A stretch of 64,000 nucleotides of DNA from an uncultured Candidatus Binatia bacterium (GTDB lineage Bacteria > Desulfobacterota > Binatia > UBA9968 > JAJDTQ01). The translations under genes and the position numbers were made by a program. Numbering within the stretch: the stretch's first letter is position 1; each line of letters opens with the position of its first letter. The stretch spans positions 3,808,001 through 3,872,000 of the forward strand of contig OZ244070.1 in assembly GCA_965215605.1 (NCBI GenBank), given 5' to 3'. Positions 1 through 64,000 of the stretch are shown in pieces. The notes under the pieces are model-generated. The model worked only from the letters and a program-made list of their open reading frames with translations, was not told where the DNA came from and did not search any database.

Positions 1-660
1 CCCGCCCTCGACGGCGAACGCCCAGTCCGTATGCGGGATGACCTCCCGCTGGCCGTAGGAGCGCATCCTCACCGTCAACTCGGCCTGAGAGCTGTCGGGA
101 TTCGCGGCGGGGTAGCTGCGGACGCGCGGATCGCCGCTCAGAGGCCAGGAACGGACGCCGGGACGGGTGACGCAGATCTCCGTGCGCACGAGCCGCTGTA
201 TGGGCGCGCCGTGCTCGGTGGCGACGGGAACATCCAGCACCATCCCGTCCTTCCAGGGGATCAGGTCTCCCTGCCAACCCGAAGTGACCCAGGTGAAGCC
301 CCATCGCATCAGGAACCCGTTGCCGGCGTGCTCCAGGCTCACGGGGTCGTTGCACTCTGGTGCGTCGTTGAGAAACATCAACGCCCGCTTGCTGCCGCGG
401 TTGGGAGCCTCGTAGAGCACCCGGCCGTTCCCTCTATCCCTGTCCGCCGGCCGCAGGATATAGACGTCGCAGGAATATTCCACCGCGCCGCGCCCGTTCC
501 GGGGCGCGTTGTCGAGGTTGACGATGCAGGCGTTGCGAGGATCCTCCGGGGCGACCTCGCCGAAGGCCTTCCCGGCCGTGATCTCGTACCCCCCGGCCGG
601 GCCGAACTCGTGACCGCCCGCGAACGGTTGGGTGCGACTGACGACGAAACGGGTCAACAT
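1..660 (-). CDS. Alpha/beta hydrolase domain-containing protein (Abhydrolase_10-like), N-terminal part, runs off the window edge
   Basis: Not in the ORF track. Manual minus-strand translation from ATG 660 gives MLTRFVVSRTQPFAGGHEFGPAGGYE...GEVAPEDPRNACIVNLDNAPRNGRGAVEYSCDVYILRP...GNGRVLYEAPNRG...GFTWVTSGWQGDL, open to position 1. The + strand ORF 31..702 is its shadow. Confidence 0.75.
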   Translation of the reverse strand, partial: MLTRFVVSRTQPFAGGHEFGPAGGYEITAGKAFGEVAPEDPRNACIVNLDNAPRNGRGAVEYSCDVYILRPADRDRGNGRVLYEAPNRGSKRALMFLNDAPECNDPVSLEHAGNGFLMRWGFTWVTSGWQGDLIPWKDGMVLDVPVATEHGAPIQRLVRTEICVTRPGVRSWPLSGDPRVRSYPAANPDSSQAELTVRMRSYGQREVIPHTDWAFAVEGG

Positions 661-926
661 GGGTGGAACCTCCGGATGGCAAGGATGCGCATATCATCAT
701 GACCTATCGAGGGCGCCTCCAACAAGTCCGGGATGGGGCGGGAGCCGGTGCTGGAAACGGCTCACGGGGCTTCAATGCCTGGACCCCGGGTCACGCTCCG
801 GGTGACGGGGAGGTGATCCGAACGATGCAGGGCGGGGAATGTAAAGGTGCTTCATCAAAGGGCCGGAATCGGCTACGTTGGGCGTTGCATGCAAGGCCTG
901 AGGTTCTCTTTGAGGAGGAAGTCGAC

Positions 927-1763
927 ATGATCAAGCCCACCGCATTGAAACGGGGCCACTACGAATGCAAATCCCTGGACGACACCTTGCCGGTGCTCAC
1001 CGATCTGCTGGCGTTCGAGATTGTTCGGCAGGGTTCCGGACAGGCGGCGGTGAAGCATCCCAATACCGACTGGGAGCTGGTGGTCCACGAGGGCGCGCCG
1101 GAGGCCGTGGACAAGCCGCATCTGCATCACTACGGCGTGCGGGTGGAGACCCTCGACGAGGTGAACGCCGCCTACGACTACATTCTGTCGCAGAAGGAGC
1201 GCTACAAACTCATGCGCGTCAGCCGTCCACACGAGAACCACTTCGCCCATTCGGTCTATTTTCGCGAGCCCGGCGGCAATGACTGGGAGATCGAGTACTA
1301 CGACCACGAGGCGGTGGTGCGGGGCCAGCGGAACGCCATCGAGCCGTGGCGCGAAAAAATGCCTGAGGAGCGGTTCCCCGGGCGCGGCTACCTGCCCCAG
1401 GCGTTGAGTCACGGCACCCGCGAATGCGACGACAAGGAGATCAGCGCGAAGTTCTACGGCGAGGTGCTGGGACTGGAGATCGCCGGCGGCGGCCGCTCAT
1501 CGGTGTACATCAAGCACTACGATACACCGTGGTACGTGGTGGTGCTGCCGGGGCGGACCCGCCACTATGTCTCCGAGCTCAACCGCTTCACGCTTCAGGT
1601 GGAGACCGAACAGGAAGTCGTGGACGCGCACCGGAGGTTCCGTACCTCGGGCAAGGACGTGGGCATCGACGAAGTGCGGGACCTGCAGGACGACAACGGC
1701 GAGGTCTCGTTCGTGTTCAGCGACCTCGACCGTAACTGGTGGGATATCTGCGCCGCCCGGTAG
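927..1763 (+). CDS. Two-domain VOC/glyoxalase family protein
   Basis: RBS GAGGAGG before ATG 927 (MIKPT). Two VOC repeats (HHYGVRV...SVYFREPGGNDWEIE; LSHGT...SFVFSDLDRNWWDI). Confidence 0.8.
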   Translation: MIKPTALKRGHYECKSLDDTLPVLTDLLAFEIVRQGSGQAAVKHPNTDWELVVHEGAPEAVDKPHLHHYGVRVETLDEVNAAYDYILSQKERYKLMRVSRPHENHFAHSVYFREPGGNDWEIEYYDHEAVVRGQRNAIEPWREKMPEERFPGRGYLPQALSHGTRECDDKEISAKFYGEVLGLEIAGGGRSSVYIKHYDTPWYVVVLPGRTRHYVSELNRFTLQVETEQEVVDAHRRFRTSGKDVGIDEVRDLQDDNGEVSFVFSDLDRNWWDICAAR

Positions 1764-1786
1764 GGCAGGCCAAGGGGGATACGAGC

Positions 1787-2098
1787 ATGTGGTTCATTGC
1801 ACTCCGGAGTGCGGCCAAACCCAGGGAAGAGTGGAACGTGACGCTGGACGAACACCTGTCGTGGATGAAGCGTCAGCACGAGGCGGGGAAGATCGTCATG
1901 TCCGGACCGACGCCGGACCGCAAGCTCGGCATCTACCTCATACGCGCGGAATCACGGGAGGAGGGTGAGGGCATCGCCGCGGGCGACCCTTACACCGCGG
2001 CCGGCTTCTGTACGTTCGAGCTGATCGAGTGGGAGCTGCACCAAGTCATGGGGGCCGGGCCGTTCTCCATGGCGGAGATCAAGGCGCACGGCCGGTAG
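1787..2098 (+). CDS. YciI family protein
   Basis: EHLSWMKRQHEAGKIVMSGP...GDPYTAAG pattern; RBS-like AAGGGGG before ATG 1787. Confidence 0.8.
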   Translation: MWFIALRSAAKPREEWNVTLDEHLSWMKRQHEAGKIVMSGPTPDRKLGIYLIRAESREEGEGIAAGDPYTAAGFCTFELIEWELHQVMGAGPFSMAEIKAHGR

Positions 2099-2110
2099 GG
2101 TCTTGTGAGG

Positions 2111-2890
2111 CTACAGGGCGGCGGCCGAGAACGTGCGGCGCCAGGCGAAGGCGCGCTGCTCGAAGCGGGCGATGACGCCGTACTCGATGATCAGCATTAG
2201 AATCACGAAGAGCAACACCCACGCCAGCACCTGCTCCATGTCGAAGTTCTCGAACCAGAAGAAGAACATGTAGCCGATGCCGAACTTGATGCCGAAGGTC
2301 TCGGCCAGGGCGACGATTTTCCAGGTCATGCCGAACGAGTACCGGAACGCGGACATGAGGTAGGGCATGAGCTGGGGGATGTAGACCTTCCGCACCATCA
2401 TCCGCCGGTTGGCCTTGAAGGACTTGGCCATGTCCATCAGGCTCTTGTCCATGGCCTTGGTGCCTTCCGCCATGTTCACGGTCACGAAGGGCGTAACCAC
2501 CGCCATCACCGCCACCAGGCTCCCGGTCTCGCTGAAACCGAACCAAAGCACCGCCAGGAACACCATCAGTATGGTGGGTATGGTCAGGAACAGCGGGATC
2601 AGGCTCATGAGGGAATACTCCACGGTCCTGCGGAGTCCCATGGCGAGTCCGATGCCGATACCCGCCAGCATCGCCACCACGAACGCGATGACGATGCGGA
2701 ACATCGTGATGCCAATGTGGAAGAAGGCCGTGTGGCCCTCGGGACCGAGCTCCACCAGGATGCGTCCCATGGTCATGAGGATCCGGAACGGGCTCGGCAG
2801 GACCTCCGGCAGCGTGAACAGCGAGCCGATCCACCAGACCGCCACCAGCGCCACCATGGACGCCAGACGCATGTAGGTGCGCATGCTCAT
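2111..2890 (-). CDS. NitT/TauT-type ABC transporter permease
   Basis: Multiple TM segments, LPSP motif and EAA-like loop (MDMAKSFKANRRMMVRKVYIPQLMPY). Confidence 0.9.
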   Translation of the reverse strand: MSMRTYMRLASMVALVAVWWIGSLFTLPEVLPSPFRILMTMGRILVELGPEGHTAFFHIGITMFRIVIAFVVAMLAGIGIGLAMGLRRTVEYSLMSLIPLFLTIPTILMVFLAVLWFGFSETGSLVAVMAVVTPFVTVNMAEGTKAMDKSLMDMAKSFKANRRMMVRKVYIPQLMPYLMSAFRYSFGMTWKIVALAETFGIKFGIGYMFFFWFENFDMEQVLAWVLLFVILMLIIEYGVIARFEQRAFAWRRTFSAAAL

Positions 2891-3666
2891 TGGGACTGCT
2901 GCTCCAGAACAGCGAAGAACTCCTGCACCAGCTCCTTCTCCATGTCGAACAGACGCGGGTCCTCGGGTTGCCGCGGCCGCGGCAAGTCCACGGGGACGTG
3001 TCGGAAGATCCGCGCCGGCTTGGTGCTCATCATGTAGACGTTGTCGGACAGGTAGACGGCCTCGCGCAGGTCGTGGGTAACGAACAGGATTGTGGTCTTC
3101 GCGCGTTCGAGAATGTCCATGAGGTCGATGCGCATCTTGCGCGCGGTGATCTCGTCCAGATGGCTGAAGGGTTCGTCCATCAGCAGGACATCCGGCTCAA
3201 TGGCCAGGGCCCGGGCAATGGCCACCCGCTGCTGCATCCCGCCCGACAGGTTCAGGGGATAGTTCGGCTCCTGACCCGCCAGACCCACCATGTCCAGGTA
3301 CTTGGTGACACGGTCGCGCCACTGCTCGCGCGGCACCCCCTGGGCCTCCAGCGCGAAGCGGATGTTGTCCTCCACCGTGAGCCAGTTGAGCAGGCGGGCG
3401 CTCTGGAAAACGTAGCCCACGTGGATGGCGGCGTCGGGGGACTCGGCCGCAGGATGCACCGTCACGCTGCCGCCGGTCTCCACCTCGATGCCCGCAATGA
3501 CGTTCAAGAGCGTGGATTTGCCGCAGCCGGAGGGACCCACGAGGCTGGCGAACTCGCCCTCCTTGACGTCCAGGCTCACGGCGTCGAGCACCACGAACTC
3601 TTCGCCGCCGCCGGGGGCGGGGAACTTCTTTGTCAACTTGTCTACGTGAACGACGGTCGAAGCCAT
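2887..3666 (-). CDS. NitT/TauT-type ABC transporter ATP-binding protein
   Basis: GPSGCGKST, LSGGMQQR, LLMDEPF, VTHD. Confidence 0.95.
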   Translation of the reverse strand: MASTVVHVDKLTKKFPAPGGGEEFVVLDAVSLDVKEGEFASLVGPSGCGKSTLLNVIAGIEVETGGSVTVHPAAESPDAAIHVGYVFQSARLLNWLTVEDNIRFALEAQGVPREQWRDRVTKYLDMVGLAGQEPNYPLNLSGGMQQRVAIARALAIEPDVLLMDEPFSHLDEITARKMRIDLMDILERAKTTILFVTHDLREAVYLSDNVYMMSTKPARIFRHVPVDLPRPRQPEDPRLFDMEKELVQEFFAVLEQQSQ

Positions 3667-3715
3667 GAAAGATACCTGTACGGGAGGTTGAGTCTGAACG
3701 CCGGGCCACGCGCCA

Positions 3716-4480
3716 CTACGTGGCCACCTGATGCCGCCACCGGAAGGCCCGCCTCTCCCAGGACCGGAATATCAGCACATCCACCAGGACCATGAAGATC
3801 ATGAAGCTCACACCCCAGGCGAGCATCAGGTCCACCCGCGTGTCCTGGAAATGAAAGACCAGCATCTGCCCGACCCCGCTGCCCACGGCGAACGCCTCTC
3901 CCACCAGCACGATCTTCCAGGACAGCGAGAGCGCGATACGCATGGACGAGAAGAGGTAGGGCATGAGCTGCGGGACGATGACCTTGCGGACGATCAGGTG
4001 CCGGTTCGCCTTGTAGACCTTGGCCATGTCGATGACTTCCTTGTCGATGGCCTTGGTCCCCTCCCAGACGTTGAGGGCGACGAACGGAAAGACGATCAAC
4101 ACCGTGGTGAATACCGGCCCGACGTCTGAGAGACCGAACCACAACACCCCCAGGAAGGCCCAGCAGATGGCCGGGAACGTCAGCAGCACCATGATCCAGC
4201 CGTCGAGGAACGCCTCCACGTGACGATGGAGCCCCATGATCACTCCGGCGATGCCGCCGATGATCATGGCCAACGTAAGACCCAGAATGATCCGCCGGAG
4301 GGTATCCCACACCACGACGTAGCTGTCGGGCTCGGAATAGAGGGTGACGGACCGTTCGAGGAGTTCTTGCGGCCCGGGCACGACAGCCGGCGGGGCGAAC
4401 ATCGATGCCGCCTGCCACAGCAGGACGAAAACCAGCAGTGTGAGGATCCCGGGCAGGAAACCGGGCTTGCCCTTGATCAT
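3716..4480 (-). CDS. NitT/TauT-type ABC transporter permease (second subunit)
   Basis: TM segments and EAA-like loop paralogous to 2111..2890. Start placed at MIKGK, uncertain. Confidence 0.85.
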   Translation of the reverse strand: MIKGKPGFLPGILTLLVFVLLWQAASMFAPPAVVPGPQELLERSVTLYSEPDSYVVVWDTLRRIILGLTLAMIIGGIAGVIMGLHRHVEAFLDGWIMVLLTFPAICWAFLGVLWFGLSDVGPVFTTVLIVFPFVALNVWEGTKAIDKEVIDMAKVYKANRHLIVRKVIVPQLMPYLFSSMRIALSLSWKIVLVGEAFAVGSGVGQMLVFHFQDTRVDLMLAWGVSFMIFMVLVDVLIFRSWERRAFRWRHQVAT

Positions 4481-4569
4481 AAGGAGAGCCTGTCGGAGAT
4501 GGGCGTGAAGCAGTCCGGGTCCTCGGGCCGGCCGAAACCGTGGCGAGGACCCGGACGCCGTATCGTCGA

Positions 4570-5562
4570 CTAGTTGAGAATCAGCCCGTGTTTCTTCTTG
4601 TCCGGAACGAAGTCCAGGACGCCGCGCCGTTTGGCCATTTCGAGGAAGTTCCACTGATGGTCAACGGTTTCCTTGTCCCACTTGGCCAGGAAGATCTTGT
4701 TCTTCTGCAGCCAGTCCCGGTACACGCCGGCCTCGGCCTTGTTCTTGATGCCGGTCACCTTGGCGAACTTGGCCTCGGCCTGGTCGAAGTTCTTGGGATT
4801 CCTGAGCCAGCGCATGGACTCCATGACCGCCGCGGAGAAACTCGCCGCGCGTTTCCTGTCAGCGTCAACCCACTCCCGCCAGCAAACCAGCGGGGCGGAC
4901 CAGACGATGGGCTGGCCGGTCTTGGACTTCCAGTAGTCGTTGGGCACGAACACCGAGCGGTACTTGTCGGGCTGCGACGCGGCCCGCACCGTCAGCGAGC
5001 TGATGTTGAACATCGAGTCCACGTCGCCGCGGTCCAGCAGGGCCAACAGCGCCGGGGCCGCGGCCTGCTTGAGATCTACGTCCTTCTTGTCGATCACGTC
5101 CATGCCATGACCGTCGATGATGACCGCGCGGGTGGCCTTGAAAGCGCCGGCGCCGGTGGACCAGGTGCCGAACTTCTTGCCCCGCAGGTCGCCGATGGAC
5201 TTGACCGCGCTGTCCTTCTTGACGAAGACCTCCTGCATCACGGTGAGCCCGCCCCCAATGATGACGAAATCGAGCCCCTTGGTGATCCGGGCGATCGCGG
5301 CGGTGCCGGCATACGATGAGCAGGGCACCTCCTTGGCGGGCAGCGCCGCCATGTGTCCCGCGAAGGGGCGCACGTCCACGTCCGCGTCGATGCCGTTCTT
5401 TTTAAAGATTCCGGCCATTTCCCCGGCCAGATACAGCATGGAAATGATGCTGTTCCGCCCGGCGGTGACCTTGATCTTGTGGAGATCCTGGGCCGCCGCC
5501 TCGAAGGCCAGGAAACTCACCAGCATGATCGCCAGCAAGGCTGTCCATGTGTAGCGTCGCAT
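4570..5562 (-). CDS. NitT/TauT (SsuA/THI5-like) ABC substrate-binding protein
   Basis: Signal peptide (AAA-Q), SIGDLRGKKFG motif, RBS AGGAGG. Confidence 0.9.
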   Translation of the reverse strand: MRRYTWTALLAIMLVSFLAFEAAAQDLHKIKVTAGRNSIISMLYLAGEMAGIFKKNGIDADVDVRPFAGHMAALPAKEVPCSSYAGTAAIARITKGLDFVIIGGGLTVMQEVFVKKDSAVKSIGDLRGKKFGTWSTGAGAFKATRAVIIDGHGMDVIDKKDVDLKQAAAPALLALLDRGDVDSMFNISSLTVRAASQPDKYRSVFVPNDYWKSKTGQPIVWSAPLVCWREWVDADRKRAASFSAAVMESMRWLRNPKNFDQAEAKFAKVTGIKNKAEAGVYRDWLQKNKIFLAKWDKETVDHQWNFLEMAKRRGVLDFVPDKKKHGLILN

Positions 5563-5638
5563 TGTCTGCCTCCTTTAAACTGGTCGCCGGTTTCGGCAAC
5601 GAACGCTTTCCTTCTTCGGTAAACGCGGGAAACGACGA

Positions 5639-5667
5639 ATACTAGTTCGTGCCCGGTTCTTTGTCAA
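5639..5667 (-). promoter_or_regulatory. Sigma70-type promoter for the ABC transporter operon
   Basis: Minus strand TTGACA-17 nt-TAGTAT about 77 nt upstream of the SBP start; -10 overlapped by the imperfect palindrome ACGAA-TACTAG-TTCGT. Confidence 0.65.
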
Positions 5668-5674
5668 TGGCGCG

Positions 5675-7060
5675 TCAGGGTTTCAGATAGTCTTTCAGTT
5701 CCATCTTTTGCCACAGTTCCGGGTCCGGCTCGATCCTGGTCTCGAACTCCTTTTCCACTGGCCGGGTGGCGTCGATGACCAGGTGCGTGGTCATGGGGCC
5801 CCGGCCGGTGCGGGCCTCGTTGTAGGACACCGGATCGAGGTGCGCGCCCTTGACCCCCGGCATGATCAGCAGATCCTGGTCGGCCACCATGCGAGTGCTG
5901 ATGGCCCAGGCCACCTCCCGCTCGTTGAAGATATCCACGTCGTCGTCCACCACCACAACGGTCTTCCCGTAGTTGTCGGTGGACACGGCCACCAGGCCGG
6001 CCTGCTTGCCCTCGCCGGGGACCCGCTGCTGCAGCGAGACGTACGTACCCAGCCAGCCCATGGTGCTCACCGCCTTGAGGGTGGGGAACTGGGATCGCAG
6101 CCGGTCGTACATGCTCATCTCGGCGCTGACGTTGGGTGCAAGGTTATGCTCGAGGTGGGCCGAGTCCAGGTGATGATAGATGGCGTCCCGGCGCATGGTG
6201 ATGGCGGTCACGTCAATGACGTAGCAAGGCTTGTCGCCGACTCCGTAGTAGCCCAGGTACTCGGCGTAGGGGCCGTCGGTGGCCATGGCGGCGGCGTCGA
6301 TGGTCCCTTCGATGACGATCTCGGCCTGGGCCGGCACCGGCACGTCGACGGTCTCGCCCCTGACCACCTCCAGCGACTCCCCGAGGTAGCCGCCCATGAG
6401 GTCGAACTCCACTACCCCCTTGGCCTGGGACGCCTGCAGCACCGCGGAGTGGTGGCCGATGACCAGGGCGATCTCCATGGGCCGCCCCAGTTCCGCGCAG
6501 CGCCGGGCGATGTAGGCGCCGTCGTTGCCCGGATTGATCATGCAGCCGAGCCGGTTCCGGCCCATGACCAGGTGACGGTAAATGCCCGCGTTGGGAACGC
6601 CGGTGTCCGGCCATCTGGCGATCATGAAACCGGCGCCGATGTACTTCCCGGCATCGAGCTTCGAGTTGTGGATGATGGGCAGCACGCTCAGGTCCACGTC
6701 GTCGCCGATGAACTTCCTCTCCTTGACCGGCGCCTCCTCTTCGTCCACCCACACGGGATCCTCCCGCTGGGCCAGCTTCTTGCGCAGCACGTCGTAGATC
6801 TCCAGCCGGGTCATGCTGCGCGGGTCGCAGCCCAGTCCCCAGGCCAGGAGGTCGAAAGAGCCGAACATGTTGGTGACCAGCGGCAGCGTGCTGCCCTTGA
6901 TCTCGGGGCAATAGATCACCGGGTTGCGGCCCTCGGCCGCCAGCTTGTGCTGGATGATGCCGATCTCCAGGTAGGGGTCCAGCGGCTTCGTCACCTCGAC
7001 GTAGTTCTCGGGTCCGGTCTCTCTCACCGCCTGAAGGAAAGTTCGCAGATCGGGGTTCAC
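5675..7060 (-). CDS. UbiD family prFMN-dependent (de)carboxylase
   Basis: DLRTFL N-terminus, NAGIYR, VPAQAEIVIEG, DGPYAEYLGYY, VVVVDDDVDIF..VAWAISTR, IDATRP. GTG start at 7060 with RBS AGGAGG. Confidence 0.9.
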   Translation of the reverse strand: MNPDLRTFLQAVRETGPENYVEVTKPLDPYLEIGIIQHKLAAEGRNPVIYCPEIKGSTLPLVTNMFGSFDLLAWGLGCDPRSMTRLEIYDVLRKKLAQREDPVWVDEEEAPVKERKFIGDDVDLSVLPIIHNSKLDAGKYIGAGFMIARWPDTGVPNAGIYRHLVMGRNRLGCMINPGNDGAYIARRCAELGRPMEIALVIGHHSAVLQASQAKGVVEFDLMGGYLGESLEVVRGETVDVPVPAQAEIVIEGTIDAAAMATDGPYAEYLGYYGVGDKPCYVIDVTAITMRRDAIYHHLDSAHLEHNLAPNVSAEMSMYDRLRSQFPTLKAVSTMGWLGTYVSLQQRVPGEGKQAGLVAVSTDNYGKTVVVVDDDVDIFNEREVAWAISTRMVADQDLLIMPGVKGAHLDPVSYNEARTGRGPMTTHLVIDATRPVEKEFETRIEPDPELWQKMELKDYLKP

Positions 7061-7099
7061 AAGACAGCCTCCTTCATCCGGCACGCTCCTGTAATAGTA

Positions 7100-8092
7100 T
7101 TACGTGGGACAGGACACGAGCGGCAGGACTTCCTCGACGAAACGGCGGATCTGCGCCAACTGGTCGGGCCCGGTAAAGCGCAGCACCGGCGTGCTGATGC
7201 CCATGTCCAGCCACTCCCGCAGCAACACCGCGCACTCCTCGGGGGCGCCGTAGGCGAGCCAGGTCCGGATGACCTCTTCGCTGGGCGGCGCCAGCGGGTA
7301 ATACTCCTGGAAATAGTGCTTCGACTCCTCGTAGGCCACCCGCTTGTCTTCGTTGATGTTGATCATGCCGTGGATGCAGGTCTCGAAGCCGCCCAGATCG
7401 CGCCCCTGCCGCTGCGCCACCCTCTGCATGAAGTCCCAGCGGCGGCGGAACTCATCAGGCGCCACGGCATCGGTCATGTAGCCATCCCCCAGCCGTATCA
7501 CCCGCTCCAGCGCGCGCTGCACCAGCGGGCTGCCCTCCAGAGGCCGGCGCGGGTTCACGGCGATCCAGATGGGGCAGGGGCGCTGCACCGGCTTGGGCAG
7601 GATGTCGCAGTCCTCCAGGGTGTAGAATCGTCCCTGGTGATGCACCTTGCCGTCGCTCCACAGCGCCCGCAGCAGCGCGATCCCTTCCTCCAGCCGCGGC
7701 GCGCGCTCTCTGGAGGTCTGCCCGAAGGCCCGCAGCTCGGGCTCGTGGCCGCCGCCGATGCAGGCGCCCAGCACGGCGCGCCCGCCTGAGACGTGGTCCA
7801 GGCTCGCCCACTGGATCGCCAGTTCCACCGGATGGCGCAACGGAAACGTGGCCATGCAAATGGTGCCGAGCCGCACCCGCTCGGTGCGCGCGGCGAGGTT
7901 CGACAGCATCACGATGGAATCGAGCCTGGGCTTGTGGATGAAACTGTCGCCTACCCAGACCGACTCGAAGACGCCGGACTCCTCGGCGAGGGTGGCGGAG
8001 GCGAAGAGGTCCTCCACCGTCGTCAGGCCGAACAGCACGCCCCGGTTGGGGAGGCTCAGGCCCCATCGAGTCGGCAGATCGCGCATGGTCAT
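7100..8092 (-). CDS. LLM-class (luciferase-like) flavin/F420-dependent oxidoreductase
   Basis: AEESGVFESVWVGDS, TERVRLGT, RHPVELA..WASLDHVSGGR, PKPVQRPCPIWIA. Confidence 0.9.
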   Translation of the reverse strand: MTMRDLPTRWGLSLPNRGVLFGLTTVEDLFASATLAEESGVFESVWVGDSFIHKPRLDSIVMLSNLAARTERVRLGTICMATFPLRHPVELAIQWASLDHVSGGRAVLGACIGGGHEPELRAFGQTSRERAPRLEEGIALLRALWSDGKVHHQGRFYTLEDCDILPKPVQRPCPIWIAVNPRRPLEGSPLVQRALERVIRLGDGYMTDAVAPDEFRRRWDFMQRVAQRQGRDLGGFETCIHGMININEDKRVAYEESKHYFQEYYPLAPPSEEVIRTWLAYGAPEECAVLLREWLDMGISTPVLRFTGPDQLAQIRRFVEEVLPLVSCPT

Positions 8093-8120
8093 GTCGTGCC
8101 GGATCCGTAGCGGGAACGTT

Positions 8121-10376
8121 TCACTTCTTCAACTCCCGCCATATCCGCTCCGGTGTCATGGGGAGGGTCTTCAGGCGCACCCCCACGGCGTTGTAAATGG
8201 CGTTGGCGATGGCAGGGGCGGCCGGGCCGAAGGGCAGTTCCCCGATGCCCTTCGCTCCATAGGGGCCTTCGGAGGGATCGCCCTCCAGGAACATGGGCTC
8301 AAAGCGCTTGGGCGTGGCGGCGAAGGTGGGGACCCGGTAATCCACGAAGTTGGGGTTCAACACCTGGCCGCCGTCCACCGACAGGTCCTCGTACAGAGCA
8401 TAGCCGATCCCCTGGGTGACGCCCCCCTCTATCTGGCCCTGGACCCCCAGGGGGTTGATGGCCTTGCCGACGTCGTGTACCGCCAGGTAGCGCAGCAGCT
8501 CCACCACGCCGGTCTCCATGTCCACCCGCACCTCGGCCAGGTGGCAGCAGGCGGCGATGACCGGGGCTGCGGCCTCGTAGTCGTTGGTGACGAAGCGGGT
8601 GGCGGCTTCGTCCACGAACGCGCCCTTGCCGATGATGAGCAGGCCCTGGCGGTCGTAGGCCTCCCGGACCACGTCATCGAAATCCACCTCGCCGCCGGGC
8701 TCCACCGTAGCGGCCACACGGTCGTTGCCGAATTCCAGCGTTTCGGGCGCCGCGCGCAGCATGCCGCCGGCCACCTCCGCCAGGCGCCGGCGCGCGTCGG
8801 CGGCGGCAGCGGCCACGGCGTTGCCGCATACGTAGGTGGTGCGGCTGGCCCAGGCGCCCAGGTCGAAGGGGATCACGTCGGTGTCGTTGTGGAAGATGCG
8901 GATGCGGTCCACGGACACGCCCAGCTCCTCGGCGGCGATCTGCGCCATCACCGTGCGGGTGCCGGTGCCGGTGTCGGCGATGGTGGCGATGATCGCCACG
9001 CTGCCGTCCCGGTCCACCTTGACGATGGCCTCGGTGGAGTTCTGCCGGTAGTAGCGCAGGCCCGCGCCGGTCTCGGACAGGACCGCCATGCCGATGCCGG
9101 TGCGCGTCGTGCCTTCGGCGCTTCCCTTGCCCGGCCGCATCACTTCGGTGGCGCGCTCCAGGCAGGCGCGTTCGCACGGGCGCCTCAGGTTCTCGGCGCG
9201 CATCGTCACCGGGTCCAGGTCCAGCCGCCGGGCCATGGTTTCCAGAATGGACTCGAAGGCGAAGGTCTCCTCGGCGTGCCCGAAGCCCCGGAAGGCGCCG
9301 CCGGGCGGCTTGTTGGTGTAGACGAGCCGGGCGTCCACCGAGGCGGCTGGGTGGTGGCGGTCGTAGCTCGAGAAGAAGGTCATGGTGATGAAGTTGATGG
9401 TGGAGATGCCCTTGTCGTTGTAGGCGCCGTTGTCGCCCAGCACCTCCAGATGCTTGGCGCGGATGACGCCGTCCTTCGTGCAGCCCAGCCTGAGCTTGAA
9501 GCGGTAGGCGTAGCGCGCGCCGGCGCAGCGGAACTCCTCGTCCCGGGTGTTGACGATGCGCACGGGCCGGCCGCCGGACTTGCGCGACAGGATCGCGGCA
9601 ATGGGCACCATCACGTTCATCACGAGCCGGGCGCCAAAGCCGCCGCCGGTCTCGGGTTGGATGACGCGCACGTGCCGCTGGGGAATCCCAAGGGCGCGGG
9701 CGGTCTCGGCCCGCAAGGTGTGCGGCGCCTGGGTCTGGTGCCACACGGTGAGCTGCCCGGTGGCGCCGTACTGGGCGATGCAGCCGCGGGTCTCCATGAC
9801 CGCGTGGGACTGGCGCGTGGTCTCGAACTCCTCTTCCAGCACCAGATCGCAGCCGGCGAACGCCGCCTCGACATCGCCCTCCGCCTTGTGCACCTCGTAG
9901 GCGAGGTTGCCGCCGTCGTGGACCGCGGGGGAATCCGGAGACAGGGCCGCGGCCACGTCCAGCACCGGCTCCAGAGGCTCGTACGACACCTCGACAAGGC
10001 GCGCGGCCTCCTCGGCGGTGGCTTCGTCCAGCGCCGCCACCGCGGCCACTTCGTCGCCCGCGTAGCGCACCGTGCGGCCGGGCGCACACAGCGGCGTCTT
10101 GTCCGCGAACTCTGGAACGAAGCTGAACCTGATGTCGGGCATGTCCCGCGCGGTAATGACCGAGACGACCCCGGGCAGCCGTTCCGCCGCCGAAGTGTCG
10201 ATGTCGAGGATCCGGGCGTGGGGCAGGGGACTCCGGCAGATCTTGCCGTAAAGCATTCCCGTGGCGTGCAGGTCCTCGAGGTAGCGGGCCTCGGCGGTGA
10301 CCTTGGCCGCCCCCTCCACCAAGGGCGTGGCCTGGCCGATGGTATGTAGCCCGCGGTGACCGTTCGACGTTCGCAT
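8121..10376 (-). CDS. Xanthine dehydrogenase family molybdopterin-binding (large) subunit
   Basis: GGGFG, AFRGFG, ASRTT, DVGKAINP...GQIEGGVTQGIG, GAKGIGE. Confidence 0.92.
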   Translation of the reverse strand: MRTSNGHRGLHTIGQATPLVEGAAKVTAEARYLEDLHATGMLYGKICRSPLPHARILDIDTSAAERLPGVVSVITARDMPDIRFSFVPEFADKTPLCAPGRTVRYAGDEVAAVAALDEATAEEAARLVEVSYEPLEPVLDVAAALSPDSPAVHDGGNLAYEVHKAEGDVEAAFAGCDLVLEEEFETTRQSHAVMETRGCIAQYGATGQLTVWHQTQAPHTLRAETARALGIPQRHVRVIQPETGGGFGARLVMNVMVPIAAILSRKSGGRPVRIVNTRDEEFRCAGARYAYRFKLRLGCTKDGVIRAKHLEVLGDNGAYNDKGISTINFITMTFFSSYDRHHPAASVDARLVYTNKPPGGAFRGFGHAEETFAFESILETMARRLDLDPVTMRAENLRRPCERACLERATEVMRPGKGSAEGTTRTGIGMAVLSETGAGLRYYRQNSTEAIVKVDRDGSVAIIATIADTGTGTRTVMAQIAAEELGVSVDRIRIFHNDTDVIPFDLGAWASRTTYVCGNAVAAAAADARRRLAEVAGGMLRAAPETLEFGNDRVAATVEPGGEVDFDDVVREAYDRQGLLIIGKGAFVDEAATRFVTNDYEAAAPVIAACCHLAEVRVDMETGVVELLRYLAVHDVGKAINPLGVQGQIEGGVTQGIGYALYEDLSVDGGQVLNPNFVDYRVPTFAATPKRFEPMFLEGDPSEGPYGAKGIGELPFGPAAPAIANAIYNAVGVRLKTLPMTPERIWRELKK

Positions 10377-10459
10377 GACGCGCGCATCTTATCACACCTG
10401 TCCGCCGGACAGGACACGGGAGCCGCAGAAAGTGGCCGGGAGCATTTCAAGAAACAGGG

Positions 10460-10489
10460 TTGCATTCCACACCGAAGGTGGAATAGGGT
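10460..10489 (+). promoter_or_regulatory. Candidate promoter/operator in the divergent intergenic region
   Basis: TTGCAT...TAGGGT with the inverted repeat ATTCCAC-N7-GTGGAAT (10464-10484) filling the spacer. Confidence 0.35.
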
Positions 10490-10614
10490 TACGGCTTTTG
10501 TTGCAGTGGTCTGACGGGCTGCGGGGACAGGGTCCGGCGCCCATCCTCGCCATCGTCCCGCGGCATCCCGCACGGGGACCCGCCCGGCAGTCGAGTTAAA
10601 CGGAGGTTACATTC

Positions 10615-12348
10615 ATGAGCGACAAGAAAGTCCTTAACCGGGACGCACGGCGCTACACGCTGCCGTCGGAGCGCGCCCTCGGAGCCGAAACCCACAGCTA
10701 CCTGCCGGAGTTGTGCGACCAACTCCGTACGCGCAAGATCGGCCGGCGCGATTTCCTGCGCCAGGCGGCGCTGCTGGGCATGACCGTGGGCGGCGCCTAC
10801 GCCATGGTCGACAAGCTCGTCGGCGGGTCGTTCACGCCCATCGTGGCGGCAGCAACCCCGAAACCCGGCGGCACCTTGCGGGTGTCCATGCGCATACAGG
10901 AAGTGACCGATCCGGCGACCTTCGACTGGACCGAGAAATCCAACGTCGCGCGCTTCATCGTGGAGCACCTGACCCGGACCCGGGCGGACAACGTGACGGT
11001 TCCCTACCTCGCCAAGAGCTGGGAGGCGTCGGACGACCTCAAGTCCTGGGTGTTTCACCTCCGGGACGACGTGACTTGGTCCAACGGCGACAAGTTCACC
11101 TCCACGGACGTGGCGCACACCGTGAACCGGTGGCTGGACCCCAAGACCGGCTCCTCCAACCTGGGGCTGTTCGCCGCCATGGTGGAGACCGTCAAGGGAG
11201 CCGATGGGAAGGAGACCAAGCGGGGCATTGCGGGCGCCGTGGAGGTCATCGACGACCACACCATCAAGTTCAATCTGAGGCAGCCCGCCCTGGCCATGCC
11301 GGAAAATTTCTACAACTACCCGGCCGCCATCGTCCATCGCGGTTTCGGCAAGGACTACCCCGCCGACCTGTCCAGGAATCCCATCGGCACCGGTCCGATG
11401 AAGCTGGAGTCCTTCGCCGTCGGCGAGAGGGCCATTCTCAAGAAGGCGCGGGATTGGTGGGCCGGGCCGTTCTACCTGGATGAGATCCAGTATTTCGACC
11501 ATGGCGAGGATACCAATGCGTGGATCGCGGCGCTGGCGTCACAACAGGTGGACATGGTCTTCCGATTGCCCAACAACGCCATCGAGACGGTCAAGCGCCT
11601 GCCCTTCGTGGACCTTCACGAGGCGACCACGGCGCAGACCGCGGTCATGCGGTTCCGCATCACGGAGAAACCCTTCGACAACCTCAAGCTGCGTCAGGCC
11701 ATCGCCGCGTGCATGGACCAAAAAGAACTCCTGGACAAGGCGTTCAAGGGCCTCGGTCAGGTGGCGGAGAATCACCACGTCTGCCCCATCCATCCCGACT
11801 ACGCGGCGCTGCCCCCGCTCAAGCGGGATATCGAAAAGGCCAAGAAGCTCCTGGCCGAAGCCGGCTACAAGGACGGCATCACCGTCGAAATCGCCAACGG
11901 CGATACCGAAGGGCCGTGGATGACCGACGTTTGCGCCATCTTCAAGAATCAGCTCGCGCCCGCGGGCATCAACCTCAAGATCAACAAGATGCCCGACAGC
12001 CAGTACCGGGAGGTATGGGACAAGGCGCCCTGGGGCTACACCGCGTGGACGCACCGCCCCCTCGGCACCATGGTTCTCGGTCTGGCCTACCGCTCCGGCG
12101 TGCCATGGAACGAGACCGCCTACAACAACCCCGGGTTCGACGCCGCCCTCGACGACGCCGAGGCCACCCTCGATGTCAACGAACGCAAGAAGAAGATGGC
12201 CGTGTGCGAGAAGATCCTCCAGGACGACGCCATCATCCCGCAGCCCTTCTGGCGCTCGGTCTTCAAGGCGGCCAACAAGCGGGTCAAGGGGCATCAGACG
12301 CATCCCACGCTGTACCACCAGTTTCAGAACGTCTGGCTGGAGGGTTGA
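10615..12348 (+). CDS. Peptide/nickel (family 5) ABC substrate-binding protein with Tat signal
   Basis: GRRDFLRQAALLG twin-arginine motif, LAKSWEASDD...FHLRDDVTWSNG, PIGTGP. Confidence 0.92.
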   Translation: MSDKKVLNRDARRYTLPSERALGAETHSYLPELCDQLRTRKIGRRDFLRQAALLGMTVGGAYAMVDKLVGGSFTPIVAAATPKPGGTLRVSMRIQEVTDPATFDWTEKSNVARFIVEHLTRTRADNVTVPYLAKSWEASDDLKSWVFHLRDDVTWSNGDKFTSTDVAHTVNRWLDPKTGSSNLGLFAAMVETVKGADGKETKRGIAGAVEVIDDHTIKFNLRQPALAMPENFYNYPAAIVHRGFGKDYPADLSRNPIGTGPMKLESFAVGERAILKKARDWWAGPFYLDEIQYFDHGEDTNAWIAALASQQVDMVFRLPNNAIETVKRLPFVDLHEATTAQTAVMRFRITEKPFDNLKLRQAIAACMDQKELLDKAFKGLGQVAENHHVCPIHPDYAALPPLKRDIEKAKKLLAEAGYKDGITVEIANGDTEGPWMTDVCAIFKNQLAPAGINLKINKMPDSQYREVWDKAPWGYTAWTHRPLGTMVLGLAYRSGVPWNETAYNNPGFDAALDDAEATLDVNERKKKMAVCEKILQDDAIIPQPFWRSVFKAANKRVKGHQTHPTLYHQFQNVWLEG

Positions 12349-12371
12349 GAGTCTACGCTGCGACGGATCCT

Positions 12372-12472
12372 GCAGGGGTGACCGGCCGGTCGCCCCTGCC
12401 CGCGCCCTCGGATACGGGGGATCGCCGGAAGCAGGGGAATGGCTGCAGGGGCGGTCGACGGGCCGCCCCCGC
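12372..12472. repeat. Two REP-like palindromes after the SBP gene
   Basis: GCAGGGGTGACCGGCCGGTCGCCCCTGC (12372-12399) and GCAGGGGCGGTCGACGGGCCGCCCCCGC (12445-12472), resembling GTAG-type REPs. Confidence 0.6.
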
Positions 12473-12534
12473 TTGTGCGCCCCTCGCGGCTGGCCGGGAT
12501 CGCGCGCGCGAACCGCGAGCATCGGAGACTTGAA

Positions 12535-13467
12535 ATGTCACAACTGATTCTGCGGCGCGTCGGCATGATGATCCTCATCATGCTCACGGTCTCGCTGCTT
12601 CTGTTTCTCATGAACGAGGGCGACCCGCGGTTGATCGCCCGCAGCGTTCTCGGGCCCTACGCTCAGGACCTGCAACTCGACGCCTGGATCGCGGAGCATG
12701 GCTACGACCGGCCGATCATGGTCCGCTATGTCGATTGGGTCGGGCGGGTGCTGTCCGGCGACCTCGGTCACTCCATCATCTACAAACGGCCGGTGAACGA
12801 GTTCTTCTGGGACCGGCTTGGCAATACCGGGATCCTCGCCGGCATCACGTTTGTCGTCATGGTGGTGGTGGCCCTGACCCTCGGGGTTCTGGCGGGCATG
12901 AAGGAAGGCTCGGCTCAGGATCGGGTCATCTCGGTCTTCTCCATCACCACGACCTCGATCCCGGAATACGCCAGCGCGGTGCTGTTGGCCTGGATCTTCG
13001 TTTTCGGGCTGGGCTGGCTTCCGGGGACTTCGTCCATGACCGGAGGGTTCAATTTCGTCGAGTTGATCCTGCCCGTGATGGTGCTGACACTGTACGGTTT
13101 CGGCTACGTGGCGCGCATGACGCGCGCGTCCATGGCGGAGGTGATGACCAACCCCTACATCCGCACGGCCATGCTCAAGGGGCTGCCCTACCGGCATATC
13201 ATCATGAAGCACGCCCTGCGCAACGCCCTGATCGCGCCGTTCACAGTCATCATGCTGCAGATCAACTGGCTCTTGTCCGGCGTGGTGGTGACGGAGTTCG
13301 CCTTCGGCTACAAGGGCTTCGGCGCGCTGCTGCTGGAGGCGGCGCTGCGGCGCGACATCTTCGTCATCGAGGCCTGTGGCCTGGCGGCGGTGTTCGTGGC
13401 GGTCTTTACCCAGACCATCGGCGATGTCGGGTACACCTACCTGAACCCGCGAATCCGGTTCAAGTGA
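12535..13467 (+). CDS. Peptide ABC transporter permease (DppB/OppB-like)
   Basis: GDLGHS, YIRTAMLKGL...KHALRNA; RBS GGAG before MSQL. Confidence 0.92.
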   Translation: MSQLILRRVGMMILIMLTVSLLLFLMNEGDPRLIARSVLGPYAQDLQLDAWIAEHGYDRPIMVRYVDWVGRVLSGDLGHSIIYKRPVNEFFWDRLGNTGILAGITFVVMVVVALTLGVLAGMKEGSAQDRVISVFSITTTSIPEYASAVLLAWIFVFGLGWLPGTSSMTGGFNFVELILPVMVLTLYGFGYVARMTRASMAEVMTNPYIRTAMLKGLPYRHIIMKHALRNALIAPFTVIMLQINWLLSGVVVTEFAFGYKGFGALLLEAALRRDIFVIEACGLAAVFVAVFTQTIGDVGYTYLNPRIRFK

Positions 13468-13477
13468 GGAGGGGAAC

Positions 13478-14371
13478 ATGGCCACGAATACCGAAAATGC
13501 GCCTCTCGTAAGACCGGATTCGAGCATCGTGAACGTCTTCAAGGCCGTGGCTCTTCTGCGCGAGAGCCCGGTGGGTCTCATCGGCGCGCTCATCGTCCTG
13601 CTGTTCATCCTGCTCGCGATCTTCGCGCCGCTGGTGTCGCCCTTCGATCCCAACGCCACCATGCTGCCCTTTGCCTTCCCGGGAACCGCCGCTCCGGACG
13701 GCGGCGTATTCCTCTTGGGGACCGACCATCTTGGCCGGGACATCCTTTCCCGCATCATCTGGGGCGGGCAGCGGGTTCTGTTCTACGCCACGGCGGCCAC
13801 GGTGTCGGCCTACATCGTCGGCATCATCATGGGTCTGGCGGCCGGCTATTTCCGCGGCTACCTGGACGAAATCATCTCGTTCTTCGCCAACGTGATCCTG
13901 TCGTTTCCCATCATGGTGCTGTACGTGCTGATCATCGCCAAGCTGGGCGCGTCCGGACTCAACATCATCTTCGCGGTGGTGTTCGCGTCGTCGCCGGGCA
14001 TCATGCGCATCGTGCGCGGTGTCACCATGGACATCGCCACCCGCGACTACATCGCCGCCTCGCAGACTCGCGGCGAGGGTCCCTGGTACATCATGCTGGT
14101 GGAGATTCTGCCCAACGCGCGCAGTCCGCTCATTGTCGATTTCTGCCTGCGCATGGGCTACACGACCATCACCATCGGCGCCCTCGGCTTCCTGGGCCTG
14201 GGACTGCCGCCGCCGGATCCCGACTGGGGCGGCATGATCACCGAGACCCGCGCCTTCGTCACCGGCGGCTTCCCGCACATGGCCATCATGCCGGCGTGCG
14301 CGGTGTCGCTGCTGGTGCTGGGCTTCAATCTGCTGGCCGACGGGCTGCGGGAAGTATCGCTGAGGGACTGA
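13478..14371 (+). CDS. Peptide ABC transporter permease (DppC/OppC-like)
   Basis: LGTDHLGRDILSR, EILPN, LGFLGLGLPPPDPDWG, FNLLADGLR. Confidence 0.93.
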   Translation: MATNTENAPLVRPDSSIVNVFKAVALLRESPVGLIGALIVLLFILLAIFAPLVSPFDPNATMLPFAFPGTAAPDGGVFLLGTDHLGRDILSRIIWGGQRVLFYATAATVSAYIVGIIMGLAAGYFRGYLDEIISFFANVILSFPIMVLYVLIIAKLGASGLNIIFAVVFASSPGIMRIVRGVTMDIATRDYIAASQTRGEGPWYIMLVEILPNARSPLIVDFCLRMGYTTITIGALGFLGLGLPPPDPDWGGMITETRAFVTGGFPHMAIMPACAVSLLVLGFNLLADGLREVSLRD

Positions 14372-14464
14372 TCGGGGGGGCTCGAGCTGGCGCGCCCGTC
14401 GACGGACTCAGGACAGGCGCCGTGCAGCGAAGGACGCCAACTCGGCACGACTTGGAGACACGCA

Positions 14465-16579
14465 ATGGCTGATCACAACGGCAGCGGCGAGACGCCGGTC
14501 CTGGAGATTTCGGGCCTGCGGCTGAGCTACTACACGCGCGCCGGGGAGATTCCGGCGGTGATGGACTTCGACCTTACCATCGCCAAGGGCGAATCCGTGG
14601 GGCTGGTGGGCGAATCCGGGTGCGGCAAGTCCACGGTGGCCAACGGCATCATGCGCTACATGGGCAAGAACGGCGGCATCGTCGGCGGCACCATCAAGTT
14701 CCAGGGCCGGGACATGGCGGAATTGACCGAGGAGGAGGTCCGGCGAGTGCGCGGCAGGGACATCGCCATGATCTACCAGGAGCCCATGGCCGCGCTCAAT
14801 CCCAGCCTGACCATCGCCGCCCAGCTCATGGAAGTGCCCATGATCCACGAGGGCGTGAGCGAGGAAGAGGCCTTCCAGCGCTCCTTCGACATGCTGGCGG
14901 CCGTGAACATCCCGGATCCCAAGCGCCTGATGGACTCCTACCCGCACCAGGTCTCCGGCGGCCAGCAGCAGCGGGTGGTCATCGCCATGGCGCTGTTGTC
15001 GCGGCCGGCGCTGCTATTGCTGGACGAGCCCACCACCGCCCTTGACGTCACGGTGGAGGCGGGGATCGTGGAGCTGATCGCCGAGTTGAGCAAGGAATCC
15101 GGCGCGTCACTGCTCTACATCTCCCACAACCTCGGCTTGATGCTGGAGGTCTGCGACCGGATCTGCGTCATGTACTCCGGCGAGGTGGTGGAGGAGGGGC
15201 ATATCGATTCGATCTTCTCATGGCCGAAACACCCCTACACTCACGGACTGTTCGGCTGCATCCCGCTGCCCCACGCCGACAAGAACGCGCGCCCGCTGAG
15301 CGCCATCAAGGGACAGCTTCCGTTGCCGCACCAGCGGCCCAAGGGCTGCTACTTCGGACCACGTTGCGAGTTCTTCGAGGCCGGGCGTTGCGACAGCGAC
15401 CACATTCCCATGGAGGGCGTGCACACCGACGACGACCCGGCGCACCGGGTGCGGTGCCTGCGCTGGAACGAGATCGACCACGACGAGGCCGTGAAGAACG
15501 AGATCACGCGCGAACCCATCGAGGTGGGCGACACGGTCCTCGAGGTCGACAACATGCGCAAGTACTACGACGTCAAGGAAAGCACGCTGGCGACGCTCAT
15601 CTCCCGGGAATCCGTGCGTCAGGTGAAGGCCAACGAGAGCATCAGCTTCGACGCCGGGGAAGGGGAGACCGTGGCCATCGTCGGCGAGTCGGGCTGCGGC
15701 AAATCCACCTTCGCCAAGGTCCTGATGGGCCTGGAAACGGCCACCGACGGCGAGGTGCGGCTCGACGGGACCGACTTGGGCAGCATCGGGGTCCAGAAAC
15801 GCACCCCGGAGCAGCTTGCGTCGCTGCAGATGGTGTTCCAGAACCCCAACGACACGCTCAACCCGTCCCACTCCGTCGGCTACCAGATCGGCCGGGTCAT
15901 CAAGCGCTTCGGCATCGAGTCCGACCCGGCCAGGATCCAGGATCGGGTCCACAAGCTGCTGGACACGGTGAAGCTGCCCCGGGCCTTCGCCGCCCGCAAG
16001 CCGCGCCAGCTATCCGGCGGACAGAAACAACGGGTGGGCATCGCCCGGGCCTTCGCCGGCAATCCGAAGACCGTCATTGCGGATGAGCCCATCTCCGCGC
16101 TGGATGTTTCGGTGGCGGCGGCGGTGACCGAGTTGCTGATGGACATCCAACGCGAGCACCGCACCACGCTGCTGTTCATCAGCCACGACCTGGCCGCGGT
16201 GCGCTACCTCGCCGACCGCGTGGTGGTCATGTACCTGGGACAGATCATGGAGAGGGGGACCACCGAGGAAGTCTTCGCGCCGCCGTACCATCCCTATACC
16301 GAGGCGTTGCTCTCGGCGGTGCCCATCGCCGACCCGGAGGTGGAGAAGCGCCGCATCGTGCTGGAAGGCAATCTGCCGAGCCCTCTCGATCCGCCCAAGG
16401 GATGCCCGTTCTCGACGCGGTGCCAGCGGAAGGTCGGGAGCATCTGCGATGACGAGCCGCCGCCGGTACAGCTCGACACCGACGGCCATTCCATCGCCTG
16501 CCACATCCCCTTGGACGAACTGCGGGAGGTGGAGCCGGTCATCACCATCCCGGATCGGGATCTCGAGACGACCACCTGA
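14465..16579 (+). CDS. Fused DppD/DppF-like double ABC ATPase
   Basis: Two GESGCGKST Walker A motifs, two signatures and two Cys-rich oligopeptide C-terminal domains (GCYFGPRC; GCPFSTRC). Confidence 0.93.
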
Positions 16580-16666
16580 AACCGGACGATTTCCATCCGG
16601 GACCGAAGGTGGTAGTTTTGCCGTGTCGAAAGCATGTGCACGAAAACACCGTCAAGGGAGAAGAAC

Positions 16667-17689
16667 ATGGGGAAAATCGACTCGGCATTCAAGGTCATCG
16701 ACGCTGACGCCCACGCACGGGACAACGACGAGTTCGTCAAGCCGTTCCTCGGCGAGGCCTTTCAGAACCGCCGGCCGCCGTTCATTCCGAGAGAGACCTA
16801 CGACCGCAACCTCGGCGGCACCTTGGGGCACGCGGGCATCAAGCACGAGGAACGGCTCTCCGCCATGGACACCCAGGAGATCCATACCGCGGTCATGTAC
16901 CCCACCAGCGGGCTGGGCATCGGCCGCATCCGCGAACCCGGCTACCAGACCCAGTTGTGCCGCGCCTACAACGAGTTCATCGCCGACTACTGCAAGGCTT
17001 CGCCGCGACTCAAGGCCGTGGCGAACCTGCCGGTCAACGCTCCGGAGGCGGCGGCCGGGGAGTTGCGCTACGCGGTCACCGAGCTGGGACTGGTGGGAGG
17101 CATGCTGGCGGCCCAGGGGCATGGAAAGAACTTCGGCTCACCGGAGTATTTTCCGCTCTACGAGGAAGCGCAGAAGATCGGGACGCCGCTGGCGATCCAC
17201 GCCTTCGGCGGCGACGAGCCCGGCAGCGAGATCTTCGACCAGTTCATCGCCATCCACACCACCGGCCACCCGTTTCCGGTATTGCGCCAGCTCACGGGCA
17301 TGGTCTTCGCCGGCGTTCCGGAGCTGTTTCCCGACCTGAAGCTCGGCTTTCTCGAGATCGGCTGCGGCTGGATCCCCTACTGGTCGGACCGGATGGACGA
17401 GGAGTGGGAAAAACGCGGCGCCGTGGAAGCCCCCGAGTGCAAGCAGGAGCCCAGCCACTACATCACCAGCAAGAACGTGTACTACGGCTGCGAGCCTGAC
17501 GAGAAGACCATCGGCTACGTGGTGGGGGAGATCGGCTCCGAGACCATCATGTATGCGTCGGACTATCCTCATTGGGACATGAGCTGGCCGGAATCGGGCT
17601 CGTTGATCTGGTCGCGGGACGACCTCTCGCGGGAGGCCAAGCAGAACATCCTGGGAGACAACGCCCGGCGCTTCTACGGACTCGACTGA
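16667..17689 (+). CDS. Amidohydrolase_2 family protein (ACMSD/LigJ-like)
   Basis: IDADAH, LAIH, FLEIGCGWIP, MYASDYPHWD, ILGDNARRFY. Confidence 0.88.
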   Translation: MGKIDSAFKVIDADAHARDNDEFVKPFLGEAFQNRRPPFIPRETYDRNLGGTLGHAGIKHEERLSAMDTQEIHTAVMYPTSGLGIGRIREPGYQTQLCRAYNEFIADYCKASPRLKAVANLPVNAPEAAAGELRYAVTELGLVGGMLAAQGHGKNFGSPEYFPLYEEAQKIGTPLAIHAFGGDEPGSEIFDQFIAIHTTGHPFPVLRQLTGMVFAGVPELFPDLKLGFLEIGCGWIPYWSDRMDEEWEKRGAVEAPECKQEPSHYITSKNVYYGCEPDEKTIGYVVGEIGSETIMYASDYPHWDMSWPESGSLIWSRDDLSREAKQNILGDNARRFYGLD

Positions 17690-17854
17690 GGGTCCGCCCC
17701 CAGGCGCCGGAGCGTCGCACCGGTTGCCATCCGTCCGGCTTTCAAGTAACTAGTTTGACTTCGTTGGAGGAAGCCCGCCCGTTCCCGCCGGTGCCGCATG
17801 CGGCACCGGGAAGCGGTGGCCTTCAACGAAAATACACGTGTTTCAGGAGTTTCG

Positions 17855-18604
17855 ATGCCTCTTTCCGGCGATGCTTTTGTACAGGAGATTCACGACACGG
17901 TTCGCGCCAAGCACTCCAAGGACAACCCTCTGATCGGGATGATCGAAAGGGGCGAGATCGACCGGGAGGCGCTCAAGGGATTCGTGGGGCAGTTCTATCT
18001 TTTCTTCCCCAAGCCCTTTCCCAAGCCCATCGCGGCCATGCTGGGACGCTGTCCCGAGGACGCCGAGCTGGAGCGGATGTGGATCGAGAACGTGGTGGAG
18101 GAGGGTACCGGGGAGATCTCCGGCACCGACAGCCACCGCGGCCTCTTCATCCGTTTCGCCATGAGCTGCGGCTACGCTTCCAAGGAGGAGTTGGACGCGG
18201 TACAGGCCCTGCCCGAGACCTCGGCGTTCCTCGACTGGCGCGATCTGCTCATGTACCAACGCTCGTGGCTGGAGCTCTACGCCTGCCAGGGGTTCTGCCT
18301 TGAAGGCACCGCCAGCGAGCGCATGAGCCGCATCGTCACCGGACTGACCACGCACTACGGCTTCGACCGGGAAAGCGACGACATCCGCTACTGGACGCTG
18401 CACATGGGCGTGGACGAAGAGCACATGAAGGTGGGCCCGTTGGCCGTGAGCAGATACGCGGTCACCGACCAGCAGCAGGACCAGGTGCGCCAGTCGGTGC
18501 AGAAGACCCTGGACCAGTTCTGGCTGGCTTTCGACGGCATCAAGAGAGCCTTCGTCGACAAGGACCCCATCTACGCCGGTTGGCGCAACGGGGGCGCGGC
18601 CTGA
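17855..18604 (+). CDS. Heme-oxygenase-like diiron oxidase (PqqC/CADD/TenA superfamily)
   Basis: ENVVEE...SH, LEG, YWTLHMGVDEEH supply the E/H/E/H-xxx-D-xx-H diiron ligand set; RBS AGGAG. Confidence 0.8.
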   Translation: MPLSGDAFVQEIHDTVRAKHSKDNPLIGMIERGEIDREALKGFVGQFYLFFPKPFPKPIAAMLGRCPEDAELERMWIENVVEEGTGEISGTDSHRGLFIRFAMSCGYASKEELDAVQALPETSAFLDWRDLLMYQRSWLELYACQGFCLEGTASERMSRIVTGLTTHYGFDRESDDIRYWTLHMGVDEEHMKVGPLAVSRYAVTDQQQDQVRQSVQKTLDQFWLAFDGIKRAFVDKDPIYAGWRNGGAA

Positions 18605-18642
18605 GCCGGCGGCAGGCGCCCAACCCCTCAGGAAACACGACC

Positions 18643-19293
18643 ATGTCCATGATCGATCTCTCGCGGATAATCTATGACGGCATGCCCAAGATCCCGGCGC
18701 TGCCTGACGTGCACGTGCAGCGATTTTTCGATCTCGGCAAGGGCCACCCGCTCAACGTCACCGAGATCAACCTGCCGTGTCATGCCGGGACCCACGTGGA
18801 CGCGCCGGTCCACATCATGCCCGACGGCAAGTCCATCGAGGAGCTGTCGCTCGACGCCTTCGTCGGTCCGGGCGCGGTGATCTCCGTGGAGAAGGGCGGG
18901 GGAGAGGAAGTCACCGCGGCGGATCTCCAGGGCTCGGGGGTTGTGGTGGAGCGGGGCGACGTGCTGATGCTGCATACCGGATGGGACGAGAAGTTCGAAA
19001 GCGAAGAATACAATATGCACCCCTATCTCTCCGTCGACGCGGCGGAATGGATCGTGGAGCGCGGAGTGAAGCTGTTCGGGATCGACTGCATCACGGTGGA
19101 CCTGCCCACGCCGTTGCGGCCCAAGGGGTTCGACTTCCCGGTACACCGGACTCTCCTGGGCAACGACGTGCTGATCGCCGAGAACGTAACCAATCTCGCC
19201 GCCATTGCTGGACGCAAAAGCCGCATCATGGCGCTACCCCTCAAGGTGCAGGGGAGCGACGCGGCCCACGCCAGAATCGTCGCCGAGGTCTGA
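18643..19293 (+). CDS. Cyclase family metallohydrolase (kynurenine formamidase-like)
   Basis: IDLS, HAGTHVDAPVH, HTGWD, FGIDCITVD, VHRTLLGNDVLIAEN. Confidence 0.9.
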   Translation: MSMIDLSRIIYDGMPKIPALPDVHVQRFFDLGKGHPLNVTEINLPCHAGTHVDAPVHIMPDGKSIEELSLDAFVGPGAVISVEKGGGEEVTAADLQGSGVVVERGDVLMLHTGWDEKFESEEYNMHPYLSVDAAEWIVERGVKLFGIDCITVDLPTPLRPKGFDFPVHRTLLGNDVLIAENVTNLAAIAGRKSRIMALPLKVQGSDAAHARIVAEV

Positions 19294-19306
19294 GCGAGGT
19301 CAAGGC

Positions 19307-20272
19307 ATGCTGGCAAGCCCCATCAGAGGAATTATCGGAGCTGCGCTGACCCCGTTCACGGACGACGGGAAGGTGGACTATGACGCCTTGGCGCGACAGA
19401 TCGAATTTCTCGTAGCCGACTGCGACGCCATCTCCGTGGCCGCGGTCGAAGCCTCGGAGTACACGGTCCTCTCCCTCCAGGACCGGAAAGAGGTCATGCG
19501 GCGCGCCACCGAGATCGTCAACAAGCGCGTGCCGGTCATTCTCGGGGCGTCGAGCCATTCCATCGACACGATCCTCGACCTCGCGGATCATGCCGCCGCC
19601 GTGGGCGGCGACCTCATCCAGGTGCTGATGCCCATCCGTCCGTGGGGCGGGCAGCCCACCATCGCGGATCTGGTACAGTTCTTCACCGAGGTGGCGTCGG
19701 TGAGCCCGTTGCCCATCGTCGCCTATCACAACCCCGGTCCCGGCGCCGACCCACCGCTGGACGCCTTCGTACGGCTCAGCGAGATCGAAAAAGTCGACTA
19801 CTTCAAGGAGAGCTCGCGTGACATCACCAAGATCACGCGCCTCATCGAGCAGATTCAACTGGCCGGCAAGGCCAACTACTTCACCACCATGCAGCCGTTG
19901 CTGACGACGCTCATGATGGGAGGCGCGGGCGCCACCATGCCGCCGCCGGGCACGCGCATCGGCGCCAGGGTGGTCCGCGCGTTCCGGGACGGCGACACCG
20001 ACAAGGCGCGCTACTGGCAGCGCTGCTTTACGCTCTTCCCGGGGAAGTGGGGCGCCTACGGACTGCCGCCGATCATGAAATCCGCCCTGAAGCACTTCGG
20101 GGTCGACATCGGCGACCCAGCCCGGCCCTATTCGCCCGTGAGTCCCCGGGACCACGCCCAGATCGGGCAGTTCCTGGGCCAGATCGGCATCCTGGGCGAT
20201 GGCGAGCCCGACGAAGCCACGTTCGACGAGGCCGCCATCCAGCTTGCCCAGGAAGACACCTTCCTTCGCTAG
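19307..20272 (+). CDS. DHDPS/N-acetylneuraminate lyase family Schiff-base aldolase, atypical
   Basis: TPFTDDGKVDY, PVILG, AYHNP, KESS. The usual GTTGE is replaced by AVEASE. Confidence 0.82.
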   Translation: MLASPIRGIIGAALTPFTDDGKVDYDALARQIEFLVADCDAISVAAVEASEYTVLSLQDRKEVMRRATEIVNKRVPVILGASSHSIDTILDLADHAAAVGGDLIQVLMPIRPWGGQPTIADLVQFFTEVASVSPLPIVAYHNPGPGADPPLDAFVRLSEIEKVDYFKESSRDITKITRLIEQIQLAGKANYFTTMQPLLTTLMMGGAGATMPPPGTRIGARVVRAFRDGDTDKARYWQRCFTLFPGKWGAYGLPPIMKSALKHFGVDIGDPARPYSPVSPRDHAQIGQFLGQIGILGDGEPDEATFDEAAIQLAQEDTFLR

Positions 20273-20300
20273 TCCGGATTACGGGAAACGGAAGACACCC

Positions 20301-20510
20301 ATGTCCGGCGGCCTCTTCACCTGGATTACGGAACAGATCAAGACTTGGTCCGACTTTCTGGTGTTGCGCCTCATCCGCGGCACTTCGCGGTTCGAGTCGG
20401 AACTGACCGAGGAAGGCCGCCAGGAACAGCGCATGTGGCGGGACCGGCGCATGCGCAACCTGAAGGGCCTCGCGATTCGAGCCAGGCGGCGGCAGCAACA
20501 GAACTCCTGA
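20301..20510 (+). CDS. Small (69 aa) hypothetical protein, Arg-rich C-terminus
   Basis: MSGGLFTWITEQIKTWSDFLVLRLIRG...; fills the gap between the aldolase and SQR genes and ends 10 nt before the SQR ATG. Confidence 0.55.
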   Translation: MSGGLFTWITEQIKTWSDFLVLRLIRGTSRFESELTEEGRQEQRMWRDRRMRNLKGLAIRARRRQQQNS

Positions 20511-20520
20511 CGGTCACGAA

Positions 20521-21678
20521 ATGCACTACCACAACGAACGCAAGCAGATTGTGGTGCTGGGCGGCGGCAGCGGCGGAGTCGTGGCCGCCACCAAGCTCGG
20601 CCGCGCCCTCGGAGCGGATCACGACGTGACCCTCATCGACCGCCGGGCCGATCACGTCTACATGCCCGCGTTCCTGTTCGTGATGGTCGGACAGCGGCGG
20701 CCCGAGGACATCACGCGAAAGCTCAAGCGCCTGGAGAAGCGCAACATCCGGGTGCTTCAGGCGGAGATCCTCGGCATCGACGCCGGCCGCCAGCAGGTCA
20801 TCCTCGAAAGCACCGCCATCCCGTACGATTACCTGATCGTTTCCCTGGGCCTCGAGGTCAGGCCCGACCTGCTGCCCGGCTTCGCCGAGGGGGCGCAACA
20901 TTCATGGGAGATGGACGCGGCCGTGCGTCTCAGGACCACCCTCGACAGTTTCCGCGAGGGGCGCGTGCTGGTGGGCATCCCGCAGGGACCGTACCGTTGC
21001 CCGCCGGCTCCCTATGAGGCCCAGTGGATGCTGGACAGCTACTTCAAGGGACGGACCATCCGCGACTTGGTGGACCTCCAGTACTTCACCCGGGAACCCG
21101 AGCCGGCGGGCGACGAGTACATGCCTTCGGTGTGGATGGACGCACAAAGCAAGAAGCGCAATGTCACCATCCACTACGACTTCGTCGTGCAGTCCATCGA
21201 TGCGGAAAAGAGACGCGTCAAGGGCCTCTACGGCTACGAGTTGTCCTACGACCTGCTGATGATGGTACCGCCACACCGGCCCTCTCAAGTGCTCTACGAC
21301 TGCGGCCTGGCAGAGAAAGAGAACGGCATACGGGTGGACTACGACACCCTGGAGACCAAGTGGGAGAATGTCTACGCCATCGGCGACTGCGCCGACATGC
21401 CCGCCTCCAAGGCCGGCGGCGTGGCGCACCAGGAAGCCGACGTGGTGGCGGACAACCTGGCGGCGGAGATCACGGGGGAAGGGGAGCTATCCACCCTTCA
21501 CCTGCACACCATATGACTGCTTTCTTGCGGCGCGGGACGCGCCGCCGCCAACCGCACCACGTACCCCCAGGGATGGCCGCCTTTCGGCGCCACCGACTCA
21601 CGCTCCTGGGGGCCGTCCCAGATGATCTACTGGAGCAAGGTCCTGTTCGAGAAATGGTGGCTCTGGCGTTACTTTTAG
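20521..21678 (+). CDS. sqr: Sulfide:quinone oxidoreductase-like (type III/FCSD-related) flavoprotein, probable selenoprotein (Sec332, TGA at 21514-21516), 385 aa
   Basis: GGGSGG FAD motif, YRCPPAPYE (Cys160), YAIGD, KAG. The frame stays open past the TGA: ULLSCGAGRAAANRTTYPQGWPPFGATDSRSWGPSQMIYWSKVLFEKWWLWRYF, then TAG at 21676-21678. Confidence 0.85.
21517..21545 (+). promoter_or_regulatory. Candidate bacterial SECIS element
   Basis: Perfect 8-bp stem GCGGCGCG (21527-34) / CGCGCCGC (21538-45) with a G-first loop GGA, beginning 10 nt after the UGA; the loop is 18 nt from the UGA. Confidence 0.7.
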
Positions 21679-21705
21679 CGCCGACATCACCCTGACGAGA
21701 CGGCC

Positions 21706-22743
21706 ATGATCCTCCGCGAGCTCAACGGCGGAAGCTGCAAGACCTACCTGATAGCCGACGAGGGCAGGGGACACGCGGTGCTGGTGGACCCGCTCTACGC
21801 CCACGTGGAGCGGTATATTGCCGTACTCGCCTACCATCGCCTCAAGCTGGACATGGTCATTGACACCCACACCCACGCCGACCATCTAAGCGCGTGCCCC
21901 CAACTTCGATTCCTTCTGGGTCCGCCGTTCGCGATGCAGAAGTGGGCGCCCAGCCCGGCCGTGGACAAGCATCTGGAAGAGGGCGAGGAAATCCCCGTCG
22001 GCGATCTTGTCGTGCGGGTTCTCCATACTCCCGGACACACGCCCGACGGCATGAGCCTGCTGGTGGAAGGGAACGTCCTGACCGGCGACACCTTGTTCAT
22101 CGGCGGCTCGGGACGCACCGACTTCGCCGGCGGCGACGCCGGCGCACAGTACGATGCCGTCACGGGAAAGCTCTTCACGCTCCCGGACGATACCGTCGTC
22201 CGTCCCGGCCACGACTACCGCGGCAACACCGCCTCCACCATCGGCCGCGAAAAAGAAACCAATCCGCGGCTCGCCAACCGCAGCCGTCAGGACTACATCG
22301 ACCTCATGAACAACCTCCAGCTCTCTCCGCCCCAGAACATCCAGGAGGTCCTCCAACCCAATCAGTCCGCCATCAGCAACGAGGAGATCAGTTTTCCCGA
22401 CTGGAGCGAGCTCAAGAAGGTCCGGGAAATCGACGTCCAGGCGCTTCGGCGAATGCTCGATTCCGACGCCCGGCCGCTACTGGTGGACGTTCGCGAACCC
22501 GGCGAGTACTCGGGCGAGCTCGGCCACCTGGCGGGAAGCGTACTGATTCCCCTCCGGGAGCTCATGAACCGCGTAACCGAAATCGCCGAGCACAAGAAAA
22601 CTCCGGTGGTCACCATCTGCCGCGCCGGGATGCGCAGCGCCACCGCCGCGGCGATCCTCGGCAGGTCCGGCTTCAACGACGTCTCCAATCTCGCCGGCGG
22701 CCTGCTGGCGTGGAACGAGGCGCGCCTGCCGGTGGAACGTTAG
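21706..22743 (+). CDS. Persulfide dioxygenase (ETHE1-like MBL fold)-rhodanese fusion
   Basis: DTHTHADH, HTPGHT, TGDTLFIGGSGRTDF, PGHDY..STIGREK.NPR; C-terminal rhodanese DVREP, CRAGMRS, LAGGLLAW. Confidence 0.9.
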   Translation: MILRELNGGSCKTYLIADEGRGHAVLVDPLYAHVERYIAVLAYHRLKLDMVIDTHTHADHLSACPQLRFLLGPPFAMQKWAPSPAVDKHLEEGEEIPVGDLVVRVLHTPGHTPDGMSLLVEGNVLTGDTLFIGGSGRTDFAGGDAGAQYDAVTGKLFTLPDDTVVRPGHDYRGNTASTIGREKETNPRLANRSRQDYIDLMNNLQLSPPQNIQEVLQPNQSAISNEEISFPDWSELKKVREIDVQALRRMLDSDARPLLVDVREPGEYSGELGHLAGSVLIPLRELMNRVTEIAEHKKTPVVTICRAGMRSATAAAILGRSGFNDVSNLAGGLLAWNEARLPVER

Positions 22744-22847
22744 CCGCGCCCAGTTGACCGGAAACCGATTGAGCCAATCACCGGCAGTCAAAGCCCCCCA
22801 AACCCCGAAAACCCCAGCCCCCCCCAGAAGAGCAGGGTATAAGCAGC

Positions 22848-22909
22848 GTATATTATGTCAACCTTAACATCGGCGCAAAGCAGCCGATGTTAAGGTTGAC
22901 ATAATATAC
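22848..22909. repeat. Perfect 27-bp inverted repeat with 8-nt spacer
   Basis: GTATATTATGTCAACCTTAACATCGGC (22848-22874), GCAAAGCA, GCCGATGTTAAGGTTGACATAATATAC (22883-22909). AT-rich in a GC-rich genome. Confidence 0.97.
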
Positions 22910-22921
22910 ATTATCGGACGT
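22894..22921 (-). other. dif: dif site (XerC/XerD chromosome dimer resolution site)
   Basis: Minus strand ACGTCCGATAA-TGTATA-TTATGTCAACC versus E. coli dif GGTGCGCATAA-TGTATA-TTATGTTAAAT: identical spacer and inner arm bases. Intergenic, between convergent gene blocks. Confidence 0.85.
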
Positions 22922-23044
22922 TGTTTTCGTGTTGGGGATCAAGGGCTGTCATCGACATTCCTGGAACGAGCCAGACCGTGCGGTCGTGGTATGCGGTCGT
23001 GAGACGACTCATCGAGGAGTCGCGCGCCGGGGACGCGGCAACGC

Positions 23045-23740
23045 TTAGGGTGTGGCCGGCTTGGCGGGTGTACCTGACTCGGCTTCCAATTGCTGCAACC
23101 GTAGCGCGATTTCCACGGTTTCGCCCTCAGGAAACTCCTTGAGATAAGCCATGTAACCGTCCAGCGCGTCTTGGGTCTTGCCCAGACGCGCGTTGCAGCG
23201 GGCCTTGCCCAACATGGCTTCCTGCCGCAGCGGCCCTTGGCGTTCCAGCGCGCTGTCCAGGGACCGTATGGCCTGGTCGCAGGCGTCGTTCATCTCGTGG
23301 GCGAGCCCGAGGGTAACGAGCATGACTTGGCCCACGAAACCGTCGCGCTCCGTGCCGGCTGCATTACTCAGTGCTTCCACCGCCTTGGCGGGCTGTTTTA
23401 GCGCGATATGGCTGTTGGCCACGTAAAGCTCCGCAAGTTGGTCGTATGGCGCCTCACCTTGCGCCCGAAGGTTCCGAAAGGCTTCCAGAGCGGCCTCGTA
23501 GCGGCCCTCCTGATACTCGACGAGAGCCTTGTTGTAGTCCCGCGCCACCAAGTCCCGCTCGTAGCTGCGGTAGTACTGCCATCCGAGCACCGCGACCACT
23601 ATCGCGACGATGGCCGCACCCGTACCGATCAATGGGCGCATGTGGCCCTTAATCCAATCCAGGCCCAGACCCGTCCACACCATGAACCGGTCCGGCTGGC
23701 GTATTTCCTTTCTCAGAATGCGTTTTCTCGGCGCGACCAT
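23045..23740 (-). CDS. Membrane-anchored tetratricopeptide repeat protein (YfgM-like)
   Basis: RKEIRQPDRF N-terminus, single TM, TPR-like helices, YLKEFPEG. Confidence 0.8.
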   Translation of the reverse strand: MVAPRKRILRKEIRQPDRFMVWTGLGLDWIKGHMRPLIGTGAAIVAIVVAVLGWQYYRSYERDLVARDYNKALVEYQEGRYEAALEAFRNLRAQGEAPYDQLAELYVANSHIALKQPAKAVEALSNAAGTERDGFVGQVMLVTLGLAHEMNDACDQAIRSLDSALERQGPLRQEAMLGKARCNARLGKTQDALDGYMAYLKEFPEGETVEIALRLQQLEAESGTPAKPATP

Positions 23741-23819
23741 TCAGGCTGTTGCTCCAGTGCTGGCTTGTATATATTACTTGAGCGTCTCAATTTTACTCGC
23801 CTGCTCTTCAAGAAACTCG

Positions 23820-23942
23820 CTAATACTTCTTGGCGTGTAGGTAGATGTCGCATCCGACCGGCGCGGTCACCAGCACGACGACCGCAACCATACCTATGTG
23901 TTCTCTGATCCAATCCAGCATGCGTATTCTCGGCGCGACCAT
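23820..23942 (-). pseudogene. Degenerate duplicate of the 5' end of the TPR gene (40-codon ORF)
   Basis: MVAPRIRMLDWIREHIGMVAVVVLVTAPVGCDIYLHAKKY* resembles MVAPRKRIL...LDWIKGHM. A 40-bp direct repeat (23718-23757 and 23920-23959) has 2 mismatches. Confidence 0.6.
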
Positions 23943-23966
23943 TCAGGCTGTTTCTCCAGGTCTGGA

Positions 23967-24482
23967 TTACATCTTGTACTTGAAGTCGTCGGGGGACATC
24001 TTGTCCAGGATCTCGCCCCATTTCTCCTTCGATACGTTGGCGAAGTCCGGATCCTTGCCCTCTTCGGTCTGCTGCAAAACGCTGGACTGCTCCAGCACTT
24101 CCTTGGCGACATAGATGGGCGTCTTGCTCCGGAGCGCCATGGCAATGGCGTCGCTCGGCCGCGAATCCATGGCCACCTCGCGGTCCCCTACCAGCAGCGT
24201 GATGACCGCGTAGTAGGTGTTCTCCTTGAGCTCGGTTATGGCCACCCTCTTGACCGAGCCGCCGAGCTCGGAGAGCACATTCTTGAAGAGGTCATGGGTC
24301 ATGGGGCGCGCCATCTTGATCCCCTCGATTTCGGTGGCCATGGCCGTGGCCTCCAGCAGCCCGATCCAGATGGGCAACTGCAGCTTGTTCTCGGAGTCCT
24401 TGAGGACCACGATGGGTGTCCGGGTCACCTGATCGAGTGTCAGGCCCGCCACGGTCATTTCAATTGTTTCAGCACCCTTCAT
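23967..24482 (-). CDS. Bifunctional nuclease family protein (DUF151)
   Basis: LPIWIGLLEATAMA, RPMTHDL, DSRPSDAIAMALR. Confidence 0.92.
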   Translation of the reverse strand: MKGAETIEMTVAGLTLDQVTRTPIVVLKDSENKLQLPIWIGLLEATAMATEIEGIKMARPMTHDLFKNVLSELGGSVKRVAITELKENTYYAVITLLVGDREVAMDSRPSDAIAMALRSKTPIYVAKEVLEQSSVLQQTEEGKDPDFANVSKEKWGEILDKMSPDDFKYKM

Positions 24483-25816
24483 TGCATGACCTCCCTTGCT
24501 CCCACGGCTTCGCCGACCAGTGAATTGGGCGTGGCGCCGACCACGCGAACCCGCGCCATCTCGGCCGGCACAGTGGCTGTGTCCGGCGTGAAGTTGACGA
24601 TCCGGTTGGTCCGGGTCCGGCCCATGAGTTGGTCCCTGCCCAGCCTGGACGGCCCTTCCACCAGAATCTCCTGTTCCGTGCCGACCAGGTTCCGGTTCTT
24701 CCGCAGCGCAATGCCCTTCTGCAGCTCCTGCAGCCGCCGGCAGCGGTCTCCCTTGACCTCGTCGGGCACGTCGTCGCGGTAGACCTTGGCTGCCACCGTG
24801 CGCGGACGCGGCGAATAGGTGAAAGTGAACATGTCGTCGTACTCGACCTCGCGGACCACGGCCAGCGTCTCCTCGAATTCCGCCTCGGTCTCGCCGGGAA
24901 AGCCTACGATCATGTCCGTGGTGATGGCAACCTCCGGCCGGCGCCTGCGTAGCAAGTGGACGCGCTCCATGTACTCGTCGAGCCGGTAGCCGCGGCGCAT
25001 GCGCACCAACACCGGATCGGAACCGGATTGGAGCGGCAGATGGAGGTGCTCGCAGAGGTTCTCGAGCCGGACGAAGGCATCCACCAGCTCAGGCGAGAGG
25101 TCGTGGGGATGGGAGGTGGTGAAGCGGATCCTCCGAATGCCGGGAATGTCGTTGATGCGCTCGAGCAGCTCCGGGAACGACCTCTCCCCTGCCACCGTCC
25201 GGCCGTAGGAATTGACGTTCTGGCCCAGCAGCATCACCTCCTTGACGCCGCGCCTCACCAGCGCCTCCACGTCCCGGACGATGTTCTCGCTGGACCGGCT
25301 CACCTCGCGGCCGCGCACCCGGGGGACGATGCAGAAGCTGCACACCTTGTTGCATCCCTGCATGATGGTGACGTAGGCCTTGGCGCCGTCCGTCTCCGGC
25401 AGTCCCGACGAATCCTCGAGATAGAACGGATCCCGGTAGAAGGCCGTTTCCACCGAGCGCCGGGCCGCTTCCCTGGCCTCTTCGACCATCTGCGGCAGCT
25501 TGTGCATGTTGTGGGTGCCGAACACCAAGTCCAGGTGCGGCGCCCGCCGCAGCAACGCCTCCCCCTCCTGCTGGGCGACGCAGCCCCCCACGCCCAGGAT
25601 GACGCCCTTTTCCTCCTTGAGCGCGCGCCATCGGCCGAGCGCGCTGTAGACCTTCTGCTCGGCCTTGTCCCGCACGCTGCACGTATTCAGGATGATGAGA
25701 TCGGCGTCGTCCACCCGGTCGGTGGGTTCGTAATCGGCGGACTTCATGAGCTGCACGATCCGGGACGAGTCGAGCTGATTCATCTGGCAGCCCCAGGTTT
25801 GCACGTAGAGTTTCAT
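24479..25816 (-). CDS. miaB: tRNA-i6A37 methylthiotransferase
   Basis: TWGCQMN, NTCSVRDKAEQK, GCVAQ, radical SAM CNKVCSFC, C-terminal TRAM domain. Start placed at MKLYV. Confidence 0.95.
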   Translation of the reverse strand: MKLYVQTWGCQMNQLDSSRIVQLMKSADYEPTDRVDDADLIILNTCSVRDKAEQKVYSALGRWRALKEEKGVILGVGGCVAQQEGEALLRRAPHLDLVFGTHNMHKLPQMVEEAREAARRSVETAFYRDPFYLEDSSGLPETDGAKAYVTIMQGCNKVCSFCIVPRVRGREVSRSSENIVRDVEALVRRGVKEVMLLGQNVNSYGRTVAGERSFPELLERINDIPGIRRIRFTTSHPHDLSPELVDAFVRLENLCEHLHLPLQSGSDPVLVRMRRGYRLDEYMERVHLLRRRRPEVAITTDMIVGFPGETEAEFEETLAVVREVEYDDMFTFTYSPRPRTVAAKVYRDDVPDEVKGDRCRRLQELQKGIALRKNRNLVGTEQEILVEGPSRLGRDQLMGRTRTNRIVNFTPDTATVPAEMARVRVVGATPNSLVGEAVGAREVMQ

Positions 25817-25956
25817 GGTTCGATGGTTTGACGAAACGATGGATTTACCGCATGTCGCGGTTCCCCGCAACGCAAGGGAAGTATTTCACAGTTCCGGGGG
25901 CTTCGCCATGACCGAGCCGCCGGCGCCCTTTCGCGGATCATACCGGGAGTGTCGGT

Positions 25957-26937
25957 TCACGTGTCCAGTACGCTCGGATGAAAGAGTTCCTCCACCGGAT
26001 AGGGCGCATCGATGAGCGTCTGGTCGGTCAGGTATTTCATGAAGCGTTCGAGGCTGGCGCGGTTGGCGGCGAGGCCCGAGGGCCAGATATCGGCGCCGAA
26101 CAGCGTCCGTTCCTCCTCGAAATCGTTGCGCGCGAACGCCAGTTCCGCATAACCCGGGTCTTCATAGAATCCCGCCGCCTGGGTCTTGGAATCCTCCCAC
26201 ATTTCCATCAGCGCGCGCGGCAGGTCCGGGTGACGGTCGGCGATTTCCTGCTTGTAGACCAGCACGTGCATGATCGGATAATCGCCGTATTTCCTGAAAT
26301 AGCGGGCACATTCTTCCTTGGTGTCGGGGAAGAGCCGGCGGAGCGAGCCGTCCCGCAATCCCTCCAGCAGCTTCTCCGGCGGATGCGGGTGGATCATCAT
26401 GGCCAACTCGCCCTTGATCAGGGCATCCGGCGCGCTGGGCTCGTCGATCAGGGTCAAATCGGCCGCCTCCCGGCCCGGCCAGTCCACAAGCTCGGCGCTC
26501 ATGGTCTGCCAATCGAGCTCCTGCCAGGGAACGCCGTACTCGAAAGCGAGGTCGCCCTTGGCCAGCACCGACATGGTGGTCTGGAAGCTGCGGCAGCAGA
26601 CTTTCCGGCCGATCAGATCGGCCGGCTTGTCGATGCCGGCGGCGGTGCTGACGAACATGTGGTTCTGGCTGAACAGGCGGCGCGGGAACACCGGCGTCGC
26701 CGTGTAGTCGAGCCCGCGGCTCTTGGCGGTCAGATAAGACGAAACCGACATTTCGCAGATGTCGAATTCCTGCCCGCGCATGAAGCGCTTGTGGCGGTCG
26801 ATGCCATCGCGCCGCGGCGGCGCCATGCCGACCTCGAGCACCTTCAGGTCGATGCCGTCCGGGGGCGTGACCATTCCCATGAAAAACGGCACGTGCCGGT
26901 CGTATCGCTCGAGCGCGATGGTCAGTTCTGTCGCCAT
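25957..26937 (-). CDS. 4,5-dihydroxyphthalate decarboxylase-like protein (periplasmic-binding fold)
   Basis: LTIALERYDR, FDICEMSVSSY, PVFPRRLF, YPIMH, WPSGLAANR. Confidence 0.75.
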   Translation of the reverse strand: MATELTIALERYDRHVPFFMGMVTPPDGIDLKVLEVGMAPPRRDGIDRHKRFMRGQEFDICEMSVSSYLTAKSRGLDYTATPVFPRRLFSQNHMFVSTAAGIDKPADLIGRKVCCRSFQTTMSVLAKGDLAFEYGVPWQELDWQTMSAELVDWPGREAADLTLIDEPSAPDALIKGELAMMIHPHPPEKLLEGLRDGSLRRLFPDTKEECARYFRKYGDYPIMHVLVYKQEIADRHPDLPRALMEMWEDSKTQAAGFYEDPGYAELAFARNDFEEERTLFGADIWPSGLAANRASLERFMKYLTDQTLIDAPYPVEELFHPSVLDT

Positions 26938-27012
26938 GTCGAGTCTTCCCTTTCTGTCCGGTTACAATGCCAAGCCGCGGCATCGGAATGGAGAGGACAC
27001 TGGTTTGGCGCC

Positions 27013-27705
27013 TCAACGAGCCTGGTATTCCGACAGAAGACTATCACAGGAGGAGAAATCCGTCAGGGTCCGCAGACAGGCGAAGGTTTCGAAATCCAGG
27101 AGAAGATCCCCGTCGCGCCAGAGGAGCAACGCCTTCTCCGGCACATGCCAGACCACACCGCCGATGCGAAGGTCGCCGGGGACGTTGACGAGGAAAAACC
27201 GGGTGGCGCAACCGGAACCGGGGTCAACCCATTGGGTGAAGAAGAAGAGCCGGCCCAGATCGCAATGCAGTTGCTCCCGGACCAGGAAATCGCCGAAGGC
27301 CGGCCCGCCCAGGCTCAAGAACCGACGCTCACGGGGGGTCACCCTTCGTTGCAAGGGCGTCCGCCGCTCCCCCTCGACGGCGAAGACAAGACCCGTGGCG
27401 GCAAGCAGGACCCTGGCGGCGGCAACCCAGCAACCCATGGCGTGCGCGGGAGTCTTCTCGTGTCCAAGCAACCGGTGCGCCGTGGCGCTCGTCAGGCCGT
27501 GGCACCGCCGCAAAGTCCGCGGCGCGTGATCGCCGCTGTCGATACGATCGCCGGGGAAGGACAGATCGCGGCTTCCGGGGCCTGCGGCGGCGGCCATTGG
27601 TCTCGACAGCACCTGAAGACCGAAGCGGCGACTGTCTCGCACGCACACCAGCGCCACCCGGTCAGCACCATCATCCATCGGACACCGTCCGGGCTCCCCC
27701 ATCAC
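27013..27705 (-). CDS. Degenerate Nudix-fold (NUDT19-like) protein
   Basis: FPGDRID, CWVAAARVLLAATG, FFTQWVDP, TRFFL; Nudix-box glutamates are absent. Start uncertain. Confidence 0.55.
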   Translation of the reverse strand: MMGEPGRCPMDDGADRVALVCVRDSRRFGLQVLSRPMAAAAGPGSRDLSFPGDRIDSGDHAPRTLRRCHGLTSATAHRLLGHEKTPAHAMGCWVAAARVLLAATGLVFAVEGERRTPLQRRVTPRERRFLSLGGPAFGDFLVREQLHCDLGRLFFFTQWVDPGSGCATRFFLVNVPGDLRIGGVVWHVPEKALLLWRDGDLLLDFETFACLRTLTDFSSCDSLLSEYQAR

Positions 27706-27732
27706 CTCCGCGCCCGGACAACCGGCGCTTGC

Positions 27733-29109
27733 TCACGGCCTCCATAAGGGCAGCCACAGGGGTTCCGCCAGCACGAAGTCCTTTTGTGCGATCCGCTCCA
27801 GGGCCTGGCGCAACTGACCCACGCTGGTCTCTTCCAGGGTGATGACGAACGGGAGGATCTCGTCGGGCGCGGCTCCGCCCTTCCCCGCTCCCACCAGGGA
27901 TTCCAGCTCTTCCTCGCCGTGGTCGAGCTGCCAGATCTCCGAGACGTTGATCTGCTTGTCTCCGAAGATCTGGCAGATCTCGCCGACGATGCCGCTCTGG
28001 TCCCGCACCACGAAGCGCACGTAGAAGGAGGCTCGCAACTCGTCTTCCGGACGAACCGAGTCGACTCCCGGGACGATGCTCTCCACCGGCAGGAACGGCG
28101 TGTCGCCCGAGCGCGCCACCAACTCGTGGACGTCGCCCAGCACGGCCACGGCGGTGGCTCCGCCGCCGGCTCCTGGCCCCGCGAACACGTAGTCCCAGTC
28201 ACCCGCGTCCGCCGCTCCGCCCTCGCTCACCTCACCCTTGAAGAACACCGCGTTGGTGACGCCGTCGATGCAAGCGATGGGGTGCCCCTCGGGCACCACC
28301 ATGGGCGTCACCATGGCTTCCAAGGCGCCGCCGACGCTTCGTGCCAAGGCCACGGACTTGATGGTGCCGCGACCCTTCCGGGCGGCGTAGAGGAAGTCGA
28401 TGGCGTGGATGCGCTCGATGCCCTTGCGGTGGATGACGCCCGGCTCCAGGCGCGCGCCGAAGGTAATGGACGACAGCAGCAAGAGCTTGGCCTCGGCGTC
28501 CCGGCCGCTCACGTCGGCGTCCGGATCGGCTTCGGCGTAACCCAGCGCCTGGGCCGACGCCAGCGCGTCGCCGTAGGATCTCCCCTTCCGGGCCATCTCG
28601 GTCAGGATGTAGTTGCAGGTGCCGTTCACCAAGCCATAGACGGCCGCCGGCCGCTCGGCGCCGAGGCTCTGGGTCAGCGGTCCAATGATGGGGATGCCGC
28701 CGCCCACACAGGCCTCGAAGCGGACGGCCCGGCCGCACTCCCGGGCGGCGGACCAGATCTCCGGTCCGTGGGCCACCAGCAAGGCCTTGTTGGCCGTAAC
28801 CACGGACTTGCCGTGACGCAGCGCGTCCACGACCCATTCCTTCTGGGCGCGCAGGTCCTCGGGTCCGCCGGCGCCCAATACCTCCACGACGATATCGACG
28901 TCGGGATGGCCGGTGATCGCGGCCGGGTCGGTGGTGAACAGTTCCGGTGAAACCTGGCACCTCGACTTGCCTTCGGGCTTGCGCGTAAAGATCTTGACGA
29001 CGTCGGCGTCGACGCCGAAGCGCGCCAGATGGCCGTCGGCGATCAGGTCGTGGACCGCGCCGCCCACGGTGCCGGCGCCGAGGATGCCGATGTGGACCCG
29101 GGATGCCAT
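27733..29109 (-). CDS. hom: Homoserine dehydrogenase with ACT domain
   Basis: GAGTVG, VVTANK, FEACVGGGIP, NGTCNYIL, GYAEADP..DVSG.D, GPGAGG. Confidence 0.95.
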   Translation of the reverse strand: MASRVHIGILGAGTVGGAVHDLIADGHLARFGVDADVVKIFTRKPEGKSRCQVSPELFTTDPAAITGHPDVDIVVEVLGAGGPEDLRAQKEWVVDALRHGKSVVTANKALLVAHGPEIWSAARECGRAVRFEACVGGGIPIIGPLTQSLGAERPAAVYGLVNGTCNYILTEMARKGRSYGDALASAQALGYAEADPDADVSGRDAEAKLLLLSSITFGARLEPGVIHRKGIERIHAIDFLYAARKGRGTIKSVALARSVGGALEAMVTPMVVPEGHPIACIDGVTNAVFFKGEVSEGGAADAGDWDYVFAGPGAGGGATAVAVLGDVHELVARSGDTPFLPVESIVPGVDSVRPEDELRASFYVRFVVRDQSGIVGEICQIFGDKQINVSEIWQLDHGEEELESLVGAGKGGAAPDEILPFVITLEETSVGQLRQALERIAQKDFVLAEPLWLPLWRP

Positions 29110-29118
29110 GGCGCCAGA

Positions 29119-30297
29119 CTATTCGGGCAGGACGCCCATGGCCTTGCGGATGGTCCGCACCGCCTGGCGGGTGCGATGCTCGTTCTCGATGAGCGCGAAG
29201 CGCACGTGCTGATCGCCGTACTGGCCGAAGCCGATGCCGGGAGACACCGCCACCTTGGCCTCGCTCAGCAGGAACTTGGAGAACTCCACCGAGCCCATGG
29301 AGCGGTAGGGAGCCGGGATCTCGGCCCACACGAACATGGTGGCCCTGGGCTTCCGGATCATCCAGTTGATCCGGGCCAAACCCTCCACCAGCACGTCCCG
29401 CCGGCTCCGGTAGGTCTCGGAGATCTCCCGGACGTCGTCGTCCTGGGCGTTGAGGGCGTGTATCGCCGCGATCTGAACCGGCTGGAAGATGCCGTAGTCC
29501 AGATAACTCTTGATGCGCGCCAGCGCGTGGATCATGGTGGCGTTGCCCACCGCGAAGCCCACCCGCCAACCCGGCATGTTGTAGCTCTTGGACATGGTGA
29601 AGAATTCCACGCCCACATCCTTGGCGCCCGGCGCCTGCAGGAAGCTCGGGGGATCGTAGCCGTCGAAGGTCAGGTCCGCGTAAGCCAGATCGTGGATCAC
29701 CAACATCTCATGGGCCTTGGCGAAGCTCACGATGCGCTCGAAGAACTCGAGGTCCACCACTTCGGTGGTGGGGTTGTGGGGGAAATTCAGGATCAGCAGC
29801 TTGGGACGCGGCCAGGTTTGCTTGATGGCCTCCTCGAGGTGTTCCATGAACCCCTCGCTGGAGACCAGCGGAATGCTCCGGAGGTCGCCGCCGGCGATGA
29901 CCACCGAGTACTGGTGGATGGGATAGGTGGGACTCGGACACAGCACCACGTCACCCGGATCGATCATGGCCAGCACCAGGTGCGCCAGCCCTTCCTTGGA
30001 GCCGATGGTTACAATGGCTTCGTCGTCCGCATCGATGGAGACGCCGTACCGCCGCCGATACCAGTCGGAGATGGCTACCCTGAGCTTGTAGATGCCCCGG
30101 GACACCGAGTAGCGGTGGTTCTGCGGCTTCATGACCGCCTCCACCAGCTTGTCGACGATGGGCGCCGGCGTGGCCATATCCGGATTGCCCATGCTGAAGT
30201 CGACGATGTCCTCCCCCCTCCTCCGAGCCTCCTGCTTGAGATCGTTGATGGTGTTGAAAACGTAGGGAGGCAGTCTCTTGATTCGGTTGAACTCCAC
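29119..30297 (-). CDS. PLP-dependent class I/II aminotransferase (AlaC-like)
   Basis: [41 protein letters not shown]; GTG start at 30297. Confidence 0.9.
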
Positions 30298-30412
30298 CTT
30301 GCAGTTCCTCCCGTCCCCTTCCGGCCGGGTGTATTCGTGGCATCGCGGCCGCGGGAACCTCGACGACAGTCCCGCATGACCTTCAGCGACTGAAACAGGC
30401 AGGATGGATTTT

Positions 30413-30441
30413 GTTATAAGGCATTGAAACCACAGGCGCAA
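30413..30441 (-). promoter_or_regulatory. Candidate sigma70 promoter for the aminotransferase-hom genes
   Basis: Minus strand TTGCGC-17 nt-TATAAC in an AT-richer intergenic patch. Confidence 0.4.
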
Positions 30442-30472
30442 ATTGCCGGCGGCACGACGGTCCGGAAAGTGC

Positions 30473-32695
30473 TTAATCGGCCCATGCCACCAACTGCATG
30501 CTGTCGCCCCATCGATGTTGCAGCACCTCCCTGATTCCCTGCGAGACCTGGCCGCCCAAGCCCGGGTCGTGTGCGAGCCAGTCACGCGCCTCTTGCCGCG
30601 CCGCCTGCAGCACCTCGTGATCCCGCACCAGATGGGCTACCCGGAATCCCTGGTAACCGGCCTGGCGCCTCCCGAGGATCTCCCCGGCGCCGCGGAACCG
30701 CAGGTCGGCCTCGGCCACCTCGAAGCCGTCGGCGGAGCGTTCCAGCACTTCCAGCCGCCGGCGGGAGTCGTCGTCCCTTGAGCCGTAGTGGATCAGGACG
30801 CAGTGGGATTCGTCCCGGCCCCGCCCCACCCTGCCCCGAAGCTGGTGTAGCTGCGCGAGCCCGAACCGCTCGGCGTGCTCCACCACCATGAGGGTGGCGC
30901 CGGGGACGTCGATGCCCACCTCGATGACGGTGGTGGCCACAAGGACCTGAATCTCCCCCTGCCGGAAACGCCGCATCACCTGGTCCCGGTCGGAGGCGGG
31001 CATCTGGCCGTGGACCAGCCCCAGACGAAGCCCTTTCATGACGGTCCGGGACAGTTCCCGGGCCATGGTCTCGGCGGCCGCCAGGGGCAACTTTTCCGAC
31101 TCCCCCACCAGCGGGTACACGAGGTAGGCTTGGCGCCCGTCCGTTACCGCGGCGCGGACGCGCTCGTAGACTCTCTTTCTCCGATCCTCCTGCACCACCA
31201 CCGTGCGCACGGGTGTCCTGCCCGGCGGCGCCTCGTCCAGCAACGACACTTCCAGGTCGCCGGACAGGACCATGGCGAGGCTGCGGGGAATGGGGGTGGC
31301 GCTCATCAGGAGCAGGTCCGGCTCGGGAGCGACGGCGCCGGCTGCCGCATCCCGCAAGGACAGCCGGGCGAAGGCTGTGCGCTGGCTCACTCCGAAGCGG
31401 TGCTGCTCGTCGACGATGCCGAGCCCCATGCGCGGCACGGACACGCCCTGCTGAATGAGCGCGTGCGTGCCCACCACGAAATCCACCTCGCCGTTGCCGA
31501 TGCGCCGGGTGATATCTTTCCGGGCGGCGGCTGGAAGTGAGCCGGAAAGCAGCGCCGCGCGAAGGTTCAACCGCTCGGCGTAGGGTTGGAGCCTTTCGTA
31601 GTGCTGCTCGGCCAGCAATTCGGTGGGAGCCAGCAGCAGCGCCTGACGCCCGTTCTCCATGGCCCGCAGGGCGGCGAGCCAGGCGATGACGGTCTTGCCC
31701 GAGCCCACGTCGCCTTGCAGCAGGCGGCGCATGGGGCTCGGCGACTCCATGTCCGAGTAGATCTCCCGCAGCACCCGTTCCTGGCCGCCGGTGAGGCGGT
31801 ATGGGAGCAGCTCCCGCATCCGGAGGGTGAGCGGTCCCGCCCGTGCCGGCGAGGGGAAGCCGGGACGGTCCAGGCGCTGTCGTTGGCGCAGGGCCAGGGC
31901 CAGTTGGAAGTAGAAGAACTCGTCGAACGCCAGGGAGCGGCGGGCCGCGGCCCTGGCCTCGTCGGCGGCGCCAGGCTCCGGCGCGCGGTCGGAAATGCCT
32001 CCTCCTCCCTGCGAGGGAGGGACCTCCCGGTCCCCGGGGGATGGACGATGGAGGATCTCCAAGGACTGTCTCAGGTCCATGAGCCGCTGCCGCTCCGCCA
32101 CTTCCGGCGGCAGGAAGCTGGGGAGAAAATCGCCGAACCGCTCCAGGGCCTGGGCCGCCCAGCCGCGCATGTTGGCCTGCGACACGTCGCCGGGCTTCTC
32201 GTATACCGGCCTCACGTCGGGCTGCCGGTCCGTTCCCTCGTCGAGGACCTCGAACTCCGGATGGGGCACGCTGAGCCGCGCTCCGCGTCCCGGCGCCACT
32301 CTGCCGTAGACGGAAAGCCGCTGGCCCACGCGCAGGGCGTCCGCGATATAGCGGACGGGGTTGAACCACACCAGCTCCAGGCTGCCGGTGTCGTCGGTCA
32401 ACGTGCCCGTGAGGATGCCGCGGCCCCGGCGAATCCGTCCGGACCGCAGGCCGGTCAGGCGGCCGACAAAGATTCCGCTCTCGCCGGCAGCGGCTTCACC
32501 GATGGCGGTCACGTCCCGGCGATCCTCGTAGCGGAACGGCAGGTGGTACAGCAGGTCCTCGACGGTGGCGAGCCCGCGCCCGGAGAGCTGCGCGGCCCGT
32601 ACCGGGCCGACGCCCTTCAGCACGTCCAGGCCAAGCTGCAAGGCTTCGCGGCAATCGGCGAGTTCGGTGGGCGTGACGTGATAGGAATAGGCCAC
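30473..32695 (-). CDS. recG: ATP-dependent DNA helicase RecG
   Basis: [57 protein letters not shown]. Confidence 0.96.
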
Positions 32696-32740
32696 GGCAG
32701 GAGGCTATCGTTGTTGACGCAGCCCGCCAGGACGCAACCT

Positions 32741-32766
32741 GTCATTCCCGCTTCCGCGGGAATGAC
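32741..32766. repeat. REP-like palindrome (GTCATTCCCG family)
   Basis: GTCATTCCCGC-TTCC-GCGGGAATGAC in the carB-recG spacer; related copy at 42036-42063. Confidence 0.75.
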
Positions 32767-32789
32767 GGAAACCGGGCGTCAGCACAGCA

Positions 32790-36011
<3,222 letters not shown>

Positions 36012-36012
36012 C

Positions 36013-37131
36013 TCAGTCCTTCTCCCCGGCCATCAGGCCGCGAAAGCGGTCGAACAGGTACGACGCGTCGTGGGGACCGGGCGACGCCTCGGGATGATAC
36101 TGGACCGAGAAAACGGGCTCCTCGCGGTGCCGGAGCCCTTCCACGGTACGGTCGTTGAGGTTCACGTGGGTCACTTCCACCGCGCCCTTGAGGGAGTCCG
36201 CGTCCACGGCGAATCCGTGGTTCTGGGTGGTGATCTCCACCTTTTCGGTGGTGAGGTCCATCACCGGCTGGTTGCCGCCGTGATGGCCGAACTTGAGCTT
36301 GAAGGTCCGCCCGCCCATGGCGAGCCCCAGGATCTGGTGGCCCAGACAGATGCCGAAAATGGGGCGGCGGCCGATGAGATCCCGCACGATGTCCGCGGCA
36401 TAGGACACGGCCGCCGGGTCTCCCGGGCCGTTGGACAGGAAGATGCCGTCCGGCTCCAGCGCCAGGGCGTCCGCAGCCGGGGTCCAGGCCGGCACCACCG
36501 TCACCCCGCATCCGGCCTCCACCAGACCTCGAAGGATGCCGTACTTGATGCCGTAATCGTAGGCCACCACGTGAAATTCCGGCTCCCGGGCGGGCGCGAA
36601 GCCACTTCCCATCCGCCAACTCCCCTGGTCCCACCGGTAGGGCTCCCGGCAGCTCACGTTCTTCACGAGGTCCCTGCCCTCAAGTCCCCCCAACGCCTGA
36701 GCTTTTCCGGCCAGCTCGGCCTCGTCAAAGCTCACCGTGGAGATGATCCCTTCCTGGGCGCCGCGCTCGCGTATGCGGGTCACCAGGGAACGCGTATCCA
36801 CGCCTTCGATGCCCACCATGCCGTGCTCCCGCATGTAGTCGTGCAGGGCCCGGGTGGCGCGCCAGTTGCTGGGCACCGGGCAGTACTCCTTGACGATGAA
36901 CCCCCTGACGAACGGCCGTCCCGACTCGTCGTCCTCCGGATTGACGCCGACGTTGCCGATCTCGGGATAGGTCATGGTGACGAGCTGGCCCTCGTAGGAG
37001 GGATCGGTGAGGATCTCCTGGTATCCGGTCATGCTGGTGTTGAACACGACCTCTCCCGCCGCCTCCCCTTCGCTGCCGAAGGAGCGGCCGGTAAACGAGG
37101 TCCCGTCGGCCAGGGTAAGTGTGGCTTTCAT
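36013..37131 (-). CDS. carA: Carbamoyl-phosphate synthase small subunit
   Basis: [38 protein letters not shown]. Confidence 0.98.
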
Positions 37132-37156
37132 GAGATGAACCGGCGCACTCTTGACG

Positions 37157-37858
37157 TCAGTGGATGAGGCCGCCGATGCGCCACCAGCGCAACCGGCTGT
37201 TTTCCGAGTCCCACGACCAGTACTTGACGAAAGCCCGGCCGCGGATGTCCTGGATGGGCACGAAGCCCCAGAAGCGGCTGTCGAAGCTCCGGTCCCGGTT
37301 GTCGCCCATGACGAACACGCGTCCGTCCGGCACCGTCACCGGGCCGAAGTTGTCCCGGACGTGGCCGGCCCCCAGGGTCGCGCCCTCATCCTCGAAATGG
37401 GCGTGGTCGTCGTCCACGGGCTTGCCGTTGATGTGGACCCTCTTGTTCCGGATCGCCACCTCGTCTCCCGGAAGCCCGACGACGCGCTTGATGAAATCCT
37501 TGCAGCGGTCCTCAGGGTAGACGAAAACGACGACGTCGTCCCGTTCCGGAATGTCCCATTCCACGAGATGTGAGCCTCTGACCAAGTCCACGCACCCGGC
37601 GAGGGGCACCCAGTTGACGTCCGGAAGCCGCAGGCCGTAGGACAGCTTGTTGACCAGGATGTGGTCGCCGATGGCCAGGGTGGGGATCATGGATCCCGAC
37701 GGGATCTTGAATGCCTGCACCACGAAAGCCCGCAGGAACAACGCCGCCACCAAGGCGATGAGTATGGCTTCCGTGTATTCCCGGAGGACGGACTTTCTCG
37801 GCTTTCCAAATCTGGCCACGTAAGGGGTCCTTCGTCTGAAACTTAACACTTCACCCAC
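37157..37858 (-). CDS. lepB: Signal peptidase I
   Basis: [35 protein letters not shown]. Confidence 0.95.
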
Positions 37859-37870
37859 CGACTTTGAACT

Positions 37871-39664
37871 TCAGACCTTCAGCGCCGCCAGGAAGGCCTC
37901 CTGGGGTATCTCCACCCGTCCCACCGACTTCATGCGCTTCTTGCCTTCTTTCTGCCGCTCCAGGAGCTTCCGCTTGCGGGTGATGTCGCCGCCGTAGCAC
38001 TTGGCGGTGACGTTCTTGCGGAGCGCCTTCACCGACTCCCGGGCGATGATGCGGCTGCCGATGGCCGCCTGGATCACCACCTCGAACATCTGCCGCGGGA
38101 TCAGCTCCCGCATGCGCTGCACCAGGTCCCGGCCGCGCCCGTACGCCTTGTCGCGATGGACGATCAGCGACATGGCGTCCACCAGGTCGCCATTGATGCG
38201 GACGTCCAGCTTGACCAGCTTCGACGGCCGCATGCCCGCCAACTCGTAGTCCATGGACGCGTAGCCCCGGCTCAGGGACTTGAGCTTGTCGTAGAAGTCG
38301 AACACGATCTCGTTCAGCGGCAGCTCGTAGGTGACCATGGCGCGGTTGAGGCCCGCGTAGCGCAGCTCCCGCTGAATGCCGCGCTTTTCCTCGCACAGCT
38401 TGAGCACGCCCCCGAGGTAGCTCTGGGGAAGGTGGATGGTGGCCAGGATGATGGGCTCCTCGATGGTCTCGACGTCGGCCTCGTTGGGAAAGGCCACCGG
38501 ATTGTCGATGGCCAGAACCTCTCCCCCGTGGGTGGTGACCCGATAGACCACGGTGGGAGCCGTGTTGATGAGGGCAAGGTCGAACTCCCGCTCCACCCGC
38601 TCGCGCACGATATCGAGGTGCAGCAGGCCCAGAAACCCGCAACGAAAGCCGAAACCCAGGGCCTGGGAGCTCTCCGGCTCGAAGGTGAAGGAGGAGTCGT
38701 TCAGGCTCAGTTTCTCGAGCGCCGTCCGGAGCGCCTGATACTGGCCCGAGTCCGCCGGGTAGAGGCCGCTGAACACCACCGGCTTGAGCGGACGGAAGCC
38801 TTCCAACGGCTGGCCGGTGGGACGCTTGTGGCCGGTGACGGTATCGCCGATGCGGGCCTCGTGGATGTTCTTGATGGAGGCCATGAGAAAGCCCACCTCG
38901 CCCGGACCGAGGCTCCCCACCTCCACCGGCCCGGGAGCGAAGACGCCCAGGCGGTTCACCTCGAACACGCCGCCGGTGGACATGAGGCGGATGGCGTCGC
39001 CGGTGCGGACGTTCCCTTCGAAGACCCGCAGCAGGATCACCGCGCCGTGATAGGGGTCGAACCAGCTATCGAAGATGAGGCCCCTCAGGGGCGCCTCCGG
39101 CCCGCCCCCGGGCGGCGGGAAGTTGGCGATGATGCCCTCCAGCACGGCCTCGGTGCCGATGCCCTTCTTGGCGCTGGCGAGGATGGCCTGGGAGCCGTCC
39201 AGACCGATGATGTCCTCGATCTCCCGCTTGACCCGATCGGGGTCCGCGCTGGGCAGATCGATCTTGTTGATGACCGGGAACACATGGAGGTCGTGGTCCA
39301 GCGCCAGATAGACGTTGGCCACCGTCTGCGCCTCCACACCCTGGGCGGCGTCCACCACCAGGATCGCTCCTTCGCAGGCCGCGAGGCTCCGGGAGACTTC
39401 GTAGCTGAAATCCACGTGGCCGGGCGTATCGATGAGGTTCAGGATGTAGTCATCGCCGGCGGCGGACCGGTAATCGAGGCGGACCGGACTGGCCTTGATG
39501 GTGATGCCGCGCTCGCGTTCAAGCTCCATCTTGTCCAGGAACTGGTCGGTCTTCTCGCGCTCGCTGAGCGCGCCGGTGCACTCCAGCAACCGGTCCGCGA
39601 GCGTGGATTTGCCGTGATCGATATGGGCGATGATGCAGAAGTTCCGGATCCGGGCGCTATCCAC
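37871..39664 (-). CDS. lepA: Elongation factor 4
   Basis: [45 protein letters not shown]. Confidence 0.98.
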
Positions 39665-40958
39665 TGCTCCGCCCTATCGAATGGTAGATGAAGCCCTGCC
39701 GGCGCATCGCCGCCGGTTCGTAGAGGTTGCGGCCGTCGAAGACCACCGGCCGGCGCAACAGCTTCTTGAGCCGGGAGAAATCGGGACTGCGGAACTCGTT
39801 CCATTCGGTCAGGACCAGCACCGCGTCAGCGCCCTCGGCCGCCTCGTAGTTGCTGCCGCCGAACTCGATGCGCTCTCCGTAGCGCTTCCGCGCCTCCTCC
39901 ATGGCCTCGGGGTCGAAGGCCCGCACCCGCACGCCGGCCTCCAGCAGACCGTCGATGATCGGGATGGCGGGCGCCTCGCGCATGTCGTCGGTGCGGGCCT
40001 TGAAGGACAGCCCCCACACCGCCAGGGTGAGTCCGGACAACTCGCCGAAGTGCGCCTTGAGCTTCCCCAGCAACAGGCCCTTCTGGGCCTCGTTGACCCG
40101 GTCCACCGCCCGCAGCAACGGCATCTCCAGCTCTTCCCCGCCCATGGCGATCATCGCCCGGATATCCTTGGGCAGGCACGATCCGCCGTAGCCGATTCCC
40201 GCAAAGATGAAATGCGGGCCGATACGGTGGTCCAGTCCCATGATGCGCCGGACCTGTTCGATGTCCGCCCCCTCCTTCTCGCACAGGCGGGCGGTCTCGT
40301 TGATGAACGAGATCTTGGTGGCCAGGATCGCGTTGGCAGCGTACTTGCTCATCTCGGCGCTGCGCGTGTCCGTGAGGATGATGGGCTTGCCGGTGCGCAC
40401 GAAAGGCTCGTAGAGGGCCTTGAGACGTTCCAGCGAGCCGGCGTCATCGCCCCCCAGCACCACCCGGTCGGGCTTCATGAAGTCCTCCACCGCCGTGCCT
40501 TCCTTCAGGAACTCCGGGTTCGACACCACCGCCGCCGCATGCCGGGTGTGTTTCTCGATGATCTCCCGCACCCGCGCCGCCGTGCCCACCGGCACCGTGC
40601 TCTTGGTCACCACGATCTTGGCGCCGTTCATGGCCCGGGCGATGTCCTCCGCCACCGCGAATACCTGGCTGAGGTCGGCGCCGCCCGCCGACACCTGCGG
40701 CGTCCCCACCGCGATGAAGACGGCCTCCGCCTTTTCCACCGCTGCGCCCAGATCCGTGGAAAAGGACAGCCTGCCCTCGCGGGTGTTGCGCTCGATCAGT
40801 TCCTCCAGTCCCAGCTCATAGAACGGAACGCGGCCCTTCCGCAGCAGCTCGACCTTGGCCCCGTCGATGTCCACGCACACCACGTCGTTGCCGGTCTCGG
40901 CGAAGCAACTCCCCGTCACCAGTCCGACGTATCCCGTACCGAGCATTGCGATGTTCAT
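39657..40958 (-). CDS. ugd: UDP-glucose 6-dehydrogenase
   Basis: [38 protein letters not shown]. Confidence 0.93.
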
Positions 40959-41052
40959 GCGATCAACTTGATTCCGCTGGCTGCCTGCGCGCCGCGGCCG
41001 TGGCCACGGACTCGATCGAGGCGGGGGTCAAACCCGCCCGCGCGCGAACATC

Positions 41053-41958
41053 TCAGTCGTGAAAACGGGTCAACTCCACGAAGTGCCGATAGCGCTCATC
41101 GATCTCCATCCGGTCCATGGAGATCAGCCGCGCGGGCCCGAAATCTTCCACCGTGAACGAAGCGGTCACGTTGCCGTACACGATGGCGCGGCGCAACGCA
41201 TTCCCGCCCGCGCCATCGCCGGCGGCCAGACAGCCCATGAACGCCCCGGCAAAGGAGTCGCCGGCACCGGTGGGGTCCAGGACCTCCTCCAGGGGATAGG
41301 CCGGCACCACGAAGGTCGCGGCGTCCGAGAACTGGAACACGCCGTACTCGCCACGCTTGATGAGTACCACCCGCGGGCCCATCTTCAGGATGGAACGGGC
41401 GGCGCGGACGATGTTGTGGTCGCCGCTCAGCATGCGCGCTTCCGCGTCGTTGATGACCACGGTCTCCACCCGCTCCAGCACCTTCCTCAACTCTCCGGGA
41501 TTCTCGTGGATCCAGTGGTCCATGGTGTCCAGGGCCACCAGCCGGGGCTGCTTCAACTGCGACAGCACCTCCAACTGGGCCGCCGGGTGCATGTTGCCGA
41601 GAAAGGCGTACTCCGTGTCCTCGTAGCCGGCCGGCATCCGGGGGACGAAGTCCTCCAGCACGTTGAGCTGGACCTCCAGGGTATCGCGGACGTTCAGGTC
41701 TTCGTGGTATCGCCCGTGCCAGAAAAAGGTCTTGCCCTCGGCCCGCTGCAACCCCTCCAGATCCACCCCGCTGCGCGACAGCGCTGCCAGGTGCTCCTCC
41801 GGAAAATCCTCGCCCACCACCCCGACGATCCGTACCGGAGCGAAGAACGCCGCCGCCAACGCGAAGTAGGCCGCCGAGCCCCCCAGGACCCGGTCGGCAC
41901 GGCCGTGCGGGGTCTCGATGGAATCGAAAGCCATCGAGCCCACAACCAGAACACTCAT
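41053..41958 (-). CDS. PfkB family carbohydrate/nucleoside kinase
   Basis: LGGSAAY, INDAEA, DPTGAGDSFAG. Confidence 0.9.
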   Translation of the reverse strand: MSVLVVGSMAFDSIETPHGRADRVLGGSAAYFALAAAFFAPVRIVGVVGEDFPEEHLAALSRSGVDLEGLQRAEGKTFFWHGRYHEDLNVRDTLEVQLNVLEDFVPRMPAGYEDTEYAFLGNMHPAAQLEVLSQLKQPRLVALDTMDHWIHENPGELRKVLERVETVVINDAEARMLSGDHNIVRAARSILKMGPRVVLIKRGEYGVFQFSDAATFVVPAYPLEEVLDPTGAGDSFAGAFMGCLAAGDGAGGNALRRAIVYGNVTASFTVEDFGPARLISMDRMEIDERYRHFVELTRFHD

Positions 41959-42035
41959 ATGTTACAATCCTCCCGAGGCGCGGACGCCCCACACTCGCTC
42001 ATCCGCCCACGCTCCGCCATTCCCGGCGCCCCTTC

Positions 42036-42063
42036 CGTCATTCCCGCGAAAACGGGAATGACG
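42036..42063. repeat. REP-like palindrome (GTCATTCCCG family)
   Basis: CGTCATTCCCG-CGAAAA-CGGGAATGACG just after the mtnP stop. Confidence 0.75.
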
Positions 42064-42070
42064 ATTCCCA

Positions 42071-42946
42071 CTAGAGATACTTGTCCACCAGCGGGCCCAG
42101 CTTCTCGCGGGTCTCCTCCGGAATCACCGAGCGATCGGTGACGATGGCCATGGCCAGGGCCGTGGCGCAGGGACACGTCCGCTCGGGCGACAACCGCTCC
42201 AGCGTGCCCCGGATGATGCGCTTGGCCACGTCCGCGTTCTTCTGCAGCACCGCGATGATCTCCTCGATGTCCACGTCGCCGGCGGCTTCGTTCCAGCAGT
42301 CGTAGTCCGTCGACATGGCGATGGTGGCGAAGCAGATCTCCGCCTCCCGGGCCAGCTTGGCCTCCTGCAGGTTGGTCATGCCGATGACGTCCGCGCCCCA
42401 GCTCCGGTGGAGCGCCGACTCCGCCCGGGTGGAGAACTGCGGCCCCTCCATGCAAACGTAGGTGCCGCGGCCGTGCACCTCGATGTCCTCGGTGGCGGCC
42501 GCCTCCGCCACCACCGCGCGCAAGTCGTTGCAGAATGGATCCGCGAACTGGACGTGGGCCACGATGCCGTCGCCGAAGAACGTGCTCGGACGCCTGTAGG
42601 TGCGGTCGATGAACTGGTCCGGCAAGACCACGTGGCCCGGCTCGATCTCCATTCTGAGGCTGCCCACCGCGCTCACGGACAGCAGCCGCCCGACCCCCAG
42701 CTTCTTCATGCCGAAGATGTTGGCGCGGTTGTTGACCTCGGTGGGCAACAGCCGGTGTCCCTTGCCGTGACGCGGCAGAAAGGCCACTTCGAGCCCGTCC
42801 AGGGACCCCAGCACGAAGGCGCCGGACGGCGCGCCAAAGGGCGTTTCCAGCTCCACCTCGCGCACTCCGCTCAATCCGTCCATCTCGTAGAGGCCGGTAC
42901 CGCCGATGACACCCAACATCGTCTTCTGTTCCATGTTCCTGTCCAT
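42071..42946 (-). CDS. mtnP: S-methyl-5'-thioadenosine phosphorylase
   Basis: GVIGGTGLY, RHGKGH, SAVGSL, EGPQFSTRAES, IGMT, STDYDCW. Confidence 0.93.
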   Translation of the reverse strand: MDRNMEQKTMLGVIGGTGLYEMDGLSGVREVELETPFGAPSGAFVLGSLDGLEVAFLPRHGKGHRLLPTEVNNRANIFGMKKLGVGRLLSVSAVGSLRMEIEPGHVVLPDQFIDRTYRRPSTFFGDGIVAHVQFADPFCNDLRAVVAEAAATEDIEVHGRGTYVCMEGPQFSTRAESALHRSWGADVIGMTNLQEAKLAREAEICFATIAMSTDYDCWNEAAGDVDIEEIIAVLQKNADVAKRIIRGTLERLSPERTCPCATALAMAIVTDRSVIPEETREKLGPLVDKYL

Positions 42947-42968
42947 TACCAGCCCGGCCGGCGGCCGG

Positions 42969-44066
42969 TCATCCGATGCCGCGGAGCGCACCGGCCGGCG
43001 CCGCCTCCGCCGCGTGGTACAATTGTCCGCAGGCCGCCTGGATGTCATCGCCCCGCGGCCGCCGCACGTGGGTCTGAATGCCGCGGGCGCGCAGCGCCTC
43101 CCCGAAGCGTTCGACGACGGCTTCAGGCGGCCGGCGGCAAGCGCTCCCCTCGTGGGGGTTGAAAGGTATCAGGTTCACCTTGCAGCGTATGCCCCGGAGC
43201 TTCCCGGCCAGCTCGGCCGCGTCCGCCGCCAGATCGTTCAACCCGCTGATGAGCAGGTACTCGAAGGTGATGCGCTTGCGCCGCGGCACCGGCAGGGAGC
43301 GGCAGCATTCGAGCAACTGCGATACCGAATACTTCCGGTTGACCGGCATGAGCTCGGAGCGCACCGAATCCCGCACCGAATGGAGCGAGATGGCCAGATT
43401 GACACGGGTCTCCTCCATGAGCCGCCGCATCTGCGGCAACAGGCCCACCGTGGAAACCGTGATCTTGCGGGGCGAAATGCCCATGCCGCTATGGGCGTCG
43501 GTGATGACGTCCAGCGCCCCGCGTGTGGCGTCGTAGTTGGCCAACGGCTCGCCCATGCCCATGAACACCAGGTTCGAGATCCGCGTGCCGTCCGGACACC
43601 GGCGCTGCGCCTCCAGCACCTGGTCCACGATCTCCGCCTGAGTGAGGTTGCGCTTCAGGCCCATGCGCGCGGTGGCGCAGAACGTGCAACCCAGCCCGCA
43701 CCCCACCTGCGTCGACACGCACAGCGTCACCCGGTCCGGTTCCGGGATCCACACCGTCTCCACGACGCCGCCGTCGCGCAGGCGAAAGAGATACTTGACG
43801 GACCCGTCCCGGGATTCGAAGCGTCGGTGCACGACCAGGCTGCCCACCGAGAACTCCGCCGTCAGGGCCTGCCTCAGGTTCTTGGACAGGTCGGTCATGG
43901 CCTTGAACGATTCCACGCGCCTGAGGAACAGCCATCGTCTGATCTGGTCGGCCCGGTAGGCGGGAAGACCGCGGGCGTCCAGCCACGCGCTCAACTCCGC
44001 GTGGCTCAGGCCTTCGACGGGCCGCCGGGTGTCCGTTGTGTCGCTGCTGGGAAATGACATCGGCAA
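42969..44066 (-). CDS. rlmN: 23S rRNA m2A2503 methyltransferase
   Basis: CVSTQVGCGLGCTFC, MGMGEPLAN, AACGQL. Confidence 0.95.
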   Translation of the reverse strand: MPMSFPSSDTTDTRRPVEGLSHAELSAWLDARGLPAYRADQIRRWLFLRRVESFKAMTDLSKNLRQALTAEFSVGSLVVHRRFESRDGSVKYLFRLRDGGVVETVWIPEPDRVTLCVSTQVGCGLGCTFCATARMGLKRNLTQAEIVDQVLEAQRRCPDGTRISNLVFMGMGEPLANYDATRGALDVITDAHSGMGISPRKITVSTVGLLPQMRRLMEETRVNLAISLHSVRDSVRSELMPVNRKYSVSQLLECCRSLPVPRRKRITFEYLLISGLNDLAADAAELAGKLRGIRCKVNLIPFNPHEGSACRRPPEAVVERFGEALRARGIQTHVRRPRGDDIQAACGQLYHAAEAAPAGALRGIG

Positions 44067-44150
44067 TGCGCCTGCCGCCCCCTCGCTGGTGGCCCGGACC
44101 CCGCCGCGGCACGTGCGGCCTGGACTCTGCCGCGGCCCGGGGCCGAAATT

Positions 44151-44576
44151 CTACGACCCGGACGGCTGGATCTCGTCGTCGGCGAAGAAGAAGGCGATCT
44201 CGGCGGCAGCGGTCTCGGGAGCGTCGGAGCCGTGCACCGCGTTGGCCTCCACGTCGGTGCCCCAGTCCTTCCGGATGGTTCCCGGAGCCGCGTTGGCCGG
44301 GTCCGTGGCGCCCATGATCTCCCGGTTCCTGGCGATGGCTCCGTCGCCCTCGAGGACCGACACGAAGATGGGGCCCTTGGACATGTAGTCGGTCAGGGTG
44401 TTGAAGAACGGCCGCTCCCGGTGCACTTCATAGAAGGACTCCGCCCGCTGCTTGTCCAACCGGGTCAGCCTCGCGGCCACCACCTTGAGCCCTGCGTGCT
44501 CGAAACGGCTCAGGATGTCTCCGATGAGGCCCTTGCCCACGGCCTCCGGCTTGATGATCGATAGTGTTCGCTCCAT
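44151..44576 (-). CDS. ndk: Nucleoside diphosphate kinase
   Basis: [23 protein letters not shown]; forms the C-terminal part of track ORF 44151..45500. Confidence 0.96.
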
Positions 44577-44581
44577 GGCTG

Positions 44582-45451
44582 CTATCCCAACGCCTCTTTC
44601 ATGGTTTTGCCAATGTCTGCCGGAGTCGGCGCCATGCGCACGCCCGCGGCGCGCAAGGCCTCGACCTTTTCCGCCGCCGTGCCCTTGCCGCCGGATATGA
44701 TGGCGCCGGCATGGCCCATGCGCTTCCCCGGCGGCGCGGTCTGGCCCACGATGAAGCCCACCACCGGCTTTCTCATGCACGCCCGGATCCAGTCCGCGGC
44801 GTCCTGCTCGGCGCTGCCGCCGATCTCCCCGATGAGCACCACGGCTTCGGTCTCGGCGTCGTCGTTGAACCGCTCCAGCACGTCGATGAAACTCAGCCCA
44901 CGGATGGGGTCGCCGCCGATGCCGACGCAGGTGGACTGTCCCATTCCCAGGCGCGTCAGCTGGTCCACCGCCTCGTAGGTGAGCGTGCCGCTGCGGGAGA
45001 TCACCCCGATGGCGCCGCGCTTGTGGATGTGTCCGGGCATGATGCCGATCTTGCACTCGCCCGGGGTGATGACGCCGGGGCAGTTGGGGCCCACCAGCAC
45101 CGTGCCGCGATCCTCGAGGTAGCGTTTCACCCGCATCATGTCCTGGACCGGCACGCCCTCGGTGATGCAGATCACCAGCGGGACTCCCGCGTCCGCCGAT
45201 TCCATGATGGCGTCGGCGGCGAACGGGGGCGGCACGTAGATGACGCTGGCGTTGGCGGCGGTCTCCAGGACCGCCTCCTCCACGCTGTCGAAGATGGGGA
45301 TGTCCTCGAAGGAGGCGCCGCCCTTGCCCGGGGTGACGCCGGCCACCATTTGGGTGCCGTACTCCTTGCACGCGCGGGTGTGGAACTGGCCCGTGGCGCC
45401 GGTGATCCCCTGGGTCAGCACTCGGGTCCCGGAGTTCACCAGGATGCTCAT
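44582..45451 (-). CDS. sucD: Succinyl-CoA synthetase alpha subunit
   Basis: [34 protein letters not shown]. Confidence 0.97.
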
Positions 45452-46623
45452 GCCCGCCCCTCTTCCGCCTGCACGGCCTGGACGATCTTCTGCGCCGCAT
45501 CCGCGATGGTGTCCGCGGCGATAATGCTCAGGTCCGACTTCGACAACAGCTCCCTGCCCTGCTCCACATTGGTTCCCTGGAGCCGCACCACCAGTGGTAC
45601 GCTGACGCCGATTTCCCTGGCGGCGTCGATGATGCCCGCGGCGATGACATCGCAACGCATGATCCCGCCGAAGATGTTCACCAGCACGCCGCGCACCTTG
45701 TCGTCCGACAACAACAGACGAAAAGCCTGCCCCACCATCTCCTTGCTGGCGCCGCCGCCCACGTCGAGGAAGTTGGCCGGCATGCCGCCGTACTGCTGAA
45801 TGATGTCCATGGTGCCCATGGCCAGACCCGCGCCGTTGACCATGCAGCCGATGTTGCCGTCCAGGGCCACGTAGGAAATGCCCAGGTCCGCCGCCGCGAC
45901 CTCCTTGGGGTCCTCCTCGTTCACGTCCCGGAACTCCACCACCTCTTTTTGGCGGAAAAGCGCGTTGCCGTCGAAGTTCATCTTGGCGTCCAGCACCAGG
46001 AAGCGCCCGTCGTCGAGCTGGGCCAGCGGATTCACCTCGAGCTGCATGCAGTCGGACTCCAGGAACGCGCGGTACAGGTCCTTCAGCAGCGCGCCGAAGG
46101 CGCCGGCGTCCTTGCCGGAAAGACCCAGCCTGCCCGCCACGCGGCGGATCTGGAACGGCGCCACCCCTACGAGAGGATCCACCAGCTCGATGATGATCTC
46201 GTCGAGGGTCTCCTTCGCCACCTCCTCGATCTCCACCCCCCCCTCACGGCAGGCGATGATGGCGGGCTGTCCGGCCGCCGCGTCCATGACGATGCTGCAG
46301 TAGAGTTCTCTGGCGATGCGCGAGGCCTCTTCCACCCACAGGTGCCGGACCACCCTGCCCTCGGGGCCTGTCTGGTGCGTGACCAGAGGCTTTCCCAACA
46401 GACCCACGGCAAAGGCCTCTGCCTCCTCGGCCGTCTGGACGACCTTGACGCCGCCGGCCTTGCCCCGGCCGCCGGCGTGGATCTGGGCCTTCACCACGCA
46501 CGGGAAGCCGATCTCTTCGGCGGCCGCCCGCGTCTCGCCGGCCGTGGCCGCCACCCTTCCGCCCGGCACGGCCACGCCGAACCGGGCGAGCCACTGTTTT
46601 GCCTGATATTCGTGGATGTTCAT
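45448..46623 (-). CDS. sucC: Succinyl-CoA synthetase beta subunit
   Basis: [41 protein letters not shown]. Confidence 0.97.
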
Positions 46624-46656
46624 GCGGTGCTTACGGAACGGAGGTCGGAGCCACGG

Positions 46657-47613
<957 letters not shown>

Positions 47614-48876
47614 TTACATGTTGGCGACGATGGCGTCGCCGAACTCCGAGCACTTCAGCAGCTTGGCGCCGGTCATCAGCCGCTCGAAATCGTAGGTTAC
47701 GGTCTTCTGCGCGATGGTTTCCTCCAGGCCCTGGATCACCAGGTCCGCGGCCTCGTCCCAGCCCAGGTGACGCAGCATCATCTCTCCGGACAGGATGACC
47801 GAGCCGGGGTTGACCTTGTCCTGTCCGGCGTACTTGGGCGCGGTCCCGTGGGTGGCTTCGAACAGGGCGTGGCCGCTGTCGTAGTTGATGTTGCCGCCCG
47901 GCGCGATGCCGATGCCGCCCACCTGCGCCGCCAGCGCGTCCGAGATCAGGTCGCCGGTGAGGTTCATGGTGGGGATCACGTCGAACTCGTCGGGGCGCGT
48001 GAGGATCTGCTGCAGGAAGGCGTCGGTGATGGCGTCCTTGATGAGGATCTGCCCCTCCTCCGGCCGGCCGCCGCAGTCTTCCCACGATATCACCTTGTCG
48101 CCGAACTCCCGCTTGGCCAGCGCGTAGCCCCAGCGCATGAAGGCGCCCTCGGTGTACTTCTGGATGTTGCCCTTGTGGACCAGCGTGACGTTGCGCCGGT
48201 TGTGCTCGACGGCGTAGCGGATCGCCGCCCGGATGAGCCGCTCCGACCCTTCGATGGAGATGGGCTTGATGCCGATGCTGGCGGTGTCGGGGAAGCGGAT
48301 GCTCTTGACCCCCATCTCGTCACGCAGGAACTTGACCACCTTCTCGGCCTCGGGGGTGCCGGTCTCCCACTCGATACCGGCGTAGATGTCCTCGGTGTTC
48401 TCGCGGAAGATCACCATATCCACCAGATGGGGCCGCACCACGGGTGACGGCACGCCCTTGAAGTAGCGCACGGGCCGGAGGCAGACGTAGAGGTCCAGCA
48501 CCTGCCGCAGGGTCACGTTGAGGCTGCGGAAGCCCTCGCCCACCGGGGTGGTCAGGGGACCCTTGATGGCCACCAGGTACTCGCGGATGACGTCCACGGT
48601 CTCCTGCGGCAGCAGGCTGGGCGGACAGTCGTCGCCGTACACGGTCTCGGCCTTCTCGCCCGCGTAGACCTCCATCCAGGATATCTTCTTCTTGCCGCCG
48701 TAGGCCTTTTCCACGGCGCCGTCCAGCACCCGGACCGCTGCCGCCCAGATATCGACGCCGATGCCGTCGCCTTCGATGAAGGGTATGATAGGGTTGTCGG
48801 GCACCTGCAGCTTGCCGTCGGAAAGCGAAACCTTGGAGCCCTCGGACGGAACATTGACGTGTAGATAGCTTGCCAT
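47614..48876 (-). CDS. icd: NADP-dependent isocitrate dehydrogenase
   Basis: [45 protein letters not shown]. Confidence 0.97.
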
Positions 48877-49133
48877 GGTTCTCCTCTGATCTCTCCTCTG
48901 ATCTTTGAGATGGCCCGAGGACCGCGGACGGTCTCGGTGATCCTGAATCCGGCAGCGGGCTCGGCGAGGCCGCCCATCCGGTCCAGGCCATGAGTGGGGT
49001 CTGAGTAGTCATTAACGAATCTCCGTTGGCGAGTCAAGGGAGAGCCCGGACCGCGCCGGCCCGCCAGCGCCGCTGCCATTTCCCCCTGAACCCGCTATAG
49101 TGATCGCCGCGGCGGGTTTTTCCGATTCGGAGC

Positions 49134-49859
49134 ATGGTCTTGAGCGTGCGGATGGACAAGGTGTCTAAGGTTTACGGGCTCCTGTGGGCGCTGAGAGAGG
49201 TGCGCCTGGAGATCGCGGCGGGAGAGTGGGTGGCGCTCCTGGGACCCAACGGTGCCGGCAAGACCACGCTCCTGCGGCTCCTGGCGGCGCTGTCCTACCC
49301 CACCTCCGGCGCCATCGAGCTGTTCGGACGCCAGCTCCCCTACGGCAACTCTCCGCTTCGCGGCATGATCGGTTTTCTCGCCTCCGGCGGCCACCTCTAC
49401 GACAACCTGACCGTCAGCGAGAACCTCCGGTTCTTCGTCTCGCTGTACCGCCGGGACGTTACGGCGGAGGAGCGGCGGGATGTCCTGGGCGAGGTGGGGC
49501 TGCACGAGAAGACCGGCGACTACGTCTCCACCCTGTCCCTGGGCATGCGCTGCCGTCTCGCCGTGGCCAAGTGGCGGCTGGTGAATCCCAGGGTGTTGCT
49601 GGTGGACGAACCCTACGGCGCCCTGGACCCCTCCGGCGTGGAGATGCTCGACCGGTTCCTGGAATCCCTCTGCGCCGGCGGCGGCATCGTGGTGCTGGCT
49701 TCCCATGACGTCCCGCGGGTGCTCAAGCGCTGCTCACGCGCCGTGATCCTGAACCGGGGCCGGATCGTCTTCGACGAGCCCCGGCAGGAGCCCTGGGACA
49801 GCTTCCACACAGCCTTCGACGCCCTCCTCTCTTCCCACGACATGGACGGCACACGTTGA
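49134..49859 (+). CDS. ccmA: Heme exporter ATP-binding protein
   Basis: GPNGAGKTT, LSLGMR, LLVDEP; first gene of the ccm cluster. Confidence 0.88.
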   Translation: MVLSVRMDKVSKVYGLLWALREVRLEIAAGEWVALLGPNGAGKTTLLRLLAALSYPTSGAIELFGRQLPYGNSPLRGMIGFLASGGHLYDNLTVSENLRFFVSLYRRDVTAEERRDVLGEVGLHEKTGDYVSTLSLGMRCRLAVAKWRLVNPRVLLVDEPYGALDPSGVEMLDRFLESLCAGGGIVVLASHDVPRVLKRCSRAVILNRGRIVFDEPRQEPWDSFHTAFDALLSSHDMDGTR

Positions 49860-50536
49860 CCGGCACCCTGAGACAGGTCTACTGGCTTCTCTGGAAAGAC
49901 CTCCTGCTGGAGGTGCGCCGCCGCGACAACCTGTTGTCGATGTTCTTCTTCGGCCTCTCGCTGCTCTTCCTCTTCTCGTTCGCCTTCGAGATCACCGCCG
50001 ACAACGTCGCCGGCATGGCGCCGGGGCTTTTGTGGCTCGCGTTCATGTTCAGCGGCACCCTGGCCCTCGGCCAACTCTTCCAGGGCGACCGCGAGAACGA
50101 CTGCCTGGACGCGCTGCTGCTGGCGCCCATGGACCGGGGCGCCTACTACCTCGCCAAGGTCCTCTTCAACTTCTCGCTCATGGCGCTGCTGGAGATCTTC
50201 ATCCTGCCGCTGTTCGGGATCCTGTTCCGCCTGGACTTCTGGCACCTGCTGCCCAACGTGCTGCTCTACACGCTCCTCGGCACCCTCGGCTTCTGTGTCG
50301 TGGGCGTCCTGTTCGCCGCGGTGACGCTGCGCGCCCGGGCCCGCGCCCTGCTGCTTCCCGTGCTGCTCTTTCCCCTGATGATCCCGGTGATCCTGGGCAC
50401 CGTCCGCACCCTCCAGATCATCCTGGGGGCGGGCGCCGCCCCCGATCTGGTGCCCTGGTTCCGTCTGCTGGTGGGCTTCGACCTGATCTTCGTCACCGCC
50501 GGCTTCCTGCTGCTGGAGTGGGTGCTCGACGGCTGA
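49856..50536 (+). CDS. ccmB: Heme exporter permease
   Basis: KDLLLEVR, PGLLWLA, DRENDCLDALLLAP, LLPVLLFPLMIP. Confidence 0.92.
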   Translation: MTGTLRQVYWLLWKDLLLEVRRRDNLLSMFFFGLSLLFLFSFAFEITADNVAGMAPGLLWLAFMFSGTLALGQLFQGDRENDCLDALLLAPMDRGAYYLAKVLFNFSLMALLEIFILPLFGILFRLDFWHLLPNVLLYTLLGTLGFCVVGVLFAAVTLRARARALLLPVLLFPLMIPVILGTVRTLQIILGAGAAPDLVPWFRLLVGFDLIFVTAGFLLLEWVLDG

Positions 50537-50584
50537 CCGCGATTGGGAACTGCCGCACGCGGGTGCTATCATCAACGATAACCC

Positions 50585-51265
50585 ATGGCTCGAAAAATTC
50601 TCGGTACTCTCACGCTCATTCTTATCGTCACGGGGCTGTACTGGGGTCTGGTGGAGGCGCCGCCGGACGCCCGGCAGGGCGAAACCCAGCGGATCATGTA
50701 TCTCCACATCCCCAGCATCCTGGTGGCGTACCTGTCGTTCTTCATCGTGTTCGTGGGGAGTTGCCTCTACCTGTGGAAAGGGGAACGCCGGGACGACAAC
50801 CTGGCCCACTCGGCCGCGGAGATCGGCGTGCTCTTTACCGCCCTTACCATCGTGGGGGGATCCATCTGGGGCAAACCCACCTGGGGGGTGTGGTGGACCT
50901 GGGACGCCCGGCTCACGCTCACCGCCATCCTGCTGCTGATCTTCACCGGCTACCTGCTGCTGCGGTCACTCATCGAGGACCAGCGGCGGGCGGCCGTGTC
51001 CGGCGCGATACTGGGCATCATCGGCTTCCTGGACATCCCGTTGATACACATGTCGGTGTACTGGTGGCGCACCCTGCACCAGCCCCCCTCCATACTGCGC
51101 CCCGACAAGGCGCCGTGGGACAACATCGATCCGGCCATGCTCTGGCCCCTGGGCATCAACTTCGCAGCCTTTCTGCTGCTGTTCTTCTACCTGTTGTCGT
51201 TGCGCATCCACCTGGGCGAGGTGGAGGAGCAGGCGCGTCGAAACCGGCTCTACGACGCGGCGTGA
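50585..51265 (+). CDS. ccmC: Heme exporter / cytochrome c biogenesis protein
   Basis: RIMYLHIP, WGKPTWGVWWTWDARLT, WWRTLHQ. Confidence 0.95.
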   Translation: MARKILGTLTLILIVTGLYWGLVEAPPDARQGETQRIMYLHIPSILVAYLSFFIVFVGSCLYLWKGERRDDNLAHSAAEIGVLFTALTIVGGSIWGKPTWGVWWTWDARLTLTAILLLIFTGYLLLRSLIEDQRRAAVSGAILGIIGFLDIPLIHMSVYWWRTLHQPPSILRPDKAPWDNIDPAMLWPLGINFAAFLLLFFYLLSLRIHLGEVEEQARRNRLYDAA

Positions 51266-51289
51266 CCGGCGTTTTGGGAGCGTGAATCC

Positions 51290-51445
51290 ATGGGACACTG
51301 GGGTTTCGTCTTTCTCGCCTACGGCATCGTCTGGTGCAGCATTCTGATCTATACCGTGCTCCTGAAACGGCGCATTCAGAAGGCGACGGCGACCCGCGGA
51401 AGGACTCCCCGTGCGTCAAGCGAGGTGGACGGACATGAAGCCTAG
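51290..51445 (+). CDS. ccmD: Heme exporter protein D (51 aa)
   Basis: Below the ORF-track cutoff. MGHWGFVFLAYGIVWCSILIYTVLLKRRIQK..., a TM segment plus basic tail between ccmC and ccmE. Confidence 0.8.
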   Translation: MGHWGFVFLAYGIVWCSILIYTVLLKRRIQKATATRGRTPRASSEVDGHEA

Positions 51446-51872
51446 GTATCTCATCGGCGGCCTGATCATCGTCGGCGGCCTGGCCTATCTCATCTACGGC
51501 GCCATGCAGGAAGCCGTGGTCTATTTCGTCACGCCCACCGAGCTGCGCTCCGAGACCACGCCGCCGGACCGGTTCCTTCGGGTGGGCGGCATGGTGCTGC
51601 CGGGCTCTCTCAAGAAGGACCTCGACCGGCGCACCTTCCGTTTCCGGATCACCGACGGCCAGGAGTCCCTCGCCGTGCGTTTCCAGGGCGTGCCGCCGGA
51701 TCTCTTCTCCGAGGGCAAGGGCGCGGTGGTGGAGGGACGGCTCAGCGACGACGGCGTCTTCAAGGCGTCCACCGTCATGGCCAAGCACGCCGAAGAGTAC
51801 AGCCCGCACCCGGAGGGCGAAGACCCGGCCGGCAAACGAAGCTTCGTGCCCGCTCGGCCCGCCGGCGGCTAG
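51435..51872 (+). CDS. ccmE: Heme chaperone
   Basis: YFVTP, RVGGMV, PDLFSEG, AKHAEEY (HxxxY). Confidence 0.94.
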   Translation: MKPRYLIGGLIIVGGLAYLIYGAMQEAVVYFVTPTELRSETTPPDRFLRVGGMVLPGSLKKDLDRRTFRFRITDGQESLAVRFQGVPPDLFSEGKGAVVEGRLSDDGVFKASTVMAKHAEEYSPHPEGEDPAGKRSFVPARPAGG

Positions 51873-51882
51873 TGGCCTGTCC

Positions 51883-53844
51883 ATGACCGCGACCCTGGGA
51901 CATACCTGTGTGCTGCTGGCGCTGGCGCTGGCGGCATGGGGCATCGCGGCCCCGATCCTGCACGCGCGCACCGGCATCGAGCGCTTCCACGCTTCGGCCC
52001 GCTACGCCATCGCCGGCCAGTTCGTGCTCGTGACCGTGGCCGCGGCGGCATTGATCTACGCTCTGGTGGCCACCGACTTCTCCATCCGCTACGTGGCCCT
52101 CAACACGACCCGGAACACCCCCGTCTACTACCGCGTCACCGGCCTGTGGGGCGCCCTGGAAGGCTCGCTGCTCCTGTGGGAGTGGATCCTCATCATCTTC
52201 TCGGCCCTGGTGGCGTGGAGCTACCGCAGGCGCATGCAGGAGTTCATGCCCTGGGTGCTGATGGTGTTTTCCATCGTCTCGGCCTTCTTCCTGGCGGTCA
52301 TCGCCTTCGGCTCCAACCCCTTCGAGACCCAGTTCCCGGTGCCCGCCGACGGCCGCGGGCTCAACCCGCTGCTGGAAGACGCCAACATGCTGAGCCACCC
52401 GCCGCTCCTGTACACCGGGTTCGTCGGGCTCACCGTCCCCTACGCCTTTGCCATGGCCGCGCTCATCTGCGGCAAACTGGACCAAAGCTGGATCGTCGCC
52501 ACCCGGCGCTGGACCATCACCGCCTGGTTCTTTCTGACCCTCGGCAACCTCGTGGGCGCGTGGTGGTCGTACCACGTCCTCGGCTGGGGCGGCTATTGGG
52601 CCTGGGACCCGGTGGAGAACGCCGCCTTCATGCCCTGGCTGCCGGCCACCGCGTTCCTCCATTCGGTGCAGGTGCAGGAACGGCGCGGCATGCTCAAGAC
52701 CTGGAACCTGCTGCTGATCATCATCGCCTTCAGCCTCACCCTCTTCGGCACCTTCCTGACGCGCTCGGGGGTTCTGTCCTCCATCCACGCCTTCTCGTCC
52801 GGGCCGGTGGGGGCCTACTTCCTGGGGTTCCTGGGCTTCGTGCTGATCTCGTCGCTGGGGCTGCTGGCCTGGCGCAGCGACCAACTACGGGGCCAGCCGG
52901 AGCTCGATTCCGTGGTAAGCCGCGAATCGGCGTTCGTGCTGAACAACGTGGTGTTCGTGTCGGCGCTGTTCACCATCTTCCTCGGCACCGTCTTCCCGCT
53001 GCTGTCCCAGGCCGTGGCCGGGGTCCAGGTAAGCGTCGGCGCCCCCTACTTCAACAGCGTCACGGCGCCGCTGTTCCTGCTGCTGGTCTTCCTCATGGGG
53101 GTGGGTCCGCTCATTGCCTGGCGGCGGGCTTCGTGGGACAACCTCAAGCGGAACTTCACTTGGCCCATGGTCGCGTCGCTGGCCGTGGCCGTGGGCCTGT
53201 TCGCCGGCGGGATACGCTCGTTCCTGTCACTGCTGGGCTTCACCCTCTGCGCCTTCACGGTCTGGACCATGGTCTTCGACACCTTCCTGTCCCTGCGCGC
53301 CCGGCGGCGGCAGGCCGGAGAAGGCCCGTTGCGCGGGCTCGCCACCCTGGTCCGCCGCAACCAGCGCCGCTACGGCGGCTTCGTGGTGCACCTGGGGGTG
53401 GTTCTGGTGGTGCTGGGCATCGCCGGCTCCATGGCCTACAGCATCGAGCGGGAGGCGACCCTGAGCGTCGGCGAGACGCTCCAGGCCGGACCCTACCGGG
53501 TGGCCTTCGAGGGACTTCAGGGCTCGCAGCAGCCCACCCACTACCGGGTGGAAGGGGCGTTCCAGGTGTCGCAGAACGGCCACGCCCTGGGGCGCCTGTC
53601 GCCGGCGCTGAAGTTCTTCCCGGCCCAGGACTCGCCCATCGGGCGGGCGGTGTTCCGAAGCACCCTCAAGGAGGACCTCTACCTCATCCTTTCAGGCTTC
53701 AGCGAGGTGGGACAGAACCGGGCCACCCTCAAGGTGCTGATCCGCCCGCTGGTGCTGTGGATCTGGCTCGGCGGCGTCGTCATCACCCTCGGCACGCTCA
53801 TGACCATCCTGCCCATGGGGCGCGCCGCTCGGACGGAAACTTGA
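51883..53844 (+). CDS. ccmF: Cytochrome c heme lyase
   Basis: LWGALEGSLLLW, GLNPLL, HPP, WGGYWAWDPVEN, SIHAF. Confidence 0.96.
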   Translation: MTATLGHTCVLLALALAAWGIAAPILHARTGIERFHASARYAIAGQFVLVTVAAAALIYALVATDFSIRYVALNTTRNTPVYYRVTGLWGALEGSLLLWEWILIIFSALVAWSYRRRMQEFMPWVLMVFSIVSAFFLAVIAFGSNPFETQFPVPADGRGLNPLLEDANMLSHPPLLYTGFVGLTVPYAFAMAALICGKLDQSWIVATRRWTITAWFFLTLGNLVGAWWSYHVLGWGGYWAWDPVENAAFMPWLPATAFLHSVQVQERRGMLKTWNLLLIIIAFSLTLFGTFLTRSGVLSSIHAFSSGPVGAYFLGFLGFVLISSLGLLAWRSDQLRGQPELDSVVSRESAFVLNNVVFVSALFTIFLGTVFPLLSQAVAGVQVSVGAPYFNSVTAPLFLLLVFLMGVGPLIAWRRASWDNLKRNFTWPMVASLAVAVGLFAGGIRSFLSLLGFTLCAFTVWTMVFDTFLSLRARRRQAGEGPLRGLATLVRRNQRRYGGFVVHLGVVLVVLGIAGSMAYSIEREATLSVGETLQAGPYRVAFEGLQGSQQPTHYRVEGAFQVSQNGHALGRLSPALKFFPAQDSPIGRAVFRSTLKEDLYLILSGFSEVGQNRATLKVLIRPLVLWIWLGGVVITLGTLMTILPMGRAARTET

Positions 53845-54410
53845 GCCCGGCGGCGCGAAGACTGCTGTTCACCCTCATGGGGGTGGGGCTGGTGCTGATC
53901 CTGCTGGGTTACGGATTCTACCAGGACCCGCGCTACATCCCCTCGCCGCTGGTGGGCGGCCCCGCCCCGGACTTCTCGCTGGATACGTTCAAGGGCGAAA
54001 CGGTGCGTCTTTCGGACCTGCGGGGCAAGACCGTGCTGCTGGATTTCTGGGCCTCCTGGTGCCTGCCCTGCCGGGCGGAGGCCAGGGAACTGGAGGCGGC
54101 CTGGAAGCGTCAGGGAGACGACGTCGTCTTTCTCGGCATCAACATCCAGGACAGCAAGGCCGAGGCGCTGAAATTCATCGACGAGTTCGGCATCACGTTC
54201 CTCAACGGCCAGGACGCCGACGGGAAGGTGTCCGTGGACTACGGCGTGTGGGGAATCCCGGAAGCGTTCTTCCTCAGCCCCGCCGGAAGGATCACCTACA
54301 AGCACGTGGGCGCCGTCCCGCCGCCGATTCTGGCGGCCAAGCTGGAGGAGGCCCGGCGCGATCTGGTCAGCACCGACAGCGGCCGCGGAGAACACCAGGC
54401 CATACGATGA
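53841..54410 (+). CDS. ccmG: Thiol:disulfide oxidoreductase CcmG/TlpA
   Basis: FWASWCLPC, YGVWGIPE; TTG start overlapping the ccmF stop. Confidence 0.88.
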   Translation: MSPAARRLLFTLMGVGLVLILLGYGFYQDPRYIPSPLVGGPAPDFSLDTFKGETVRLSDLRGKTVLLDFWASWCLPCRAEARELEAAWKRQGDDVVFLGINIQDSKAEALKFIDEFGITFLNGQDADGKVSVDYGVWGIPEAFFLSPAGRITYKHVGAVPPPILAAKLEEARRDLVSTDSGRGEHQAIR

Positions 54411-55987
54411 GCATCGCAGCGAAAGCAGTGCTTTGGGGTCTGCTCCTCACCTTTTCCTTCAATGTCCATGCGGACCAGGCGCTGGAGGACCGGGTGCGGG
54501 CCATCGCCTCGGAACTCCGTTGCGTGGTGTGCCAGAACCTGTCCGTGGCCGACTCCCCGGCCGAGATGGCGGTGCAGATGCGCGGCATCGTTCGCGAACA
54601 GCTCAAGGATGGCAAGACGCCGGACGAGATCCGGAGCTACTTCGTCTCCAAGTACGGCGAGTGGGTCCTGCTGGCGCCCCCGGCCCACGGCTTCAACCTG
54701 ACCGTCTGGCTCCTGCCCTTCGCCGTCCTGCTCGCCGGGCTGGCCTGGGCGGCGTGGCTTCTCCGCCGGTGGAGCCGCCGGAAGAGGGATGAACCGGAAG
54801 AACCCCCGGATCCGGAACTGCTGGAGCAGGTCCGCGCCGAGGCCGCGCGCGCCGACTTCCCCGGCGCTCCCGGGCGGGAGCCGCCGGACCACGAACGGAC
54901 CCGCCTCTACCAGGACCTCCGCGAGCTGGACTTCGACCGTGAGGCCGGAAAGCTGTCCGATGCCGACTACCAAGCCCTCAAGGAACGCTACGAACGTCAG
55001 GCGGTGCGCCGGCTCGCGGAGAGCCGCGAAAGCGTGGCGCCGGACCCGGAACCCGAGATGACGCAGACCACCGATGCCGGGGGACGGAGGCGAAGATGGG
55101 CGCCGGCCGCGTGGGCGGTGGCGCTGTTGGCGGGCGGCATTACGCTCGGCCTGCTGCTGGGCCAGTCGCTGCGGCCCCGCACCTCCACCGAAGACAGCAT
55201 CACCGGCGACTTCATGACCGGCACCGGCCCCCAGGGGATCAGCCGCCCGCGCGCGTCCGGTAACCCGGAGACGGCCCTTGGTCGGGGCCAGGAGGCGTTC
55301 CGGCGACAGGATTTCAAGACCGCCATCGAGGCCTTCCGCACCGTGCTGGGGCAGGACCCGGGCCACCCTCTGGCCAACGCCTACATGGGGATGGTGCTGG
55401 CACAGGCCGGTCACACGGACGCCGCCCTGGAGGCGCTGGACCGGGCGCTGTCCCGGACTCCCAACCAGCCCCTGGCCTTGTGGGCCAAGGGGATGATCCT
55501 CTACCAGGAGGGGCGCGACCCGGACGGCGCCAGGGAGCACCTCCAACGGCTCGAGGGGCTGCTGCCGGCGGGCGAACAGAAAGACGCTGTCCGGGAGATC
55601 ATCGCGCAGATCGGTCAGGCGCCGCAGGAAACGCCCAAGGCGCCGGCGGGGCCGGGCATCGGGGGCACCGTCCGGCTGGATCCCCGGCACGCGGCACAGG
55701 CAGGCGGAAAGGCCATCCTCTACATCGTCGCCAGGCCGGCCGGAGCCGGCGGCGGCCCGCCGCTGGCGGTCAAGCGCATCGCCGCCCCCGCCTTCCCGGT
55801 CTCCTTCTCGCTGGGCCCCGGCGACGTCATGATGCCGGGGATGGCGTTCGACGGCCCGCTGGACCTCAGCGCGCGGCTCGACCGGGACGGCGACCCCCTG
55901 ACGCGCGAACCCGGAGAGCCGGCGGGTACCCACGAGGGGAATCCCGTGAAGCCCGGCGCCAGAAATGTGGCGATCACATTGAAATGA
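54407..55987 (+). CDS. ccmH: CcmH fused to a CcmI-like TPR and C-terminal domain
   Basis: LRCVVCQNLSVADS, LRELDFDREAGKLSDADY, TPR region, GPPLAVKR...FPVSFSL..DVMMPG. Confidence 0.9.
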   Translation: MSIAAKAVLWGLLLTFSFNVHADQALEDRVRAIASELRCVVCQNLSVADSPAEMAVQMRGIVREQLKDGKTPDEIRSYFVSKYGEWVLLAPPAHGFNLTVWLLPFAVLLAGLAWAAWLLRRWSRRKRDEPEEPPDPELLEQVRAEAARADFPGAPGREPPDHERTRLYQDLRELDFDREAGKLSDADYQALKERYERQAVRRLAESRESVAPDPEPEMTQTTDAGGRRRRWAPAAWAVALLAGGITLGLLLGQSLRPRTSTEDSITGDFMTGTGPQGISRPRASGNPETALGRGQEAFRRQDFKTAIEAFRTVLGQDPGHPLANAYMGMVLAQAGHTDAALEALDRALSRTPNQPLALWAKGMILYQEGRDPDGAREHLQRLEGLLPAGEQKDAVREIIAQIGQAPQETPKAPAGPGIGGTVRLDPRHAAQAGGKAILYIVARPAGAGGGPPLAVKRIAAPAFPVSFSLGPGDVMMPGMAFDGPLDLSARLDRDGDPLTREPGEPAGTHEGNPVKPGARNVAITLK

Positions 55988-56105
55988 CGCCTCCGCCTTG
56001 TGTCCAAGGGTCGATCAATTTGCGCCAAAGCCCGTGGAACAGGCTGTCGCTCCTTCGAATCAACGAGTTCGAGTCAACACCGAGGGTCGGAGCTCCGTCG
56101 GTCGA

Positions 56106-56582
56106 TCAATCCGCGCCGGGAAGCCGCTGATATTTTCCCTTGAAGAAGAGAAGCGGGCGCTCGCCCGCCGCTTGCGCGTGGATGACCTCACCGAGGTAGA
56201 TGGTGTGGTCGCCGCCGTCGTAGCCCTGGGTGACCGCGCACTCGATGTGCCCGATGGTTTCGTCCAGGACCGGGACGCCGTTGTCGCTCATGTGCCAGGG
56301 GGTGTCCTGGAACTTCTCGATGCCCTTGGTGGCGAAGCGGTTGGCGAGCTGCTCCTGGTGCTCCCCGAGCAGGTTGACGGCGAATACCCCGGAATCTTCG
56401 AAGCAGTCGTAGCAGTTGGCCTTCTTGTCGATGCAGACCAGCACCAGCGGCGGGTTCAGTGAAAGGGACGAGAAGGCATTGGCGGTGATGCCGGTGGGGA
56501 CTCCGTCCTTGTCCTTGGTGGTGACGATGGTCACGCCGGTGGCGAAGTGTCCCATCACATGCCGGATCTCGCGTGCGTCCAT
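56106..56582 (-). CDS. Flavin reductase family protein
   Basis: FATGVTIVT, SLSLNPPLV, GGDH. Confidence 0.92.
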   Translation of the reverse strand: MDAREIRHVMGHFATGVTIVTTKDKDGVPTGITANAFSSLSLNPPLVLVCIDKKANCYDCFEDSGVFAVNLLGEHQEQLANRFATKGIEKFQDTPWHMSDNGVPVLDETIGHIECAVTQGYDGGDHTIYLGEVIHAQAAGERPLLFFKGKYQRLPGAD

Positions 56583-56721
56583 GGGGCACCGGGTAACAGA
56601 CCGGGCGACGCGTTGTCAATCGCCCGCCCGGACGTAACCGAAGCCGACGGCTCGTGGCCTGAAGAGCACTGGAGCCCAGGCGGAATGACGGGTTCAGGAG
56701 TGACTTGAGCGAGGCCGGAAC

Positions 56722-57162
56722 TCAGCTATCGAGCTCCGGCTTGGGCAGCATCAGGCAGGGAATGCCTTCGTCGTCGAGGGCTTCCCGTTCTTGCTCCGTG
56801 GCGGTGCCGTGGATCGGCCGCTCGTCGGCGTCGCCCGCCTCGATGCGGCGGGCTTCCTGGGCGAAATGAGAGCCTACGTCCTCGAAGTTGTCGCGGACGT
56901 AGTGATGTACCCGGATCAGCGCTTCCTTGAGCTGCTCGGGCGCGGCCATGGCCGGTCCCGCCGCCGGCCGCGGGGCCGGGGACGGCGCCCTGTCCTTCTT
57001 CATGTGGACCGCGCAGGTATGAGGGAGCTTGGTGATGACCGTGGAGTTGCACACCGGACAGGCGATCCGGTCCCCGGACAACTGTTCCTGGTAGTTCTCC
57101 GGCCCCGAGAACCATCCCTCGAAACCGTGGCCGTTGTCACATTCGAGATCGTAGATGACCAT
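56722..57162 (-). CDS. DUF1178 family zinc-ribbon protein
   Basis: YDLECDNGHGFEGWF, CPVC, FEDVGSHFAQEARRI. Confidence 0.88.
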   Translation of the reverse strand: MVIYDLECDNGHGFEGWFSGPENYQEQLSGDRIACPVCNSTVITKLPHTCAVHMKKDRAPSPAPRPAAGPAMAAPEQLKEALIRVHHYVRDNFEDVGSHFAQEARRIEAGDADERPIHGTATEQEREALDDEGIPCLMLPKPELDS

Positions 57163-57166
57163 GCTG

Positions 57167-57991
57167 TCAGGATAGCAGGAAATCGGTGGCCAACTCGACG
57201 AAAGTGTCGCGCTCCTCGATCTGGGGCTCGTGGGCCGAGTCCCGGAACCGGCACACCCTGGACCCTGGGACGATGGCCTGCAGCCGTTCGTCCCAGTCAG
57301 GTTGATTGAGGGGATCGTGATCGCAGGACACGATCAGCAGCGGTACGCTGACGGTGGACAGTTGCCGCACGAAGGCCTCGATGGTGGAGCCTCGCTCGAG
57401 TCCCGGCCGCTTCAGGCGGGCCGCCGACAGCGCCTCCCAGGCTCCGGGCAGGATCGAGTCGGCATAGCGCGACTCCACGCTTTCCGGGTTGAGCCATTTC
57501 TCGTCGTGAAACAACAGCCTGAGGAGCTTGCGCATGTTCTCCAGGCTCGGCGTGTAGTCCTCCAGGTCGGCCTGCGAGTCGCTCTTGAACACTCCGGCAT
57601 TGCCGCAGATGGTGACCATCTTCTTCATTCTCAGGGGTGACGGGCTGCGCACGGCGCTTCGCAGCAGCGTGCCGCCCCCGGCCGAATTGCCCATGTAAAA
57701 CGCCTCGCCCACGCCCGCCACCTCCATGAGCTGCACCAGATGCGTCATCCGGAATCCCGAAGGGTCGGAAAAGCTGTAAATCTTGGCGGTGCGGCCGTAT
57801 CCCAACATGTCCGGAGCGATGACGTGGAAGGTCTCCGCCAGCTTGCCGATGGCCGGCCCCCAGGTGGCCTCCGCGGAGGCGCCGTACTCGCCGCCGTGGA
57901 GCAGCACCAGATCGGGCCCCTCCCCCGCCTCCAGATAGTGGGTCTCGATGCCGCCGACCCGAAGCGTGCGATGCAGATAGTCCGTGCTCAT
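57167..57991 (-). CDS. Alpha/beta fold hydrolase
   Basis: LLHGG, APDMLGYG, GNSAGG nucleophile elbow, SAHEPQ. Confidence 0.88.
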   Translation of the reverse strand: MSTDYLHRTLRVGGIETHYLEAGEGPDLVLLHGGEYGASAEATWGPAIGKLAETFHVIAPDMLGYGRTAKIYSFSDPSGFRMTHLVQLMEVAGVGEAFYMGNSAGGGTLLRSAVRSPSPLRMKKMVTICGNAGVFKSDSQADLEDYTPSLENMRKLLRLLFHDEKWLNPESVESRYADSILPGAWEALSAARLKRPGLERGSTIEAFVRQLSTVSVPLLIVSCDHDPLNQPDWDERLQAIVPGSRVCRFRDSAHEPQIEERDTFVELATDFLLS

Positions 57992-58016
57992 GTTCCGTCT
58001 TTCCTGTGCGGCCTCT

Positions 58017-59678
58017 CTACCAGCCCAGGGCGTAGCCGTCGCGGCGTGGATCGGCGGCCGCCATGAGGGTCCCGTTGCGCGGGTCGCGGGCGATGAGGGC
58101 CGCGCCGCCGAAGGACCACGGCTCCACCACGGTGACCGGGTGACCCCTGTCCGCCAGCCCCTTCACCACCTCCTCCGGGAACCCCCGCTCCAGCCGCAGC
58201 GACTGGGGATAGCCGACGTTGGGCGGCGTGCCCGGCACGTGGCTCCAGCGGGGAGCTTCCAGCGCGCACTGCGGGTCCATCTTCAGGTCCAGCAGGTTGT
58301 GCAGCACCTGCACGTTGGTCTGGGGCTGGTCGTCCGCCCCGGGCGTGCCCCCCACCGCCAGGAACTCGCCGTTGTGAAACACCATGTAGGAGTTGAGGGT
58401 GTGGGCGGGCCGCTTGCCGGGCTGCAGGGCATTGGCGCTCTCCGGATCCAGCATGGCGCTGCACAGGCGGTTGGTCATGACGATGCCGGTATCCCCGGCC
58501 ACCACCCGCGACCCGAACACGGAGAAGACGCTTTCGATGAGCGAGATGGCGTTGCCGTCTCCGTCCGCCGCGCACAGGTAGGTGGTGTCGGCTCCGGCGG
58601 GAGCGTAGGACGAGGTCACCGGCCCCGCGACATCGGCGATGTCCGCGCGGCGCGCGTCCGCGTATTCCCTGCTGATGAGGCGCTGGACTTCCGGGTCGCC
58701 GAAGCGCGGGTCGTCCAGGTGCCGGATGCGGTCCTCGAAGGCGATCTTCTTGGCCTCCACCATGACGTGGGCCAGCTCCGTCCGGCTCAGGGCGTCGCAG
58801 TCGTACCCCGCCAGCAGGTTCATCATGGTCAGGACGACGAACCCCTGGGACACCGGCGGCTGCTCCAGTATCCGATACCCCCTGTAGTCGGTGCTGAGCG
58901 GCTCCATCCACTCGGCGAACCCGCCCTCCAGGTCCCGTTCTTCCAACAGACCGCCTTGCTCTCTGATGCCGGCGCACATGCGCGCCGCCACGTCGCCGCC
59001 GTAGAAGCCCTCCCGTCCGTCCCGGACGATGGCCTCCAGCACCTCCGCCAGTTCCGGCTGCCGCAACATCCTCCCCGGCGTCAGGTCCTCCAGCGGCGCC
59101 CGGAAGTACCGATGGATGCCCGGCCACGCGGGCGCCCATTCCTGGATGGACTCGGCCAGCGAGAGGTACAGGGGAAACCCGTCACGGGCCAAAGTGATGG
59201 CGTCGGCGCAGATCTCGGCCAGGTCCACGGTGCCGTAACGGCGGTGCAGCTCCAGCCATCCGTCCACCGCCCCGGGAACCGAGATGCTCAAGGGCCCGGA
59301 GGCCGGCACGGCATCCAGGCCGCGGCTCCTGAACGCCTCGATGGTGGCGTTGCCCGGCGCCGGACCGCTGGCGTTGAGGGCCCGGACCCCGCCCTCGTCC
59401 TTCATGTGGACCAGCGAGAACATGTCGCCGCCGAGGCCGCAGGCCTCGTGCTTGACCACCGCCAGAACGAAGCCCGCGGCCACCGCCGCGTCCACCGCGT
59501 TGCCGCCCCGCTGCATGATCTTGAGGCCGGCCACCGAGGCGAGCGGATGGCCGGCGGCGATGACGCCCCGGGTGCCCATGACGAGGGTGCGCGCGGCGTG
59601 GCCGTATCGGATTTCGTGAGTGTTTTGCGTCATGGCGACAGGCCTCCCGGAACGTAGTCCCTTGTCCATATCCGTCAT
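58017..59678 (-). CDS. ggt: Gamma-glutamyltransferase family protein
   Basis: GGNAVDAAVA, VPGAVDGW, DTTYL (N-terminal nucleophile Thr), PGKRPAHTL, DPRRDG. Start may be slightly downstream. Confidence 0.92.
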   Translation of the reverse strand: MTDMDKGLRSGRPVAMTQNTHEIRYGHAARTLVMGTRGVIAAGHPLASVAGLKIMQRGGNAVDAAVAAGFVLAVVKHEACGLGGDMFSLVHMKDEGGVRALNASGPAPGNATIEAFRSRGLDAVPASGPLSISVPGAVDGWLELHRRYGTVDLAEICADAITLARDGFPLYLSLAESIQEWAPAWPGIHRYFRAPLEDLTPGRMLRQPELAEVLEAIVRDGREGFYGGDVAARMCAGIREQGGLLEERDLEGGFAEWMEPLSTDYRGYRILEQPPVSQGFVVLTMMNLLAGYDCDALSRTELAHVMVEAKKIAFEDRIRHLDDPRFGDPEVQRLISREYADARRADIADVAGPVTSSYAPAGADTTYLCAADGDGNAISLIESVFSVFGSRVVAGDTGIVMTNRLCSAMLDPESANALQPGKRPAHTLNSYMVFHNGEFLAVGGTPGADDQPQTNVQVLHNLLDLKMDPQCALEAPRWSHVPGTPPNVGYPQSLRLERGFPEEVVKGLADRGHPVTVVEPWSFGGAALIARDPRNGTLMAAADPRRDGYALGW

Positions 59679-59699
59679 TTCCGCGTCGGGTCCACCGAG

Positions 59700-60737
59700 T
59701 CAGTCTTTGCCGCCGCGTTCCTCGATGTGCAGGATCCGGGCGGCGTTGCCCCCGAGTATCCGTTCCCTGGCATCCGGCGCCAGCCCCAGGTCGTCCACCG
59801 CCTCGATGCTGTTGCGGATGAAGCCGCAGCCGTCCTCCGGCCCGTAGGGATAGTTGGTGCCGAAGACCATCTGTTGCGGCCCGAAGAAATCCATGACGCA
59901 CCTGAGCGTGTTGGCCCGGTGGTCCGCGGTGTCCACGAAGAACCGCCGGAACGAGTCCAGGGGATTTTCCTGGAGGCCGTAACGTTCGCGCATCTCGTCG
60001 GTGCGTCCGGTGTAGATATTGATGGCGCGCTGGCCGAAGAAGGCCAGCACCCCGCCGACGTCGGCCACCACGAAGGGCAGCGTCGGGAACCGCTCGATCA
60101 CCCGGCCGTACACCAGCCGGGTCATGGCCACGGTGCTGTCGAAGGCCCACCCGTAGATCAGGATCGGCATGATGTCCAGGCCCACCGCCTCGGTGGCCAG
60201 CGGCGCGGTGGGGTGGAGGTACACCGGAAGCCCGTACTCCGCGAGCTTCTCGTAGACCGGGAAGAAAACCTCGTCGTCCAGCGGCCGGCCGTTGAGATTG
60301 GTGAAGCAGCCGAAGCCGCGAAGCCCGAGGTCCTGGACCGCCCGGTCGAGCTCCTCCAGCGACGCCTCGATGGAAGCCGTGGGCAGGGTCGCCAAGCCCA
60401 CGAAACGGTCCGGATGCCGGCTGCACATGGCGGCCAGATCGTCGTTGGCCACCCGGGCCATGGCCACCGCGTCGTCCGGGTCGTAGCGGTCGGCGCCGGG
60501 CGCGGGGATGCTCACCACCTGGACGTCCACGCCTTCCCGGTCCATGTGCTCCAGCCGCTGCTCGACATCTCGACCCTTGAAGATGGCCGTGTTGATACGG
60601 CAGCCCAGCGTCTTGTCATAGAGGTAGGCCATGCCGCTGTAGGGGTCCGGCTCCTCCAGCACCACGGCGCCGTCCCGCCGGCCCATGGTCTCCATGTAGC
60701 GCTCCGGGAAGATATGGCTCTGGAAATCGATGATCAT
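59700..60737 (-). CDS. Amidohydrolase_2 family protein
   Basis: MIIDFQSH, VYLHP, FGTNYPY, ILGGNAAR. Confidence 0.85.
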   Translation of the reverse strand: MIIDFQSHIFPERYMETMGRRDGAVVLEEPDPYSGMAYLYDKTLGCRINTAIFKGRDVEQRLEHMDREGVDVQVVSIPAPGADRYDPDDAVAMARVANDDLAAMCSRHPDRFVGLATLPTASIEASLEELDRAVQDLGLRGFGCFTNLNGRPLDDEVFFPVYEKLAEYGLPVYLHPTAPLATEAVGLDIMPILIYGWAFDSTVAMTRLVYGRVIERFPTLPFVVADVGGVLAFFGQRAINIYTGRTDEMRERYGLQENPLDSFRRFFVDTADHRANTLRCVMDFFGPQQMVFGTNYPYGPEDGCGFIRNSIEAVDDLGLAPDARERILGGNAARILHIEERGGKD

Positions 60738-60958
60738 CGTGGTCGGATTCCTCGTACGACGGGCGGCAGAGCCTGCGGCAATTCCGTCTCCGCCTTCACC
60801 GTCCTTGAGCCCACGGACGTGCCGCAACGCTGGCAACTGTAGTCATAGAGGTCGCCGTCGGGGAGGACCAGCAGCAGCCGCTCGCGCACCGGCATGGCCT
60901 GACCGCACTTGTTGCAGTAGAGCAACGACGCCGACAACTGTTCGAAGCTCTTCTCCAT
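60734..60958 (-). CDS. Small zinc-ribbon protein (CxxC...CxxC)
   Basis: LYCNKCGQAMPVRERLLLVLPDGDLYDYSCQRCGTSVG; overlaps the next start (ATGA). Confidence 0.75.
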   Translation of the reverse strand: MEKSFEQLSASLLYCNKCGQAMPVRERLLLVLPDGDLYDYSCQRCGTSVGSRTVKAETELPQALPPVVRGIRPR

Positions 60959-61007
60959 GGCATCGGGACGCCGCCGGACCGGGGGCCGGCGGTCCGCCGG
61001 GAGGCCG

Positions 61008-63088
61008 CTAGTCTCCGGCCGCCTCGGCCTTGGCCTCGGCCTGCACCTTCTCCATCAGGTGCGCCGGCATCTCTTCGTAGTGCGAGAACTCGGACTGGAA
61101 CTCACCCCGGCCGCTGGTCATGGAACGGAGGTCGGAGGCGTACTGAAGCACCTCCGCCATGGGCACCTGGGCCTTGATGGTCTGGCCGTTGCCCTTGGCG
61201 TCCACGCCCAGGACTTTGCCCCGCCGGCTGTTCAGATCGCCGATGACATCTCCCATGCAATCGTCGGGCACCGACACCTCCAGGGACATCACCGGTTCCA
61301 GGATCACCGGCTTGGCGCCCTCCATGGCGTTCTTGAAGCCCATGGATGCGGCGATCTTGAACGCCATGTCCGACGAGTCCACGGTATGGAAGGAACCGTC
61401 ATACAGCGTGGCGCGCACGTCCATGATCGGATAGCCGGCCAGGTAACCGTTGGACATGGTTTCGACGATGCCCTTTTCCACCGCGGGGATGTAGTTCCGC
61501 GGGATGGCGCCGCCAACGATCTTGTCCACGAACTCGAAGCCCTTGCCCCGCGGCAGGGGCTCGAGCTTGAGCCAGGTGTCGCCGAACTGGCCCCGGCCTC
61601 CGGACTGTTTCTTGTACTTCCCCTGGGCGCTGGCGGCCGCCCGGATGGTTTCCCGATAGGGCACCTTGGGCGCCTTGAGCTCCACCTCCGCGCCGTATTT
61701 CCGCTTGAGCTTGTCCACCACCACCTCGATGTGGAGCTGACCTGTACCCGACAGGATGAACTCCCGGGTCTGCTCGTCCCGGTGCATCCGGATCGAAGGG
61801 TCCTCCTCCATCATCCGCTGGAGCCCCTGGGGCACCTTGTCCTCGTCCGCACGGGTCTTGGGGGACAGCGCGAAGGAGATGGACGGGTTGAACTCCATGG
61901 GCCTGGGATACTCGATGGGGGCCGACTCGCTGCAAAGCGTATCTCCGGACCTGACGTCCTTCAGCTTGGCGGCGGCGACGATCTCGCCCACCCCCGCCTC
62001 CGACACCTCCTCGTGCTTGCCGCCCTCCGGCCGGAACAGGTGGGTGATCTTCTCCTTGGCCTCCTTGCCGGTGTTGTAGACCGTGCTGTCGGCCTTCACG
62101 GTGCCCGACAGCACCCTCATGATGGAAAGCCGGCCGGCGAAGGGATCCACGATGGTCTTGAACACGAAGGCTGAAAGCGGCTCGTCCGGGCTCTTGGAGC
62201 GGGTCTCGGGCTCCCCGGTCACCGGTTCTTTCCCTGAGCCGCCGGCTCCTCCAGCGGCGAGGGCAGCCATTCCACCACGGCGTCGAGCAAGGCCGGAACG
62301 CCGGCGGCGCGGGTGGCCGCACCGTAAAGGACGGGAAAGAGCGTGCCCGCGCGGACCCCGTCGCGCAGGCCTTCCGAGAGCTCCTCCGAGGTCAGCTCCT
62401 GGCCATCGAGGTACTTCTCCAGCAGGGCGTCCTGGGTTTCGGCCACGTTCTCCATGAGATTGACTCTCATTTTCTCCGCCCGTTCCTGAAGCTCCGCCGG
62501 TATGGCCTCCTCGGTCTCCTTGCCGTCCGCGTCCGCGCACACCGCCTTCATGCGGATCAGGTCGACGACCCCGCGGAAACCCTCGCCGTGGCCGATGGGA
62601 AGCTGCGCGTGGATCCCCTTGACGTCCAGGGCCGCCGCGATGGTGTCCACCGCTTCCACCGGGTCCGCCTCCTCCCGATCCATGCGGTTGACGAAGAACA
62701 TGCGGGGCAACCCGCGCTCCGCCGCGTAGCCCCAGAGCCGCTCCGTCTCCACCCTCAGGCCGGCGCCGGCGTGCAGTACGAAGACGGCGCCGCCGAAACT
62801 CGCCAGCGAATGGACCGTCTCCGGCAGAAACGTGGCGAAGCCCGGCGTGTCCACCAGAACGCAGGCCGTCTTGTTCCATTCCAGGGGATGAAAGGCCGCG
62901 GAGATGGAGACCTGGCGGTTGATTTCCTCGGGCTCGTGGTCGAACGCCGAAGTCCCGTCCTCTACCCGGCCCAGCCGGTTCGTCCGGCCCGCCGCGAACA
63001 GCATCGCCTCGCCCAGGGAGGTCTTTCCCGCGCCCCGGTGTCCAAGCAATCCGACGTTCCTCAAACGGGCAGCTTCAATTGCAGCCAT
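61008..63088 (-). CDS. fusA: Elongation factor G paralog (EF-G2-like), split by a -1 frameshift at ~62228-62234
   Basis: The G domain (GHRGAGKT, DTPGF, NRMD) is in ORF 62219..63088 and domains II-V (GQLH, KKQSGGRGQFG, DGSFHTVDSS, LEPV) are in the -1 frame. Joined length is about 693 aa. Confidence 0.9.
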
Positions 63089-63159
63089 GAATCAACCTCC
63101 CTTGATCGGCTCGCGCCGCGCGCTCCGGGCGGATTCGGAAAATCCGGCACGGCAAGCTG

Positions 63160-63951
63160 CTACGACCTGCGCTTGCGCGCCAGCGAAGCCGCGTTCCTCT
63201 CGTAAATAAGCCGTAACCCTTCCAACGTCAAGAATTCGTCCACGTCCTCGATGACCGTCGATTCGTGGGCGATGAGGGAGGCCACGCCCCCCGTGGCGAC
63301 GACGCGCGCCTTGATCCTGTTCTCCCGCTCGATGCGATGAACGATGCCGTCCACCAGGCCGACATAACCGTAGTAGATCCCGGACTGGATCGAGTGCACC
63401 GTGGATTTGCCGATGACGCTGGCCGGACACAGCACCTCCACCCGGGGGAGCTTCGAGGCGCGCTGGAACAGCGCTTCCACGGCGATCATCAAACCCGGCG
63501 CGATCAGGCCTCCCAGGTATTCCCCTTTCTCGGATACGCAGTCGAAGGTGGTGGCGGTGCCGAAGTCGATGACCACGCAGGCAGCGCCAAAGCGGTCGTA
63601 GGCGGCCACCCCGTTGGCGATGCGGTCGGCGCCCACGTCCTGGGGGCTGTCGTAGAGGATCGGCATGCCGGTCTTGAGACCCGGCCCTACCAGCAGCGGC
63701 TTCACGCCGAAGAACCGGCGACCCAGCTCATCGACCATGCCCACCATGGGAGGCACCACGCAGGACACGATGATGGCGTCGACCGCATCGCTGCCGATGT
63801 TCCCGGCGGCGGCGAGATGGCCGATGAGCGCGCCGTACTCGTCCACGGTCCGTTCCGGTTGCGTCACCAGCCGCCAATGGGTGACCAACTCGCAGCCCCG
63901 GTACACGCCCAGGACCATGTTGCTGTTTCCGATATCGATGGCCAGCAGCAT
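63160..63951 (-). CDS. coaX: Type III pantothenate kinase
   Basis: AIDIGNSN, SCVVP, VGADR, DFGTATT, GGLIAPG, ATGG, LTLEGL. Confidence 0.95.
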   Translation of the reverse strand: MLLAIDIGNSNMVLGVYRGCELVTHWRLVTQPERTVDEYGALIGHLAAAGNIGSDAVDAIIVSCVVPPMVGMVDELGRRFFGVKPLLVGPGLKTGMPILYDSPQDVGADRIANGVAAYDRFGAACVVIDFGTATTFDCVSEKGEYLGGLIAPGLMIAVEALFQRASKLPRVEVLCPASVIGKSTVHSIQSGIYYGYVGLVDGIVHRIERENRIKARVVATGGVASLIAHESTVIEDVDEFLTLEGLRLIYERNAASLARKRRS

Positions 63952-64000
63952 CTAAGTTTCCTGTCCCACGAATCGCGCCATGCCACTCCTCGTAATCGCG

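Follow-up and report, generated by a model that had tools for sequence, protein, structure and literature searches.

A conserved in-frame UGA, probably read as selenocysteine, in an SQR-family flavoprotein gene of Candidatus Binatia

The window (the whole analysed stretch, 64,000 nt) carries an SQR-like gene within a group of genes on its plus strand, the features of which are compiled in Table 1. The frame of the SQR gene starts with an ATG at 20521, meets an in-frame TGA at codon 332 and stays open for 53 further codons up to a TAG, which is separated by a gap of 27 nt from the ATG of the downstream gene at 21706. Inspection of the frame thus bore out an earlier reading made from the letters alone (the sequence-only reading), in which the called open reading frame ended at TGA 21514-21516 and the same frame ran on to TAG 21676-21678. 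The small ORF immediately upstream had no match in Pfam or NCBIfam; together with the DHDPS-like gene it also accompanies the SQR gene at loci labelled Acidobacteriota. The product of the downstream gene, a fusion of a persulfide-dioxygenase-like domain with a rhodanese, gave a Blh-like NCBIfam match below the cut-off. Its position 27 nt behind the SQR gene is the arrangement of the sqr-pdo gene pair of sulfide oxidation and was counted towards the SQR assignment, but the gene was present in just 22 of the 77 related loci, which weighs against sulfide as the substrate. At 21 of them it was found downstream on the same strand with 70-96% identity (directly after the SQR gene in 20 loci, and about 1.4 kb further on in locus L111), and in L124 it lay on the opposite strand with an identity of 58%. 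The conserved neighbours (DHDPS-like gene, small ORF, cyclase-like gene and haem-oxygenase-like gene) have no known link to sulfide.

Table 1. Features of the SQR locus and its surroundings (positions are those of the window)
Feature	Position	Strand	Evidence and remarks
Haem-oxygenase-like iron enzyme	17798-18604	+	Pfam PF14518; weak NCBIfam CADD/PqqC match; 55 of 77 loci
Cyclase/arylformamidase-like gene	18580-19293	+	Pfam PF04199; weak NCBIfam arylformamidase match; 60 of 77 loci
DHDPS-family (class I aldolase-like) gene	19205-20272	+	Pfam PF00701; upstream in 72 of 77 loci, most conserved neighbour
Small conserved ORF, about 70 aa	20301-20510	+	tblastn; 71 of 77 related loci; conserved motif
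Full CDS of the putative SQR-family selenoprotein	20521-21678	+	385 residues plus TAG; similarity reaches residue 385 in 36 orthologs
Codon of Cys160, partner redox cysteine (CPPAPYE)	20998-21000	+	Invariant in alignment A1; aligns with the cysteine of human SQOR KCAGAP
UGA, predicted to be read as selenocysteine (Sec332)	21514-21516	+	TGA conservation; Cys column in relatives; human SQOR alignment
53-codon extension past the UGA	21517-21675	+	pN/pS; structure model; rest of strand 329-337, strands 340-347 and 359-366, C-terminal helix
bSECIS-type hairpin	21527-21545	+	8-bp stem, GGA loop here; folding energy; synonymous-site conservation
Predicted C-terminal amphipathic helix, K..FEKWWLWRYF	21619-21672	+	Residues 367-384; pLDDT 96-97
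Metallo-beta-lactamase-fold persulfide-dioxygenase-like domain fused to rhodanese	21706-22743	+	Pfam PF00753 and PF00581

Among 41 related genomes (10 genera, 3 families), the single in-frame TGA was kept in all 36 orthologs, at 66-97% identity. A search by sequence pattern recovered the TGA in 106 of 111 related loci; of the remaining five, L088 has the TGA but reads IHTI and so falls outside the pattern, and the contig matches of L114, L120, L129 and L131 stop short of the UGA site. The corresponding count for metagenome loci was 78 of 80. Regarding the 183 environmental and genomic loci with sufficient flank (156 of them unique), the TGA was present in all and a Cys codon in none. Conservation of the TGA in orthologs, named in the sequence-only reading as a check, thus held in every ortholog seen; a Logan contig of run X2 spans 21020-21555 with 0 differences from the window. 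Contigs of runs X5, X9 and X18 likewise cover the site but are not counted as evidence for the TGA. A contig from an RNA library across 21481-21636 gives a weak hint of transcription.

The extension past the UGA had a median pN/pS of 0.22, compared with 0.23 in the 100 codons upstream of the TGA (65 distant pairs), and no conserved internal start codon was found within it (codon 36 after the TGA is L, M, A or others). This pattern clearly indicates that the extension is translated and under purifying selection like the upstream part. If the TGA had arisen by a nonsense mutation or through an error of sequencing or assembly, leaving a truncated pseudogene or a functional protein of 331 residues, this would agree with the behaviour of gene callers, which stop at the TGA and have given 109 of the best 120 database matches a length of 329-332 aa. 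This explanation is refuted by conservation, since 183 independent loci share this TGA; the X2 contig and the purifying selection persisting past the TGA count against it as well, and a truncation would cut through one beta-strand of the structure model and remove two further strands and the C-terminal helix. Its probability is regarded as negligible. The TGA is supported as a selenocysteine codon rather than a nonsense mutation. In 18 of 34 orthologs this gene is really terminated by a second TGA, so that TGA is not globally reassigned. An additional cysteine four residues after Sec332 (UxxxC) had been pointed out in the sequence-only reading. Cys336 does follow in the window protein, but it is almost confined to the window's own genus and is replaced by F, Y, L, M or V elsewhere, so that a conserved extra cysteine was not upheld and UxxxC was ruled out as a functional motif.

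The protein matched Pyr_redox_2 (PF07992) and FCSD_central (PF21706) in Pfam, which assigns it to the FAD-binding flavoproteins with two dinucleotide folds. The structure model (pLDDT 93.9) showed the SQR fold, with the SQRs of A. ferrooxidans, Aquifex and human as top Foldseek matches (TM 0.84-0.85). Sec332 is placed by the model within a beta-strand (residues 329-337) that runs across the TGA, and the extension reached pLDDT values of 90-97 apart from one block at 70. When the C-terminal 92 residues alone were compared with the PDB, no meaningful match was obtained. The CPPAPYE motif with Cys160 and the CxxxxGxxxA and FEKxW motifs, all recognized before any database search, are present; the K..FE..W motif is conserved across the family alignment A1. 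By analogy with solved SQRs, the helix of residues 367-384 is likely a membrane or quinone-side anchor; the human enzyme SQOR has a membrane-binding C-terminal helix, as described in PMC12589024.

In A1 the column of Cys160 is invariant and that of Sec332 holds a cysteine in 33 of 35 full-length relatives. Alignment to human SQOR placed Cys160 at Cys201 and Sec332 at the C-terminal catalytic Cys379, the roles of both human cysteines being given in PMC12589024. The UGA therefore sits where the sequence-only reading had located it, in the column of the second catalytic cysteine of an SQR-like enzyme. The alternation of TGA with a cysteine codon that was to be looked for was also encountered: P0007, a protein from Binatia with 68% identity, is a Cys form and reads HTIC where the window protein has HTIU.

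The hairpin begins 10 nt past the TGA, where the stem arms 21527-21534 and 21538-21545 are fully complementary and enclose the loop GGA (21535-21537), with a free energy of -16.1 kcal/mol and a loop closed by G-C; the perfect stem of 8 bp with a G-first loop had thus been described correctly from the letters alone. [quoted passage not shown] The 8-bp stem, the GGA loop, the spacing of about 18 nt and the folding energy of the window hairpin agree with all four. The conserved core consists of 6 bp (21528-21533 with 21539-21544) and a 5-nt N-GG-N-C loop.

Regarding the selection acting on the hairpin, the three third-codon positions of the stem ranked lowest in entropy among 60 fourfold sites (0.06, 0.14 and 0.44; median 1.54). 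These most frozen sites of all confirm the conservation of the hairpin that had been named as a check. The core pairs were intact in 760 of 762 cells, a wobble pair was retained in 19 of 21 changes, and the sole R-to-S variant (locus L192) retains both stem bases. Among 40,000 sampled TGA triplets of the genome, 7.8% precede a loosely bSECIS-like hairpin and 0.17% a hairpin with at least 8 G-C pairs; GC hairpins are thus common in this genome, and by itself this one is unusual yet not decisive; it is its conservation that exceeds chance. A covariation test was uninformative because the stem scarcely varies (2 cells with double changes; 99 of 500 shuffles scored equally high). A scan of the genome for hairpins only yielded 2,206 candidates and was discarded as unspecific in favour of the chance-rate estimate and the synonymous-site analysis. 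The Cys form P0007 has the peptide EPGK, from which 3 of the 6 core pairs appear to be ruled out under any choice of codons, so that the Cys form probably lacks the hairpin; in a metagenome scan for P0007 its own contig was absent from the matches, the best of which had 76% identity.

The machinery for selenocysteine, the presence of which was a further check proposed beforehand, was found in the genome: selA, selB, selD and tRNA-Sec are all located above cut-off on contig C1, the same contig as the SQR gene. A tRNA-SeC with anticodon TCA was predicted by ARAGORN, and selD of the same genome carries its own TGA. Among the related genomes, selA was above cut-off in 36 of the 36 that carry the TGA gene. 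It was not found in G026, a genome without an SQR ortholog, nor in G038 (92% complete, 440 contigs), the ortholog of which is an N-terminal fragment.

Redox cysteines are a typical place for replacement by selenocysteine. This bears on an explanation free of selenium, in which a suppressor or near-cognate tRNA inserts an ordinary amino acid, such as Cys, Trp or Gly, at the UGA. Such a reading would equally account for a clearly translated extension, and the inserted residue is not given by the sequence; it is nevertheless considered very improbable, as the complete Sec machinery co-occurs with the gene, the conserved hairpin resembles a bSECIS in its placement and its loop, TGA is also the true stop codon of this gene in 18 of 34 orthologs and the UGA site is that of a redox cysteine.

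The most convincing explanation, held with high confidence, is that the gene encodes a FAD-dependent, membrane-associated SQR-family flavoprotein of 385 residues which contains Sec332 and represents an independent Sec lineage among the type III-like SQRs. The short GC hairpin, with its N-GG-N-C apical loop starting about 17-18 nt after the UGA, would recruit SelB with Sec-tRNA(Sec), whereupon the ribosome would insert Sec332 and go on for 53 codons. Sec332 would replace the C-terminal catalytic cysteine and act as partner of Cys160 next to the flavin. The two residues are most likely linked through a Se-S or Se-S-S bridge, which would be open to attack by sulfide, the presumed substrate, with electrons flowing to FAD and then to quinone. 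The core proposal of the sequence-only reading, selenocysteine at the second catalytic cysteine with a hairpin 3' of it, is consistent with the findings on every point that it had named beforehand as able to overturn it, among them the sel genes, the alignment of the UGA and the TGA and hairpin of orthologs.

The sequence-only reading had further supposed that SQR is not among the listed selenoprotein families. This was wrong, and the novelty was overrated accordingly: a type III SQR with selenocysteine in an HxxU motif (NF049943) appeared in print in 2025, and the family is already listed in the deep-Sep paper (PMC12013277) and in a review (PMC13188914). NF049943 was also the best NCBIfam match of the window protein, at 264.2 bits and thus below the curated cut-off of 525; relatives from the clade scored 248 bits (P0007) and 226 bits (P0123), and P0165 reached the cut-off with 525.3 bits. 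The 'type III' label of the window protein derives solely from the name of this model. The two enzymes, both known by prediction only, share the HxxU motif (here H-T-I-U) with the selenocysteine in the same alignment column, P0165 stopping directly after H-A-T in the column where the window protein has H-T-I-U. They differ in that the window protein is only 33% identical to P0165 and belongs to another phylum (its relatives are labelled Candidatus Binatia) and to another gene neighbourhood.

In a quick ML tree, P0165, P0147, P0163 and P0173 formed one clade (99*), and the window clade (100*, stem 0.72) was placed in the other main branch; the two Sec lineages thus fall on opposite sides of the tree, both sides being strongly supported, and both lineages have sisters of the Cys form. 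The score below the NF049943 cut-off and the separate branching together indicate an independent lineage with selenocysteine at the same site. Sec-containing SQRs as such are not new, having first been reported in 2025; the Binatia proteins are a separate, widespread lineage of them, so that the same catalytic cysteine would have given way to selenocysteine in separate SQR lineages. A possible third Sec lineage is represented by P0176, a singleton on a contig of 1,780 nt, for which a metagenome scan found no relatives. P0007 and the Sec forms offer a natural Cys/Sec pair for assessing the benefit of selenium in an enzyme with persulfide or trisulfide intermediates.

The Cys-type type III SQRs cited in PMC10205796 (Caldivirga maquilingensis, Sulfurimonas denitrificans, Methylacidiphilum fumariolicum) belong with the window protein to one broad family by the NCBIfam name, both redox positions and the K..FE..W helix at the C-terminus; they have cysteine at both positions, and sulfide:quinone activity is established for members. 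Human SQOR (type II; PDB 6oi5, 8dhk), which gave the top sequence match in the PDB (E 2.5e-30) and ranked among the top fold matches (TM 0.85), is about 22% identical to the window protein and is a mitochondrial enzyme. Mammalian thioredoxin reductase is another flavoprotein of the pyridine-nucleotide-disulfide oxidoreductase superfamily with a Sec/Cys redox pair, its selenocysteine being carried on a flexible C-terminal tail, far from the flavin. In the window protein, by contrast, the predicted selenocysteine stands in for one of the two catalytic cysteines beside the flavin. Human SQOR has cysteine at both of these sites, forming a trisulfide, as reported in PMC12589024. Neither a structure of a type III SQR nor a characterised SQR with selenocysteine, of whatever type, was found in the literature search.

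Conservation of the upstream cluster raises the possibility that the 'SQR' serves an unknown pathway. The protein could be a real SQR-fold selenoprotein whose task belongs to this cluster and not to sulfide detoxification, e.g., the redox conversion of a sulfur- or selenium-bearing intermediate or of an organic persulfide, with electrons passed to quinone. This is considered rather unlikely. The DHDPS-like gene and the small ORF accompany the SQR gene far more regularly than the persulfide-dioxygenase-rhodanese gene does (72 and 71 versus 22 of 77 loci), in P0096 the SQR gene call takes in the small ORF as part of the same frame, all of these genes share a strand and either overlap or are separated by short gaps, and type III is the least-known group of SQRs according to PMC10205796. 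On the other hand, the protein resembles SQRs in both catalytic positions, in its fold and in its C-terminal helix, sulfide oxidation with quinone has been demonstrated for those type III SQRs that were assayed (cited in PMC10205796), no neighbour has a known sulfur substrate, and synteny among related MAGs may be plain inheritance.

A wider reading joins such an operon-tied Binatia quinone reductase with a repeated replacement of Cys by Sec in SQRs, in at least two and perhaps three lineages, the Sec form being nearly fixed in Binatia and tied to the conserved uncharacterised upstream operon; it is offered tentatively, as a possibility that is doubtful at present. If it were true, the Binatia enzyme would depend on selenium to reduce quinone, its substrate being something other than free sulfide; alternatively, it would link the release of sulfide or persulfide from an unknown catabolic pathway directly to the respiratory chain.

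The expectation that annotation pipelines would truncate the gene proved correct, 109 of the best 120 database matches being cut at the UGA to 329-332 aa. As a consequence of these truncated entries, inventories of sulfide oxidation and selenium use are wrong for this gene in Binatia and in similar bacteria from soil, groundwater and sponges. The existing NCBIfam model would not rescue the annotation (264 versus 525 bits). In a database of 5.8 billion proteins, the true C-terminus of the clade was contained in one cluster only, which was of the Cys form.

The reading frame past the TGA of the SQR-family gene and the 27-nt gap before the next gene (start at 21706) are exactly as the sequence-only reading described them (table below). 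Cys160 lies within a CPPAPYE motif, and the CxxxxGxxxA and FEKxW motifs are both located in the read-through part of the protein. An assembled contig from sequencing run X2 spans 21020-21555 with zero differences from the window, TGA included.

Features of the Sec-SQR locus and of the selenocysteine machinery (C1, 3.96-Mb contig holding the window)
Feature	Position	Strand	Remarks
SQR-family ORF start (ATG)	20521	+	sequence reading
In-frame TGA, codon 332	21514-21516	+	sequence reading
Read-through stop (TAG)	21676-21678	+	frame open 53 codons past TGA
Metallo-beta-lactamase-fold (persulfide-dioxygenase-like) domain fused to rhodanese	27 nt downstream of SQR gene
Conserved upstream cluster	16634-20510	+	amidohydrolase_2, HO-like, cyclase, DHDPS, small ORF, in this order
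Small ORF, ~70 aa	20301-20510	+	directly upstream of SQR gene, 71/77 loci
selA	C1:1.984-1.989 Mb		with selB and selD; 580 bits
selB	C1:1.984-1.989 Mb		380 bits
selD	C1:1.984-1.989 Mb		374 bits, one in-frame TGA
tRNA-Sec	C1:259405		73 bits; ARAGORN: SeC, anticodon TCA

A comparison with related genomes, suggested by the same reading, showed the UGA to be conserved. A six-frame search of 41 relatives for orthologs of the window protein yielded one covering the UGA site in 36 genomes (10 genera in 3 families of a single order, 66-97% identity); each of the 36 contained exactly one in-frame TGA, and the similarity reached residue 385. The search found no ortholog over the UGA site in G017, G018, G026, G040 and G038, the last having an N-terminal fragment only. 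TGA was present at codon 332 in 106 of the 111 genome-derived loci (L021-L131); L088 reads IHTI, which is outside the search pattern, and its TGA was nevertheless seen, and the contig matches of L114, L120, L129 and L131 stop short of the site. The search pattern was fitted by 78 of 80 metagenome loci, all 78 with TGA. Pooled, TGA was found in 183 loci (156 unique 765-nt segments), with a Cys codon at the site in none. The terminal stop of the same gene is TGA in 18 of 34 orthologs, and TGA is therefore not reassigned genome-wide. The median pN/pS was 0.22 in the 53-codon extension versus 0.23 in the 100 codons upstream (65 distant comparisons); judged by this ratio, the extension evolves like coding sequence and is translated. 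No internal start codon within it was conserved across the loci compared.

The UGA site is homologous to a catalytic cysteine. In a phmmer alignment to human SQOR, Cys160 corresponded to the cysteine of 'KCAGAP' and codon 332 to that of 'TSC'; these are Cys201 and Cys379, given in PMC12589024 as linked in the catalytic trisulfide. Cys160 was invariant among 38 aligned family members, and the codon-332 column held Cys in 33 of 35 full-length relatives, as expected from the claim that the UGA sits at the second catalytic Cys. The other two, P0151 (Ala) and P0011 (Asn), are variants without the second redox residue; P0011, a full-length protein from a Binatia MAG (383 aa, 64% identical, same clade), reads H-D-L-N. 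A natural Cys form inside the clade, the database protein P0007, is 68% identical and reads HTIC; one of the members of its cluster derives from a Binatia MAG. A confident AlphaFold2 model built on the family alignment (pLDDT 93.9, pTM 0.92) put residue 332 inside strand 329-337, after which come two more strands (340-347, 359-366) and a helix (367-384). According to this model, ending at the UGA would split a strand and lose the C-terminal helix. The closest structural matches were the SQRs of Acidithiobacillus ferrooxidans, Aquifex aeolicus and human (TM 0.84-0.85), followed by flavocytochrome c sulfide dehydrogenases and NDH-2.

The perfect-stem hairpin noted 10 nt past the TGA was confirmed: 21527-21534 pairs with 21538-21545 around a GGA loop (-16.1 kcal/mol). 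A lone hairpin says little in this GC-rich genome, where a scan with permissive criteria turned up 2,206 candidates combining an in-frame TGA with a hairpin; among 40,000 sampled TGA triplets, 7.8% were followed by a loose bSECIS-like hairpin and 0.17% by one with at least 8 G-C pairs. The bSECIS model outlined in a 2026 review (PMC13188914) calls for 4-16 bp in the stem, a loop spanning 3-9 nt whose first or second base is G (typically N1-G-[G/U]-N-N2, N1 paired with N2), a UGA-to-loop distance of 16-37 nt and an MFE of at most -7.5 kcal/mol; the window hairpin satisfies all four constraints, the distance included. Pairing was scored in 127 unique sequences. Of the 762 cells for the six core pairs (21528-21533 with 21539-21544), 760 were paired; the core pairs showed 21 changes, of which 19 were one-sided with a wobble pair retained. 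The outermost pair formed in only 28 sequences and the loop-closing pair in 64, which leaves a 6-bp stem with an N-GG-N-C loop as the conserved element. Compensatory changes were almost absent and the shuffle control (99/500) was not significant, and the case for the hairpin therefore rests on synonymous sites. Entropy was computed at 60 conserved fourfold-degenerate sites within 255 codons, and the three lowest values were those of the three stem third-codon positions (Arg+8 0.06, Gly+5 0.14, Ala+9 0.44; next-lowest 0.86, median 1.54), for which the chance of ranking lowest is 1 in 34,220. Loop third positions, and those immediately outside the stem, vary freely; the stem is under selection. 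Among the metagenome loci the peptide varies once, in L192, where CGC has become AGC (Arg to Ser) with both stem bases retained, and the Cys form P0007, with EPGK for GAGR, would be unable to form three of the six core pairs under any codon choice. Of the expected alternation of TGA with TGC together with the hairpin, the hairpin was indeed kept with TGA and a Cys form was seen at the protein level; the alternation of codons was not recovered among the 183 loci.

The selenocysteine machinery, another point proposed for checking, is complete, with selA, selB, selD and tRNA-Sec all on C1. The selD gene has its own in-frame TGA, and therefore the selenophosphate synthetase of the organism is also a selenoprotein; the best candidate hairpin in the fold downstream of this UGA resembles that of the SQR-family gene, with 7 bp in the stem and a G-C pair closing a GUC loop. 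Scores above the selA cut-off were obtained in 39 of the 41 relatives, including all 36 carrying the TGA gene; among the 41, selA was not found in G026 (without ortholog) and G038 (92% complete, ortholog fragment). The selD-selB-selA cluster lies outside the window, at C1:1984272-1988572. Within the window, two weak selB-model matches far below cut-off (38948-39640 (-), 69 bits; 62645-62953 (-), 24 bits) are probably ordinary translation GTPases.

In the proposed mechanism, SelB with Sec-tRNA(Sec) would bind the hairpin when the ribosome arrives at the UGA, and Sec332 would be inserted. Sec332 and Cys160 would form the redox centre beside FAD, probably as a selenosulfide or Se-S-S bridge by analogy with human SQOR, where a trisulfide joins two Cys instead. 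Sulfide would attack this centre, and electrons would pass via FAD to a quinone at a site close to the C-terminal helix. When selenium is short, translation would end at the UGA and give a 331-residue fragment lacking part of the fold.

The overall interpretation of the sequence-only reading was essentially right; its view that SQR is outside the listed selenoprotein families is out of date, since SQR with motif HxxU is tabulated as one in PMC13188914, citing the 2025 deep-Sep paper. The window protein shares this motif (H-T-I-U) with NF049943, the NCBIfam selenoprotein subtype of type III SQR, but scores 264 bits against a cut-off of 525. An exhaustive HMMER search gave the clade representative P0123, 59% identical and cut short after 330 aa, and then relatives of at most 39% identity. 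The NF049943 cut-off was reached by 3 of 49 representatives scanned (P0163, P0147 and P0165), of which P0165 is a 330-aa call ending exactly one column ahead of the window Sec. In a quick ML tree (SH-aLRT support marked by asterisks; the thorough tree search was incomplete), P0165 and the Cys forms P0147, P0163 and P0173 formed one clade (99*) in one main branch, and the window clade (100*, stem length 0.72) fell in the other. From the low score and the separate branch, the Binatia lineage is therefore placed outside NF049943, as a distinct lineage that has Sec at the identical catalytic position. P0176, a 339-aa singleton on a 1,780-nt contig, ends right before the catalytic column and is sister to the full-length Cys form P0157 (99*); it may represent a third independent Sec lineage. 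Full-text searches returned no relevant paper linking Binatia or Binatota with selenocysteine or seleno- topics (the Binatota matches were judged unrelated from their listing), and PMC13188914 was the sole relevant match on selenoproteins in connection with sulfide quinone enzymes. The finding stands, and its kind is already in print and in NCBIfam; the Binatia lineage is new, independent and much more widespread.

SQR pairs with persulfide dioxygenase and rhodanese, and the PDO-rhodanese neighbour fits a sulfide-oxidation unit. This gene was present in 22 of 77 related loci: in 21 it lies downstream on the same strand (70-96% identity), 20 of them directly after the SQR gene and L111 about 1.4 kb further, and in L124 on the opposite strand (58% identity). 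Upstream and on the same strand, the DHDPS-family gene was found in 72, the cyclase/arylformamidase-like gene in 60 and the haem-oxygenase-like/CADD-PqqC-like iron enzyme in 55 of the 77 loci; amidohydrolase_2 was upstream in 28, a count limited by the 3-kb flank. The small ORF, where present, always lies directly upstream; it had no Pfam or NCBIfam match and carries the conserved motif SD..TS.F..ELT..G..EQ..WR.QRLRNL.GL; in P0096, a 407-aa JGI call, it is joined in frame to the SQR N-terminus, behind a hydrophobic N-terminal helix. The upstream cluster may define the real role of the enzyme. Type III SQRs are presented in PMC10205796 as the least-known group, of which the members tested oxidise sulfide with quinone. 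A six-frame search of genome G000 with the window protein found no second homolog. Given the sparse PDO-rhodanese gene against the conserved upstream genes, confidence is high for an SQR-type selenoenzyme and moderate for a role in sulfide detoxification.

Contigs from two further runs were aligned over the gene: X9 (sponge metagenome) over 20400-21674 with 67 differences (about 95% identical), and X18 (marine metatranscriptome library) over 20951-21636, UGA site included. They hint weakly at transcription of relatives in marine or sponge settings.

As predicted, pipelines call the gene truncated: 109 of the 120 best matches in a database of 5.8 billion proteins are 329-332 aa long and end at the UGA, and P0007 was the sole match there covering the extension when residues 300-385 only were searched. 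Most record titles of the related genomes name Candidatus Binatia MAGs; some carry the labels Deltaproteobacteria, Thermodesulfobacteriota, Acidobacteriota or further phyla. One call, P0006 (398 aa, 92% identical to the window protein), crosses the UGA region out of frame and ends in an unrelated Arg-rich tail, so that the Sec-SQR gene is mis-called in a second way too.
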